Notes under the pieces: model-generated
Database searches by the model: none
What the model was told of the DNA's origin: nothing
Seen by the model: the letters and a program-made list of their open reading frames with translations, nothing else
Translations under genes and position numbers: made by a program
In this document: positions 1 to 64,000 of the stretch, one piece after another
Layout of the letters: each line of letters opens with the position of its first letter
Position numbering within the stretch: the stretch's first letter is position 1
Assembly (NCBI GenBank): GCA_010093995.1
Contig: ML992504.1
Span: forward strand, 682,001-746,000
Reading direction: 5' to 3'
DNA: 64,000 nt
Origin: Elsinoe ampelina
Taxonomy: Eukaryota

Positions 1-1312
1 GAGCCCAAGCAACAAGGTTCTTGCCATTGGTGGTGAAGCTGGTGTGCGTGAGGGCGACAGTCAGATCTTCAACCTGAGCGTCGAATGTGCCTTGGTCAAC
101 CTGTTGCTTCCAGAATGGAATGGTCTCAAGTTCTGCACAGCCATCCTGAGGGGAGGCTTCGTTGGAATCGGGAGGCTCGACGGGGTCAGACCCTTCATAG
201 GTAAGAATTGCGCGGCCATGACCATTGTTTGCACTCAAGCAGTCTCCAGCGACTTCGGCGCGCAGCCAGTGGCTACCAGTAGTGGTGTTACCGGTGAAGA
301 CGACATCGTACCGTTGGCCAGGGCCAAGCAAGAGCCAGTCGTGTCCAGGCATGGGTGTCGTTGGGATGAAATCGGCAGCAATGACAGTGAACGGATGATC
401 ATCAAGCTTAACCCTGAGGTAGTTGTCCACAGACGGATTGATGATTCGCAGCCTATGCTTCTTGCCCGGGGTGAGAGTGCTTTTCATATATTCTCCTCCG
501 TTGGCGCTCTTCATAGTTCCGTTCATGAGGATGGTATCGCCCGGCGCAGGGGGCCCACCAGCCTGCAGAGCGGCCAAAGACTGAGTGTTGATGTTCCATG
601 CTCCAGCATAGTACCAGTCCCCGACGAAGACGCTGCCGAGATCGATGTCGTAGTTGGCTGTGGCTGGTCCATTAATAATGACTGGACCGGCCACACCGGC
701 ACCGTACTGAGCGGAGTAATGGCTGTGGTACCAGCCGGTGCCGAATTGTGTCGCCTGAAACGAGTACGTGAACGAGTCACCAGGCGCAATGGGACACTCA
801 GTGATGCCATTGACACCATCAGAGCCGCAGCTGTTGAGTTGGCGAATACCGTGCCAGTGGAGACTGGTACCATTGTCTGTGAGACCGTTCTTGACATTGA
901 TGACCAGGTAGTCGCCCCAATCGGCATAGATGAGGGGTCCAGGGTATTGGCCATTGATCAATTGGCATTTCTGTGGCGCATTGCCATCTGGGTTGCATTC
1001 GACCTCAGTGACCTCAAGGTTGTATGTCCTGGTCTTGCCTCCATCAGGGTGCTTGAGATCAAAGTCGGTAGCCACACTGAAGCCATTGGTCCAACACGCA
1101 CGGTTTTTTGGGCCGTGGGTGCATTGCCCATCAGCGACACGGGTTGGTGATGGTGCTGGAGCAGCTTGCTTCTTGACAACTCTCTTCGGTTGCTGTGCCA
1201 TGCGTCCCATGCCATCTGAGCCCCACAAGTATCTCTGCCCTGCTCCTCCTTGCGCAGAAACGCAAGCGGCCAGCAGCGATAGACATACTAGGAGGAGACT
1301 TGAGGTATGCAT
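1..1312 (-). CDS. Laccase / multicopper oxidase (AA1), secreted; 3' end runs off the window
   Basis: Manual minus-strand translation from ATG 1312: signal peptide MHTSSLLLVCLSLLAACVSA, then INGQYPGP, copper motifs TSLHWHG and WYHSHYSAQY, and DGVNGITECPIAPG. Absent from the ORF track, probably because it has no stop in the window. Confidence 0.95.
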   Translation of the reverse strand, partial: MHTSSLLLVCLSLLAACVSAQGGAGQRYLWGSDGMGRMAQQPKRVVKKQAAPAPSPTRVADGQCTHGPKNRACWTNGFSVATDFDLKHPDGGKTRTYNLEVTEVECNPDGNAPQKCQLINGQYPGPLIYADWGDYLVINVKNGLTDNGTSLHWHGIRQLNSCGSDGVNGITECPIAPGDSFTYSFQATQFGTGWYHSHYSAQYGAGVAGPVIINGPATANYDIDLGSVFVGDWYYAGAWNINTQSLAALQAGGPPAPGDTILMNGTMKSANGGEYMKSTLTPGKKHRLRIINPSVDNYLRVKLDDHPFTVIAADFIPTTPMPGHDWLLLGPGQRYDVVFTGNTTTGSHWLRAEVAGDCLSANNGHGRAILTYEGSDPVEPPDSNEASPQDGCAELETIPFWKQQVDQGTFDAQVEDLTVALTHTSFTTNGKNLVAWA

Positions 1313-2990
1313 CGTGGGTGAATTCTCAGAAGAGAGAATGAGAAGGGGAAGATAGGTACGAAGTCAAGACTCCTCTTCCTGGAAATGTAAAATGCAGAGG
1401 CTGGTCGAGCATTCCAGAAAGGAGCTAACTGTCGATTGATATACTGGGAACCCTGCATAACAAGGATAAAGCGGGACTACAGCTCACCAAAGAGTACTTT
1501 CGGATTACGATGTCACGATCCTGCAAGTCGTCCATCTTCCAATACTTTCCGACTTTGGCGAGAGGATGCCGCATTAGCGGCCATAAGAGGTAAGCTGGAC
1601 CCATGGCCGGCCGAGGATGAAGAGCAGATTTGTCCACTGTCACGACCTGGTTCGGAGAATAAAAAGATAAGCGAAGAATGAGGTGTGCATTCGTCGGTCG
1701 CCACTGCGGGACAGATGAAGGCATGGGTAGCATGGGATACGATGTCCGCGTGGCGTCTGTCCAGTAGCTTGATGCATGTCCGAAGATCAGAGGACCCGAC
1801 GGTACGGGCAGAAGAGCAATGGCAGGATCACAAGAGGGTTGGGGGTTCCTGGCTAGAGGGTCAGGAGACGCCACATGGCGGGCTCTGAGGACCAGGACAG
1901 GCAGTGAATGAGGCGCGAGCCCAGCCAGAAGAGGACGAGATGACGGAACAAGATGCATGAGAAGATGAATGGAATGCAGAGGTGGGTTCAAGGGTTGGCA
2001 GGAGCCGTGAGGGGATGTCCGAAGCGCCACCGCTCCCGTCGTCTTCCCCCGGCAAAGACAAGCTCTCCCGCCACCTCTTCCTCCAATCTATTTCCACTTC
2101 GGATCGTCGTTCATGCATCATACATCTCAACGTCAAGGATCTTTCCTGCGGAGTGGATATGCACCTCGCAAGCTCTGTCGCTGGTCTCTGTGCCACAATG
2201 ACAATTCCCACAGGCAATTAGAGGCAGCTGCCATCCTGTGGAGCCCTTCAGATCTATGCAAATCGACCACGGCACAGGAACTGGCAATGATCGTTGACGG
2301 CATCTCACTATTCTTTCAATAATTCTCCATCTTACGGAACTCCACAATGCGAGATCAAAGCAAGGTGGATCGCGCGTGTACCACTGCAGCACCCAGGCTG
2401 CATCTGCTGGCCATCTTGTCGTCACACAAGGGTAGTCGAGCAGCTTCATGCAACAAACGTGGGAGGAGCATGCCGCATCCTCGCTGCATCAAGCTGGTCC
2501 TGCTCGCCATCCAAAAGTATGGCAGGATCAATACAATGACTACATTGGTCGAAATTCTCCTAGACTGCACTAGCTCTGCCATTCGCGAACGGGACAGGGA
2601 TGTTGACCGCCCTGCCAACCGCTCTTGTCCCGCCTGACCATATCAGGATGACGGTGGTATACAGACCTCGTTCGGAGCCCTGCTCAGGAATCAGCCATCC
2701 CAATAGATTCCATCTTGGATGAGCGCACTTACGGCTTATCGGCCTCTTTTCGCGCTTCTGCCGTGCGAATTTCCTCGCTTCCATCTCCGAGCCCAACCAT
2801 TGTGGCTATTATGCAGGTACTCTGATGTGGCAGGATCTCAGATCTTCGCATTTGCTGTGGATCCCAGCCTCGGTATATGCAATTTCAAGAGTCACATAAA
2901 CAGTCAAGTACCCAACCTTTGGTGGATTGGTCCTTCCTGTCGCCTCTCCTCATTCAGAATTCCACAAGCTTCAGGCTAGCGATTAACAAG

Positions 2991-4953
2991 ATGGCTTCCG
3001 TGTACAGATCAGCATTGTTCTTCCTTGCTTACAGCTTGGTGTCTATAGTAGCACAAGACTCGGGCAATACTTGCCAGTCGTTTGGTATCGACTTCCAGGA
3101 TGAGGGTTCATACTTCCAGAACGTCTCCTCCGCGGATCCATTCACTTTTGTATCAGCTTTTGAGGGTATGTCTGGTCATCACATTCGTCAATGGTTCGCT
3201 GACTCGCGCAGGGTGTCAACCAGATCTCGCACAAAACCTTTTGGTAGATCCAGAAGGAAATGAGGTACTCTGTACAGACACGAGCTTGACGCCAGACGAC
3301 ATCAACCAGATCTCGACATGGTAAGCTGGTCCAACCGGCCATGTGTCAACCACTAATTCATTGCAGCCCGACACTCAAGAATCAGCTTGTCTCCGGCGAG
3401 TGGTCAGTGCTGATCATCTCCAACAATGGTAACGGTAAGACGAGAAGAGCAGCGAGTACACTGAATCTACACTGACACTGCAAAGGAAGCGCGATCGCCT
3501 ATGAGAGGGATCTGTACCTCACCGTCGGCGTTCCTACAACAATCACTGTCAGTGTTTCTTCCAAAACACCACTTCAGTCGTGCTGACCTGAACAGTCTAC
3601 TCCCACGCTCACCATCACTGCTACTGCCAATGCCATTATCAGTAGGTTTCGCATGCGGATCTTGCTCAGGAGCAAGCTGACCTCTTGTAGATGCGACAGC
3701 GACTCTCAATGAGATCGACACCGAGACTGCCACTACCACAACCACAGCTCCGCGATTCGTAGTGACGTAAGTGGATGTCAGTGTTGTCTGCGATGAAGTG
3801 CTGACACGATGCAGCCCGACTCGGATTGTCCGACCACGAACTGTCGTGACCGAGACCAGGATCCTCGGTACCGTCAGCAAGACATCACGTACTGTCGTTC
3901 CCAGCTACGTTACTGCCACCGAGACGGCATCGTGCACGATTCCTGAGCAGAAGACGGACAAGCCATGCCGTGTTACACCCACAGCAATCGTCGCCGCCGC
4001 CATGATGTCCGATATTCCTGAGAAGCGCTTCCGCCCGGTATACGCCCGTGGCGTCAAAGCTGATGCCTACCCGAAATTGAGGGCCGTTCCTGTCAACAGA
4101 GCTCAGCGTCTTCAAGAACGCAAAGAGAGACTTGCCGACGTCCGTAAGAGGCAAAAGCGAAGCCCAGACTCTGCGACTGTCACCGTCGTTGACCCTAACA
4201 CCGCCAACTATCCGATTGTCACGAGCACTGTCACGGCAGGTACATCGACGATGACTGTTACTGGTAAGCTATTATATAATCCCTCGAGAGACAGTCCAGC
4301 TGATAGATCTTAGCCGTTGCTGAATCCACCACGACCGTCACGGAAACCGAGACTGTCCTTCGTGGCACGGGAGTCGCTCCAGCAGTGACCATCACGAAGC
4401 CAACACGGACAATCACTCGTACCAAGTTCACCGTCATCACTGAAGTGGTGGCGACTGCAACACACGTGCGTCGCATCCCCATCTACACCGTCCCCTGCAA
4501 CAACACTCTCCCTTCACCGTCATCCTTTCCTGCACGAGCACATCTACACCCAGACCATCCCCGCCACTCCAACACCACCTGTCACCCATGATTGCGCAAT
4601 CCCTTTCTCATCACCCATACTGCACTCCTCCTTAACCACTGCACATCACCACATCATCATACCCCTCATCTTTCATCCTCAGTATCCTCCTCCATGAGAC
4701 CCACACAACCACAACCACAACCACAAGCCCAGGCACCACTCTCTCCTGATCCTTCACCATCACATAAATCCCTCATCATTCAACCACCTCCACCACTCCA
4801 CCCACCATCCCGCCACAGACCACCTCACCAAGCACGATGAGTCACGGTGGATATACTAACAACCCCCAGAACCCCACCCTCTCACTCACATCCACCGTCC
4901 TCCCTTCGGCATCAGTCAGCGCATGCAAAGTGCACGGTGGCCACTGGTCGTGA
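2991..4953 (+). CDS. Secreted Ser/Thr-rich hypothetical protein, 9 exons
   Basis: Signal peptide MASVYRSALFFLAYSLVSIVA. Eight GT..AG introns join CQSFGIDFQDEGSYF / CQPD..VLCTDT / GEWSVLIISNNG / Thr-rich segments in frame. Last exon 4870-4953 ends ACKVHGGHWS*. Confidence 0.8.
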
Positions 4954-5574
4954 GCTTACCACCGAGTAGAGGCTGGACGAGCGAGAGACGGTGTAATACG
5001 AAAGGTGCGAACCAGGTCGAGTAGCGAGAAGGGGTGAGCGGGGATGAAGAAAGAATAAGGAGAGCCGGATGAAAGGGGACGGAGAACCTGTTATACACCT
5101 TGTATTCGATGTACTTAATGTCTTATTTTCCAATTCCCACTCCTCCCTACCTCACGCGACTGAGCCCTGGCACGCGTACTGCAGGACGACGCCCATGTGA
5201 AGGAAAGAAAACAAGGTAGGACCGAAAGGCAACGATACAGCAAGAAGATGCTCAGCAGACAGGTCGACAACCATAGCATTAATCCCCGCGCGTAACCCTA
5301 CGTAGCGACAGATTTCATCATCGTCCCGGTCCATAATCCCAACGCGGTATATCATAAGCCATGACCTTACACCTTGGCTTGAATCACACAGAAAAAGACA
5401 TCTTCCCACGTCAGCCTCCCATTCATCTCATTCCCCTTCTCGCCCTCGCCCCCACTCAACCGCAGTCTCAGCCACCGAAAGCCGTCTTGACTTGTCTCCC
5501 CTTCTCGCTCCGCACAACTTCCCCCCTCCTTTCCCTTCCCTCTCCCCCCTCCTTTCCCTCCCCTCGCCCTGTAC

Positions 5575-8500
5575 CTACTCCGCCCCGCTATTCGCCTCAG
5601 TATTCATCCTCGCCTTGACCTGACTCTCCACGAACCCCTCCCACTGCCCCGGATCCCTGCGCTTCATCTCCCTCAACTCCTCAATATTGGCCCCGATCTT
5701 CTGCATCACCCCATCCCACCCCTCGGACCCCTCCACCATTTTCCTCACATCATCGCCCGACAACCCATCCAGTCGTCTCGTCAGTTCCTTCAGGTGCTTG
5801 TCGATCCCTTCAAAAACCTCGGCGGGGTCGTCCCTGTCTTCTTGGTTTTGGCTTTGGTCTTGGCCAGGTGGGTTGGCGAGGGGCAGCGGGGAGGGCTGGT
5901 GTGGGTGGGGCGAGGAGGTACCGGATGCGGAAGCCGAGGTGGAGGTGGACGGGCGCGAGGGACCAGGTGAAGGCGATGCGGACCCGTTGTGCGCGAGATC
6001 TTGGCGGATGCCGTGGCCGATGCGGTGCATGCGGCCTTCTTCGATGGCGAGGGCTTTGCTGGCGAGGGAGACTTCGCTGCCGCGGCGGCTGGGGCGGCGG
6101 ACGCCGAGCTCGTCGTCGGTGTCGCCGTCTGCGTCGACGATGGCGGAGGAGGTGCCGATTTCGGTGGAGGTGCGGTTGAGGAGGGGTGATTCGACGGTGG
6201 AGCCGAAGGAGGAAATGCTGCCTTCTTTGCCGGAGCCCGGGGCTGGGGAGGTGGCGTCTGTTGGTGGGAGGCGGCATTCGGGGTATTCGTCCTCGAAGCG
6301 TTGGATCATGCCTTGAAGGGTCTGGTCGAGAAACATCAGGCGGCGATAGGCGAGTGTGTCGCCTGTTTGAGCCTCTTTGGCGAGGGCAGGTTGTAATCGA
6401 GACCGAATCTTGCGTGCGGATCCGAGGAGGTTTTTTGACACTTCCTTCGCACGGCCTTGACGTTGTGAGAGGGCAGCGCCGACAGTAGCGTCTTTGTCTG
6501 CGCCGTCTGACGTGCCAGGCCGGTCTCGTGGGGTCGAAGTACCAGAGGTCCGGCCAGGAGGCGGGGTCGACGGGAGGTTGCCCGAGCCACGGCGAAGCTC
6601 TTGTGCCTTCTCGCCGAGGCAGTACTGTAGTGCCTTGACCACCCCAGTTCCACCAACAATGTAGTCCGAATCAGGAGCGGGATCGTCGTTGTCGTGGTTC
6701 TCGTTAAAGCCATCGACGTGTCCAACCAGATGGATAAGAACATCAGGCACGGTAATTTCGGTACTGCTCTCGGGTCGAGGCGATGTCTCGGACGATATCT
6801 GGGTAAGTGGAGCTGAGAGCGAAGATGCTGCTTCAGAAGACAGGTATGAAGGAAGTGGCATGCGTTCCATATTGCGCAAACAATAGGCGACAACCTGTTT
6901 AGCGAGCGCTTTGACGACTTCAGAGTTGTTTGGAGGCGGCACCTGGGCATTGTTAGCAAGCTTGCTATAAACAGTGTCGTGTTCAGTGGACTTACATCGA
7001 TGTCAATGCAGATAATAGTATGCGAGACTCGGACCGCTGCCATTAGCGAAGCATACAAAGCACAAGCCTCCTCTTGCGACGCTTCATCCGTGTTGGCTAC
7101 CAGCTTGGAGAGCTCAGAGTTCTCCAGGATAGCAACATGTGCAAGACTGAGTCCCTCGGGGAGCACCTCCGCAATGGCAATCGCTTGCTTTGCATTCATC
7201 CCGACATCATTCAGGTGTATCCGCTTGAGCTCCTTGAACTGAGGGATATATTTGCGCAAGAGATGTACGCCGCCAGTGGTGTCATTCTCGAAGAGACTCT
7301 TGTTGTGGCTGAGGTCGAGGAAGCGGAAGTTAGTCAGCTTCTTAAATGCCTGGAAGAGTGGTTTCAAGGAGTCGCTGTCGAGGTTGCAAGATGCCAGACT
7401 CATGCCCCAGACGGGACAATCTGGTCGGTGGGTCAAGGATTGTGCCAGCTTGTCCATCTTGCCTCTCAAGTCATTGCTGCCGATATCCACAACATGGCAT
7501 ATACCGGATCGCACATAGGTGAGAATGTGCTCGAAGCCATCGTCGTCAAGGTGGCTGCCGGCAAGACCGAGTCGGCTGACACCGCACACCATAGCTCCAT
7601 CTACGATTTTCCTGATCTGCTCAGAGTTGAGACCACATTCTGACAATATCAGCTCCTCCAAAACGGAACCGCCTTGTCGTTCTGCAAGCGCCTTTGCAAA
7701 GATCTCCGCAGCATCCGGCAAAGGATTGGCATTATCAGGTCTCGGGCTCAGCTTTTGAGCTCCGGGTGGAAGATCATCCGGAAATTGTATCATGGACAAA
7801 TCGATCGCTTTGAGCGACTTGCACATGTTGAGAAATAGCGCTAGATGCTTCCAACCTGACCTTGTGACGCGCGGATTGTTCTTCAAATTCAATCGCTCCA
7901 CGACACCAGCCCGAGGTGGAGGCTTTGGGACATCGCTGTTTCGATGTCTTGCTCGCGTGGGCTCTGGCTTTTTTGCGGCGAGGAGACCAGCTAAAACAAC
8001 TCGAAGACCTTCATCCGTGATATCTGCATCTTCTAGGAGTAGTCGCTTCACAGGAACAATTGCCAGCCAGTCTCCAAGGGTGATAAAGTCACCAAGCTGT
8101 AACCGTGAACCAGTCAGATTCAAAACTTGGACCGTACCAGAGTCGCCTGGGACCGTGCATTTCGGGTTCATCAACTGCTCGGTGATCCTCTTGAGGATAG
8201 GCGATTCGCGGAGTTGACAGCATCGTCGGTATATGCGTACAGGATCCGTGGTCGGTCTGTCGTGTGGTTTTGGTGGCGGTACTGGAGTAGCACCTGATAT
8301 CGAAGCAGTCGGGGAGCTGTCTTTCGAGTCGGAGTCATCCCTCGTAAGCTCGACGGGTATTTGTCCGTTCTCTTCTGCCTTTCGCCGCTTCTTCTCTTTC
8401 CGTTCTTTTCGCTCCTCTTCTGATCGCTTCTTCTTCTCTTGCTTCCTGGTCATCTGCTTGGGCTCTTTCTTGTCGTCCTGTGCTTCGTCGTCTTTCTTTT

Positions 8501-9522
8501 CATCTGGCGAATTGTTTGCCAGTTCATCGTCGACCGTGGTATCCTTGTTTCCCTCGTCCTCTTTCAGATCTGTCGCAGCTTGAGGACGCTTCAGCGCTTC
8601 TCCTTCGGCCCGCTCTTTGATCTTCTTGTCCTTGTCCTTGACCTTCTTAGCCTTGTCGGTCGGGGCTTCATCATCTTTGTACCTCGGGCCTCCTGCAATT
8701 TCTACATCAACAGAAAAGGAGACACGCCTCAACTTGGCTTGGTCAAGCTCCGGTACCAGGCATCTTGGACGATTTGCGTTGACGTTCATCGTGCGCCTCG
8801 GACATACTCCACCATGCTCAGGAGCTTTCACAGGTGTGCCAGTTTGGGAATTTGTAGACAGCCGCCTAGTAAGACTCGAGAAGAAGCTGCCACTCGACTC
8901 TTTCGGTTTCTGAGGCACGTATGGTAGCATTTCTTCGGGCTCTTTGCGGTTGAGGGTGGGGCTTGTAGGAGTTGCTACCTTCTCAAGATCCGGCTGGGGG
9001 GTGGCCATGTGTGTGCCATTGACAGTCGGCTTGGATACTTGAGGTGTTGCTGGAGCGGCGGTATTGGGCTGAGACTGAGAGGAGAATCTCGAGCTGATGT
9101 TGGATATCCATGATCCTCTTCGCGGACCCTTTCCATTGTCTCCGTTCAATCTGTCGGTGCTGGTCCTTCCACGGAGACCGGGCCGTCGTGGTGCTGAACG
9201 AGGAGCGGAGCTTTCGATATGGGTGGTCGTTGTGCCGAGGGGGATGGTAGTTGAGGTCTTGTGGGGTAGGGGTTCTGTGACAACTCGGGAAAGTGGCTTG
9301 ATTTCATCATTCTCACTACTCGACTTGTCGACAGCAGGTGATTGGGATATGCGAGGCGATGGCGAAGGGAAATCTTTGGGTGGTGCAGCTGGGGAGGAAG
9401 GTGCGCGTGACCGGGTCAAGCCATCTATAGCTATTAGACAATGCAGGAAGCAATGAGCTGTGATATGTACCCTTTTGCGGACGATGAAGCCAGCTCACGT
9501 CGATGCCGTGTACGCTCTCCAT
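5575..9522 (-). CDS. MHP1: Mhp1/Gip3-like RNI-type leucine-rich-repeat protein
   Basis: N-terminus MESVHGIDVSWLH, RRVSF PP1-docking-like motif, IYRRCCQLRE, LRRs. Introns at ~9426-9470 and ~6943-6995 join ORFs 9316-9522, 6336-9419 and 5575-6942. Confidence 0.8.
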
Positions 9523-11070
9523 GTCGATCGATGCTGTGGTAGAGCCGAGTTTGCGACTTGTATAAATCTACCTACTTTCGGCAGATGCACATGGCTCCGA
9601 AGTGGTTGAATATGCCCTAGATTCTTTTGTGCTACCGACACCTGTCGTTGACCATGGTGATGATGCACCCTAGCTTGGCTCTCGTCGAGATTGAATAACC
9701 GAGAATCGCCGGATGTCGTGACAAATTGTACGAATGTCGCTCGACTTGGTGAAGTCCGGGGAGGTGTTGTGCGTGCGGGCGGAGATGGGGGAGGGGGATG
9801 GCAGGAGAGCCCGCTACGTAATTTGGAGACTAGGAAAACGCCTCGACAGTCTTTCTATCCGCGGCACTGGCCGGAGTTTTGCTTCATAGACTGATCTCGC
9901 CTTTTCTTTTGCTTGTAATCATGTTCAGAATGCAATGAACCTTCGCGTCTGACCCGGTGATGGCGCTCACTAAGCGGTCCTGTCAACGGTGGGCATTGCT
10001 AAGCACACATTGTCAACTGCTCACTTGCCGCACGACTCGTTCAACGTCCGAGCCTCCACGAAAGCAAAAGGGCCAGCCGGAACCCTGGAAAAAAAACAAG
10101 GGACCATTATTGCTGGAGTTTTGGCCCACGTCTTCCGATGCCGCTTTGATCTCCCGCGCTTTTCACAGCTGACTCCTGAGAGAGAGTCCCCGTTCTCCGA
10201 GTGGGTTGCAGCGGAAAATGCCCCACTGTCCGTCTTGTCCTGCACGTGATCGTTTCAACCTACCATGCTTGCAAACCCCGTCTCGACTTGACTTTTCCAC
10301 TTCTCGGGTGGACCTCGGTGACGGCGGGTTGCTAAAGAAAGCAAATCGCCCAAAAGGGTGGTAGCGGCTCACCGTCCATCGAGGCTGATGATCATGCCTG
10401 ATAATTGCTGACTGTGCAATCAGCTCTCTCAGCCGCAAGTTCAACAGGTGGTTTCGATGGCCGTGGAACACGTCTGGGTACGAGCTGACGATCCTTGCCT
10501 GCACTCGCCAGATTTTGCACAACTGTGGGACGCTTGTTTGATCGAGAGACAGGGAAGTGTCGGACGAGCGCGATGGATGGTTGTACGTAGACATCGAGTG
10601 CAGGGTTTGTGATTCAAAGCATCTGATGAGATTGCACCGTGTCAGTTGCAAAGGGGCACATGTCAGGTAGGGACAGAGTTCGCAGCAATTCACTCTTGTG
10701 ATTTGGTTCTGGATTGTATCTGACGAACCCACCAACACCGTCCCGTCCTTACATGAAAAGAAAGACCTGCTCTCCACGAGAAGGTGGTAGTCTGCTTGTC
10801 TGAATGACCCATGTATCAGTCTAGCCCGTCGTTGTGGTGTCTCCATGCCAGCTGGATCACCCACCCACTGTGTCGTGTCGTTGGCGGCGATGATGGTATC
10901 GATTGAGCCTGATAGCCCACTTGCCCTTGCCAATTCTATCCTGTCGTATCTCTATCGCGAAGATGATTTATTTCTGTCCTGCCCGGAAAATGCCCTGAAA
11001 GTACTCCTAATAGCCATGCAAAAATCAAATATGATCAATCAATCTTGGTTCGGCCGTGACATGGGGGTAT

Positions 11071-12482
11071 CTATTCCTCTTCCTCTTCTTCAGTGGTGGT
11101 AACAATCTTTGGCGTCTTGGGTGTGACGGGATTGCTCTCGGCGATGGCGCTACCTTCGAGCTTCTTGGTGATATCCAGAGTTTCACGGAGCAACTTCTTC
11201 TGCTCACGCATCAACCCGTGCATGACAGCGTCGAGTACAGTGTCGACGGTCGCCTTGGGGGTGAATCTGGGCTTGGTACCCTCCTGGTAGACACCGGTGC
11301 GGACTAGGATCGAGTACCAGTTGTTTCCTGATGCCTTGTTGTATTCGTTGGTACCACGAATGTCAGACTCGGGGGTGTCGCCCACGAAGTAGACAGTTTC
11401 AGGAGGAGCGTCGATACCGTGGGTGTCCTTTCGCCATTGCTGCAAAAGCCTGGTGGCGAATTGGAAAGTACCGATTTGGGGCTTGCCAAATGCGACGGTG
11501 TTAAGGTCCTTGCCAGTGACGGCCTTGTACATAGCCTCGAGCGAGCAGCGGAGAGCACCCATGCCGAGACGAGTTAGGTCGTGAGATGCGGACCAGATCA
11601 CGTCGTTGTGCGAGAAAAAGACGGGTGGACCTTCGTCAAAGGTCTCTGAGCGGGTTCCGAGGTAGCCATCCTTGGACATGAGGAGATCGAGAATAATCTG
11701 CTGGTCGCCAGCCCAGTCACGGCTGTCGGCGAAGACGAAGATGGCATCGATCTTGACCTTGGAAAAGTCCCTAGCGCGAGAGTTCCTATACTCTTCCTCG
11801 GTCAACTTGCGGAAGGGAGTGGTGTCCGGGTTATCCTTGATAATGTCACCAGGGGTGACGACGTCCTGGAAACCGTAGCCCTCGGCCACAATTCTGCACT
11901 TCTCGCCCTCACCACCAACGACCAGGACGGTGTTGTACTTCTCAGCCATCTCTCTCATTGGTGTGTGACCGCAGATGAATTGTCCAGGCGAGACCTCCAT
12001 TTCCAATTGCTTGCTCAGCTGAATACAACGCTCCTGCTCAGTCTTGCCGCCTCCGTTGGTGACGAAAATGTAAGGGATCTTGATGCCGTAAGCGTTCTGG
12101 CCGTTCAGGACCTTCATGGCTTCAATGGCTTCCGGAATGGGCCGTCCGCCGCGGATTAGGACGCCGTCGATATCGAAAGCAAAGGCGTACTTGTCGGTCA
12201 CGGACGTCTCGGGTGGGGTGGCGGGGCTAGAGTCCGCGGACGAGAAATCGTCGAGTTGATGCCTGGCCATTTCCATGGCCGCGGCTACCTCATGAGCGTC
12301 TGAAGGAGCCATGAGATGCTGAAATTGGGTCAGTACTTGTGGAGGGAACGCAGATTCGATTTGCTCACTTTTGGGGGAACAACGACTGTGGGACCCCGAG
12401 CGACGGCTTCGCTTGTAGCATCTTGACTCGACAGTCTGCGCATTGTGCGCGGCCGCGAGGGCGCAAGCAGGGTTGGTGACAT
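11071..12482 (-). CDS. HAD-superfamily class IIA hydrolase (CECR5-like)
   Basis: FAFDIDGVL motif I, TNGGG, FGKP, VGDTPESDI. Short first exon MSPTLLAPSRP.. and intron ~12319-12368 (GTGAGC..CTGAC..CAG). Confidence 0.92.
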
Positions 12483-14275
12483 GGTGGTGGTGTGTATGTG
12501 GGAAGAATCAGTCACACAGGAAACAGGTCGTGGAAGGGAGAGGGTGTGTTGGAGGTAATGTCTCGAAGAATGGGTCGGGGGAAATGTCGAATATATAGCG
12601 CCTGGAAAATATATGACCAACCGACTCAGTTCATAAAAAGACGCAACGGGGCGGCCCAAAATCTTAAATCTGGATGATACAGACACGTCTCTGCGGTCGT
12701 TGGATGTAATAAGCTAAGGTAGCATCTCTAAGCCGGGAATGACCCCGAGGCTTTCCAGTCTCGCCAGATCCATGGCGAGCCCTGGTGGGATTGTGGGGCA
12801 GTAATTTGCATGTGCTCCATCGCTGAGCGGCTCGATGGGCACATGCCAGACGGAGCTGCTGGGCCACAACAAAGACGGCGGTATCACAGCAAGTGACGGT
12901 GAGACTGGTTGCGGTGGTTCAGTCGGTTCAGGCTGGAGCATGAAGTGGATTCGACACGGTCGTGCATTACGCCATGACGTTTGATGTGTGCGATCTGTGC
13001 GTCCCTTGTCGCCGAGTGGGTTGTTTCTGGACCTGTGATTGGCGGTTGGGTTGAGCAATCTGAAAACCTTGCGGCTCTGTTCCTGATCAACGCGAGCTTC
13101 TTTCGGAGCGAGAGATAAATCAGAGTTTTGCGTCTCCTGCCGAAGACACGTGCTGATTCGCCGTCTCATGCCGGCCCACTGTGCAATTCTCGCCAAAACC
13201 TCGTTAGCTCGGCCAAGCCGAGGCCATTTGACAGTCGCACAGCGAAAAAAGTCCTGTCTTTGTTGACTTTCATGACGACATGTTTGACCGTCTTGCGCTG
13301 TAGATTTTCACCAGTGACGCCGATGTTGGGTCCAAACATGGCAACATGTCGATGATGTGACAGTTCACATCGCGGCTAGCCAGATTGGTGAGCTGGTGGT
13401 AGCATTATTAATTATTCAAGGCCAGATATCAGCCAAGTACTACCAACGTGGAAGAGGTGTCGCTGTCCTAAACGCAGGACTCACTTTGCCACACTATCGC
13501 TCACAGCCCTCTCGCCTTCTCTTGCGAGTGAATCTAGGGTTTCCAGCCCTTACGTGAGGCTCATTCACTGGTTTCAAAGGGTCCATGAAGGAAACCCGCG
13601 GGGTCACACCGCATGGCATGATGCTGTCTGTGGATCCATGCGGCAGTGAGCAGCCGGTCATTTTATGCAATTGTCCTCCAAGTGACCCCCAGGTCGACCC
13701 TTCACAGGACATTCGCATGTCAGAAAGGCGCCCTGTGATAGGACCAAGCGAGGCCTGCAATTCGCTGTAGCCTGCTGAACACGGCTGTTATCAATGCCCT
13801 GTTACACAATGAGTGATTCATCTCCACACAGTTCATGAGGGGTTCCCCTGCGATATCAAACCTACTCAGGGTTCGACCACAACCGGAGAGCCCAGCAGAT
13901 CGGTCTCGTCAGGGTGGCGGGCGCGATATGGTTGATCGAGCAGACCAGTTCCTGCGGTGAGTGGCAGATTGCCTCTCGCGTCAAATTCTTGCGGCGCGTC
14001 GTGACACCACTTCAATTTTTTGTAGTTGAGATAATATCTACGAGCATGTTGTCTCAACGTCCATCACATGTGTCGGTCCGTCGCAGGCTGACATGGTGCA
14101 TTCCTAATCCGGTCTATGCTGTCGCCTTGACTCTGACACCTCTCCGTGACGTTGTACAACCTCACCAAAAAGCTACAACCTGGCAAGTCCCTTTTGATCA
14201 CCAACGTAGGATCGGACCATCCACAGATCGCCGGTTCATCGCTGATCTGGATGGGATTCTGCGGCGAATTCCACA

Positions 14276-16558
14276 ATGAACTGGACCGGAGGAGGATTAC
14301 AACGACATACGGGGAACCACCGCACGCAGCTCAAGCAACAAAGAGCACATTTCGCAAACCTTCGTAGCTCGAAGCATGTGGTAGACCCTCCGATCACTAG
14401 TCAGAGATCAAATCACACCACGGAACACAATCTATCTGTGCGCTGCGAGGTCCAAGATGGTTCACGCCCAGTTAGAGCTACAACTCGAGGACAAAGTATT
14501 CACAGTAGAGGTAGGATAGTGTCAAATGAATTGCAGATCGGACGACCAGCTCGAAATCTTCCAGACCTCGCAGAACCCAGAACAAACCTGGACATTCACA
14601 GACAGAAGCTCCTCCACGCTGCAGATTGGCTGGGTCTCAACCGCAACCCCTCTTTGCAATACCACAAGCACAAGCGTTCGAAGCGAGCTGGCAATCATGG
14701 TGACCGGCATAAGCGAAGAAGATTGGTCCCGCCTAACCTTGTCCCTCCACCGCAGGCTGCACAAAGTCCGGTTCGTACTCAGGACTTTACCTTCCGCGTG
14801 GGTACAAACGCTCTACAGACTTCCACCGGCCCAAGGACAGGATACCATGAGCCTCTTCTGAGTGACCCGTACGTGAACACAGCCGGGGATCATGCGAGTG
14901 GTACCAGACAGCTCACTCGCCCCGAGCTGCCGTGGCCGGGCTCTGGTCCAGACATGGACAGTTCGTGCGACCCGAGCAACACACTGCATCATATGCAAAC
15001 GTCTCCATGTGGGAACCAGATAACCTCGGAGGCTCTAGGACAAACACATGACCTCTATAATGTCGAGTTCGATAAGCTGTTCAGCTTCGCGAGGCAATCT
15101 GTTCATTCGTCACATGGATCCAACATCGACTTGCCTGACTCACCGGGTACTGCTGAGCCGTTCGAGGAGAACACATACACAGGCGTCGACTTGCAGCAAG
15201 TAGACAGTGTAGAGTATGATACCGATGTTGTACCTCCTTTCGGATCGAGTATCTTCTCGCCACAAAAGTTCAATCACCCTGACAGATCCTCTTCTATTCC
15301 GTTACCGTCACTACCTCCCATCGATTTCTATCGTCAATGGGATCGAAGTGAAAGCTTCAAGGACGGCATAAGCGATACCGACGAAGACCTTTTTGCGAAT
15401 TTTGATGCTAGCTTGCATTCTATACAGCAATTCATAGATGACGATGATCACACATACTCGGTTCATGAGGCATGCTTGAATACATTCAAACGGGATGAAC
15501 CTACGTGTACAAGCTACTTGGCACCTTCGCGACCGCCTATATGGAGCCAGGGACATGAGGAGTTCGCAAAAGACCAATTGAAGCAATTATCACAGGCAGC
15601 ATCCAGAAGCCCTTCTTCACATGCCGCGAGGGAGTCACTGTCGAACATTCCAGGCTCGCCGGCAGAGGGAGGGGGATCTGTGTCCGCACAAGACCTCATC
15701 ATCTGCAGCCCGTCGAAGGATACCCAGCCTCTACTCGATACCAACAGGACTAGGTCCCATCAACCCCAGCACGCGCAGTCCGCACCCACGGCCGACCCTG
15801 CAGGCCATCCAGATCGACCTCACGCTGGCTCTTCAAACCCAAGGCCACTATCAAGGAACACGATGTGGGTCAAATTTGTGTTTGGCTCATCCTTCCCGGA
15901 CGACGACGCCTCTGCCTCGGGTGACACTGGTGCCAATCGTCCTATCGGTCAGGTCGATACCACCCCCAACGGAAGAATCACGGAACAAGATCTGGACACC
16001 CTCTCGCTGGCTCCGATAGTCTCCTCTAGCGACGAGGAACCGACACAGGGAACGTGGCAGCGGGATCGCATGTCAATCGCTGTCGAAAGGGACAGACATC
16101 GCGAGAAGGAGTGGAGCAGCATTTGGCCGACGCAGCGGTATCGAGCAAGCGATGGTAACGACGATATTGCGGCGGACGTGACGTCTACCAGTGCCATGTG
16201 CGAACCCCACAACTCCACTGTATGGGCACGCGAACAAGTAGCACATCCTACCTCTGAGCGTACCGAGTCTCGCTACTTCATTCGAAGCCCATCAACCCGG
16301 CAACAAGAGTCCTCACCGCTGGATGAACCAAGAAGTGATTTCGTGGAACCGAGCAAGACATCCTCGCCAGTGAAGATCAAACGGGAGCCTGGCGCTTATC
16401 ATGCGAACGAGCTTGAGGCAGCTAGATGGTGGCGCGGTGGAAAAGTCCGGCGATTCAAAGACAAGGGCAAGCAGAAGGACGAGGCTATTGAGATTAGTAG
16501 CGAGGAAGAGGAGGAAGAGGAAGAGGAAGATGATGAAGATGGCGAAGAGGTAGATTGA
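14276..16558 (+). CDS. 760-aa largely disordered protein with MNWTGG N-terminal motif (possible HEIP1/REDIC1/C12orf40-like)
   Basis: Long intronless ORF. N-terminus MNWTGGGLQRH..KQQRAHF, DWLGL motif, acidic tail. Family assignment is from motif recall only. Confidence 0.7.
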   Translation: MNWTGGGLQRHTGNHRTQLKQQRAHFANLRSSKHVVDPPITSQRSNHTTEHNLSVRCEVQDGSRPVRATTRGQSIHSRGRIVSNELQIGRPARNLPDLAEPRTNLDIHRQKLLHAADWLGLNRNPSLQYHKHKRSKRAGNHGDRHKRRRLVPPNLVPPPQAAQSPVRTQDFTFRVGTNALQTSTGPRTGYHEPLLSDPYVNTAGDHASGTRQLTRPELPWPGSGPDMDSSCDPSNTLHHMQTSPCGNQITSEALGQTHDLYNVEFDKLFSFARQSVHSSHGSNIDLPDSPGTAEPFEENTYTGVDLQQVDSVEYDTDVVPPFGSSIFSPQKFNHPDRSSSIPLPSLPPIDFYRQWDRSESFKDGISDTDEDLFANFDASLHSIQQFIDDDDHTYSVHEACLNTFKRDEPTCTSYLAPSRPPIWSQGHEEFAKDQLKQLSQAASRSPSSHAARESLSNIPGSPAEGGGSVSAQDLIICSPSKDTQPLLDTNRTRSHQPQHAQSAPTADPAGHPDRPHAGSSNPRPLSRNTMWVKFVFGSSFPDDDASASGDTGANRPIGQVDTTPNGRITEQDLDTLSLAPIVSSSDEEPTQGTWQRDRMSIAVERDRHREKEWSSIWPTQRYRASDGNDDIAADVTSTSAMCEPHNSTVWAREQVAHPTSERTESRYFIRSPSTRQQESSPLDEPRSDFVEPSKTSSPVKIKREPGAYHANELEAARWWRGGKVRRFKDKGKQKDEAIEISSEEEEEEEEEDDEDGEEVD

Positions 16559-16734
16559 AGGTGTTGAGCGGTAAGATTGATGGGCCACGGAATTCCTTGT
16601 AAGTTAATTAGGGAAAGAGAATCACGGCATCGCTTTCACCGAGGCTGTGGTTGTAGTCAGACAGTCGAAGGCAGAATTGAGCTTGCTGAGTGACGGAGGA
16701 AGAGGAAACAGACATTCAATCTCACGATGCCTAT

Positions 16735-16757
16735 GACTGTTCTGACTGTTCTGACTG
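16735..16757. repeat. Short 9-bp tandem repeat (GACTGTTCT) x~2.5
   Basis: gactgttct gactgttct gactg read directly. Confidence 0.6.
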
Positions 16758-19700
16758 CATGATGAAATGAAGATACAACTCTTGACAGCAATACATCCGG
16801 CAGAGGTCGATGAACTCGGCCTGCATACGCATGGACAAGAGCAGCAAAAAGAGCAGCAAATCGGCGCTGAGGACCCTGGCGCAGATGAAGATGACAGTGA
16901 GGTCGAGTTCCTAGACCCTCGCCTGCGCGCGCCAAGTACTTACCTCGTCTTTGAGGACAAGACAAGCGATGCCACGGACGGCCTTACTCTGGAGGACCTA
17001 GTCGACCACGCCATCCCTGTGTGGAGGAGATTGATGTAACGACGACCATCCTAGAAGCCAAATTAGACGACCTTATCACCTTCTTCTCCACCGCGGACAT
17101 CCACGTCTGGTTGGAAGACCTCGCAGGTCATCCTGCCTGGTTTGTGCGCAAAGGCAGCAGAGCTGAGCCGATCTGCAAGATGTTTCCATGTATGTAAACG
17201 AGGTGCACTTTCAACAACTCTGTCAAGAGTCCCGTCGCCAGGCATCAAGATGCCTGCAAGTTCAGGACGGGCGACGTCGTCGACAGGCTATCGGCGATGG
17301 GCGCTGACATTGATAGATGGAGCTTGCGGGCGGTAGTCAAGGGAGTGTCTAGCGTATCTACAAAGGTCGAGATAGGTGCGACATGGAGGGGTTGCTTTCT
17401 TGAACATCCTACCAGGATGTGATAGGTCTGGTAGGATCTGTGTCTGATTGGATCTCGAGACGCGCAATCAGAAGAAGAGTCCAATGTGCGTACCTGGGTA
17501 ATACTGGTAGTTTTACAGCCCAAGAGGTGGTAGTTCGATAGAATAATCACGCCATAGGGCAAGCCTGCGCAGCACAACCACGAGCATCACTCCGAGGATC
17601 CTTGGCCAAAGAACACCTGCGACGTACTGGAATACACATCCAAGACAGTGTCCAACATGCGTGGCAACTACGCCGACCACGTCCGCCGCAGCCTCACGTT
17701 CTTTTCCCAGCGTACCAAAGTGGAATGCAACAAGCTCAGCAACAGAAGAGGCACATCAGTACCTACGGCACGTCCCTGGCCTTTGATGCCAGCAAGCATC
17801 TACTGCCCAACTACGACTCGGAGCACACGTTGGACAAGTAGATGACCTACACCATGCGCCTGAAGCAGGTGCACTCCTCGAGGCTCTCCAACGGCAGCAA
17901 TACCCGCCGACCGCAACCACGCTTGTCATCGCCGCAGAGAACAACATGGCCAGCAAGGGTTGCCGGGCCCGTCCAAAGTGCGTGACCAAGGGGTCTGTTG
18001 GGGAAATCATATCGGGAAAGAGTCATCGGTTGTCGCCGAGGTTATCGGAAGCAGTGAGCAGCAGACGAGGTCAAATGAACATGTTTCGCAATCGAATGAA
18101 GGTATTGCTCCTAGATGACTTTGCTCGTGGACCTGCCTTTCACATATCGCGGCCCATATCAGTTGGAACTACCAGCACAGAGCATCCTGGTAGTGCAAGG
18201 CGTCATCAACATTGCCTGACTTCGCTTGCAGCCAGTGTAAGGATGGTTCGCCAGCGACAGCTCGTACCCACGGCAGATTGATAGAGCCAAACGGCGCCTC
18301 AGGGTTGTCGGTGATCGTCCGGCGGAGTGCATGATACCAGATACCTCTGCAGTAGACATTCGCGTAACCACTCAAGGGGGGCCAGGGGGCGGGTGAGGCA
18401 GCCATGGCGAGGAGGCAAGGGGGAGAGAATGCAGGGATAGACAAGGAACAGTGCCGAGGAGGGTGAAACCACGTAGCGTAGATTATGTGGATAGGATGAG
18501 AAGGAAGGAGACGGTAGCCAGACCGCGAGAGGACTTACCAGGGCTACATGTCATAAAGCATGGATGGTGGAGGTCACAAATGGCGCAAGCCACCCATCGC
18601 AGAGGCAGTGTGTAGAATCAAAGTCATCTCAAGATAGGAAGCCGTTCGGGCAATGAAAGTGCGGCAAATGTATCTTCGCGGTGGCACTGGTCGTCAATCA
18701 ACTGGACGTCAGGGATGTATACATCTCTTCCGTCGGTCCAACTGAGCGTGACATTGAAAATGTACTCCGAGTGGCAGCGTGCAGGCCTGAGGAGGAGATT
18801 CGACTCGGAGGTAAATGCGCCAGTCTTGGTGGAGCCATTGGCCCTGCACGATGGGCACATGCGACGAGCCAAAGCGATTGGCGAAGTACGTCTTCTCTCC
18901 CATTATGTCGTTCGCAACATCACCTTCGATTGCAGATCGTGTTGGCGGTAGCGCAGGGGCAACGAGTAAGAGAGTGCCCGTCTCCTACGGGACAGACTCG
19001 AATGGACATTGTCTTTCGCGGCGAAAAGGCTCCCGTTCACATGTGACGCGCAAGATGAGGTCGTCCATAGACTTTCGCCGGGGAGGCTTCCGTACCAAGT
19101 TCACGCTCACGGCGGGTCCAGAGTAGCCCCTTCACCCGTCGCGGTGCTGTCAAACAAAGCGCAGGGACGTGACAGGCCGTGCGGTGTCGTGCTGTACCAG
19201 AGTCTGTTTGGGCGCGGCCGCATGTTGGCGGAGCTTCTCTGTTTACTTTTGCACGAAGTCTGGTACAGCATGATGTTGAGGGGTTTCGCGTTGAGTGACT
19301 GTCGTTGGTGGAGCAAGGAGCAGGCTTACTGATCGGGCCCGCACCGACAGTACCACGAGGGCTGCTGCCCTGTTGACGACATTGGGCTGAAGTTGGGCTC
19401 TGCGACTTGTCAATCATACGATTGTCTAGCAGACACAGCAGGGAGGGTGGAACCATATTCCCGTCCAGTATACAAGTCTCGCATGACACGGTTGGTGTGA
19501 TGTAGTCAGAGATCGACGGATAGTGAGAAGCATGATGGTCTTGGTATTCCTTGGGAGGGCCCTGAACAGATGTTTGGCTGAGGGTTCGTCAGGCTGAGAC
19601 AGGCGGGGTTGGTGGGCTGTGGTCCTGGGATAATTATTGGGCGTGTCTCACTACGGGCCAGGTTAGCCGTGCTGACCGGGTTCAGGGTATGCGATGTTCC

Positions 19701-20306
19701 GTAGCTGGAAGGCAATCGCACGGGCTGGTTTCGTGCCTCACCCGCAAACGGGATGAGGTGCAAGGTTGAGCGGGCATCACCGGGTTGGACCGAGAAGAGG
19801 CCCAGGATCAGTAGAGAAGGATTCCGTGATGAGCGTTTGTGTTTGAGATTGCGCGAGGTACGATTGAAAGACTGGCGTCTTTTGCGTAGGCCATTGCTTT
19901 ACTTGACTAGCACCTGAGCTCATACAGTATCATGCTCCAGGCATGCATGACACGAGAAAGCTGAGTCGGCAAGACATCGGCCGGCAGTTGATAAGAAGGA
20001 TGCAATCGTATCAGCAGGGCTGAGTTAGCATGCATCATGTCAGTGACCCTGCAATCCCATTTGACGTGACAGCACTGATCCCTGCAGGACCATGCCGGTT
20101 ACCGCCAAAGTGGATGTCGCCCGCGTGGACAATTGCGTGGCATTGATGAATGTTGAGTCAGCATGTGGAGAGGCTTCATCACTGAGATGAGTGTGCGAGT
20201 CGAAGGACTTGTGGCGGCCAAAGGAGTTGTAGATTGTGTTTGATGAGGTGCTGTTTCCAGGGGCTGAGGTGTGGAGTGCGGCTTTGCGGCAAAGACGACG
20301 TACCAC

Positions 20307-21941
20307 CAAGGGTCGGTGAATTAGGAGGTTGCCAGGGTAAATTGCTTACTTTTGTATACAACTTCTACCCCCTTATTCTTCAAAAATTCATAACTTTACC
20401 AACACTCATCCAAATGGCACGAATAAATAGCCAAATTGATCGTCAGACTATGCGCTTTACGTCACTAGAGCGCGGTTTAACAAAAAAGCGACGTAAACGA
20501 CGAAATGAGGACCAAGAGCTAGTACGTGAATGGCCGACTCCTACACGCGTGCGCGTTAAGACCTTATTCGAGAGCGGCACCTCACGCACTGAGATAAAAA
20601 GGATCACTAACGTGCCTATCCGGACGTAGCGCTCATAGACAATCCAGCCAGACTGTCGGCCTGGTAAAATACGTGAAGGGCCGTCCAAATTGATCGACTT
20701 AAGGACCCTCCGCCGCATGATCCACCACGTTACTAAATCCTTCGAGGATCGCCAAACTACGTGGGTATAGCTTGCTAAACTCTTCACAAATGGAGTTCAT
20801 CCTTGTACGGTGAAGAACGCTATAAACGAAGCTGGATATTATAAGTGCAAGGCTTGTCAGAAGAGCTGGTTACGGCCGGAGAACGTTGCTACAAGGGTGG
20901 CCTTTTGCTGTCGGTACCAATACCGCTCCTAGAGGTTCTAGAAGTTAGTACGCTTTACAGATGAAGTTCACTTCTCGGTGGATTCACAACGTGTAGCACT
21001 TGTCATTCGGAACGATTAGGAGCGTAACTGCGAGACTTATATCCAGTTTAACAAGAGGTTAAAGGGCAGCCAATTACACTGCTAGGCTATAGTCGGTTAC
21101 GGCTATAAGTCAGAGATAGTGTTCTTCGACTCTAACGATAAGTCTGAGAGCACTGCCTTTATCTACGACCGCATTAACACCGAAGGAATGTCACTAGAGC
21201 CAGCGGTAGAGACGGAGGAAGAGGAGCGCTAGTTACTCGGCAACGTAAGGCCTTTAACGTGTAAGCACCGCTATCACAATAAAGAGGCATGTAAGCATGC
21301 TTGCTGCAAGCCAGATCATCGTCCTTTAAAGGCCGCAGGCAACCTTACTTAGATATAGTACCTTACGAAGATCCTCTACCCTTATATTAAGCTAGCGTAG
21401 CTTAAGGCCAAGGGTAAGCACTATCTCTTTACTCTCCTCGAGGACAACGACGGCAGCCACGGCACTAGATCCAAGAACAACGTTGTAGCGAGATACAAGG
21501 CTTATCTAGAGAGGCAGGGTAGCTTTCACTGGTACGCTAACTACGCTTAGTCACCTGACTTTAACATCATCGAGAACGTGTAGAGGATCCTTAAACAGCG
21601 TGTCAAGAACTACCACTACACTACTATCGAGCAGCTAAAGGAGGCTATTGAGTTTGAATGGGAGCGCATCAGTCAGGACGAGATAAACAAGCTAGTAAAG
21701 ACAATGCTAGAGCGCATAAAGGAGGGCGTGAGGAGGAGAGGGCTACATACACCTTACTAAGCACCACAAATTGGCTAAAAGCATCAAATAACAACACCTT
21801 TTTTCAGCTTCATCTTTTTGAATTGATCAGATTACTCAAATGCTCATGAATCCCAATTATTCACCAAAAAATTGGTGTGAATCCGGGCTCAAAAAGTGCC
21901 AAGAAACGGGGGGCGGCAGTCTCCAAATTCACCGTCCCTTG
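20307..21941 (+). mobile_element. Full-length Tc1/IS630-mariner superfamily DNA transposon, RIP-inactivated
   Basis: Imperfect 27-bp TIRs: CAAGGGTCGGTGAATTAGGAGGTTGCC (20307-20333) versus the reverse complement of 21915-21941, CAAGGGACGGTGAATTTGGAGACTGCC (4 mismatches). AT/TpA-rich interior. Internal transposase frame. TA target duplication not visible. Confidence 0.9.
20414..21760 (+). pseudogene. DDE transposase pseudogene (448 codons, no frameshift, 13 premature TAG)
   Basis: Single frame with motifs RFTDEVHF, HC*AIVGYGYKS, GNLT*I*Y, LLEDNDGSH, *SPDFNIIENV*RILK, GLHTPY*. Confidence 0.93.
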
Positions 21942-22117
21942 CACGCTACCGATGAAACGTACACCATGCGAATTGGCTCAATTTCAGCCAAAGGGTATTC
22001 AATTTTGCTACCAATATGTACAGAAAGGTAGGATATATACATCTCATCATCCGAAATTGGCAAGTTGTCAGTGTTCTCCGGGTGATAAGCAAGTCACGTG
22101 TCCTGTTTCGCCACCAT

Positions 22118-22893
22118 TTATGCGGTGAGCTTAGTCTTGATAAATGCAAGAGCTTGTTGGCCGTACTTTGAGCCATAGCCTTGGTGAGTAGCCTGGTCAC
22201 TGCCCTTGCAGCAGTACGGATCGGCAGAGTCGCAGTAGGACTTGATCTTTGCGGCCTGAGCAGAAGCGCATTGGAAACCTGCCGGGCGAGGGGCGAACTG
22301 TAGCAAATGTCAGCAGCAATCCAAGACGACGTCGTCCATAAGCTGCTCCTTACTCCTTGCTGTGTGCAGGTGCCCACGTTGTAGGATAGGCCCGCAATGT
22401 AACGCGGATCACCCATGAAGATGGCGGCCTTGATTTGAGTTAGCGCCTTCGAGTTGATAGGGACGCCAGTGCTGCTCCAGCCAATATTGACGTCTGGCCC
22501 ACCACAGATCGCATTGTCACTGATCTGACCACCCTGTGAATAGCCGACGACGACGAGTTGGGTATTGGGGCATCTGGCGTTGTAGTTGTTGATGACCGAG
22601 GCGATGGTGTTGGTACCCTGGAGGGCGGACGACGCGTAGCTAGCACCTCCGCACGACGCCTGACCTCCGCATGCGGGGTAGTTGATTGCCTCTGCCGTCG
22701 AGCCTGGGTAGGCGTTGAGGACGAGGTTGACTACGACACCAGCCGTGCCGTATCCAGCAGGAGCGGTGGTCTCGCGGGCACCAAAGATGTGGATCTTCGG
22801 GCAGCTCTGACGCTCCTGAAGCTCGACAGGAGTCGCTGCTGCCAAAGCCGAAAGAGCAAGCACGGTGGTGCCGAGGTTGTTGAGGAGAAGCAT
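22118..22893 (-). CDS. Acetylxylan esterase (CE5, cutinase fold), secreted
   Basis: Signal peptide, FGARETT, GYSQGG nucleophile motif, MGDP. Intron 22298-22353, then SYCDSADPYCC..HQGY. Confidence 0.95.
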
Positions 22894-25005
22894 TGTGATT
22901 GTTGTGGATCGAAGGATGTTCTGATATTCGATGACAAGCTACTGCTAAGACTGCACCAGAACAACGCCCAGACGGGTCCCTATATAGAAGTTTCAGGGTA
23001 AATGGCCGGGACGGACACAAGGATGTGGTTTGGTTGTCCGTTTCCATCTGGTACAGGAGATATGGCAGAACTGCTTTAGGCTGTGCGAAATTTGTAGCAG
23101 GAAATTGAACAGACCTCGACGAGGCGTTTCAGAGACGAGTATGGAGGCGATTACCCCGGATTGTCAGAGACTAGCCACGGGTAAATCAGGTACCTACCGG
23201 TTGAACACCTGGGGATTGGGAGGAGGCGACATGCATTTACCCGTACGAAGGAGACGTTGCTTATTCCTACTTGCAAGATCGTCGAGTCTTCAAATAATGG
23301 TCAAATAGCTGCTTCCTGCCCGTTGCAGAGTTCTATCTTTTTTCGCGCGTCGAAAAGGGGGTGGCATGAAGCTTTGCGGGAGGAGTTGATGAAGGGAAGT
23401 TTGATCGTCGGGGTCCGAGTCGAGCCAGGGCTTTTTTACTGCCAGATCTCATGCGCCGGCGCAGAACAAAGTTGTGGCACATTGGGATTGAAGAGGTGGT
23501 TCAGACGGGAGTGGCTCCTGCCGCTCTTGCTTATTTCAACTCAAAGAAGTGAAGGGGTCAGTGGATCTGTTTGGGTGCTTCGCGACAGGGTGAGAAAGGA
23601 AGTACAGTATCGACGTCTAGCGTAACATCACAGAGAGGGGTCAAGGGACCTGTGTGGTGTCAAAGTGATCGCGCCAACCACATGAGTGAAAAATGGCTTG
23701 GCAGTAACTTGACTTGTACAAGACCGAGTCCGTAGGCGAGTTCGAGGTGGAAGGAAATTTCAAGCAAGTGGGGTCTTCGTCGCGATGCGTGACGGTGGGA
23801 TTACGGGGTCATGATTGGAACCCCAACAGTGTCTCGGTGATTTGTGTCTTGACATGTCGTTGGGGTGGTGTGCGAGGGGCGGGCAGGATGCAGGAACAAA
23901 AGCAAGAAGCGTGAGGGATCTTCATTTGCAACTCGGGCCGCGACCGCAAGCACAAGCGAAGAAATTGCGAAAACGAAAAGCAAAAGCGCGCGAAAAACAA
24001 GGCAAGGAGGCAGCAGGATGCGTGAAGTGCCCGAGGCGAATACGGCACCAGGTCACGAGGTGACAACGTGACAACGAGCACCTTACCACGGTAGTAGGCC
24101 TTGCATGCTTTGTGTGCTGCGGCATCGAGTCGGTGAAGATATAGATTAATATTGCGCGTTGCTGGCGGCGTGCCTTGTTCTTCAGCATTTCGACAGTGCT
24201 TCTTTGCGACCGGATGCCGGATGTGGTGTGTTGGGTCTGGCAGACGCGATCCAATCAGGATTACTCCCGCATCGACTTTGATGGCTGCACAGTGACGACA
24301 GAGGGCAATTTACGAGGTGATGGGAGCCACGTGTGCTGCGCAAGATTAAGGCCAGCACGCCGTCCTGTCGGTCTCCCGTCGCTTAGTTTGCAGAAGCTGG
24401 GCGAACCGCACATCTGAACAGTAGACATCGTTTCTCTCTCACAAGAGATTCGGATGGCGGCGGCATGGGTAAGCTACTGTAGGTGCCTCGACGAGTGAGC
24501 GCGTATCTCGTTCTGTACGCGCGCGACGTGAACAAGCTGCAGCCCGCTTTGCGACGGGTCTGGAACAGGCCGAACCGCTCGATAGCTTGCCCCAAGATTA
24601 TCAAACGCTCTGCAGCGCCGATTCAGCCAGTCTGCAGCTCGGCCATGTCGTGCAGGAAGGACGAGCTTGGAAAGGTGCAGCTGCATGATGCGGGCTCGTC
24701 TCGGAAAAGCGACCAACACGACCTCCTGCCATGGCTCGTGGGACACGTCGCAAAAACCCTGGCATGGTTTGAATCCTAACGTGTTTGCCCTTGCTTGCCT
24801 GACACATTTGTTGTGGACCGGCGATCAAGATTGTAATCTGCATGTGGAGCTGCGAGCTGAAATGAGAGGTGGTCAAGCAGAAACCACAAAACGGTCGCGG
24901 ACAAGAGGGAAGGCAGATGGAAGGACGATGGAATACGCTACGCTACTCGCGTGCGTGATCTATGACTCTGTGTTGCGAGGAGCGAGAGCTTGGGCGCCAC
25001 CGTGT

Positions 25006-25039
25006 GCAGCTTTGGCCGCAGCTTTGGCCGCAGCTTTGG
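25006..25039. repeat. 12-bp tandem repeat (GCAGCTTTGGCC) x~2.8
   Basis: gcagctttggcc gcagctttggcc gcagctttgg read directly. Confidence 0.7.
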
Positions 25040-26646
25040 GGCCGCAGAGATGGATTTTGTGGGGGAGGTTTCACACTAGCGGCCTTGTCAGATCCTGGAA
25101 TGCTGAGACCAGCGTCAGGTCGCTCAGGTACAGGTACCGCCCCGAAAAAAACTGGGTGACAGCTGCACCCCCTTTCCGTCGGATCTTTATGCAAATGCAG
25201 AAGGAGAAACGGCAGGTCTGTTCGATCACGGCACGCGATGATACAGGCACCGGGCAGGCACACTAAGTTACAAAGTCGGCGACAGAATTAGCGACTGACG
25301 TGAGGCGACGGGCACGCATCCTTGTCGTGTGTTGTCACAGGCGCGGCACGGCATGGAGGAGTGGTACTGGCAAAGTGCTGGTAACTTTTAGCACGAGTGA
25401 CGGGCGGGCAGATTCGAGGTTCATTATTGCCTTGACCAACACGCCCTGCTACAGCTGCTCGGGCCTTGGGGGTTTGTGAAGTGTAACCTTGGTCAAAGGA
25501 GGCTGGCGCCAACTTTGATCTCCCTTGGACTTCTGCTTTTGTGAACGAGTCAGCGATGGGGGAGCTTTTTTTGTCCTTCCCGTCCCTCATCATCGTGCAT
25601 CGTGCACCGCAGATTACGGTATCGCGGCTTCGCAGCTGGCTCTCACGCTTCTCTCTTACGAAGCAGGCTTTTTTTCCCCTGTCGAGCAGAATTGTTGCTG
25701 CTCAATCCCCATCTTCCCGCGTCTTCCGCCACGTCTTGTTCACTACAAGCCAACCGCGCGTAATTCTTCCCTTCCCTTCATTCTCTCGTCGCGAGAACTT
25801 GCTGGCCCTGTTCTCCTGCGCGCCGTCATCTCAAAATCTCGGACAAAAGACGCTCCCTTTCCTCGTGTCCACGCTCCTTTCCACACAAAACCGTTTTCAA
25901 TCGCCCACAGGAAAAACCGTCGCCCGCACGCATCGACATTGCACCACAAACGACGGCGACTTTCTCAAACGATAAACTCACGACTCCATCTCTCCATTCT
26001 CACTCCCCAGCTGCATCTCTCAGCGGCGGCATACGAGCACCATCCTTCGTGCGGCTGCCAGCACTCGACCGAGACAGCTCCAACCCCAGACCGCACGATC
26101 AGCCTTGCAGCTGCGCCGCGCATCCACTTATTACACCGCCTTGCATCGCGCTGCATCCTGTCAAAGCTGCACGGGAATAGCCTACCTTGCAGCAGTAGCT
26201 CTTCTACCTGCTGTCACTTGCTGCAAGGGTACGAACCCACTTTCCCTCCCGCTGTCCGGAGACCAGCGACGTCAGCTTCGAAACAACTTGCTCTGTCACT
26301 CGGATTGATTGGCCTGACTTTTTGCTAGACGTCCTGACTCGGGATAGTCCTTTGACAGTTGGCACTGCTTCCTTTTCAGGAGCCCCTCCCCCACGCCTGA
26401 CCACCACCGCACCTGCCCGCAATACTTGCCCGACCGCGTATTGTACTCGACTACCCGCCGATACTATACGACCAGAGATTCCAATCCCTCAGCTTCACAC
26501 CTCACCATCACTTCGCAAGTGCATACCTCCACCCCATCGCCCTCCGTCTGCTTCTTCCTCCTCTCCCGCGCGACACCCTTCTGGCGACAGACGCGCTGTG
26601 TAGGACTACAAAGATGCGCAAGCGACAGCAACAGCGCTAGTTCAGC

Positions 26647-29600
26647 ATGAGCTTCGGAGTGGACATGAGCGTACCAGCAGTCGACTCGCCTCTACACCAC
26701 AGCCCCAATGGCGCATTCAAAGAGCCAAAGTGCAAACCCTTACAGACATATTCTCTCCCAGATTCCTATAACCAGAAACCGGTGACGATAAACTCGGCCG
26801 TCGCCATGACTATTACTCCCGCATCTGCCATCACTCCTGGCAGCTGTACCACCTCTTCCGCCAACAGCCCCTCTCACGCCCTCTCCGCCATGTCCTCAAC
26901 CAATCAATCAATTTCTACCTTGCCTGAGACCGCTGTCGAACAGAATGGCTCTTGGCATGCTACTCCTCCCCCTCTACACCTCCCACAACCCGCCGTACAC
27001 GACGTGTCATCTCCCAGTTCTTCCTTCAGCAGTGCCATGGGTGAGGCCATGGCAAAGTCAAAAGGTCCGGGTTTGATCAGAAGACTGTCGCGTGGTGCAC
27101 ACAATCGTCTTCGTAGACGGGCATCAACCACACACACTAATCGTATCCGCGATCAGAGTGCTGGTCCCGTACTCGTTCGCCGTCGGAGTGACAGCACCGG
27201 CGCATCCGACATCGCTGGCGATATGTCGGATCTCGAACTCGAGCCTCCTTCGGAAGAAGATGGCACCGAGGACAATTCATCCAGCATTATTTCCATGGAT
27301 CCTGCCAATGCCTTGGGTATCAGCAGTGTTGGTCGGAGAAGCACTGGGTCTGCTTTTGAAGGTGGCATCGCTCCTACCATCTCTGCTGTCCTGGAAGCGG
27401 GTACTGTCCTCATCAAGGTCACAAAGAAGAAGCGGAAGCCAAGAAAATTCAGACTCGATACTTCGGCTGCCAAGGTATGCTGGGATCCGACGAACCCAGC
27501 TAAACAATTCTACATTGACGATGTGAGAGAGATTCGAGTGGGAGCTGACTCTAGAGGCTCCCGCCAAGATATCTCGATATCTCCCGAAACCGAAAAGTGC
27601 TGGATGACAATCGTCTACGACGTCCCAGAAAAGTCAAAAGGACGTACGATCAAGACCATGCATCTTATCGCGCCAAACGAGTACATTGTGCAATTGTGGA
27701 CCGATGCCCTCAAGACCGTTGAGCGTGAGCGCATAGAGATCATGAACGCTCTGTCCTCGAACACGGAGAAGAGCGAACGCAGCATGCAAATGGCATGGAA
27801 GCAAGCCATGACCAGAAAGCGACACGATCCAGACCAGAAGATCGACTTTGATGATGCTCTTTGGATTTGCCGCAAGCTCGAAATCAATTGCTCTAGCGAT
27901 ACTGTCCGCAGTCACTTCAATGATGCGGACAGAGACCTCGTCGGCCAACTGAACTACAGTCAATATGAGCTTTTCGTGAGCATGTTCAAGATTCGCCACG
28001 ACCTCAAAGCCATTTACGAGTCGATCAAGCCAGTCGACGAGTTTGACCTGAACCTGGACAGATTCCTGAATTTCCTACGAGAACACCAAGGAATCGATGT
28101 CGAAAAGGATCGAAGGTATTGGGAAGCGAAGTTTGACTCCTATGCTCGCGGACATAGCCGAGGGTTTGAGACACCGCCGACCAGCGCCAGTCCCGCCGCC
28201 ATGACTCTGCTGGCTTTCCAGAATTTCATGACATCAGGTGTCAATGGTGTACTTGCATCAAACACTGCTGAAGGACCTCTGGATCGTCCTTTGAACGAGT
28301 ACTTCGTGTCCAGCTCCCACAACACTTATCTCCTCGGTCGGCAAGTAGCTGGTGCGTCCAGTGTGGAAGGCTACATCTCAGCACTCGTCAAGGGATGCAG
28401 ATGCATCGAAGTTGATTGTTGGGATGGCAAAGATGGTCGACCCGTCGTCAATCATGGACGTACTTTGTCGACTGAGGTGCTCTTTGAGGATTGCATTTCG
28501 GTCATCTCAAAGTATGCCTTTGCTTCCTCGTCGTACCCGCTCATCGTGTCATTGGAAGTCCATTGCAATCCAGAACAACAGGCTGCCATGGTTGAGATCA
28601 TGATGAGGTGCTTCGGCGATGCGCTGCTCACTGCACCACTGATGACCAATGCCCTCACTTTGCCTTCTCCGGAAGAGCTTCGTAACCGCATTCTCATCAA
28701 AGTCAAGTCAATGCATGCTCTCAACGATGGCCAAGGAATGGCTGAGATTCTCAATGGAGGCCGCTCAAGAAGTCATAGTACACCATTCTCTCGTGGTACT
28801 CCAGCTGAGCACGCAACGTGGCCGCTCTCCCCACCAATGCAGAATGGCAATGCAGACAGCCCGTATCAAAAGGCATCCAACACCTGGGCTACCAACAGGG
28901 CTTTCTCCAATGCCTCGAGCGCTACCAACATCGTCTGCTTGAGCAGTTCAGGCAGCGAGAGTGAAGTCGCAACACCATCACTCGATGGCAAGAAGAAACG
29001 CAAGACCAGCAGAATCGTTCCCCAGCTCGGTGCACTCGGTGTGTACGCCTGCGGCATCAAGTATTCCGACTTCAACGCACCCGAGGCCCGCATGTACAAT
29101 CACATCTACTCCTTCGCCGAAAACACGTTCAATGTCGTCTGCAAAGATACAGACAACAAGCAACAACTCGAGAAGCACAACATGCGCTACTTGATGCGAG
29201 TCTATCCTGCTGCAAGACGCATCGATTCTTCCAACTTCAATCCTTTGCAGGTCTGGCGACGCGGTGTGCAAATGGCAGCTCTCAACTGGCAAACGTATGA
29301 CGTTCACCAACAAGTCAACGAAGCCATGTTCGCGGCAGGTTCCGACAGAACTGGCTACGTCCTAAAGCCAGACGAGCTCCGCCAGGCCAAGCACATGCCG
29401 ATCAGCGACATCCTCCCGGAGAACCAATTGACCAAGGACAAGAAGGGGATGAAATTCGTCAAATTCTCGGTCGAAATGATTTCGGCCCAGCGACTTCCCA
29501 GGCCTCGCAACCGCGACCCAAATCTGGGCATGAATCCTTACATTGAATTCGAAATGTTCTCGGCGGAAGATCGTGGACGTGGTGTTGCCCGATCCGAGGG

Positions 29601-30150
29601 TGGTACGGATGCTTCGGCCAGCCGCGATGGGTCTTCCGGCATTGGCATCCCTGTCCGCAAACGGACCAAGATTGTTGAGGGCAATGGTTTCGACCCGTCT
29701 TGGAAGGAAAACATCTCCATGACCGTGGAGACAAAGTACCCCAGCCTCATCTTTGTCCGTTGGACCGTATGGAACTCTCCGGATGGTCGCAATCTGTCCT
29801 CCAACAGTACAATGCTGGCGACATTCACAGCAAAGCTCAGCAGCCTTCAGCAAGGTTACCGTCATCTTCCGCTCTTCAATGCCTATGGCGAGCGCTACCG
29901 AGATGCCAAGCTCTTTGTCAAGATCAGGAAAGACCTTCCCATAGCCTTGAACAGTTCGATGCACATCGACGAGGAGGCCTTTGGTAACGTCGACCCTGCC
30001 AGTAGTCCTAGGATGGACTCGAGCAATCGTGATCGCTCCTGGTCACGCAGAATCTTCTCCAGAACTCCAAGCCAAAGGAAGAAGAGCAGAGAATCTTCCC
30101 CATTCGGATCGTTCAGCAGAACATCCAGCATAGAACGTCCGATCACGTAA
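26647..30150 (+). CDS. PLC1: Phosphoinositide-specific phospholipase C (PH, EF-hand, X, Y, C2)
   Basis: YFVSSSHNTYL, GCRCIEVDCWDG, RVYP..RIDSSNFNP, QMAALNWQT, C2 domain with GYRHLPL. Confidence 0.97.
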   Translation: MSFGVDMSVPAVDSPLHHSPNGAFKEPKCKPLQTYSLPDSYNQKPVTINSAVAMTITPASAITPGSCTTSSANSPSHALSAMSSTNQSISTLPETAVEQNGSWHATPPPLHLPQPAVHDVSSPSSSFSSAMGEAMAKSKGPGLIRRLSRGAHNRLRRRASTTHTNRIRDQSAGPVLVRRRSDSTGASDIAGDMSDLELEPPSEEDGTEDNSSSIISMDPANALGISSVGRRSTGSAFEGGIAPTISAVLEAGTVLIKVTKKKRKPRKFRLDTSAAKVCWDPTNPAKQFYIDDVREIRVGADSRGSRQDISISPETEKCWMTIVYDVPEKSKGRTIKTMHLIAPNEYIVQLWTDALKTVERERIEIMNALSSNTEKSERSMQMAWKQAMTRKRHDPDQKIDFDDALWICRKLEINCSSDTVRSHFNDADRDLVGQLNYSQYELFVSMFKIRHDLKAIYESIKPVDEFDLNLDRFLNFLREHQGIDVEKDRRYWEAKFDSYARGHSRGFETPPTSASPAAMTLLAFQNFMTSGVNGVLASNTAEGPLDRPLNEYFVSSSHNTYLLGRQVAGASSVEGYISALVKGCRCIEVDCWDGKDGRPVVNHGRTLSTEVLFEDCISVISKYAFASSSYPLIVSLEVHCNPEQQAAMVEIMMRCFGDALLTAPLMTNALTLPSPEELRNRILIKVKSMHALNDGQGMAEILNGGRSRSHSTPFSRGTPAEHATWPLSPPMQNGNADSPYQKASNTWATNRAFSNASSATNIVCLSSSGSESEVATPSLDGKKKRKTSRIVPQLGALGVYACGIKYSDFNAPEARMYNHIYSFAENTFNVVCKDTDNKQQLEKHNMRYLMRVYPAARRIDSSNFNPLQVWRRGVQMAALNWQTYDVHQQVNEAMFAAGSDRTGYVLKPDELRQAKHMPISDILPENQLTKDKKGMKFVKFSVEMISAQRLPRPRNRDPNLGMNPYIEFEMFSAEDRGRGVARSEGGTDASASRDGSSGIGIPVRKRTKIVEGNGFDPSWKENISMTVETKYPSLIFVRWTVWNSPDGRNLSSNSTMLATFTAKLSSLQQGYRHLPLFNAYGERYRDAKLFVKIRKDLPIALNSSMHIDEEAFGNVDPASSPRMDSSNRDRSWSRRIFSRTPSQRKKSRESSPFGSFSRTSSIERPIT

Positions 30151-31571
30151 CGATCTACTCTCAAACATCACGACCTCGTCTTCGAAATTGTTATACCAAC
30201 ATTACTTTACAACATTTGCATTTTTTCGGATCCGGTACTGGAGTTGGGCTGATACAAGAATAGTCTGGATTCGGCAACGAGCATATCCGGCAACCGTATA
30301 CCCCCTATTGTTTAGTCTACCTTATTCGTGTTTTATTAAGCGATGGCATTGCATATCCAGTCCTCGTGTATTCAATACACCTTGAAACGAAATTCCTCGA
30401 GGCGCGAGGGGACACGAAACTCTTTCGATTCATACACAAACTTCTTCAGGGACCGGCAACAGGTTGTTCGACAGTCTGCCCACTGTTCCGGTCAGGCACC
30501 ACACTTTTACAACACGATACTTGAACGACTTCCCTCGCGCCTTGTCAACGACCCTTCAATTCTCGATTCTGTATTGTTGCACCAGATGAAAATACCCAAA
30601 AAGACACGACCGTCGACTTGTTGCACACTTGCTTTGCCAGAGACCCCAACGACCACGAGAGGCAGCTGGCCTGAACCTGTCATCGATCGGAGAATATGGT
30701 CACTGCATCAAATTTCGATATTTTCCTATGTCTATCAAGCATGCATTCCCGGGGGCCCTCGAGGCTGAAGCATTTACACGTGGGGATTCGCTGGACTCGG
30801 AACATTTTCCTATCAAGGGTTCTTGGGGAGTATTGCTAGCTTTTCGGGAGGCATGCCAAACAGTGGCTGCCGTGATCAACAGGGCTGGATTAGGTGAGAG
30901 GTCGGCAGACGACATCCGGGACAAAGAGCAGGACTCGAGTAGATAGAGAATGAACACATTCTTCTCCCTTCAATCGCTTCGCAGCCGATCTCGATGCTGA
31001 GTGCTTTAGTGGTTCGTGGAATTATCGTGCTTGCCTAATTGCTCTGAAAGGCTTCCCGCCAGGCCGGCATATGCGCGAGTCCATTTGCTTGCAGCTCAAT
31101 GCACCATCATTAATAAGAAGCTCGGAAGATGCCGAGGCGTATGTATATTTATCTATATGCCCCTGTACTACTAGGAACGCCGCACAAACTCCGGCCAACG
31201 TCATGTGTACACAGGCCATCCACCTTCTTGCTTGTGTCACCACACCATTCACGACCTAACCACAGAAATACGAACAAGTGGCTCACGCTCGCTCCGCTGT
31301 ACGTCATTCGTCAGCACATTATAGACTTGCGAAGATTTGGAATGCCGCAACCTCTTTGGCATGCCTTTCTTGCCGCCGCCTTGTCGACATGACCGACCAC
31401 TGGAACCAGGTCGATGGCAAGAGACATCAGCTGCAGCTTTGTGCAACCTTCCAGCATGCCTTTCGGGTATTTATATTTCAGCTCGCTGTACGTTTTTCGC
31501 CGCTCTTGTGAAAGTTTGTATATAAGAGCTGCCCAGTCGCATTGCCCCGTACAATCACGATCCGTTTCAAG

Positions 31572-33701
31572 ATGCTCTCATCAATCTTCGCCATCTTTCT
31601 ATTCTTTCTGGTCATTGTTACTGCTCTACCAAGTAGTCTCCGTCCAAATGGTCGGTCTCAACTCAAATGGGGTACCTGTGACGACATCCTCGAGGTAATT
31701 GCTCCGCCGAATGGTACCTCTCGAGGAGAACTTGGATCAGGACTGGAGTGCGCTACTCTGCGAGTCCCTATGGATTACACCAATCCTGACTCGCCACCTC
31801 TTCATATCGATCTCGTCAAGAGCAAAGCTGCCAGTGGTTGGTCACGAGGCAGCATTCTGACGAACCCGGGCGGTCCGGGGGGAAGTGGCGTCGAGGCTGT
31901 AATCTTTGGGGGAGCTCAGTATCAAGGGTATTCTGACCATCAGAAGTGAGAGTGTAGGCTGTCACTGACCTTTCATAGGGTACTGGAGGGCCAGTTCGAT
32001 TTCATTGGCTTTGATGTCCGGTAAGATCATGGATTTCTTACTAGAAATGCAGAGTGGTCTGGTAGAATATATCGCATGCGGAGCTTCCGAGATCGCTGTA
32101 CTGTCGCCGACAGCGCTGATAGATATAGTGGAACTGGTAGGACCTTGACGTTTGACTGCCAGGTTCTCGACGAGAGCATGCAAGGCTTGATACCCATTGC
32201 TGGAAACAACATGACTAGGACACTGCTTGACGGCGGCTGGGCCAGAGCTGAAGAATATGCCGCCGCATGTCGCAAGGCGAAGAATGATACAGGCTCGTTC
32301 CTCAGCACCGTGTTCGTTGCCAGGGACATGCTCGAGATTAGCCGCGCTCTTGGTGATGACAAGGTCAACTACTACGGCATCTCGTACGGTACCCACCTCG
32401 GCCAAACCTTTGCCTCGCTCTTCCCAGACAATGTCGGCCGTTTCGTACTGGACTCTGTTGTCAACTCAGCCGACAACGTGCTCGGACCGAAATATACCTG
32501 GCTTGACGACACCGATGAGCTCTACGCCGCCTTTTTCACAGAATGCCTGGCTTTCCCGTCCTGCCCACTTCTCGACCTCCTCTCGTTCACCAACACGACC
32601 ATTCCCTTCCCACCAACCTATGACCCTTCTTCCCCTGCCTCTATCGCTACCGCCCTTCAGCAGTACGTCAACACCAACATCATCGCCACATTGTCGCTTC
32701 CCGGTATCGGTCCGGCGATCTACCGCTCTCTCAAGATCAAGATCTTCAGCGCCCTCTACTCCCCCAATGACTGGCCGGACTTCGCTCGCACCCTCACCCA
32801 CAACATCACCTCCCTCCAGACTTCCCCGCCGAACACTTCTTTTCCCATAGCTCTCGTCCCCAATACGCCCTGGAATCCAGCCCAACGTGACGCTTTCTTC
32901 GGCATTTCCTGCCTCGACACGCCTTTCCGCGTCAACAGCGCAGAAGAACTGATCCCCGTCGCTCAACGCCAGGGCACGATCAGTTTCTTCGCCGACGCCT
33001 TCTTGGATTACGCGACATGGCCGTGCGCCGCGTGGGAGTTCGAGCCCCCGCAGAGGTTCGTGGGACCCTTCGGAGGCAAGACGGCCACTCCGATCTTGTT
33101 CGTGAATAACCGCCTGGACCCCATCACGCCTCTGGCCAGTGCGAGGGACGCGGCGAGCAGATTTGAGGGGAGCAGGTTGTTGGTCGGGAATGGCTTCGGG
33201 GTGGGTAACTCTCTCTTCGTGTTCGTTGTTCGTCATTTCGTCTCTCACTCTCCCTTTTGCTTGCTGTGCTCGGCGTGCGTGATCGTGGACGCTTGGCATC
33301 CATTGCCAGGTGTGCATGCTGGCCTGCCCGACTCTGACCACCATGGCCCTCGCCACCCATGCTGCAGCTCATTCACACCTTCTACCCTTCGTCTCCCCTG
33401 TCCGTGTCCTCTCTTGCACTTTCGCCTTGTCGACCCGACATTCGTTCTCGTCGGGAGGCTAAGACCCGCTGACGCATCGCAGCATAACATGCTCGCCGAT
33501 CCCTCGGACTGCACTATTGCTGCGGTCAAGGCGTACTTCCTGCATGGTACTCTACCAGATGACGGGACCGTGTGCGAGCCGGCTTCCAGACCGTTTGATC
33601 CGGCAAGGAAGAATCGGGATGTGGCTGCTGGAGTTGACAGCGACGTGGAGACAGGGGCGAATCGCTTCATCGGGTGGTCGAACCGAGGCCGGGGTTGGTA
33701 G
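31572..33701 (+). CDS. Secreted alpha/beta-hydrolase, tripeptidyl-aminopeptidase (TAP)-like S33 peptidase
   Basis: Signal peptide, CATLRVPMDY, NPGGPGGSG, FDVR/GTG, YGISYGT, DPITP, GFG/H. Introns ~31928-31978, ~32022-32128, 33201-33482. Confidence 0.92.
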
Positions 33702-33765
33702 GGGGTGAAGTGTTAGAGCTGTTTGGTCCTTGTCAGCTGACGGCGCTTGAGGACTGGTGTTCCTC

Positions 33766-33857
33766 ATAAGCTGGTAGTATTTATAATCTGGTAGTATTTA
33801 TAAGCTGGCAGTTTTCATGAGCTGGTGGTACTCGTAAGCTGGTACCTTCCACGAGCT
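33766..33857. repeat. Degenerate 17-bp minisatellite, 5+ copies (ATAAGCTGGTAGTATTT)
   Basis: ataagctggtagtattt/ataatctggtagtattt/ataagctggcagttttc/atgagctggtggtactc/gtaagctggtaccttcc/acgagct. Confidence 0.85.
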
Positions 33858-34112
33858 CAGGGCCTTGGAAACGAGTTCAAGATACGATGTACTTATCATG
33901 CCCACAAAGTATTTCCCGCACGAACAGCTTGAACCGAACCCATCGATCGACAGCAAGATGGATGTTCACCTCTATACTTTATCTGCACGACTCATGCACG
34001 GCTGTGGTAATCCCCTTTGCCTGTCACTCCAGCAATGCAAGTGTACCATCCTTCGCCAGCACAAACGGGTCCCCGAGCCATGCCAATGTCTCTTGGGTCG
34101 TCGGGATACCTC

Positions 34113-35405
34113 CTAATTCCAACTGATCCCCAACATAATCCCCGCCCCCGCCGCCATGGCCGCAAACTGCGTCAACGTCTTCGTCACCTCCTTCCTCTTA
34201 TCCCCTCCCGTCTCCAACAACTCCGGCACCACCGCCACGGTCCCCACATACAAGAACGTCCCAGCGGTGAACGGCAGTAGCAAATGCCCCCACGTCAAAC
34301 TCGTCCCACCCAGCCCCTTCCCGGCCTTGACCCCGCCCGCCTCACCCGACCCGTATTCCTGCACCAAAATCCCGATCGTGGTCCCGAGAAACGCGCCCAG
34401 GGCAGTGATGAACTGCGCACCCATGGCTTGCCACTTTGTGAAGCCGGACTGTATCAGGAGCGCGAAATCGCCGACTTCGTGGGGGATTTCGTGGAAAAAG
34501 ACGGCGACGGTAGTGGTGGCGCCGATGGTCGGGGAGGCGTAGAAGGAGGAGCTGAGAGCCAGGCCGTCGGTGATGTTGTGGGTGAAGTCGGCGAGGAGGT
34601 TGAGGAGGCCGGAGAGCTGGGAGGAGGAGGTAATTTCGAGTTTTGAGGCCGAGGGGGAGGAGGGAGAGGTGGGGATTGGAGGGTCGGGTGGGAGGGGCTT
34701 GCGTTGGCGGACTGCGTGGCCTTCTTTGGTGGACGCGGCGGAGGAGGTGGTGGTGCCGTTGGAGTCGAGGGGGGACTTGGCGGGGGAGTGGTCGTGGTTG
34801 TGCCCTTCTCCGCCTGTTGCTATCCGGAGTGTCTTTTCCAGTGCCATAAATGTCACAAATCCGACCATGATCGCTACTCCTAGCAGAAGATTCTTGTTCG
34901 GCTCGACCATGACGAAGCGGACGTGTTCGGGGCTGTCTTCGCCCAGGAAGATCTCAGGGAGCAGGTGGAAGAGTGTGTCGCCGAGTAGTCCACCGACGGC
35001 AAAGGCGACCATGACTTGCAGGCTGTTTGGATCGATGTTGGGCGGGCATAGCGCGAGGAGGAAGTTGGGAGGTCCAGAGATGTAGAGAGTCGCTAGAAGA
35101 GCGTTGATGGGAGGGGAGGATGGGAAGAGAACAGCGAAGATACGAGACGTGAGAGACGAGGATGAGCTATCAGTGCCGGACAGTTTCTCTCTATTGAGTC
35201 GCTGTACTATCGAGCATGACTGTAGCTGTCAGATAGGTCCTGGGAGGGTGAGGTCATCGTCGCGTACCTGCAGGGAATCTTCTATCTCTTTGGTGGAGAG
35301 AGTGCTGAGTGGATCTGTCGAGAGCAGACTACCGCTCTTCGACGCCAGAACATGAGCGACTAGTGCAATTAACACCAAGCAAAGCGTGCGCCGTATTCGA
35401 GACAT
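34113..35405 (-). CDS. YKE4: ZIP-family (LIV-1/Ke4) ER zinc transporter
   Basis: Signal-like MSRIRRTLCLVLIAL, intron ~35220-35267, AFAVGGLLGDTLFHLLPE, HNITDG, HEIPHEVGD, FTAGTFLYV. Confidence 0.92.
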
Positions 35406-35580
35406 GTTGCTTGCCCTTCCAATGGCTGTCTGGAGAGAATATTCGTGTCGCGTGTTCGGAGTGAAGTCGAGCTTGTCGGCGAGTCATGCACCGGCATCGG
35501 CAATTGACGGGGGAACATGTAAAGATGCAGTCGAGGGCCAGCCTCTGTACATTGGGTTCATACATCATTGAAGTCATAGT

Positions 35581-36654
35581 CTAGAACTTCCTCTTCACTT
35601 GGCCGAAGCTCTCATAGCCAAGTCCATTGTCGACTGCCCTGCCGACAGCCTCCATCAACACCCTTCGTCTGACCATGATCCCATCGTCACCCAAGTAGTC
35701 AGTGGTCTTGCCCCTCTCCTTGACCGCAGCCTCAAGCATACGCGCAGACTTCTTCTCCATCCTCGCTTTGATTAGTCGTAGCCGTCTCTCATCGGCAGGC
35801 ATGTGTGGCAGATTGAGCTCCTCCACACCGTGGCTTGTCTTTACGAAAAGTGGTAACTGCATCTCTGTTATGCCCTGAGCGCTGAGAGGCGGCGGCGTAG
35901 GGAACGCCATAGGGACATACAGTGTTTCTTGTTCGGGTGCAGCAGTGAGATTGGCGAAGTTGTGCTTGACCACAGTGGTCGTGGGTGTGTTTGGCGCAGC
36001 TGGCGCATGAATGCGAGGGCTCAGGGTCTTGCCTCTGGTCGGAGGTCGGCTGAGCGTAGACGAAGATTCATCCGAGGATGACTCGTACTGCTCGCGCGCG
36101 ATACAGTAATTCGTCTTATAACGGATATTGTTCACCTTGATGGTGAGATTTGGTCGAGGTCGTGCCTTTTGAACTGAGGGGAGAGGCTCGCGTTCCGAGG
36201 CCGGCGAAGCGCTGCGCGATCTGGGCTCGCAATCGCTGAAGGAAGGTCCAGAAGAGTCGTCAGAGTCTTCCAAGCTCTCAAGAGATTGCTTGTGAACCAA
36301 AGACTTGCTGCTATCGCTGAAGTGCGATTCGAGTCGCACCGGAAATAGAGTTTCGTGGGGTACGAAAGTGAGCATCCCGTTGTCCTTGCTTCCAAGTGTT
36401 GGACTCCTTGGCGATAAGACCGGCTCATCGTTCTCATCGAAGATGAACGGAGTAGAGAGCCTGCTCTGTTCCATCACATCCTCCAGCCAATGTCGGATGC
36501 GAGGTGTGCTGTGATGCCTCCTCCGCGCCTGCGCGGTGATGGCTGCTTGATGCAGAAGTGCCGAATCAGATTTATTAGGTATTATTGTATTTGTGGAGAT
36601 GGTATTGTTCATCCTGTTGACTCCGCCATTAATGATCTGCTCGTAGCGATTCAT
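35581..36654 (-). CDS. Hypothetical Ser/Pro-rich protein (357 aa)
   Basis: Intronless ATG-started ORF with no competing gene. No recognised domain. Confidence 0.65.
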   Translation of the reverse strand: MNRYEQIINGGVNRMNNTISTNTIIPNKSDSALLHQAAITAQARRRHHSTPRIRHWLEDVMEQSRLSTPFIFDENDEPVLSPRSPTLGSKDNGMLTFVPHETLFPVRLESHFSDSSKSLVHKQSLESLEDSDDSSGPSFSDCEPRSRSASPASEREPLPSVQKARPRPNLTIKVNNIRYKTNYCIAREQYESSSDESSSTLSRPPTRGKTLSPRIHAPAAPNTPTTTVVKHNFANLTAAPEQETLYVPMAFPTPPPLSAQGITEMQLPLFVKTSHGVEELNLPHMPADERRLRLIKARMEKKSARMLEAAVKERGKTTDYLGDDGIMVRRRVLMEAVGRAVDNGLGYESFGQVKRKF

Positions 36655-37760
36655 TATACTGAGCCGTCAAGGTCGTCGGGTGTCGTAATAGAGATGTCTT
36701 CGTAATGCCGGTATTATTTCGTGTCGTAATTACTTCGTCAATTATTCAAGAGAGTGTTGTTGATATGCAAGGTAATAAGAGAAAACAGAGATACGATAAC
36801 GAGAAACAAGGAAAGATCGTGAAATGCTGTATGATCAGTCTGCGGTAGCGTCGAGTGGTATACTTATGGCATCTTGCAACCTAAGACACTTGTCACGATC
36901 TGCAGCTCCATGTTCACTGCAAAGCGGAGTTGAGGCTCGCATAGGTGAGTGCGACGTGTGGCGTCGTGGTCAGAGAGAGACAGGCGCAGCAAGTGGTGAC
37001 AACCGAGTGTGGTCAAAGTCGGTCTCTGACAGGTCTCTAGATGTGGAAGGAAGAGGACCAGAGACAGGGCGAAGATTGTACCTTGGAAACTAGCATCCGC
37101 GACGGTTGCTCCTCCCCGGGATGACATCGGCTGTCCAGGGCAGAGATTCTCATTGTGGTGGCCACGTCAGGACGTGCCACGACGGGCGTCTGATGGTGAA
37201 ACCGTGATTGACAGGCGGGTTTGTGCTTGACATGCTTGAGAGTGTGAGACGTTTCGGGAGGAAAAGGTCTGCCAAGCCTTTCAACGTCCATCATCCTGAT
37301 TGGACGGATTTTGTCCTCGTGCAATTCACCCATGTCCAAATTGACTTCAGCCGCTCGGAGAACTGAAAGATGCCGTTCTCCATGCTCCAACGTTCCCTGC
37401 TGTGAAACATCCTTGCGTCTTGTATAGAGACTTGTGATTTTCCCGATTACTTTTCAATCTCTCGGTCGCGCAGTAATTGCGGAACGATCCTTATCTGATC
37501 AGCGCCTTGTGACGACGCTTGAAAGCTTGATCATCATTACCCACAACCAAGGCTGCGCCCTTGAACCATATGCAGGGATACTGGATTGATATGTCAGGGA
37601 AGAAATTGCCCACGACCAAATCGCGGGTAGGAACGACGCACTGACTCGCAATATCGAAAGCACTCGCTGAAGACGGAGCCAAAATGAGTCTCATCACGAT
37701 CGCGCAAGGCCGAAAACCACTGCCGGTGACCTCGCTGCCGTCATCTACCCGACGTTGCTT

Positions 37761-39064
37761 TCATGCTGAAGCAAGCCATTGGGAAACCTTCGCAGCGCCC
37801 TCTGTTCGCTCAGTGTAACCAAAGGTGCCATCGATAATCATATCCACATGTACGGCTCCCTCCTGAGTCATGATTAGTTGAAGTGCTCAAAGTGCCGACC
37901 ACACTAGCCCGCCCTGCATGACTGGATACGAACCTCGACGAAGAATTCGACGTTTGGGTGAGCTGATCGCAATTTGTCGGCGAAGATGATGATACTACCA
38001 ATCAGGACCTCCAAAGCGCCTCCATAGACGAAGATCTTGGATACAACCAAAGGTAGGCCGGAGAACCAGGAAGCATCAGCAGTGCCCGGCTGCGTGTAGT
38101 TGTCATTTGGGGCCGAGCCGAGGAATGCACTGGACCACTTGCGCGCAGCCTTGATGCCTATCATGTCGTTGTACATGTTGGCTCTGTAGTGTTCGTCTGC
38201 ACGGATAAACTCTACCCACGGGCTAAGGAGGAGTGCTCCGGCCAGAGGTTCTGACAGCTTGACCGGTTCCACTTCAGGGTGGGGATGCAGCAGATGACAG
38301 AGTAAGGCTGAGGCCAGGTTACCTCCAGCAGAATCACCACCAATAATGATCTACTTGCGTCAGTCTATCATCGGTGATCAATAGAGGCGTACCCCGGTGT
38401 GACCCTTACCTGACTCGGGCGCTTACCACCTTCGGTAAGCAAGTAATTCAGTACCTCAGCTGCTTGTTGAAGTTGGGTGGGATACTGTCCTTCTGGCGCC
38501 AGCGTGTAGCTGAGCATCAATGCACTGGTGGATTTGTCCTTGGAAGCTTCCTGAGCCCATCGGTAGACCCAGTTCACGTGGCCAGGACCGGCAGCTAGTA
38601 CATATCCGCCACCTGTGGAATGCTCATCAGAATTGCTGGCGACATGGCGCTTGATTGGTACTCACCGTGAAAATACAACAATACTCTGTCGGCGCCTCTG
38701 TTGCCCAGCCAGTGAGCTTTCAGTCCACCCTTGAGAATCAGGGTGTCAGGCTGGAAACCTTTCTTCTTTGCGACTTCCAAGTAAGTGTCTTCCGTGGTTC
38801 CACCGGAAGCGCGGTCTCCACTCAAAGTGTTATTCGCGGTGAAGGACCTCAATGCGGCGTAGAGAAATCGTCGCAGCAGACCCTTTGATTTCGGACCCCG
38901 CCGCAAAATGAGCATGAACCATCCATTGCACACTGCGATAAAGTCAGAGACCATCGATCCGAAGGGATATGCATGGAAACGAGGGACGCGTCAGCCTCAC
39001 ATGCGCGACCAAGTGCACCAAAGACCTTGATCTTATCGAGGCCGGTTACCGAGAGAGGAGCCAT
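37761..39064 (-). CDS. Alpha/beta-hydrolase, HSL/GDXG type (steryl acetyl hydrolase Say1/Mug180-like)
   Basis: YFHG/GGY across an intron, YTLAPEGQYPTQL, GDSAGGNL, LLSPWV, last exon EGAVH..WLASA*. Four introns. Confidence 0.9.
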
Positions 39065-39773
39065 GGTGCAGGGACTCGAAGAGGAGAGAGACGAGTCCGG
39101 TGTACTTTGAGTAATAAGGCCAAGAGATGCGGAGACGGTGGGAATTAGACACAATGGCAGCTGGTTCTGGATCGACGGCGCGGTCGTCCGATGAGCGATA
39201 GAGACCCGATCACACGGTGACGACCGGTTTTGACTTTATGGATACTGGTGTCGGAGGTTGGCCAGCAGAGGGTCTCTTGGCGGGCAAACGAGTCGGAGGC
39301 ACAGAGTGAATTGCGCTAAGATGGAACAGTTGCTGGGTCTCTGAGACGGCGTGCAGATCCAGGTTCTCCCCACGCTGCTGATGTTTGGACAGGAACTGGC
39401 AAGAGGCTCCACTGGGGGAAAGTAAAGTAAATCGGAAATAGGGCCCGACTCGTGACAGAGTCTGCAGGTCTCGGCTTGCGTAGGCTTCTGATTTGCTCGC
39501 GATGCTGTCCAAAAAAAGTCAGACCTTCAATAAAATAATCACACGGGCGTTCAACATGCCTCGTCGACAGTTCTTGAAGTAACAGTCTCCCCTCCCTCAC
39601 AGCGCCAGCGAGCGGGGAATGTCGTTGGAACGGCCCGCCAAGCTCCGCCCGCGCCCGGTTTCTGCAAGAGCTCACAGACTGCTTTCTTTCCGCTTTTGCA
39701 CTCTGTTCGACACCTGACTCGAAGAATTTATCCCTCCTCCCTCACCACGATTCATCAACCTCTGACGATCAAA

Positions 39774-41275
39774 ATGGCCAACGACCCTGCCTCCTACCCT
39801 TATCCTGTACAGTCGCAGCTCGAGCAGCTGGCAGGAGCTGCACAACAAGCCTCGTCGCCGCCTGGGAATGCAGAATTTGGCACACAGCGACCACCAAACC
39901 CTCGCAAACGCCGCGCAGATGGCACACCAGCATCGGCTCGCGGTGTCGCAAACCTCACCCCCGAGCAGCTCGCCAGGAAACGCGCAAATGACCGAGAAGC
40001 TCAGCGTGCTATCCGAGAGCGCACTCGCAATCAGATCGAGACGCTGGAAGCAAGAATAAAAGAGCTGGAATCGCAACAACCATTCCAGGAAATGCAAAGC
40101 GCGCTGCGGACAAGAGATGCCATAATTGCAGAGAATGAAGAGCTCAAGAGACGACTTCAGAACATCATCATCCTTGCACAATACCAGGCCGGTGGACATG
40201 GTTTGAATGGTATGGTCGTCTCCGCGCGCATGCTCACACCGCGCCGCATGTTTTGTTACTGACATCATGCCCAGATCTAGCGCTCGCTACAGCGCAACAA
40301 GCTCCTTTGCCGATGCCCCAAACTCCACACCAAAATGACGACCAGGAAAATGACCAGCAGCAACAATATCCTCAAAATTTTGCTCATCGCGAGGGTTCCT
40401 CACCCGCCGTTGGTCAACACCACCTGCACCCAGATCTCCGGAACCTTCAGCCTCACCAAGTCCCCACGGCGCACATGTCGGGCCTTCCTAATGGCGCCAA
40501 CACCTCGCCTCGCCAGTCTCGACGTCAGAAGCCTGTAGCCGAGCTGCCCGAATGGCAGCGCTTGCCAACCCACACCGCCCCATCAAACCCAATCGACACT
40601 GCTTTACTAGGCTTGATCTCTTCCCGTCGTAATGCCCTCCAATCCGGTGAATCTATACAGTCGGTATTGGGTCCACCGCTCCCCAACTTTGCCGCACTAG
40701 TGAGTTCGCTCAGTTCGGACAGCCAACATCCGCTGGTCTCGGGCATCTCTCTTCTCATCTCGGAACAGATGAGTACTTCAGACCTTCCTAATCGAGTGGC
40801 AATGATGTACACGACCTACTTTCTTCTTCAATGGATGATCTCTCCATCACAGGACATGTACCAACGTTTACCGCCATGGCTGCGACCCACCACAATGCAG
40901 CTTCAGCCTGAACATCAGCATTCCATTTGGATCGACTTGTTGCCCTGGCCGCAACTACGCGACAAAGTGCTTGCCAACCCATCGAGCTACCCATTCTCCT
41001 TCTTCTACAGCTTTACATCACAGCTCGGTCTGAACTTTCCCTACGACCCGAGCTTATGCCTGCAGAAAGGTGGCGTTGTATCCACTCCTGTCTCGCCAAG
41101 TGACAGTGAAAGTGACCCCGAAAACGAGGAGATCTACCACATTAACCCGATCTTCGAAGCGCATCTGCGTGACCTCGGCAATTGGTCCATGTCTGGAACA
41201 ACCGGCGAGGACGGGGATCTCGAGGGTCTTCTGCAAGGCCTCGGCTCTGTCACCAGCTCGAAACCAGACAATTAA
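39774..41275 (+). CDS. bZIP transcription factor with C-terminal DUF3425-like domain
   Basis: RKRANDREAQRAIRERTR basic region plus leucine zipper. Intron ~40210-40275. LRPT..Q..H..WIDLLPWPQLRD, FEAHLRDLGNWS. Confidence 0.92.
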
Positions 41276-41673
41276 GTGCCCACACCACCATTTATACCCA
41301 AGCATAAATTGCTGTACATGACTTATCGCCCCCGAACCGCCGAACTATCAAGGCGGGATCTGCAATGTTAGCCCGACCACTTGATCACACGATCACCTTC
41401 TCGAATACAGAGATAGAGCACCATCCCAGTCCACCACGAAACACCAGCGGCAGCAGGTCATACAAGGGCTTGCAGCCCCTTCCCAAAACTGAATTACTAG
41501 CGACGGCGCATGGCGTAAGGACTCCTCACATTTTAGATTGTACGAATATACCACGCCAGAAATACACTCGACCTTGAAGGTCGTTTTTGCTCACTGTTTC
41601 CCATTCCTGATCTCCCATTGTACATAATCTATGCACGAGTACTGTACAAAAACCCCCCAACTACTTCCCCTCC

Positions 41674-44600
41674 CTAGCGTCTCCACTTGCCACTCGTCCT
41701 CCTCCCTGCATCAAGTGTATCCTCAACCCCACTAAGCGCATCAACCACCCCATCCTCTGCTTGACTGTCCGACGCACTCTCCCCCGAGGCCACATACCCC
41801 ATCAACTCCTTCCTCCCCTGCTCCCGTCTCGCCAACCTCACTCGACTGTTGAAGCGCGCTATCGCCTCCCTTTCCACCGAGTCGGGTTTATCAGTCATGT
41901 ACCTCCTCGCTCTGCCCCCGCTTAAAGGTCTCCGCTTGCCTCGCTCGAAGAACGTAGGACGACGACCGTCTTGACTCTGCCTCTGGGAAAGGACTTCTCG
42001 CGCCTTTTGCCCGTTTGTCGTTTCCGTATCGTGGTGGGTCTCCGGCTTCGTGGCAGGTCGCTGTCCGACTCCTTGGTCCTGCCGGACGGGGTCCCTCTTC
42101 TCACGGATTGTTTTCCGCCACGTCGAGCGGACGCGCAGGAAAGCGCGCTCGAGGCCCCATTTCGTGGGGCAAGGAGGCAGGGTGGAGAGGAGGTGTTCGA
42201 CGCGGCGGAATAGCGTGATTGAAGCGGGTAGAGTGTTGCTGCCGAGTCGTCGGGTGAGTCCGCGGACCTCGCGTTCCTGGAAGGCTGGGAGTGTCGTTGA
42301 TGGGAGCATACGGACGGTCGGGGAGATGATCTTTTCGCGGATGTCGAGCGTTGGGGGGGACATGGGGATTTTGTGGAGGAAGGGGGGCATGGTGGAGTCT
42401 GAAGGCGAGGCAGCTGCGATGGAGAGAGCTGCGTTTGGATCGTCCGGAGCTGGCGTGGTCGTGGCGGGTGACTCGTCCTCCTTTGCGTCCGGGAGTGATG
42501 TTGACCTTGCGAATCTATACACAACCTCTGACCTCCTGGGAATGTTGGTCCTAGTTCCGGGATGCTTATCTTCATCAGCTTTTCGCGCGTGGTAACGTAC
42601 GGTAAAGAGACGCTTACCGTGTCTTGGCCTCGTATCCAGTGCGCAGTGGTCGGGCTCGAGAGGATTCGGTATCGACTCCATTCTCCCAACAAGCATATCG
42701 GAAGTAAGCATTGCATGACGCCGTGGAGTGGTGGCACTGAAGTTGACACCTTGAACAGGCTTCTTTTTGCGCTTGGGTGCATCACCGCCCAGAGTGTCCA
42801 TCGACTCTGTCTCGTTCGCTTTTCCGAGAGCTTGTATGTTCGCGGCGTCCATCTCTTCTGCACTTGTTTGTGCTGTTGCGGCGTCTACGACGCTAAACAT
42901 TGCGTCATCGTCCCCCTCTTCGACTTCTTCCTCTGCTTCTGCTTTATCGGCGGCTACCTTTTGCCGCGTTCTCCGCTTCTGGCCCAAATATGGCAGATGC
43001 CTTATGCTGAACCTCGAGTACGGTACGTCAATCTTAGTGTCTCGATCTGCTGGAACCACGTGACTTTTTGCCATATCGAAAGTTCGGATCTTCAAGGACA
43101 TGCCTTTTTCTGATAGTGCTCCGAAGTGATTGACAATCACTTTGATCTCTCGATCAGCCTCTTTCCAGGCATCGCTACCCGCGCTCAGAGGCTCGTCAAC
43201 TGTGCTTGGAATGACCCCAAAATCGACAGAATATTCTCCTGGCCGCGAGGCGATGATTTGCGGTGGCGCCAATGGTGCTCCCGGATTCAGCACTTGATCC
43301 GGAAGAAAGTGAAACTGAACAAGATCTCCTTTCCTCGCGATTTCCTTCAAGCCAGACACCGGTGCACTATCGCCGTCTAGATCTGGGGCAAGCAGAGCCT
43401 CAGCGAAAGGGACGGCCGTTGACTCGTAGGACGTGTCTGGGTCGAAAGACAGAAGGCCGGCCTTATTTCCCCAGCCGCCACCTCCGGAAGTGACGCGAAC
43501 CAGACGTACTCCTTGTGCAAAAAGCTCGTCAATCCTCATGTCCCGAAGTCCAAGAAGTGGGGAGCCGGGGTATTGCCAGTGATTGTCTGCGTTGGGAAGA
43601 CTGTCGAACATCGAAGGCGCGGGTGTGAGCGCTGTTGCAAGTCGGCGGTGCTGCTCATCCTCGGAATTTGCTAGGTCCTTTGGCACTACGAGTGCCCAAA
43701 CTGACATGGCATGTGGTGAGATACCCAAAGCCTTGAAATACTGCGCAACAGCATTTTCTAGTTGGAATGATGCCGGCTGCGTGCTCTTCTCTGCGACGTC
43801 TTGGGGTGGTCCCATCTCTCGCACGATATTACCCATGCAGGATGTGACACTCTTGGAATTGGTCAACTTTAGAAGGGGAAGATTGATTGCAGCCACGTTG
43901 GCGCTGCCAATACCTGGGGATGCCGCAAGAGTAATTTGTGCATGCTGCACATTCTGCTCTTTTTGCCGTACAAAGCGCTTGCCATCGTCTGCCCGTGAGT
44001 ACCGTCCAAGTATGAGGGTTGATTTGAGACCGTTCGAAAAGATCGTTGCCGCTAGGGGTATTTGAATGGAATATGCTTTGATGCCGCTAACATCGGCATG
44101 TCCGCCGGAATCCATCAGATCCTGAAGCACTTCCGAGTGCGCCGGGTTGATGTTGAAAGTAAGTGTGCCAGGTTTGTCGGGCTCGAGAGAGTGCGTAAAT
44201 CTGGTGGAATCTGCAGACCAATTGTCTTTAGCAGTTTCGGTGGCAAAATAGTGTGTCGAAGTTGAGACGGACACAGAGATACCCTCCAAGCCCGAGTCGT
44301 CTGATAAGACTCTAGCAGTTCGTTTGCTGACACTCCGAGCGACAGACATTGGTGGTAGGGGTTCTCGTGTTGGCAATTTATCCACGACGGCGACCAGTGC
44401 TTGGACCGCGTTGACGGATTCGTGGTCTATTGAGTCCGGAACCAAACGTGCCAATATCGACGGGACCACGTCCTCGTTAGCGACGAGGTCGGCCGCATAC
44501 TTTGCAGTCGCCAGTACTATATACAAAGGCTCCCCTTGTGTCTCAGGCAGTGCTAAAGGACTCAGCTGCTCTATCAGCTCGTCCAGACGCTGGAGAGGTC

Positions 44601-45173
44601 AGAACCACTCCACGCTGAGAGGGGGCAAAATATGCTTACGCTTCCGTGCGAAGAGCTGTACACGGTCAATGACTTGGTGAGTGTGGTCGACTCATCGACG
44701 ATGACATTCGAGAGGAAGTTGAGGACCTGACTGACGGCCATGGCTTTATCCGGTCCAATACCCTGCTTGGGGCTGCCTGTAGAAAGCGACGTGCCATATT
44801 CCAGGTCCAGTATGGCCTCATACTTCGGTCGTGTGGGATCTTGCGTCTTATGTCTACGTAGCTTGATCTTAGAGATTTGGAATATGCTCGGTGTTGCCGC
44901 CAATGAAGCTGAATCGATATCGACAGCAAATGGTACCTCGACTTTCATCGGTCCTGCCAGTCTCCCTGGTGCTGCGGTAGTCTCCACATTGCTTGGATTA
45001 ACGGGGATGTCCAGTCTCTGACGATTTGTACGTAAGACCTTGCGAAATGTGCCTGTTTCAAGCACCTCCGCTTGCCTCGCTACATGTCGTGCTTGTATAC
45101 AGCCACTGAGAGACCCATGATCACTTTTTGGCCATAGACGCTTCGTCCATACGCCGCTACCCGCTCTGAACAT
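41674..45173 (-). CDS. Conserved fungal hypothetical protein (~1130 aa) with SGGGGWG motif
   Basis: ORFs 44574-45173 and 41674-44526 joined by intron ~44592-44639 (GTAAGC..CTGAC..CAG). Motifs AVVDKLP, PLAATIFSNG, MGNIVR, SGGGGWGNKAGLLSFDP. Confidence 0.8.
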
Positions 45174-45612
45174 TTGCTAAGGTGGAAATGATTGATGAGG
45201 ACCAGCAATGCTGGAGATGGAGAAGTGAGGTCGGCATGCTGAGCTGTCCGATCTTGCCAAGACCGGCGAGAACCCTGAGGTGAAGTTGCTCCGAGTCGCC
45301 ATCTGACTTCGTGTTCTGCAAGGGGACAATTTACGATTGACTTCAAACGGGCCTGGCTGCCACTCATCCACTTTTCTCCTGACTGCTGTATCACAACAAC
45401 CAGCATCGCAAATCGCAAACACTTCGACCCATCACGAGTTACAATCGCAATATGCGCCGGGATCTTGAAACGCTGCGTTAGCAAGCTCGAGGCTTTGGAC
45501 CTACCGCTCTAGCCGGACTACTCTTACAACAAATAAAGGGAAACAGGTGGATAGGGTTGGACCAACCGGTTGAAGAGGAAGAGTAATATACTTGTTGGAC
45601 TTCTCATCCACA

Positions 45613-46858
<1,246 letters not shown>

Positions 46859-47485
46859 ATGGACGGAACGGTCCACAGAAGGGGGAAGGGAGGGGCCGGG
46901 GAAGCATACGAGCAGGCAAAATCAGGATGAGGGGTTGTGGGAGGTCGGCGATATGGAGAAGGACACGGAAGGGAAGACCGCAAAGCAGAGATGAGGGGAA
47001 AAGGGAAACAGGAGCTAGGACCCCAATAGCAAGAAGCCGGAGTAGAGATATGGATGATTGGCGTTTGTTAGGGACCTGGATGCTGTATGGGATACATGGA
47101 GGATATATATTTCGTGTAGCAAGTTATCGGACATGTTACATGGTTGAATCAGTACTCTCCGCACGAGCACCCGAGGGAATGAGCTCGCACTGCCCGGCTA
47201 TCTTCATGGGGTCTGGCTAAATCTCATATGAGATCTCCGTGTCTTCGGTGTAGCCTGTATCACTCACATGTGCAATCTGGGAAGCAGGTACAGTGAAGGT
47301 CAACGTGGCACGCGGTCAGAGAAGGACACCATTTAGCAACATACGAATTGGTCTGGCAGATACGTGACTGTCCATTTTCGATTCATTTAGATACATGATT
47401 GACGTTCATCTCGATGATGGTCATAGCAAATTTCCTTCCGAGTCGACAGCTCTGTGCACGTCGCTCTTCCGTTTCCACTGCCCGC

Positions 47486-48445
<960 letters not shown>

Positions 48446-48981
48446 TCAATATAGTCTGAGGTGTGTGACACGGGGACGACATGGACGACCGACGACCCCT
48501 CCTTCCACTTTTTGGACTGGTGGGGTCACTTCGTCACAGCTCCAGCTCGTAGCCAATCACAGCTCGACCTCGAGTCCAGCATCAGCACTGCAGGCCATTG
48601 ATAGACAATCGTCAGAAAATGCGGTGTGCTTGGTCATCGGCGTTGTCATAGCAAAAGTCACTGTTTGAACCCGTCCCTTCTTCTTCATGCAAGTCCCTTT
48701 GGTAAGAAGTATCAGTGTATTGTCCTACACTCTTTCTCCGAGGCAATCTCAGCCACAGAGGTAGCTCGAAACCCTAATCTACGCGCCGACTCGCCGACCG
48801 TGGCCTGGACTCACTTGCTGGGCCTCATTTCCCTGAAGATCTGATCTGATCTCTGTCCCTGCAGTTCTGCCTCCAACATCGGGCGCTTGTCAGGTCTACA
48901 CACTCTTTCGTAGGTGCTGAGTTCATCTTCACTCTCTATTACTATTCCTTCTTTGGCTGTTTCCTTCAATTTCGAGCAACA

Positions 48982-49822
48982 ATGTCATACACTGCGACGC
49001 GCCTAGGCGGGAGTGGTAAGTGAAAGCACCGCGACTCTTCTCGCGCCCTCACACTGACATCCAAAGCCTTCAACCACAGCCAATCGCAAGATGCAGAGCA
49101 AGAGTACGACCGTCTACGCGACCTTGCCCGCAAAGAGCACGGCAAGCAGCAACACTGCGCCGCCGAGGTCAGCACATCCCCCACCTCCCCACCCCCAGTC
49201 CAGCACTCACCCCCTCCAGTCCCAAAAAGCCTACCAACGCGGCGACGGCGCCACCGCCAAACAACTCAGCAACGAAGGCAAAGAGCACGCGCAAAAAGCC
49301 GACGACTACAACCGCCAAGCCTCCGAATTCATCTTCCGCGAGAACAACGCCATGGGCAAAGTAGCGGGCGACACCATCGACCTGCACGGCCAATTCGTCG
49401 AAGAAGCCGAAACCATCGTAGAGCAACGCATCAAATACGCAAAGTCCACGGGCCAGACCCACCTCCACGTCATCGTCGGCAAAGGCAACCACTCGGTCAA
49501 CCACGTCCAGAAGATAAAACCCATGGTCGAGCGCGTCTGCCAGGAACTCAGGCTGCAGTACCACACCGAGGCGAACGCCGGGCGCATGTACATTGATCTC
49601 ACCGGCGGGGAAGCCAGACCGCCCACCGAGTGGCCCCAGGCGCCGGGCAATGTGTCGCAGGAAGAGTATGGGAAGCCGCATTATGAGACGGCTTATCCGA
49701 TGGGTGGAGGCGCGAGTTATGGGTGGACCAAGCAGAATCAGCTGGAGATGGAGAAGCAGGTGAAGAAGCATTTGCCAAAGGTGCTGAGGTTTTTGAAGAA
49801 GCAGTGTTGTACGGTTATGTAG
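48982..49822 (+). CDS. DUF1771 + Smr-domain protein (putative endonuclease)
   Basis: EYDRLRDLARKE, AYQRGDGATAKQLS, IDLHG, VIVGKGNHS. Two introns ~49016-49066 and ~49168-49219. Confidence 0.9.
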
Positions 49823-50087
49823 GGGGAGAGGGGGATTGGATTCTTTGATACCCGGCTTGTTTGCGATTTGTGTGTTTCTCTTCTCATGTTTGGAGAAGGT
49901 TTGAAGATATAATTGGTCGACAGTGAGGTCAGAAAGTCGCACGGTTGCATAGATGAATAGTTGCATACAGATGCTCTATATAAAATGCTACATGTCCATA
50001 TCATAGCCATCTGGCATCCGGTATCTTTTGTCGTAAATCATTTATATCGTCATCACATAAACGACCTCCCACTGCCTCCACATCTTG

Positions 50088-51437
50088 CTAGAAACTCCGC
50101 ACAGCCACCTTCTGCCCCTCCGTATCTGTCTTCTCAATCGCAGAGCTACGACCCGAAGCTCTCTCCTCCCTCTCCTGCTCTGCTCTCGCCTTGAACTCCC
50201 TCAAGATCACATCCTTTCTCTCCACGGCATCCCAGTTCGGATTGTCGACGTTCTGCTCAGCCTCCGAGATCCATTGTCTCCACATCGGGGTGTCAGGCAC
50301 AGATGCGCTGCTCCATACCCATGACGTGGAGCGAGAGCGATGGATTGTGTACCATAACGTCCTAGTGTAGCTGTCCGGCAGCTCTCGGCCTTTGAAGTTG
50401 ACAGTCTCGTGTGCTCTTGTAATGTGAGGATGGAGATCCTGCTCCTTCTCAACGCGGTAGGCGTTGACGTGCCAGAACAGCTTGAGTGGTAGTAGAGCTA
50501 CGAGCCAGTATACAGCGTTGAGGAAAATGAAAGTCCCTCCTATAGCTGCCTGCATAGTCCAGGAGCAGTTACCGAGCAACACAACACCGACCATAAGAAA
50601 GATGGTGCCGGCGCCGGTAATGGCCTTGGACGCTCTGCTGCTGAAGTAGTACTCCACTGAGTCGGACCCGATGTAGATCTCCCTCGTGATGTTCTCGCTG
50701 CAATGTACCACAACGAATGCAGCATCGCGGAGCTTCAGGATCACGTCTCCTCGCGGTACATCTTGGTTGTCGGACTTGCGGGTAGCCAGGACGGGTTTCC
50801 ACTTTAAGGAGAGTCCTGTGGCCGAGGAGGCAAGGGAGAGTGTTGTGACGCCAACAGCGGCTACACCGTCGGACAGGATGAGTGCCCATACAAAAAGGCC
50901 GACGGAGAGAAGGCAGGATGCTATGGTGATGATATTGAGGGGACAGAAGTCTCTCGCTTCGAGCCGATCCCTGGCCTGATGCAGGTTCCGGCGGTAAAGG
51001 CATTGGGTCCAATGTCGTGAGCCAGCCCTATGCTGTCGGCCACCCTTCTCAGCATCATCAAGTGCATGAAGCTGGGTTTGTGTACGGCCGGCTTCGTCGT
51101 AACGGTAAGAGATGGTGAATTCCTGAAATGAGTGCTTCTTCGCCCCCGAGACATTATGGATTAGATTGGCGGCAAAGTTGAGCTCGTCGACAGTCGAGCC
51201 CGAGAAGGCGCCGATGACGACCACGCCTGGTGTGGGAGGTAGCCGTCGGGGACGAGAAGCCCGTAACATTGCCTGTGGCGCGGGCATGAGTCGTGGTAAT
51301 GCACACAGCCATGATGCTGTTATGGTCTGCGCGTGATCCGAGACGGTGGACTCCCCAATGACAGCAAGCAGGGAGACGATGTCAAGCCTCCAGCCTTCAT
51401 TTTCCTCTCGACCTCCAGGAAACCATCGAAGCGACAT
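50088..51437 (-). CDS. Hypothetical multi-pass membrane protein (449 aa)
   Basis: Intronless ORF with about four hydrophobic helices in two pairs. N-terminal LDIVSLLAVIGES..LPRLMPAPQAML. Confidence 0.85.
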   Translation of the reverse strand: MSLRWFPGGREENEGWRLDIVSLLAVIGESTVSDHAQTITASWLCALPRLMPAPQAMLRASRPRRLPPTPGVVVIGAFSGSTVDELNFAANLIHNVSGAKKHSFQEFTISYRYDEAGRTQTQLHALDDAEKGGRQHRAGSRHWTQCLYRRNLHQARDRLEARDFCPLNIITIASCLLSVGLFVWALILSDGVAAVGVTTLSLASSATGLSLKWKPVLATRKSDNQDVPRGDVILKLRDAAFVVVHCSENITREIYIGSDSVEYYFSSRASKAITGAGTIFLMVGVVLLGNCSWTMQAAIGGTFIFLNAVYWLVALLPLKLFWHVNAYRVEKEQDLHPHITRAHETVNFKGRELPDSYTRTLWYTIHRSRSTSWVWSSASVPDTPMWRQWISEAEQNVDNPNWDAVERKDVILREFKARAEQEREERASGRSSAIEKTDTEGQKVAVRSF

Positions 51438-52120
51438 GGCCTGGAAAGAGGGGTCCGCGTCCTCCTGGGATGAGGCGGTGCTGTCTCAAACGGTCCGAAA
51501 CTCTAACGACCAGAAGGCCTGATGTGCTGTCGCAGATGTCCTAGAGATGGTTGGATATGGATATGGATTGATTCCAATCCATCTGTGTGTGATGTTGATT
51601 GTATGAACCAGTAAGCACAGCTGAGAGCGTCGTTTGCTGCAACACGAAGCGCAAAGAAGAAGTTCCTAACGTTCGGGAGAACAGGACATCCGAAAGTGAA
51701 TGCGAGTCTCAGTCGACAGCAGTGATTAAGGCAAGCATTGATCGCTGCAGCGGTCATGGGCACCGATGCGGCCCTCTTTGATGCCTCAGAGCTGGTGCAG
51801 CGGATTGTACTCAAGGAGTAAGGCTGCCTCCGCTGCTTCTTTCTGCACAGCCCGCGTACGGCAATCCTCGCTCTGTCATGCCGAAGCACATTATGCGAGA
51901 AACCATGATCAAACAAGCTCTGCATGCGATGCGAAGTCGTGTGTCACCAATGAGTTCTGCTGTTGTCCGTGTTTGCTCCTACCGTGGCGCTCGCAGGTGA
52001 CCTAAACGTTCACAACATGCACCACTACCATAAGGACGGCTACGTTCTTGAGACGTTGGCCCTTCATCGACTCTTTAGCCTCTCTCACGTCAAGCTGGAA
52101 AGACATCACCATAGCTCGAG

Positions 52121-53506
52121 ATGGCACATTCGCTCTCGGACATGATCGCTCGTATGGAGGATGAGAACGGGAGGTTCTGGTACGAGTATGAGGGAACCTT
52201 CATCGAAGATATTCGCGCCGTGTATGAGCAGGAGATTCGCCGACTGCAGCGAGCACCTCCTGCGTCAGAAAGAATAAAGAGTGACACTCGTGACGCCACG
52301 TTAACAAAATCACCCTCAAAGATCCTTCTCAACGGAGAGTTCGACGAGGTCAATCGTACTATGGTCAGCTTGCTTGCTGCAAAATGGTTGTGGACGGAGG
52401 ACTATGTCAGCTTTACTCGGAATCAGAAGGAAGCCGTCAAGTTGCCAATGAAAGCCTTCCTAGCACTTGCTCAATGGTTCAGGGCCACCCTCAAGGACCC
52501 CCAGGACCAGCTTCTGTTCGTCACGCTACTGGTTGTTCATGATCTGGGCAAGGATCCGGAGCTGGTCAAGGAACTCAAGGAACTAAAGGCGGAGTCCGAG
52601 GTGCATTCATCCGACAACCATGATCTGCTGGTCCTCAAGGCTGTAGAAAGCGATCTGATCGATGTCGTCAAGAAACTCAACGCTGAAGTCCAGGAAGGGC
52701 TTGTGACCTGTCTACGTACAGGCCCTACGCTCAGCATTGGCCAGCTGGTCCAGGGTGAGAACGTTCCAGCTAGTCTGGCCCCTGTTTTGGAGCTGCAGGG
52801 CAAGGCGTCTCGTTACTTCGACCTCAAGTATTTCGAGCAGGTGCTCGACGTGGCTGGAGCTTCTGGCCATGTTGATCATACCGGCGCTGTAACATACACC
52901 TTGCCCGTCCACATATCCTTCAATGCTGCCTACAAGTCTTTGAGAGGCATCGCTGACGGCAGGTTCACTCTTCGACAAGGCTACGATTTGATCTTGAAAG
53001 ACCGTGGCGACCAGCTTCATGGGAAGGGATTCCAGTCGCTTGATGTCGGCAAAGACCGTGATCGAGCCATCCTGAGACTTCTCTGTATGGGAAGAGTGAC
53101 AGAGCCGGACACAGCCGAATTGTTCTTGAAAGCGTTCAGGTCCCTGACGCCACTCACCCGCAAGCAGTTGACAGACGGTCTGAGTGTGGATGGAATCGAT
53201 GATGGAGAAGCCATTATTCCCTACTATATGCCAACCCTCTTTTTGGCCGCCTTGAAGGTCGAGCAGGGCCTTCCCGAAGAGAGGTTGAAGAAGTACGACC
53301 CTGGAGAGAAGGTGACAATAGCGCTTGCAAGTCTCATGCGCTTTCTCGCCCAGGCCTTCGATGGCGCATTTCCAAGACCGGGGCAGAAGGGTGGCGTCAA
53401 AGAGAAGGATATGCTCTTTGCCAAGGTCATCATCGACGGTGAGGCTTTCAAGAGCGATCCCGGAATACTCGACCTGCTGGGCTTTCCCGAGGTGTCTTTG
53501 GTTTAG
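52121..53506 (+). CDS. Hypothetical protein with HD-like metal-binding motifs (461 aa)
   Basis: Intronless ORF with EFDE, VVHDLGK, NHD, QGEN and LDVAGA motifs. Confidence 0.85.
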   Translation: MAHSLSDMIARMEDENGRFWYEYEGTFIEDIRAVYEQEIRRLQRAPPASERIKSDTRDATLTKSPSKILLNGEFDEVNRTMVSLLAAKWLWTEDYVSFTRNQKEAVKLPMKAFLALAQWFRATLKDPQDQLLFVTLLVVHDLGKDPELVKELKELKAESEVHSSDNHDLLVLKAVESDLIDVVKKLNAEVQEGLVTCLRTGPTLSIGQLVQGENVPASLAPVLELQGKASRYFDLKYFEQVLDVAGASGHVDHTGAVTYTLPVHISFNAAYKSLRGIADGRFTLRQGYDLILKDRGDQLHGKGFQSLDVGKDRDRAILRLLCMGRVTEPDTAELFLKAFRSLTPLTRKQLTDGLSVDGIDDGEAIIPYYMPTLFLAALKVEQGLPEERLKKYDPGEKVTIALASLMRFLAQAFDGAFPRPGQKGGVKEKDMLFAKVIIDGEAFKSDPGILDLLGFPEVSLV

Positions 53507-53807
53507 TTGATCTGCTGGCATGATTGCGATGCGACGAGCATTCCTATGATTGATGAGTATGAACATTACACTGTCACATTAGTATGGATGATGAGGAAAG
53601 CATTGAGTTCCCATTCTGTCAAGCAAGTTCTGCTCCCATGCTTTTCAAATCGATACTCGGCCATGCAAGCCTCATACAAGGGGCTGCTGACCCATCCTTC
53701 CGCCCACCAGTACTGACAGCAACGTCTGGGAGGTCGCTCAAATTGCGCTTGATTCTGATGTACACTGTTTCTGATCTTCTTCGCCCATGCCTCCGATTGC
53801 TCTCCGT

Positions 53808-54311
53808 CTACCTCAACACACCGAGCCCACCCCTTGATGGCGCAGCCGCCCGCTTGAAGTTCTGTACCTCGTCAGTCTTCATCATCATGCCCATATGCAC
53901 CCATCACGTACGCTATCGCACTCCTCCCACGCGCGTCCGGCTCCGAACCCGAAGCCAACAAACGCCGGCCACGCCCTCCTCTTGAACAAAAGCACTGAAA
54001 AGATCACGCCGAAGGATGCGCCGAGGGTCGATCGAATGAGGAGAGTGCTGAGGCAGTGGTCCCACTACAATCCCTTGTCAGTTCCCGCTCCTTCATGTTC
54101 GTTCCCGCAATGCATAGGCTGGTCCCAGCCGGTTCTTCATTTCCCAAGGGCCTGAATGGCAATGCCCTATGCAGTGCTCCAGCTGGATTGATAGCTGCCC
54201 CTCGGTATATCTCAAGCTTACCTTCTCATTCAGTAGACCTTCGCTCAGTGGGCGACTGGATCTCGGGACAACGGTAGAGGTCGGAGGAGGAGTTCCTTTC
54301 GAGTCGGCCAT
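53808..54311 (-). CDS. MIC10: MICOS complex subunit Mic10
   Basis: Spliced product ..LLNEK/WDHCLSTLLIRSTLGASFGVIFSVLLFKRRAWPAFVGFGFGAGRAWEECDS/NFKR.. with GxGxGxG motif. Introns 54065-54221 and ~53862-53911. Confidence 0.93.
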
Positions 54312-54703
54312 TGTTGTGGCGTCTGGGCTTCCCGGCGACTCAATTGGGTAGAATCAGCGGCGAGTAGTGTCCAAGCAATAGGATCGATCGCGACTGAGCT
54401 TTGGAAGGGGTTGGAGAGAGCTGTTGACGTTGTCGCAACGGGTGAAGACGGAAACTTCGTAGCTACGACTTGACGTCGGGATCACGGGCCGCCGCTTCCG
54501 GTGGTATCAACTTTTTTGATGGCGAGAAATGGTTTCTTCAAATTAATGCATATCACGTAAATCTTCGCCGCAGTATGCCAAATTTCATGGGGCTGCTTTG
54601 GAGGCATCATTCGGTACCATAAGTGTCTGAAGAAGGGATCGCGCCTCGCAGTACGCCGGGACATGGACGTAATACAAGGACTGACATAGCGACTACCAAA
54701 AAC

Positions 54704-57700
54704 ATGCCGGACACAAGACAGCCGAGCCTACCACGGCTTCTGACTCTTGACAAGACTTTCGAGACACTGGAAGATCGCATAGAAGAAGTGAGCAGGATTC
54801 TGGAACTCCAGCTCGACGACATCTCCAAGATCAGATCGACGCCGAGCAGCAATCATGGCAGAGAGGACTGGACCTTTCGTTGGATCTCAGGGCATCTCAA
54901 AAGCGGTCAGAGTGCGAGACTCTCTGCTCGCTCATGGCGACTCGTACGTTGCTTGCTACTGACAGTGCCGAGGGGCGTAGCTACAAGGTGGCTGGCTACT
55001 TCCGGTCTGGCGCAAGTTATACTACAAGCTCTACAGGACGGCAACCCTGTAGACGTTCTTACATCAGCGCCCCCTGGGAGTACGAACGGACTCCAATCCG
55101 AGACTCCAGATGCTTCGGATACAAGCTACTCTGCCTTGAAACTTTCCAAGAAGCGGAAGCGTGGTGATAGAGCTAATGCAGAAGCACTTCCGAGACCGAT
55201 TGGAACAAAGGAGCATGTTCTGGAGATCTGTGAGCTGCTTATTGAAATTCTCAAAGCTACAGACCAATCCTCTGATTCATCGACGGCGGGGCTGGCGGCA
55301 AAGTTGTTTGGGACTATGTCCGCAAATGAAGCAGCCCAATTCTTGAAATGGTGGGCCCGAAATGCGACCTCGTGTCTCGATAGTGTTGCATGCTCGGACC
55401 AAGGACGTGTCTACCGGATCATTGCAGAGACATTCAGCTGCCTTAGCAGAACCTTGCGACGTCGAAAACATGCATTTGTGGCGGATCAATGGAGACTGAA
55501 CCTGGCAGGGGAAGCCTTACTGCCTATGCTAGTTCTATGTCAAAGAGTCCCGCACCCGACATCGAATGGCACAGGAACGGTGGACGGCTTCGGATCGCGA
55601 CAGATACGCAGCTTCCTGGTCGACGAGCTACTTCGACCACTACGAGATGACGCAATTGCAAGCAAGACGCCGGGCAAGACTCCAAGTCTTGAAACGCGCG
55701 GGAATGTCGATAAGTGGATGGATGGCTTGCTTGACGAGGCCGCGGCGACGCTCGCCGGGGCTACACCTTCAACATTGGGGCAAGCGCAACGCACCATTGG
55801 CACTGCCTTCCAATTCCTGTTAGAATGGAGCATGGGTCTGATGTATGCCGCCGGACTTGTCCAAAAGCGCGAACAGATTCGCTGGGCGGAGTCGATCTTT
55901 GCAGGTCTGTCGTCGATACAAGGTCGAGTCGAACTAAGAGGTGGCCGGAATGTCGTCGAAGTCTGCAAGCCTATATTACAGGCCCTTCTCATGCCCTTTC
56001 AGCGCCGTCAGGACTTTGTTCGTTCTTCTGGAGTCAAGGCTGTCCTCGACGAATATGGAGGTCTTGTATCACAGAACGGCCAGTCATCTGACGCTACTCC
56101 CGATTTTGATCTTATCGCCACTGTCGTAGCGGCTGATCGCCACGTCTTTGATGTTGCAAGCACCACAAACGAGACTAGATCTCTTCTGCAAGCCCTTGAT
56201 CGACACTACAAAGACCTGGACGAAACACGACAGGTGAAATGTGTCGTTGACATATTGGTTCCTATCATCAATGCGCACAGACAGTCGCGGGCTGCACCTC
56301 GTCTCCTGGATCTCATCATCGAGACTCTACAGCAATCGCAAGCAGGCAAGCAAAGTCCATGGGTGAATGCTGCCTTCAAGCAAGCCTTAGGTGACCTGGT
56401 CACTTCATCAGTCGATGTCACGCACATCCGTAATCTCCTTGTCACAGCCTCCTTACCGCTGAAGACATTACCGGAAAACGAAGGGGATCATCATTTTACT
56501 AAGACGCTTCCCGCGCTCAGCACGTTCGTGCAAGTCATCAGGGGCGATGATCAGATCGATCAGCTTCGGTCGGAATTTGCGACCATCGTGTCATTACTAG
56601 ACGGGGTTGCTAAATCAAGATCGTCGCTCAAAAGTGTGGTGAAGGACGACGCTTTCTGGACTTTGCTCCATGATCTGAATGCTTGTCTCGCACCGAGCCC
56701 GGGTCACGATGCCACAGGATTGCTGGAGGCACAGAGTGAGTGTCGTTCAGTTGCGAAGGGCCTGGAGAAGAAACTTGTCAAAGAGAAGCTCTCGGACGAA
56801 ACAGCTGAGGTGGTTACCAACTACTCATTTCAAGTATGTGAGCTCGAAGCCTGTCTTCCGACGAGCAAGGCATCGGCGTCCATCACGACGCCAGCTTTCC
56901 TGCAGGACAACGCCATTAAGAGGTATACACTTGCTATCGCAAGATCGCTAGTGACACACCCCTCAATTTGGCTCTCGGTCGATTCTACTATTCACCGCTT
57001 GATCCTACAAACGCTGTCAGGCGGCAAGATACCAGAACACAACAAGGTGTATCTGCAGCTGTACAAAATATTATCCCAAACCGCTGACAGAGACTCGCAC
57101 GGTGTTCTTGTGGATCTTGTGGACGGCGATAACAGAGACCTGAAATTCGATGTCCTAGCTAATACAGTGTCGAATGATCATTTGGACAAGTCGACGAAAG
57201 CAAAGATACAAGTCTTCTTGGAAGGTCAAGCAGCTCAGCAAGGCTCAAACATCTCAGATTTGCAAAACACAAGTCAAAGGAGAGATGCTCTCCGACTTCT
57301 GGCGCTGCTGAGAAAGTATGCACCGGCCTCAAGCATGCTTGAGCAAATACACGCCGCCGGATCGACAGGAAGCGAGAACTCAGCAGCCATTCAAACTGCA
57401 CCAGCACTTGCGGCCTTGACTAGTGTAGGATATGACCCTGACGAAATGCTGAAGCTGCTGTTAGCAAAGAGCACCGTCTTCGAGCAAGGTATAGCCGTAC
57501 CACACAACGAAACATACCTCGGACTGACAAATGATGACAGATATCGACGCTGCAACGCATGAGAAGTTGCTCGTGCGGCTGTCCGAGGTAGTTGAAAGCT
57601 GGAGTGGCGTGGAGAAAGTACAATTCGCTCATTCTGCTCTCGATGGTGTGGACGAGGAGCCGAGAGTGAATTTACTCATCGGTGTCGACGTCGTTCTGGC

Positions 57701-58618
57701 CAAACTTCAAAGTTCGTGGTCCTAGATTTCAAGCCGTATTTCATATCTGACATCGCACAGAATCCGAGCTGGATGAAGAAATGGTCTCGAGCGAGGCTCG
57801 TCGATTGGTGATGCGTATGGCACAAGCCTTACAGACATGTAGTGACATTCGTGTCTGTCATGCCCTGCTGCGAACGATCGCGGGCTGTTTGAAGGACAAG
57901 GTATGTAGAAGGCTCATAGTCTTCCTCTAACCGGCTGACATGATACAAGCGATTCTTGATGAACCAGTTCAATATCGAGAATACTCTGCAAGCAGTCCAC
58001 AGGCTCTGCACTTCAGCCACGGCGATTTCTGCAGCGTCAGGATCCTCTTCGCTGTATCTCGAGCTCTGCACCACCATGCAGCTCGTCCTGCAGCTGTACC
58101 GATCATCGCTCGGCGGACGACTTCATCTTCTATTGCCTTTGCTGATCCAGCTGCTATCCTGTCTGTTCGTCTCCATCAACAATCGATCTAGCAGAAGCAT
58201 TTTCCACCACCCCTCATGGCTTCACTCATCAAAGCCACTGGGTCCGAAACATGCCGCTCGATTCACTCGCTTGGTCACACTTCTCTGCAATCCTCCACAG
58301 TCTACCATATCAGGATACCGCTCTCGCTCACACAAGCCGGGCCTGGTCGACGAGCTTCGAGAGGCTCGTTTGCACGTTAGTGAACTCGCTGGAATGATCA
58401 TGCATTCGTTCTGTCGCTTCCTGCTGAATGGCACGCTGCAGGATGGCGTTAAGGAGGCATTGAACCCTGCATTGTACGCTGTCTTCGACGTGCTTGATAT
58501 GGCGGCGCCAGACGACGAGAGGGTGAAGGCGCTCGGTGCAAGCATGACCAAGGCAGAACTGGCGCTGCTACGACGGGAGCACGGAGAGTGGAAGCGATTT
58601 GGGAGGTGGCAGGGTTGA
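54704..58618 (+). CDS. URB2: Urb2/Npa2 nucleolar pre-60S ribosome biogenesis factor
   Basis: ~1200-aa helical protein. C-terminal LNPALYAVFDV....LLRREHGEWKRFGRWQG matches my recollection of the Urb2 C-terminus. Introns ~57489-57540, ~57712-57760, ~57901-57949. A CTGAC..TAG at ~54681-54689 suggests a further upstream exon, so the start is uncertain. Confidence 0.82.
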
Positions 58619-58738
58619 TAACCTTCCCAGCATGTCTTGTGCAGTTTCAATGTAAGACTCTCATCATACCATCATGTAGTTATACAATATACCCCGAGCC
58701 GTCGCTATGCCTACAAACACTCTTGCCCTCTAGCTTAC

Positions 58739-61103
58739 TCAGGTCGAAATGGTGACCCTTCCCCTTGCCACGTTCACGACCGTCGTGATATTCATACAAA
58801 CAATGCAGAGCCATATCGTGATCGCCACTGCCGTCGTGCACCAATGATTGCGGAACTGCACCGTCTTGACCTGCGACCGATCATCGTCCATCCACGGTGC
58901 AATCGCCACCTCCTCTGGGGGCATCGCCTCCTTCTGCGTGCCGCCCGCCTTCTGTGCTCCCGCCTCTCTCTGTGCTCCTGCCTGCTCTTCCCCAGTCGCC
59001 ACCCTGCCCTCCTCCTCTAATTCCACAGCCTCACCCAGCACTCCCAACCCAACAGGCCTCTCCATAACCTCCACAACACCCACCACCACCCCTTCCTTGC
59101 CTTGCCCGCTGCCCCTCCCCAGCCGAATCCCGCTCCCCCTCCTCAACCCACCCTTCCCCCCACCCCCCACCTCCGCTTTTCCCTCCTCCTCCTCCTCCCC
59201 ACCCCCATCCAACACCCTCTCCCCATTCGGCCCCACCTTCACCCCGCAATACGCCGCTCTCCCCGTAAACCACACCAACGGCCCAATCACCGCGGGCAAA
59301 CAAAAGCACAACACGACCTGACTCGCCTCCAACGCCCGACTCAACCCCTCCTCCCCCACGGCAGCCGCAATCACGATCGCGGGCGCCACGGTGATCATCC
59401 TCGTGACCAGTCTGCGCACCCACGGCTGCACCCTCCACGACAACTGCGCCTCACACACCATCTGGCCCGCAATGGTACAGACGATGCCCGCCGCGGTGCC
59501 GGAGAGGAGGAGGGAGATGGCGAACAGCGTGCCCGCGGACGGGGCGAGGCGGGCGGAGAGGAGATTGTGGATGTGGAACAGCGAAGGGTCGTCGGGGTCA
59601 TTGTCGGGCAGGAAGGGGCTGTCTACGTCGCCGTCGTTGTTGAAGAGGGTGGAGCCCGCGATGACGAGCACGGCCGAGTTGACGAAGAGGGCGAAGGTGG
59701 CGAGGGAGATTGTGATTTCGGTGATGGAGACGCGGAGGCAGTGGCGGATGGCGGAGAGGGAGGGGGCGTAGTGTTTGGGACAGGGGTGGAGGGGGGCGAG
59801 GATGGGTGGGAGGGAGAAGGTGGAGAAGGTGGAGAGGGTGGAGGGGTCGTCGGTGGTGTTGGAGCGGGTGTGGCGGGGTTTGTGCTCGCGTTTGTGGAGG
59901 GGGTTGGAGAGGGGGTTGAGGGTTGTTGAGGTGCGGACTTTGTTGTGGCGTTTGTCGTATTGGAGCATGCGTGGTTGGCAGGTGCCGGAGCCGAGGTAGA
60001 GGGAGTGTGGCATGACGGTCGTACCCATGATGCCGCAGGATTGGTAGATGCTATCGTCGGTCAGTGGTGCGAGACGAAGGGGCTGGAGGTCTTGCTCACG
60101 CCTCGGATCGGAAGAGAGTCTTGGAAGGGAAGTAGCCTTTGAAGACGTCCGCAACGGGCGTGCCCTTCAGCAGAGAGAGTTGGATACAAAAGCACATGGC
60201 CACGACGAGGACGGCAAGGAAGACGGAGAACTCAAAGGCTCGGAGGCCTTTGATGGAGCCTTGTGGTCGATATAAGAAGAGTATTACCAGTACGTCCAGG
60301 ATCGAAACGGCACAGCCGGCCAAGATGGGCAGCTTGAACAGTAGGTTGAGCGCAATGGCTGTACCTATGACTTCTCCAAAGTCGTTGGCGATGATGGCGA
60401 CCTCGGCGACAAGGTACAGGATTGCACTCAACCACCACGGAGTATGCAGCTTTATCATCTGTGCGAGGTTGAGTCCGGTCACCGATCCAAGCTTGATACT
60501 AAGGCTCTGGAAGAAGATGGCAAATACTGTAGACAAGAAGACGACGTAGAGCAACTTGTATTGGAAGGAGGCGCCAGCCGCGAGGTCGGTACTGTAGCTT
60601 CCCGGGTCCATGTACGAGACAGTGATGAGCATTCCAGGGCCGATAAGTCGTGCATATTTGATGGAGGCATCCTTGATCGTTTCTATTCGTTTCTTCGCAG
60701 TTGATTCTCCATTCCGTTGGCCGAGTTCAGCATGCTGCCCTCTCATCAAGGGATCTGCTGGAGGGCTTCCGGCAGAGTGTGGATCTGACTCTGTTCGTTC
60801 TGGGTCTTCGTCATCATCGAGGCCATCAAAAACTGATAGATGGTTGGTGACGGCCAGTCCGCGAGTAAGTGAATTGGAGTCTGATGCCTTGCGCGTCATC
60901 GCTGGCTTGTTGCTGGAGACACTAGATCGTTTGTTCCATAGGGAGAAGCTACTTTGTCTGATCATGCTCGTCGCCCTGCTTCTGTTCGTCTGTACTTGAG
61001 CCAAGTCCGGGAATGGGACCGCGTCGTCTTCACTGCCAGGCTGGGGAGTTGCGCCGTCCCCATGGCCTTTGGCGGGCTCACTCATGCTGTTCTCCGCCAC
61101 CAC
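58739..61103 (-). CDS. Nramp/SMF-family divalent metal transporter
   Basis: GPGMLITVSYMDPGSYSTD, QSLSIKLG, EVIGTAIAL, intron ~60051-60099, GTTVMPHSLYLGS, CTIAGQMVCE, SQVVL. Confidence 0.95.
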
Positions 61104-61701
61104 GTGGCTGGCGCGATACTGCGACGATTAGTACTGTCCGTGGCAGATCATGTTTACGGGAAGCATCAAAAAGTAGAGTCTAGAGGAACCAATTCTCCAC
61201 ATCACCGGGTGTCGGGCGAACGATGCCAGAGTCTCACCACCAACCGTTTGTGCTTTGTCGAATGCCTTTACAGTATCCAACGGTGTCGCAGAACGTTGCA
61301 AATCCAACCATAAGGAGCAGCCGTTGGGCATTCGGAAAGTGACCATCGAACATGCTATACGAGCTTGTGGAATCAATAGAAGCTTTCAATATTGTTGTCT
61401 TGCGGAAAACCTCGTTGGTATCCGAACGATATCGGTGAGGGGATGGAAGGAGGAAAGAAACACCTCAAAGTCCTATACCGCACCGAAAAGCCGCTTCACA
61501 ACATCGCCTGGTCCGTCCTCATCACGCAACATCAATCTGTTACGGCCGTTCAAGGTCACATGAGCTTGTTGACAACCACAACTTGCTGACTCCGCGGTCT
61601 AGTCCAGCACCACCATCTCGCTATCAACGTCTTCTGTGCTTCATATCCTCATGTCGCCGCCTTGAACATACGCCCGGCTCGATCTTGACTCCCGCCAACG
61701 A

Positions 61702-62827
61702 CTACAGCCTTCCTACGGATCGCCATGTAACGTGCGGATCAAAACCCGACACGGTCTTGGGCAAGTACGGCTCCTCCAGGTAATTGGCATCCTCGTCGCT
61801 GAGCTCAAAGTTGGAGCTCTTGACAGCCTCATCAACCCTCTCTTTACTGCTGAGCCCAATGATGGGAATATCCCCCTTCTTGATCGACCACGCCGTGGCA
61901 ATCGTCGCCATCTTAACCCCATGCTTCTTCGCCACCTCCTCCACCCTCCCCACAATCAGCTTATCAACCTCATTCTCCTTCCCCCGTATCACATTGATCA
62001 GCGTCTTGTCCGACTTCTCCCTCGCCGTATCCCTCTCCCCCCAAGGCCTACTCAAGACCCCCCTGGCCAACGGGGACCAGGGTATCAACCCCACCCCGGA
62101 AAACTTACAATACGGAATCATCTCCCTCTCCTCCTCCCTGTATATCAAATTATGATAATTCTGCATCGAAACAAACCTACACCACCCATTCCGTTCCGCC
62201 ACATGCTGCAAATGCATAAACTGCCACGTCGTCATCGAGCTCGCCCCGATATACCTCACCCACCCCTTCTCAACAACATCATTCAACGCCTTCATGATCT
62301 CCTCGGCCGAACACCCATGATCCAACCTGTGAATCTGCAACACATCGATATACGTCCCCAACCTCCCCACCGACGCCTCCACCGCATCAAAGACATGCTT
62401 CCGGCTCAACCCCACCCGATTCGCCATCGCCCCGTCGTTAGTCGCCACCGCCCCGATCGGCGTGCCCATGTCCTCCTCCGCGACCCCGAAGTGGCACTTG
62501 CTGAGTATCACCACCCTCTCGCGCGGGATGGCGTATTCCTCCAGCGCGCACCGCACGATGCGCTCGGATTCGCCGTGCGAGTACACGTCCGCCGTGTCCC
62601 ATGTGTTGATGCCCGAGTCGTAGGCGTGTTTTAGGATGGGCAGGGCGGTGGACGAGTCCAGCACCCAGGGCTGCCATTGAGGCGAGCCGAAGGACATGGC
62701 GCCGAGGATGACGCGGGAGACTTTGAGGCCGGAGGAGCCGAGGCTGGGGAGGGGGGGTTAGTGGGGGAGGAGGGAAGGGGAAGGGGGGGGAAACGGACTA
62801 GACGTATTGCATTTTGGGGGCGGTCAT
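61702..62827 (-). CDS. Aldo-keto reductase (aryl-alcohol dehydrogenase-like)
   Basis: MTAPKMQY/ intron ~62746-62805 / LGSSGLKVSRVILGAMSFG, DTADVYS, QIHRLD, YIGASSM, WSPLARG. Confidence 0.95.
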
Positions 62828-63212
62828 GGTGGGCGGATGTTGGTGGTGGGTTGAGAAGGGAAGGGAGGGAATGTTACACGGGTTTGATGTTGGCGGCGAT
62901 GGGGGTTTATATATCGATGTTGCTCCCCGCTTTAGCCGGTCGATGAGGTGGCGGACTCCACACGCTTCTCCGCATTGTATTGGGTCAAGCGTAATTACGG
63001 TGTCATGTCCGGAAGAGCATCTGGGAGTCATGATTTTAGCAGAGATGATGGCGTGGTATCAGTACAGTGTGCACATTTTTGTATGTCTCGTTTCAGATAT
63101 GTACAGTGCCCGGGACTGCCGGACAGCAAAAGCTATAGGGTATCATCGTCAATCATGCGAGCTACAACGAGCCAATATTTGGCCACCTTTCAAGTGCTGC
63201 TACAACGGTCTC

Positions 63213-64000
63213 TCACGTCAACGCGATATGTACAACCGCTACAGCTGCCGCTAGGATGCCAGGCAACTTATCCCCGTGACCACCAGCAGCTCCAGAAGGA
63301 CTAGGAGTACTCGTCGCCGTGAACACCCCTGTCGGCGTACCAGATGTGGTCGTGCTCCGTGCACTCACTTGAGTCTGCACGTCCTCTTCTCTCGCATACC
63401 AGACGCCTTGTCGCACCACTCCTCGGCCTGCCTCGATGGCAGCCGCATCATCAGTGGTACAAGTCGAATCGATAGACCGGATCCAGCAGGTCGGAGAAGG
63501 CTGGGCTGCGAATTGGTTGTTGGTCTTGTTGGCAATGGCAGGACCCTGGGTAGAGTAGTTCGACAGGTTGACCAGGTTTCCAGTAGATATATCTGTGCCG
63601 GCAATGATACGACTGAAGATGGTAAAAGCTGTATCTGGTTGTGAGTATGGTGCAAAATGGGCTGCATCGTAGATTCGCGAGAAAGACAAGTTCCCAAATT
63701 GTCGGACAGCACCACCGATGTATGTGCTGTTCACAACAATGTCGGCGTAGCCACTTGCGGCAAAGGCTGATGCGTAGCTACCAGCTTGGCCGGAAGGCTC
63801 CGGTCGTACGGGCGGTGTTGGCACCGAGATGGCACTTGAAGCAGTCGGATTCGTGCCAGAATTGAAGGCCTCACCGATTAGGCTGGCAAGAGCAAGCGAT
63901 ATGGCTTCGCCTCCAAGCCAGTTGCAGATCCAGTCGGCATCACCATACATGAGTGCCACCCTCACACCTTTGCGCAACAATATGACTAGATCAGCAAGCG
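63213..64000 (-). CDS. Serine carboxypeptidase (S10), C-terminal part, probable GPI anchor
   Basis: YGDADWICNWLGGE, GNLSFSRIYDAAHFAP, Ser/Thr linker and hydrophobic C-terminus. 5' part lies outside the window. Confidence 0.93.
   Translation of the reverse strand, partial: LADLVILLRKGVRVALMYGDADWICNWLGGEAISLALASLIGEAFNSGTNPTASSAISVPTPPVRPEPSGQAGSYASAFAASGYADIVVNSTYIGGAVRQFGNLSFSRIYDAAHFAPYSQPDTAFTIFSRIIAGTDISTGNLVNLSNYSTQGPAIANKTNNQFAAQPSPTCWIRSIDSTCTTDDAAAIEAGRGVVRQGVWYAREEDVQTQVSARSTTTSGTPTGVFTATSTPSPSGAAGGHGDKLPGILAAAVAVVHIALT

What the first reader, a model, noticed from the sequence alone, without database searches (positions are those of the whole stretch)
21128..21337. Mer3/HFM1-like Cys/His zinc-finger inserted inside the transposase DDE domain
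Seen: between GYKSEIVFF and GNLT*I*Y lie ~70 in-frame codons. They comprise an acidic run (ETEEEER) followed by C-K-H-R-Y-H-N-K-E-A-C-K-H-A-C-C-K (21260-21310). The Tyr codon TAT is the RIP product of TGT, giving ancestral CxHxCxxKxxCxHxCC. Knowledge (recall): this loop is normally only a few residues in Tc1-like transposases, and the pattern resembles the C-terminal zinc finger of the meiotic helicase Mer3/HFM1. Inference: a transposon lineage carries a captured or shared Zn-binding module in its RNase H fold, possibly affecting target choice or coupling to meiotic chromatin.
Basis: partly seen in the sequence, partly recalled or inferred. Interest (0 to 1): 0.75.

Follow-up and report, generated by a model that had tools for sequence, protein, structure and literature searches.

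The report
Mer3-type zinc finger inside fungal transposase
A dead fungal Tc1-like jumping gene carries, inside its DNA-cutting domain, a small conserved cysteine/histidine module that also occurs in Mer3/HFM1-like meiotic helicases and in retroelement proteins; its placement suggests DNA contact, which is untested.

Summary
Window 20307-21941 is a single Tc1-like (DDE_3) transposon, killed by RIP-type C>T/G>A mutation (13 in-frame stops, all TAG).

Codons 239-308 (21128-21337) are a 70-residue insert between a beta strand of the RNase H fold and helix alpha1. Sleeping Beauty and three insert-less relatives have only a short loop there.

The insert holds an acidic stretch and the cluster C-x-H-x-C-x-[DN]-K-x2-C-x-H-x-C-C-K. 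25 of 31 homologues carry the cluster. It is the best-conserved segment of the protein.

A profile of the insert searched against 1.84 billion proteins returned 54 hits. Two are single-cassette DEAD/Helicase_C/Sec63 helicases (Mer3/HFM1 architecture) with the same 16-residue motif downstream of Sec63. Others are reverse-transcriptase proteins, an OTU protein and Pfam-less tandem arrays.

No Pfam family or solved structure matched the insert.

Function is inferred, not shown. I read it as a basic zinc knuckle beside the loop that reads the target TA in Mos1, most likely contacting DNA.

This is a new variant of a known kind. Interest 0.62.

The parts
20307..20333 (+). Left terminal inverted repeat (27 nt)
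   Evidence: Inverted-repeat pair, 85% complementary, 1581 nt apart; re-aligned.
21915..21941 (+). Right terminal inverted repeat (27 nt)
   Evidence: No TA lies directly at either end. A 3-nt CAC flanks both ends, and TA lies 4 and 5 nt further out.
20414..21760 (+). Tc1-like transposase pseudogene, 448 codons with 13 TAG stops
   Evidence: 31 homologues, 43-56% identity to intact ~444-aa proteins. Weak Pfam HTH_Tnp_Tc3_2 and DDE_3 matches. The intact homologues pass the DDE_3 cut-off.
20738..20920 (+). HTH_Tnp_Tc3_2-like DNA-binding region (residues 109-169)
   Evidence: Pfam 30 bits against a cut-off of 31.5. P0004 scores 39.3 bits.
20960..20962 (+). First catalytic Asp (D183, in FTDEVHF)
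   Evidence: Invariant column in A1; coordinates.
21128..21337 (+). 70-codon insertion (D239-A308) between a beta strand and helix alpha1 of the RNase H fold
   Evidence: Present in 17 of 21 aligned homologues. Absent from SB100X and from P0028, P0029 and P0030. The AF2 model of P0004 places it between strand 232-234 and helix 309-330.
21209..21229 (+). Acidic run ETEEEER, part of the conserved E-T-x2-E-E-x2-L-L-G-D segment
   Evidence: T29, E32, E33 and L36 are invariant in insert alignment A2. Predicted helix 264-270 in P0004, at low pLDDT.
21260..21310 (+). Cys/His cluster CKHRYHNKEACKHACCK, a RIP-damaged copy of C-x-H-x-C-x-[DN]-K-x2-C-x-H-x-C-C-K
   Evidence: It is the most conserved segment: 0.73 mean pairwise identity against 0.51 for the whole protein.
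21272..21274 (+). TAT (Tyr287) at a position that is Cys in 17 of 17 homologues
   Evidence: Single G>A change in a T[G]T context.
21338..21349 (+). GNLT, start of the loop and helix that aligns with SB 'DGIM...QY'
   Evidence: Profile alignment to 5cr4. Equivalence of L311 with Mos1 V214 rests on my recall of the mariner sequence, not on a call.
21443..21445 (+). Second catalytic Asp (D344, in EDNDGSHG)
   Evidence: Invariant column; coordinates.
21572..21574 (+). Catalytic Glu (E387, in NIIENV)
   Evidence: Invariant column; coordinates.

Best explanation
Window 20307-21941 is one RIP-inactivated copy of a fungal Tc1-like (DDE_3) cut-and-paste transposon. Its lineage acquired a ~70-residue insertion between a beta strand and helix alpha1 of the catalytic RNase H fold.

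The insertion consists of two acidic/hydrophobic segments followed by a lysine-rich knuckle, C-x-H-x-C-x-[DN]-K-x2-C-x-H-x-C-C-K. The knuckle has seven conserved potential metal ligands. The same module sits in the C-terminal tail of Mer3/HFM1-like helicases, in reverse-transcriptase-bearing proteins and in tandem arrays.

Shown here: the insert, its conservation, its position, and the sharing of the motif across these protein contexts.

Inferred: the cluster binds zinc. In the active transposase it projects from the DNA-facing side of the catalytic domain, next to the loop that reads the flipped target adenine in Mos1. There it contacts nucleic acid (target or flanking DNA) and so modulates target capture or transpososome stability.

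The window copy itself is dead.
For: Element and decay:
- TIRs.
- 13 stops, all TAG.
- RIP indices of 1.42 and 0.89 in the element against 0.58 and 1.24 in the window.
- 15 of 20 departures at conserved columns are single C>T or G>A changes.

Tc1 identity:
- DDE_3 and HTH_Tnp_Tc3_2 in intact homologues.
- The AF2 model of P0004 best matches the Sleeping Beauty catalytic domain (5cr4, E 5e-11, TMt 0.75), then Mos1.

Insert:
- Present in 17 of 21 aligned homologues; 25 of 31 carry the motif.
- The finger is the most conserved segment, 0.73 against 0.51 overall.
- A His-to-Cys swap at the first His in P0002 and P0036 keeps a ligand at that position.
- SB has 12 residues where the family profile has 78 positions.
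- Insert-less P0028, P0029 and P0030 form one clade with 99/97 support.

Shared module:
- The profile search gave 54 hits at E<=1e-3, and 46 of the 54 have the strict motif.
- P0070 (DEAD + Helicase_C + wHTH + Sec63, motif at 810) and P0077 (Sec63 at 2-277, motif at 376) are among them.
- P0004 against P0070: 17 of 34 identical. P0021 against P0077: 22 of 49 identical.
- RVT_1 proteins P0064 and P0082, and OTU protein P0066, also carry it.
- The non-ligand K, [DN]-K and K positions are 92-100% conserved in both the transposase set and the other set.

Position near target DNA: the Mos1 V214 loop reads the flipped target adenine (PMC5481204 passages).
Against: - Zinc binding and DNA binding are not shown.
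- AF2 gives low confidence for most of the insert (pLDDT 45-47 for residues 251-280, about 70 at the cluster). The insert modelled alone was poor (57.8). So neither the fold nor the orientation toward DNA is established.
- Mapping the insert next to Mos1 V214 rests on recall of the mariner sequence.
- The helicase hits are only just significant (E 2.3e-4 and 8.1e-4), cover 31-64 residues, and come from unnamed metagenome proteins. Their Mer3 orthology is inferred from domain architecture and a language-model neighbour.
- The logo comparison is partly circular, because the 'other' instances were retrieved by the same profile.
- No TA target-site duplication is visible at the TIR ends.
- A word-based search of long proteins found nothing.
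Confidence: 0.6

Rival explanations
1. The knuckle is a protein-protein interaction module that recruits a host factor to the transposase rather than touching DNA. The candidate is RPA, or another recombination or chromatin protein that the Mer3 tail also meets.
For: In yeast Mer3 an acidic/hydrophobic RPA-binding motif (DDSILDYL 992-999) lies just N-terminal of the Zn finger (PMC13003030, section 7). P0070 and P0077 have acidic/hydrophobic patches 20-45 residues upstream of their fingers. The transposase insert has conserved acidic/hydrophobic segments 8-40 residues upstream of its finger.
Against: The acidic resemblance is low-complexity and was not scored by any tool. The paper assigns RPA binding to the acidic motif, not to the finger. 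Tandem arrays beside reverse transcriptases fit nucleic-acid binding better.
Confidence: 0.2
2. The resemblance to the Mer3/HFM1 finger is convergence. A short Cys/His knuckle with the same spacing arose independently in transposases, retroelements and helicases, with no shared ancestry or capture.
For: The shared core is only 16-17 residues. The E-values for the helicases are marginal. Flanking similarity is weak. Cys-rich motifs can inflate scores.
Against: The non-ligand positions agree across contexts: Lys after the first Cys, [DN]-K in the centre, and Lys after CC at 92-100%. Pairwise identity is 45-50% over 34-49 residues. The finger is also the best-matching segment between the two otherwise divergent helicases, 18 of 28 identical.
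Confidence: 0.12
3. The insert is structural. It stabilises the transposase dimer or the fold of the catalytic domain, with no role in substrate or partner recognition.
For: Zinc knuckles often serve as structural staples. The insert sits in a surface loop that tolerates length change.
Against: Relatives and SB fold without it. The same module works as a free-standing repeat in unrelated proteins, which argues for an autonomous binding unit.
Confidence: 0.06
4. The 'insert' is not protein. It is a retained intron or non-coding spacer read through by gene callers.
For: One annotated relative (P0022, Zymoseptoria tritici IPO323 model) lacks exactly this stretch, while the same element in another strain (P0021) has it. 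This looks like a predicted intron.
Against: The stretch is in frame and open in 17 intact homologues at 43-56% identity to the window. It holds the most conserved segment of the protein. Its motif recurs in unrelated proteins.
Confidence: 0.02

Closest known systems
Tc1-like (DD34E-type) transposases of the IS630/Tc1/mariner superfamily, e.g. Sleeping Beauty (PDB 5cr4)
   Same: Paired HTH N-terminus, DDE triad on an RNase H-like fold, and short TIRs. Best structural match is 5cr4, and profile A3 matches it at E 3.3e-30.
   Different: About 65-70 extra residues with a Cys/His knuckle between the strand and alpha1. D-to-E spacing is 38 residues in P0004 and 42 in the window copy, read directly. 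No TA duplication is visible at this copy.
C-terminal zinc finger of the meiotic helicase Mer3/HFM1
   Same: The same 16-residue spacing and non-ligand residues occur in two Mer3-architecture helicases, P0070 and P0077. Acidic segments lie upstream of the finger in both contexts. A finger is documented in yeast and human proteins (PMC13003030 section 7; PMC8383409 passages).
   Different: In Mer3 it lies in a disordered tail after the Sec63 domain. Here it is embedded in a catalytic fold. Yeast and human sequences were not compared. The finger's function in Mer3 is not stated in the papers I read.
Insertion domains and zinc modules of other RNase H-fold transposases (hAT/Hermes, P element/THAP9, piggyBac, RAG1 ZnC2/ZnH2)
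   Same: An accessory domain interrupts the catalytic fold and, in RAG1, binds zinc (established knowledge, recalled; PMC8230255 seen as a search listing only).
   Different: Those insertions lie between the second Asp and the Glu, after beta5. This one lies before alpha1, between the first and second Asp. There is no sequence similarity: Pfam found nothing on the insert.
C-terminal CCHC fingers of fungal pogo/Fot1-like 'Trem' transposases
   Same: Fungal Tc1/mariner-superfamily transposases with a putative zinc finger (PMC2836289 passages).
   Different: Different motif (Cx2Cx4Hx4C), different place (C-terminus) and different branch (DDD, CENP-B domain).

Membership tests
IS630/Tc1/mariner superfamily, Tc1-like DDE_3 transposon | DDE catalytic triad on an RNase H-like fold | tested here: met
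   D183, D344 and E387 are invariant columns. DDE_3 scores 39.8-42.6 bits in intact homologues against a cut-off of 28.6. The window copy scores only 20.7 bits. Foldseek best hit is 5cr4 at E 5e-11.
IS630/Tc1/mariner superfamily, Tc1-like DDE_3 transposon | N-terminal paired-type HTH DNA-binding domain | tested here: met
   HTH_Tnp_Tc3_2 scores 39.3 bits in P0004 against a cut-off of 31.5. The window copy scores 30 bits, just under the cut-off.
IS630/Tc1/mariner superfamily, Tc1-like DDE_3 transposon | Terminal inverted repeats | tested here: met
   27-nt arms, 85% complementary.
IS630/Tc1/mariner superfamily, Tc1-like DDE_3 transposon | TA target-site duplication | tested here: inconclusive
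   No TA lies next to the TIR ends. CAC flanks both ends, and TA lies 4 and 5 nt further out. No other copy was available to define the termini: there is one copy in the window, no genome is held, and 0 of 80 metagenome loci carry the motif.
Mer3/HFM1-type zinc finger | Ligand spacing C-x-H-x-C-x5-C-x-H-x-C-C | tested here: met
   Present in 25 of 31 transposase homologues. The same spacing is in Sec63 helicases P0070 and P0077.
Mer3/HFM1-type zinc finger | Occurrence in bona fide Mer3/HFM1 (yeast, human, plant) at the annotated finger | tested here: inconclusive
   P0070 and P0077 have Mer3 architecture. Their nearest named neighbour cluster includes 'HFM1' at 0.93. Their nearest solved structures are ASCC3 and Brr2. 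Papers confirm that a finger exists but give no sequence. The reference sequences were not obtainable with the tools.
Mer3/HFM1-type zinc finger | Zinc coordination | not testable with these tools
   Indirect support only: seven conserved Cys/His positions and a His-to-Cys swap in P0002 and P0036.
RIP-mutated fungal repeat | TpA/ApT raised and (CpA+TpG)/(ApC+GpT) lowered relative to the flanks (the usual thresholds of 0.89 and 1.03 are recalled) | tested here: met
   1.42 and 0.89 in the element, 1.68 and 0.78 in the ORF, against 0.58-0.67 and 1.24-1.27 in the flanks. 15 of 20 conserved-column changes are C>T or G>A.
RIP-mutated fungal repeat | A second copy in the genome to trigger RIP | not testable with these tools
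   No genome is held. Only one copy lies in the window.
Canonical transposase 'insertion domain' (hAT, P, piggyBac, RAG1) | Insertion lies between the second Asp and the Glu of the triad | tested here: not met
   The insert lies between D183 and D344, before alpha1.

The most novel reading that the evidence does not exclude
The insert is a transplanted copy of the Mer3/HFM1 C-terminal cassette, an acidic RPA70N-type docking motif plus the zinc finger. Alternatively, Mer3's finger was itself domesticated from mobile elements that carry it in arrays. On this reading the transposase would use the cassette to dock on RPA-coated or branched DNA, steering integration to, or coupling excision repair with, recombination intermediates.
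Probability: 0.1. Interest if true: 0.85.

Novelty: new variant of a known kind. Interest (0 to 1): 0.62.

Why it matters
Tc1/mariner transposases are regarded as compact enzymes without accessory domains in the catalytic core. A clade with a conserved metal-binding knuckle placed beside the loop that reads the target TA would be a natural experiment in retargeting this widely used class of gene-transfer enzymes.

The Mer3/HFM1 finger carries infertility-linked variants (PMC8383409 passages), and none of the papers I read assigns it a function. Finding the same module as an autonomous, repeated unit in transposons and retroelement proteins defines a domain family that Pfam does not hold. It also gives tractable small proteins in which to find out what the finger binds.

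Tried and rejected
- Whole-genome search for other copies: no genome is held. blastn and tblastn within the window found only this copy.
- Word-based search of long proteins with P0004 residues 255-304: 1 candidate, none scored.
- Word-based search with P0070 residues 600-860, to obtain named Mer3 relatives: it found only itself.
- Pfam on the 83-residue insert at E<=10: 0 families.
- PDB sequence search with the insert: only a chance uL16 match at E 1.7.
- Protein Atlas on the insert: unnamed Ascomycota clusters only.
- AF2 of the insert alone: pLDDT 57.8. I therefore ran no fold search on it.
- Metagenome locus scan: 80 loci kept, mostly distant Tc1-like elements, and 0 of 80 encode the motif. 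It gave no help on TIRs or the TSD.
- Cluster look-up of 10 hits: no informative names.
- P0035's apparent 94 residues of transposase core proved to be spurious Cys-driven alignments.
- P0047 showed no Sec63 similarity to P0070 outside the finger.
- P0063 (UPF0014/DUF1442, no motif) is probably a chance hit.
- Early Mer3 papers were not held.
- The Trem elements of Paracoccidioides turned out to be pogo-like with a different finger.
- Earlier-findings look-ups returned nothing.
- The intron reading was rejected on conservation.
- I sent no complex-prediction job, because no partner sequence was available.

Full report
**1. What is in the window**

Translating 20414-21760 (+) gives a 448-codon frame broken by 13 stops, all TAG. 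It is flanked by 27-nt inverted repeats at 20307-20333 and 21915-21941, 85% complementary.

G+C drops to 0.46-0.49 over the element, against about 0.54 around it. TpA/ApT is 1.42 in the element (1.68 in the ORF), against 0.58 in the whole window. (CpA+TpG)/(ApC+GpT) is 0.89 (0.78 in the ORF), against 1.24. That is the signature of repeat-induced point mutation (RIP).

Pfam sees only weak HTH_Tnp_Tc3_2 (30 bits) and DDE_3 (20.7 bits) matches in the damaged copy. The window holds one copy, and no genome is held for it.

**2.

- GYKSEIVFF is residues 230-238.
- GNLT is residues 309-312.
- The 70 codons between them are 21128-21337.
- ETEEEER is at 21209-21229.
- CKHRYHNKEACKHACCK is at 21260-21310.

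**3. Relatives**

A search of 5.8 billion proteins gave 31 homologues at E<=1e-3 among 1465 candidates. Seventeen of them are intact proteins of about 444 aa with 43-56% identity to the window.

I aligned 21 of the 31 with the window copy. The ten left out were partial: P0019-P0021, P0023-P0027, P0031 and P0032. Seventeen of the 21 carry the insert. P0022, P0028, P0029 and P0030 do not.

Over all 31 homologues, 25 carry the motif C-x-[HC]-x-C-x(4-7)-C-x-[HC]-x-C-C. The misses are P0009 (second His is Gln), P0022, P0028, P0029, P0030 and P0032.

P0022 is not a true exception. It is a Zymoseptoria tritici gene model whose flanks are identical to P0021 from another strain of that species. P0021 has the insert, and P0022 lacks exactly that stretch. 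This is most simply a predicted intron.

In a maximum-likelihood tree of 23 full-length proteins, the insert label needs two changes only because of P0022. The real insert-less proteins P0028, P0029 and P0030 form one clade with 99/97 support. The base of the tree is poorly resolved, and the root is unknown. One gain (or one loss) is therefore compatible with the data but not proven.

**4. RIP and the Tyr codon**

At columns where at least 15 of the 17 insert-bearing homologues agree, the window differs 20 times:

- 15 differences are explained by a single C>T or G>A change, mostly in CpA/TpG contexts.
- 3 are explained by another single change.
- 2 need more than one change.

Tyr287 (TAT) is Cys in 17 of 17 homologues and fits TGT>TAT. 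His288 is not damage: P0024 has the same CKHRCHNKEAC variant.

**5. Where the insert sits**

Intact homologues pass the DDE_3 cut-off. An AF2 model of P0004 built from a 21-sequence alignment has mean pLDDT 72.7. Its best structural match is the Sleeping Beauty catalytic domain (5cr4, E 5e-11, TMt 0.75), followed by Mos1.

In the model the insert lies between strand 232-234 and helix 309-330. It contains two short helices (244-250 and 264-270). pLDDT is 45-47 over residues 251-280 and about 70 at the Cys cluster.

The family profile matches SB100X as two blocks, profile 142-220 and profile 298-436. These leave 78 profile positions opposite 12 SB residues. Insert-less P0028 aligns to SB without a break. 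So the loop is indeed short in ordinary Tc1-like enzymes.

The segment just after the insert (GGN-L-T-x3-Y) aligns with SB 'DGIM...QY'. In Mos1, backbone atoms of V214 make the adenine-specific contacts to the flipped target base. V214 lies in a structured loop T-(V/I)-(N/T), and Tc1-family enzymes are said to be conserved there (PMC5481204 passages). From my recall of mariner sequences (…ETVNxxRY…), V214 corresponds to Leu311 of the window's GNLT, two to three residues after the insert. That mapping comes from recall, not from a tool result.

**6. The Mer3 question**

No Pfam family matched the insert at E<=10. No PDB sequence matched it either.

A profile of ten inserts (A2, 83 positions) was scored against 1.84 billion representative proteins. 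It gave 54 hits at E<=1e-3, of which 20 were at <=1e-10. 46 of the 54 contain the strict pattern C-x-H-x-C-x5-C-x-H-x-C-C. About 19 of the 54 align to the transposase core outside the insert. P0035's apparent core match was spurious.

I scanned 35 of the 54 hits with Pfam. Among the hits that are not transposases:

- **P0070** (1168 aa) has DEAD, Helicase_C, SNRNP200_wHTH and Sec63 domains, with the motif at residue 810, 90 residues after Sec63.
- **P0077** (686 aa, a fragment) has Sec63 at 2-277 and the motif at 376.
- **P0064** has RVT_1 plus two motifs near its C-terminus.
- **P0082**, a member of the 90% cluster of array protein P0040, has four motifs followed by RVT_1.
- **P0066** has the motif plus an OTU domain.
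- **Many Pfam-less proteins** carry 2-5 tandem copies.

A single helicase cassette with Sec63 is the Mer3/HFM1 architecture. P0070's language-model neighbours include a cluster named HFM1, at 0.93 with 215 of 256 features shared. Its nearest solved relatives are ASCC3 and Brr2, and no HFM1 structure appeared in the PDB search.

Pairwise comparisons:

| Pair | Identity | E-value |
|---|---|---|
| P0004 vs P0070 | 17 of 34 | 1e-8 |
| P0021 vs P0077 | 22 of 49 | 5e-9 |
| P0070 vs P0077 (best segment is the finger) | 18 of 28 | 3e-10 |

The non-ligand positions are the same in 17 transposase instances and 74 other instances:

| Position | Transposases | Others |
|---|---|---|
| Central Lys | 100% | 96% |
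| [DN] before the central Lys | 100% | 92% |
| Lys after CC | 100% | 95% |

This comparison is partly circular, because the same profile selected the other instances.

Literature. Yeast Mer3 and human HFM1 each have a 'Zn2+ finger' in the C-terminal region. An RPA-binding acidic motif lies N-terminal of it in yeast and C-terminal of it in mammals (PMC13003030, section 7 read). HFM1 p.C1157Y and p.Q1164X lie 'in the zinc finger motif' (PMC8383409, passages). Neither paper gives the sequence, and I could not obtain the yeast or human proteins through the tools. So the link is shown for Mer3-architecture helicases and inferred for the reference proteins.

**7. How it most likely works**

Shown:

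- The insert is a conserved, clade-specific, autonomous module.
- It has seven Cys/His positions.
- A His-to-Cys swap in P0002 and P0036 preserves a ligand.
- It is the best-conserved segment of the protein, 0.73 mean pairwise identity against 0.51 overall.

Inferred: it binds zinc. Because it is lysine-rich and recurs in a DNA helicase, beside reverse transcriptases and in ORF1-like arrays, the common denominator is nucleic-acid binding. Placed next to the target-reading loop, it would touch target or flanking DNA in the transpososome.

My odds for function:

| Reading | Odds |
|---|---|
| DNA contact | ~0.45 |
| Host-protein docking | ~0.2-0.25 |
| Structural or oligomerisation role | ~0.1 |

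A bolder reading notes that acidic/hydrophobic segments precede the finger both here and in P0070 and P0077. That matches the arrangement described for yeast Mer3.

**8. Novelty**

Six literature searches (listings and the passages cited) turned up no paper that describes a zinc finger inside a Tc1-like catalytic domain, or that links it to Mer3. The fungal 'Trem' fingers are C-terminal CCHC motifs in pogo-like elements. Repbase entries and supplements were not searchable here, so a named family with this feature cannot be excluded.

I rate it a new variant of a known kind.

Noticed in passing
P0022 versus P0021 (homologues): The annotated Zymoseptoria tritici IPO323 protein P0022 lacks exactly the insert that the same element encodes in strain 3D7 (P0021). 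The boundaries are at N|V... and ...KK|GG. This is probably a gene-model intron artefact. Real alternative splicing is not excluded.
   Followed up: partly
window 20846-20857 and 21029-21040 (residues C145-x2-C148 and C206-x2-Y209): A second possible metal site: K-C-K-A-C-Q (C145 and C148 nearly invariant) and [C/H]-x2-C in the stretch after beta2. It is conserved also in the insert-less relatives. The window's Tyr209 is again a TGT>TAT change.
   Followed up: no
P0035 residues ~30-115 and P0042 residues ~590-672: Two Pfam-less finger-array proteins share a further conserved block (FHF..SR...KLRL...W.YFPD.HAA...C.....E..ACD). It sits at the N-terminus of one and the C-terminus of the other. 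Function is unknown.
   Followed up: no
window 20304-20306 / 21942-21944 and 20301-20302 / 21947-21948: There is no TA duplication directly at the TIR ends. A 3-nt CAC flanks both ends, and TA dinucleotides lie 4 and 5 nt further out, so the true termini are uncertain.
   Followed up: partly
window 21946-22893 (-): A cutinase-family ORF (Pfam PF01083, E 2.1e-34) lies immediately beside the right TIR. The element sits at the gene's downstream end.
   Followed up: partly
window 20414-21760: All 13 in-frame stops are TAG; there is no TAA or TGA. Six of them sit at columns where at least 15 of 17 homologues have Gln or Trp (CAG>TAG or TGG>TAG).
   Followed up: yes
P0082, P0064, P0066: The same knuckle occurs four times upstream of a reverse transcriptase domain, twice downstream of one, and once next to an OTU protease domain. 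It thus seems to be a common accessory module of several kinds of mobile element.
   Followed up: partly
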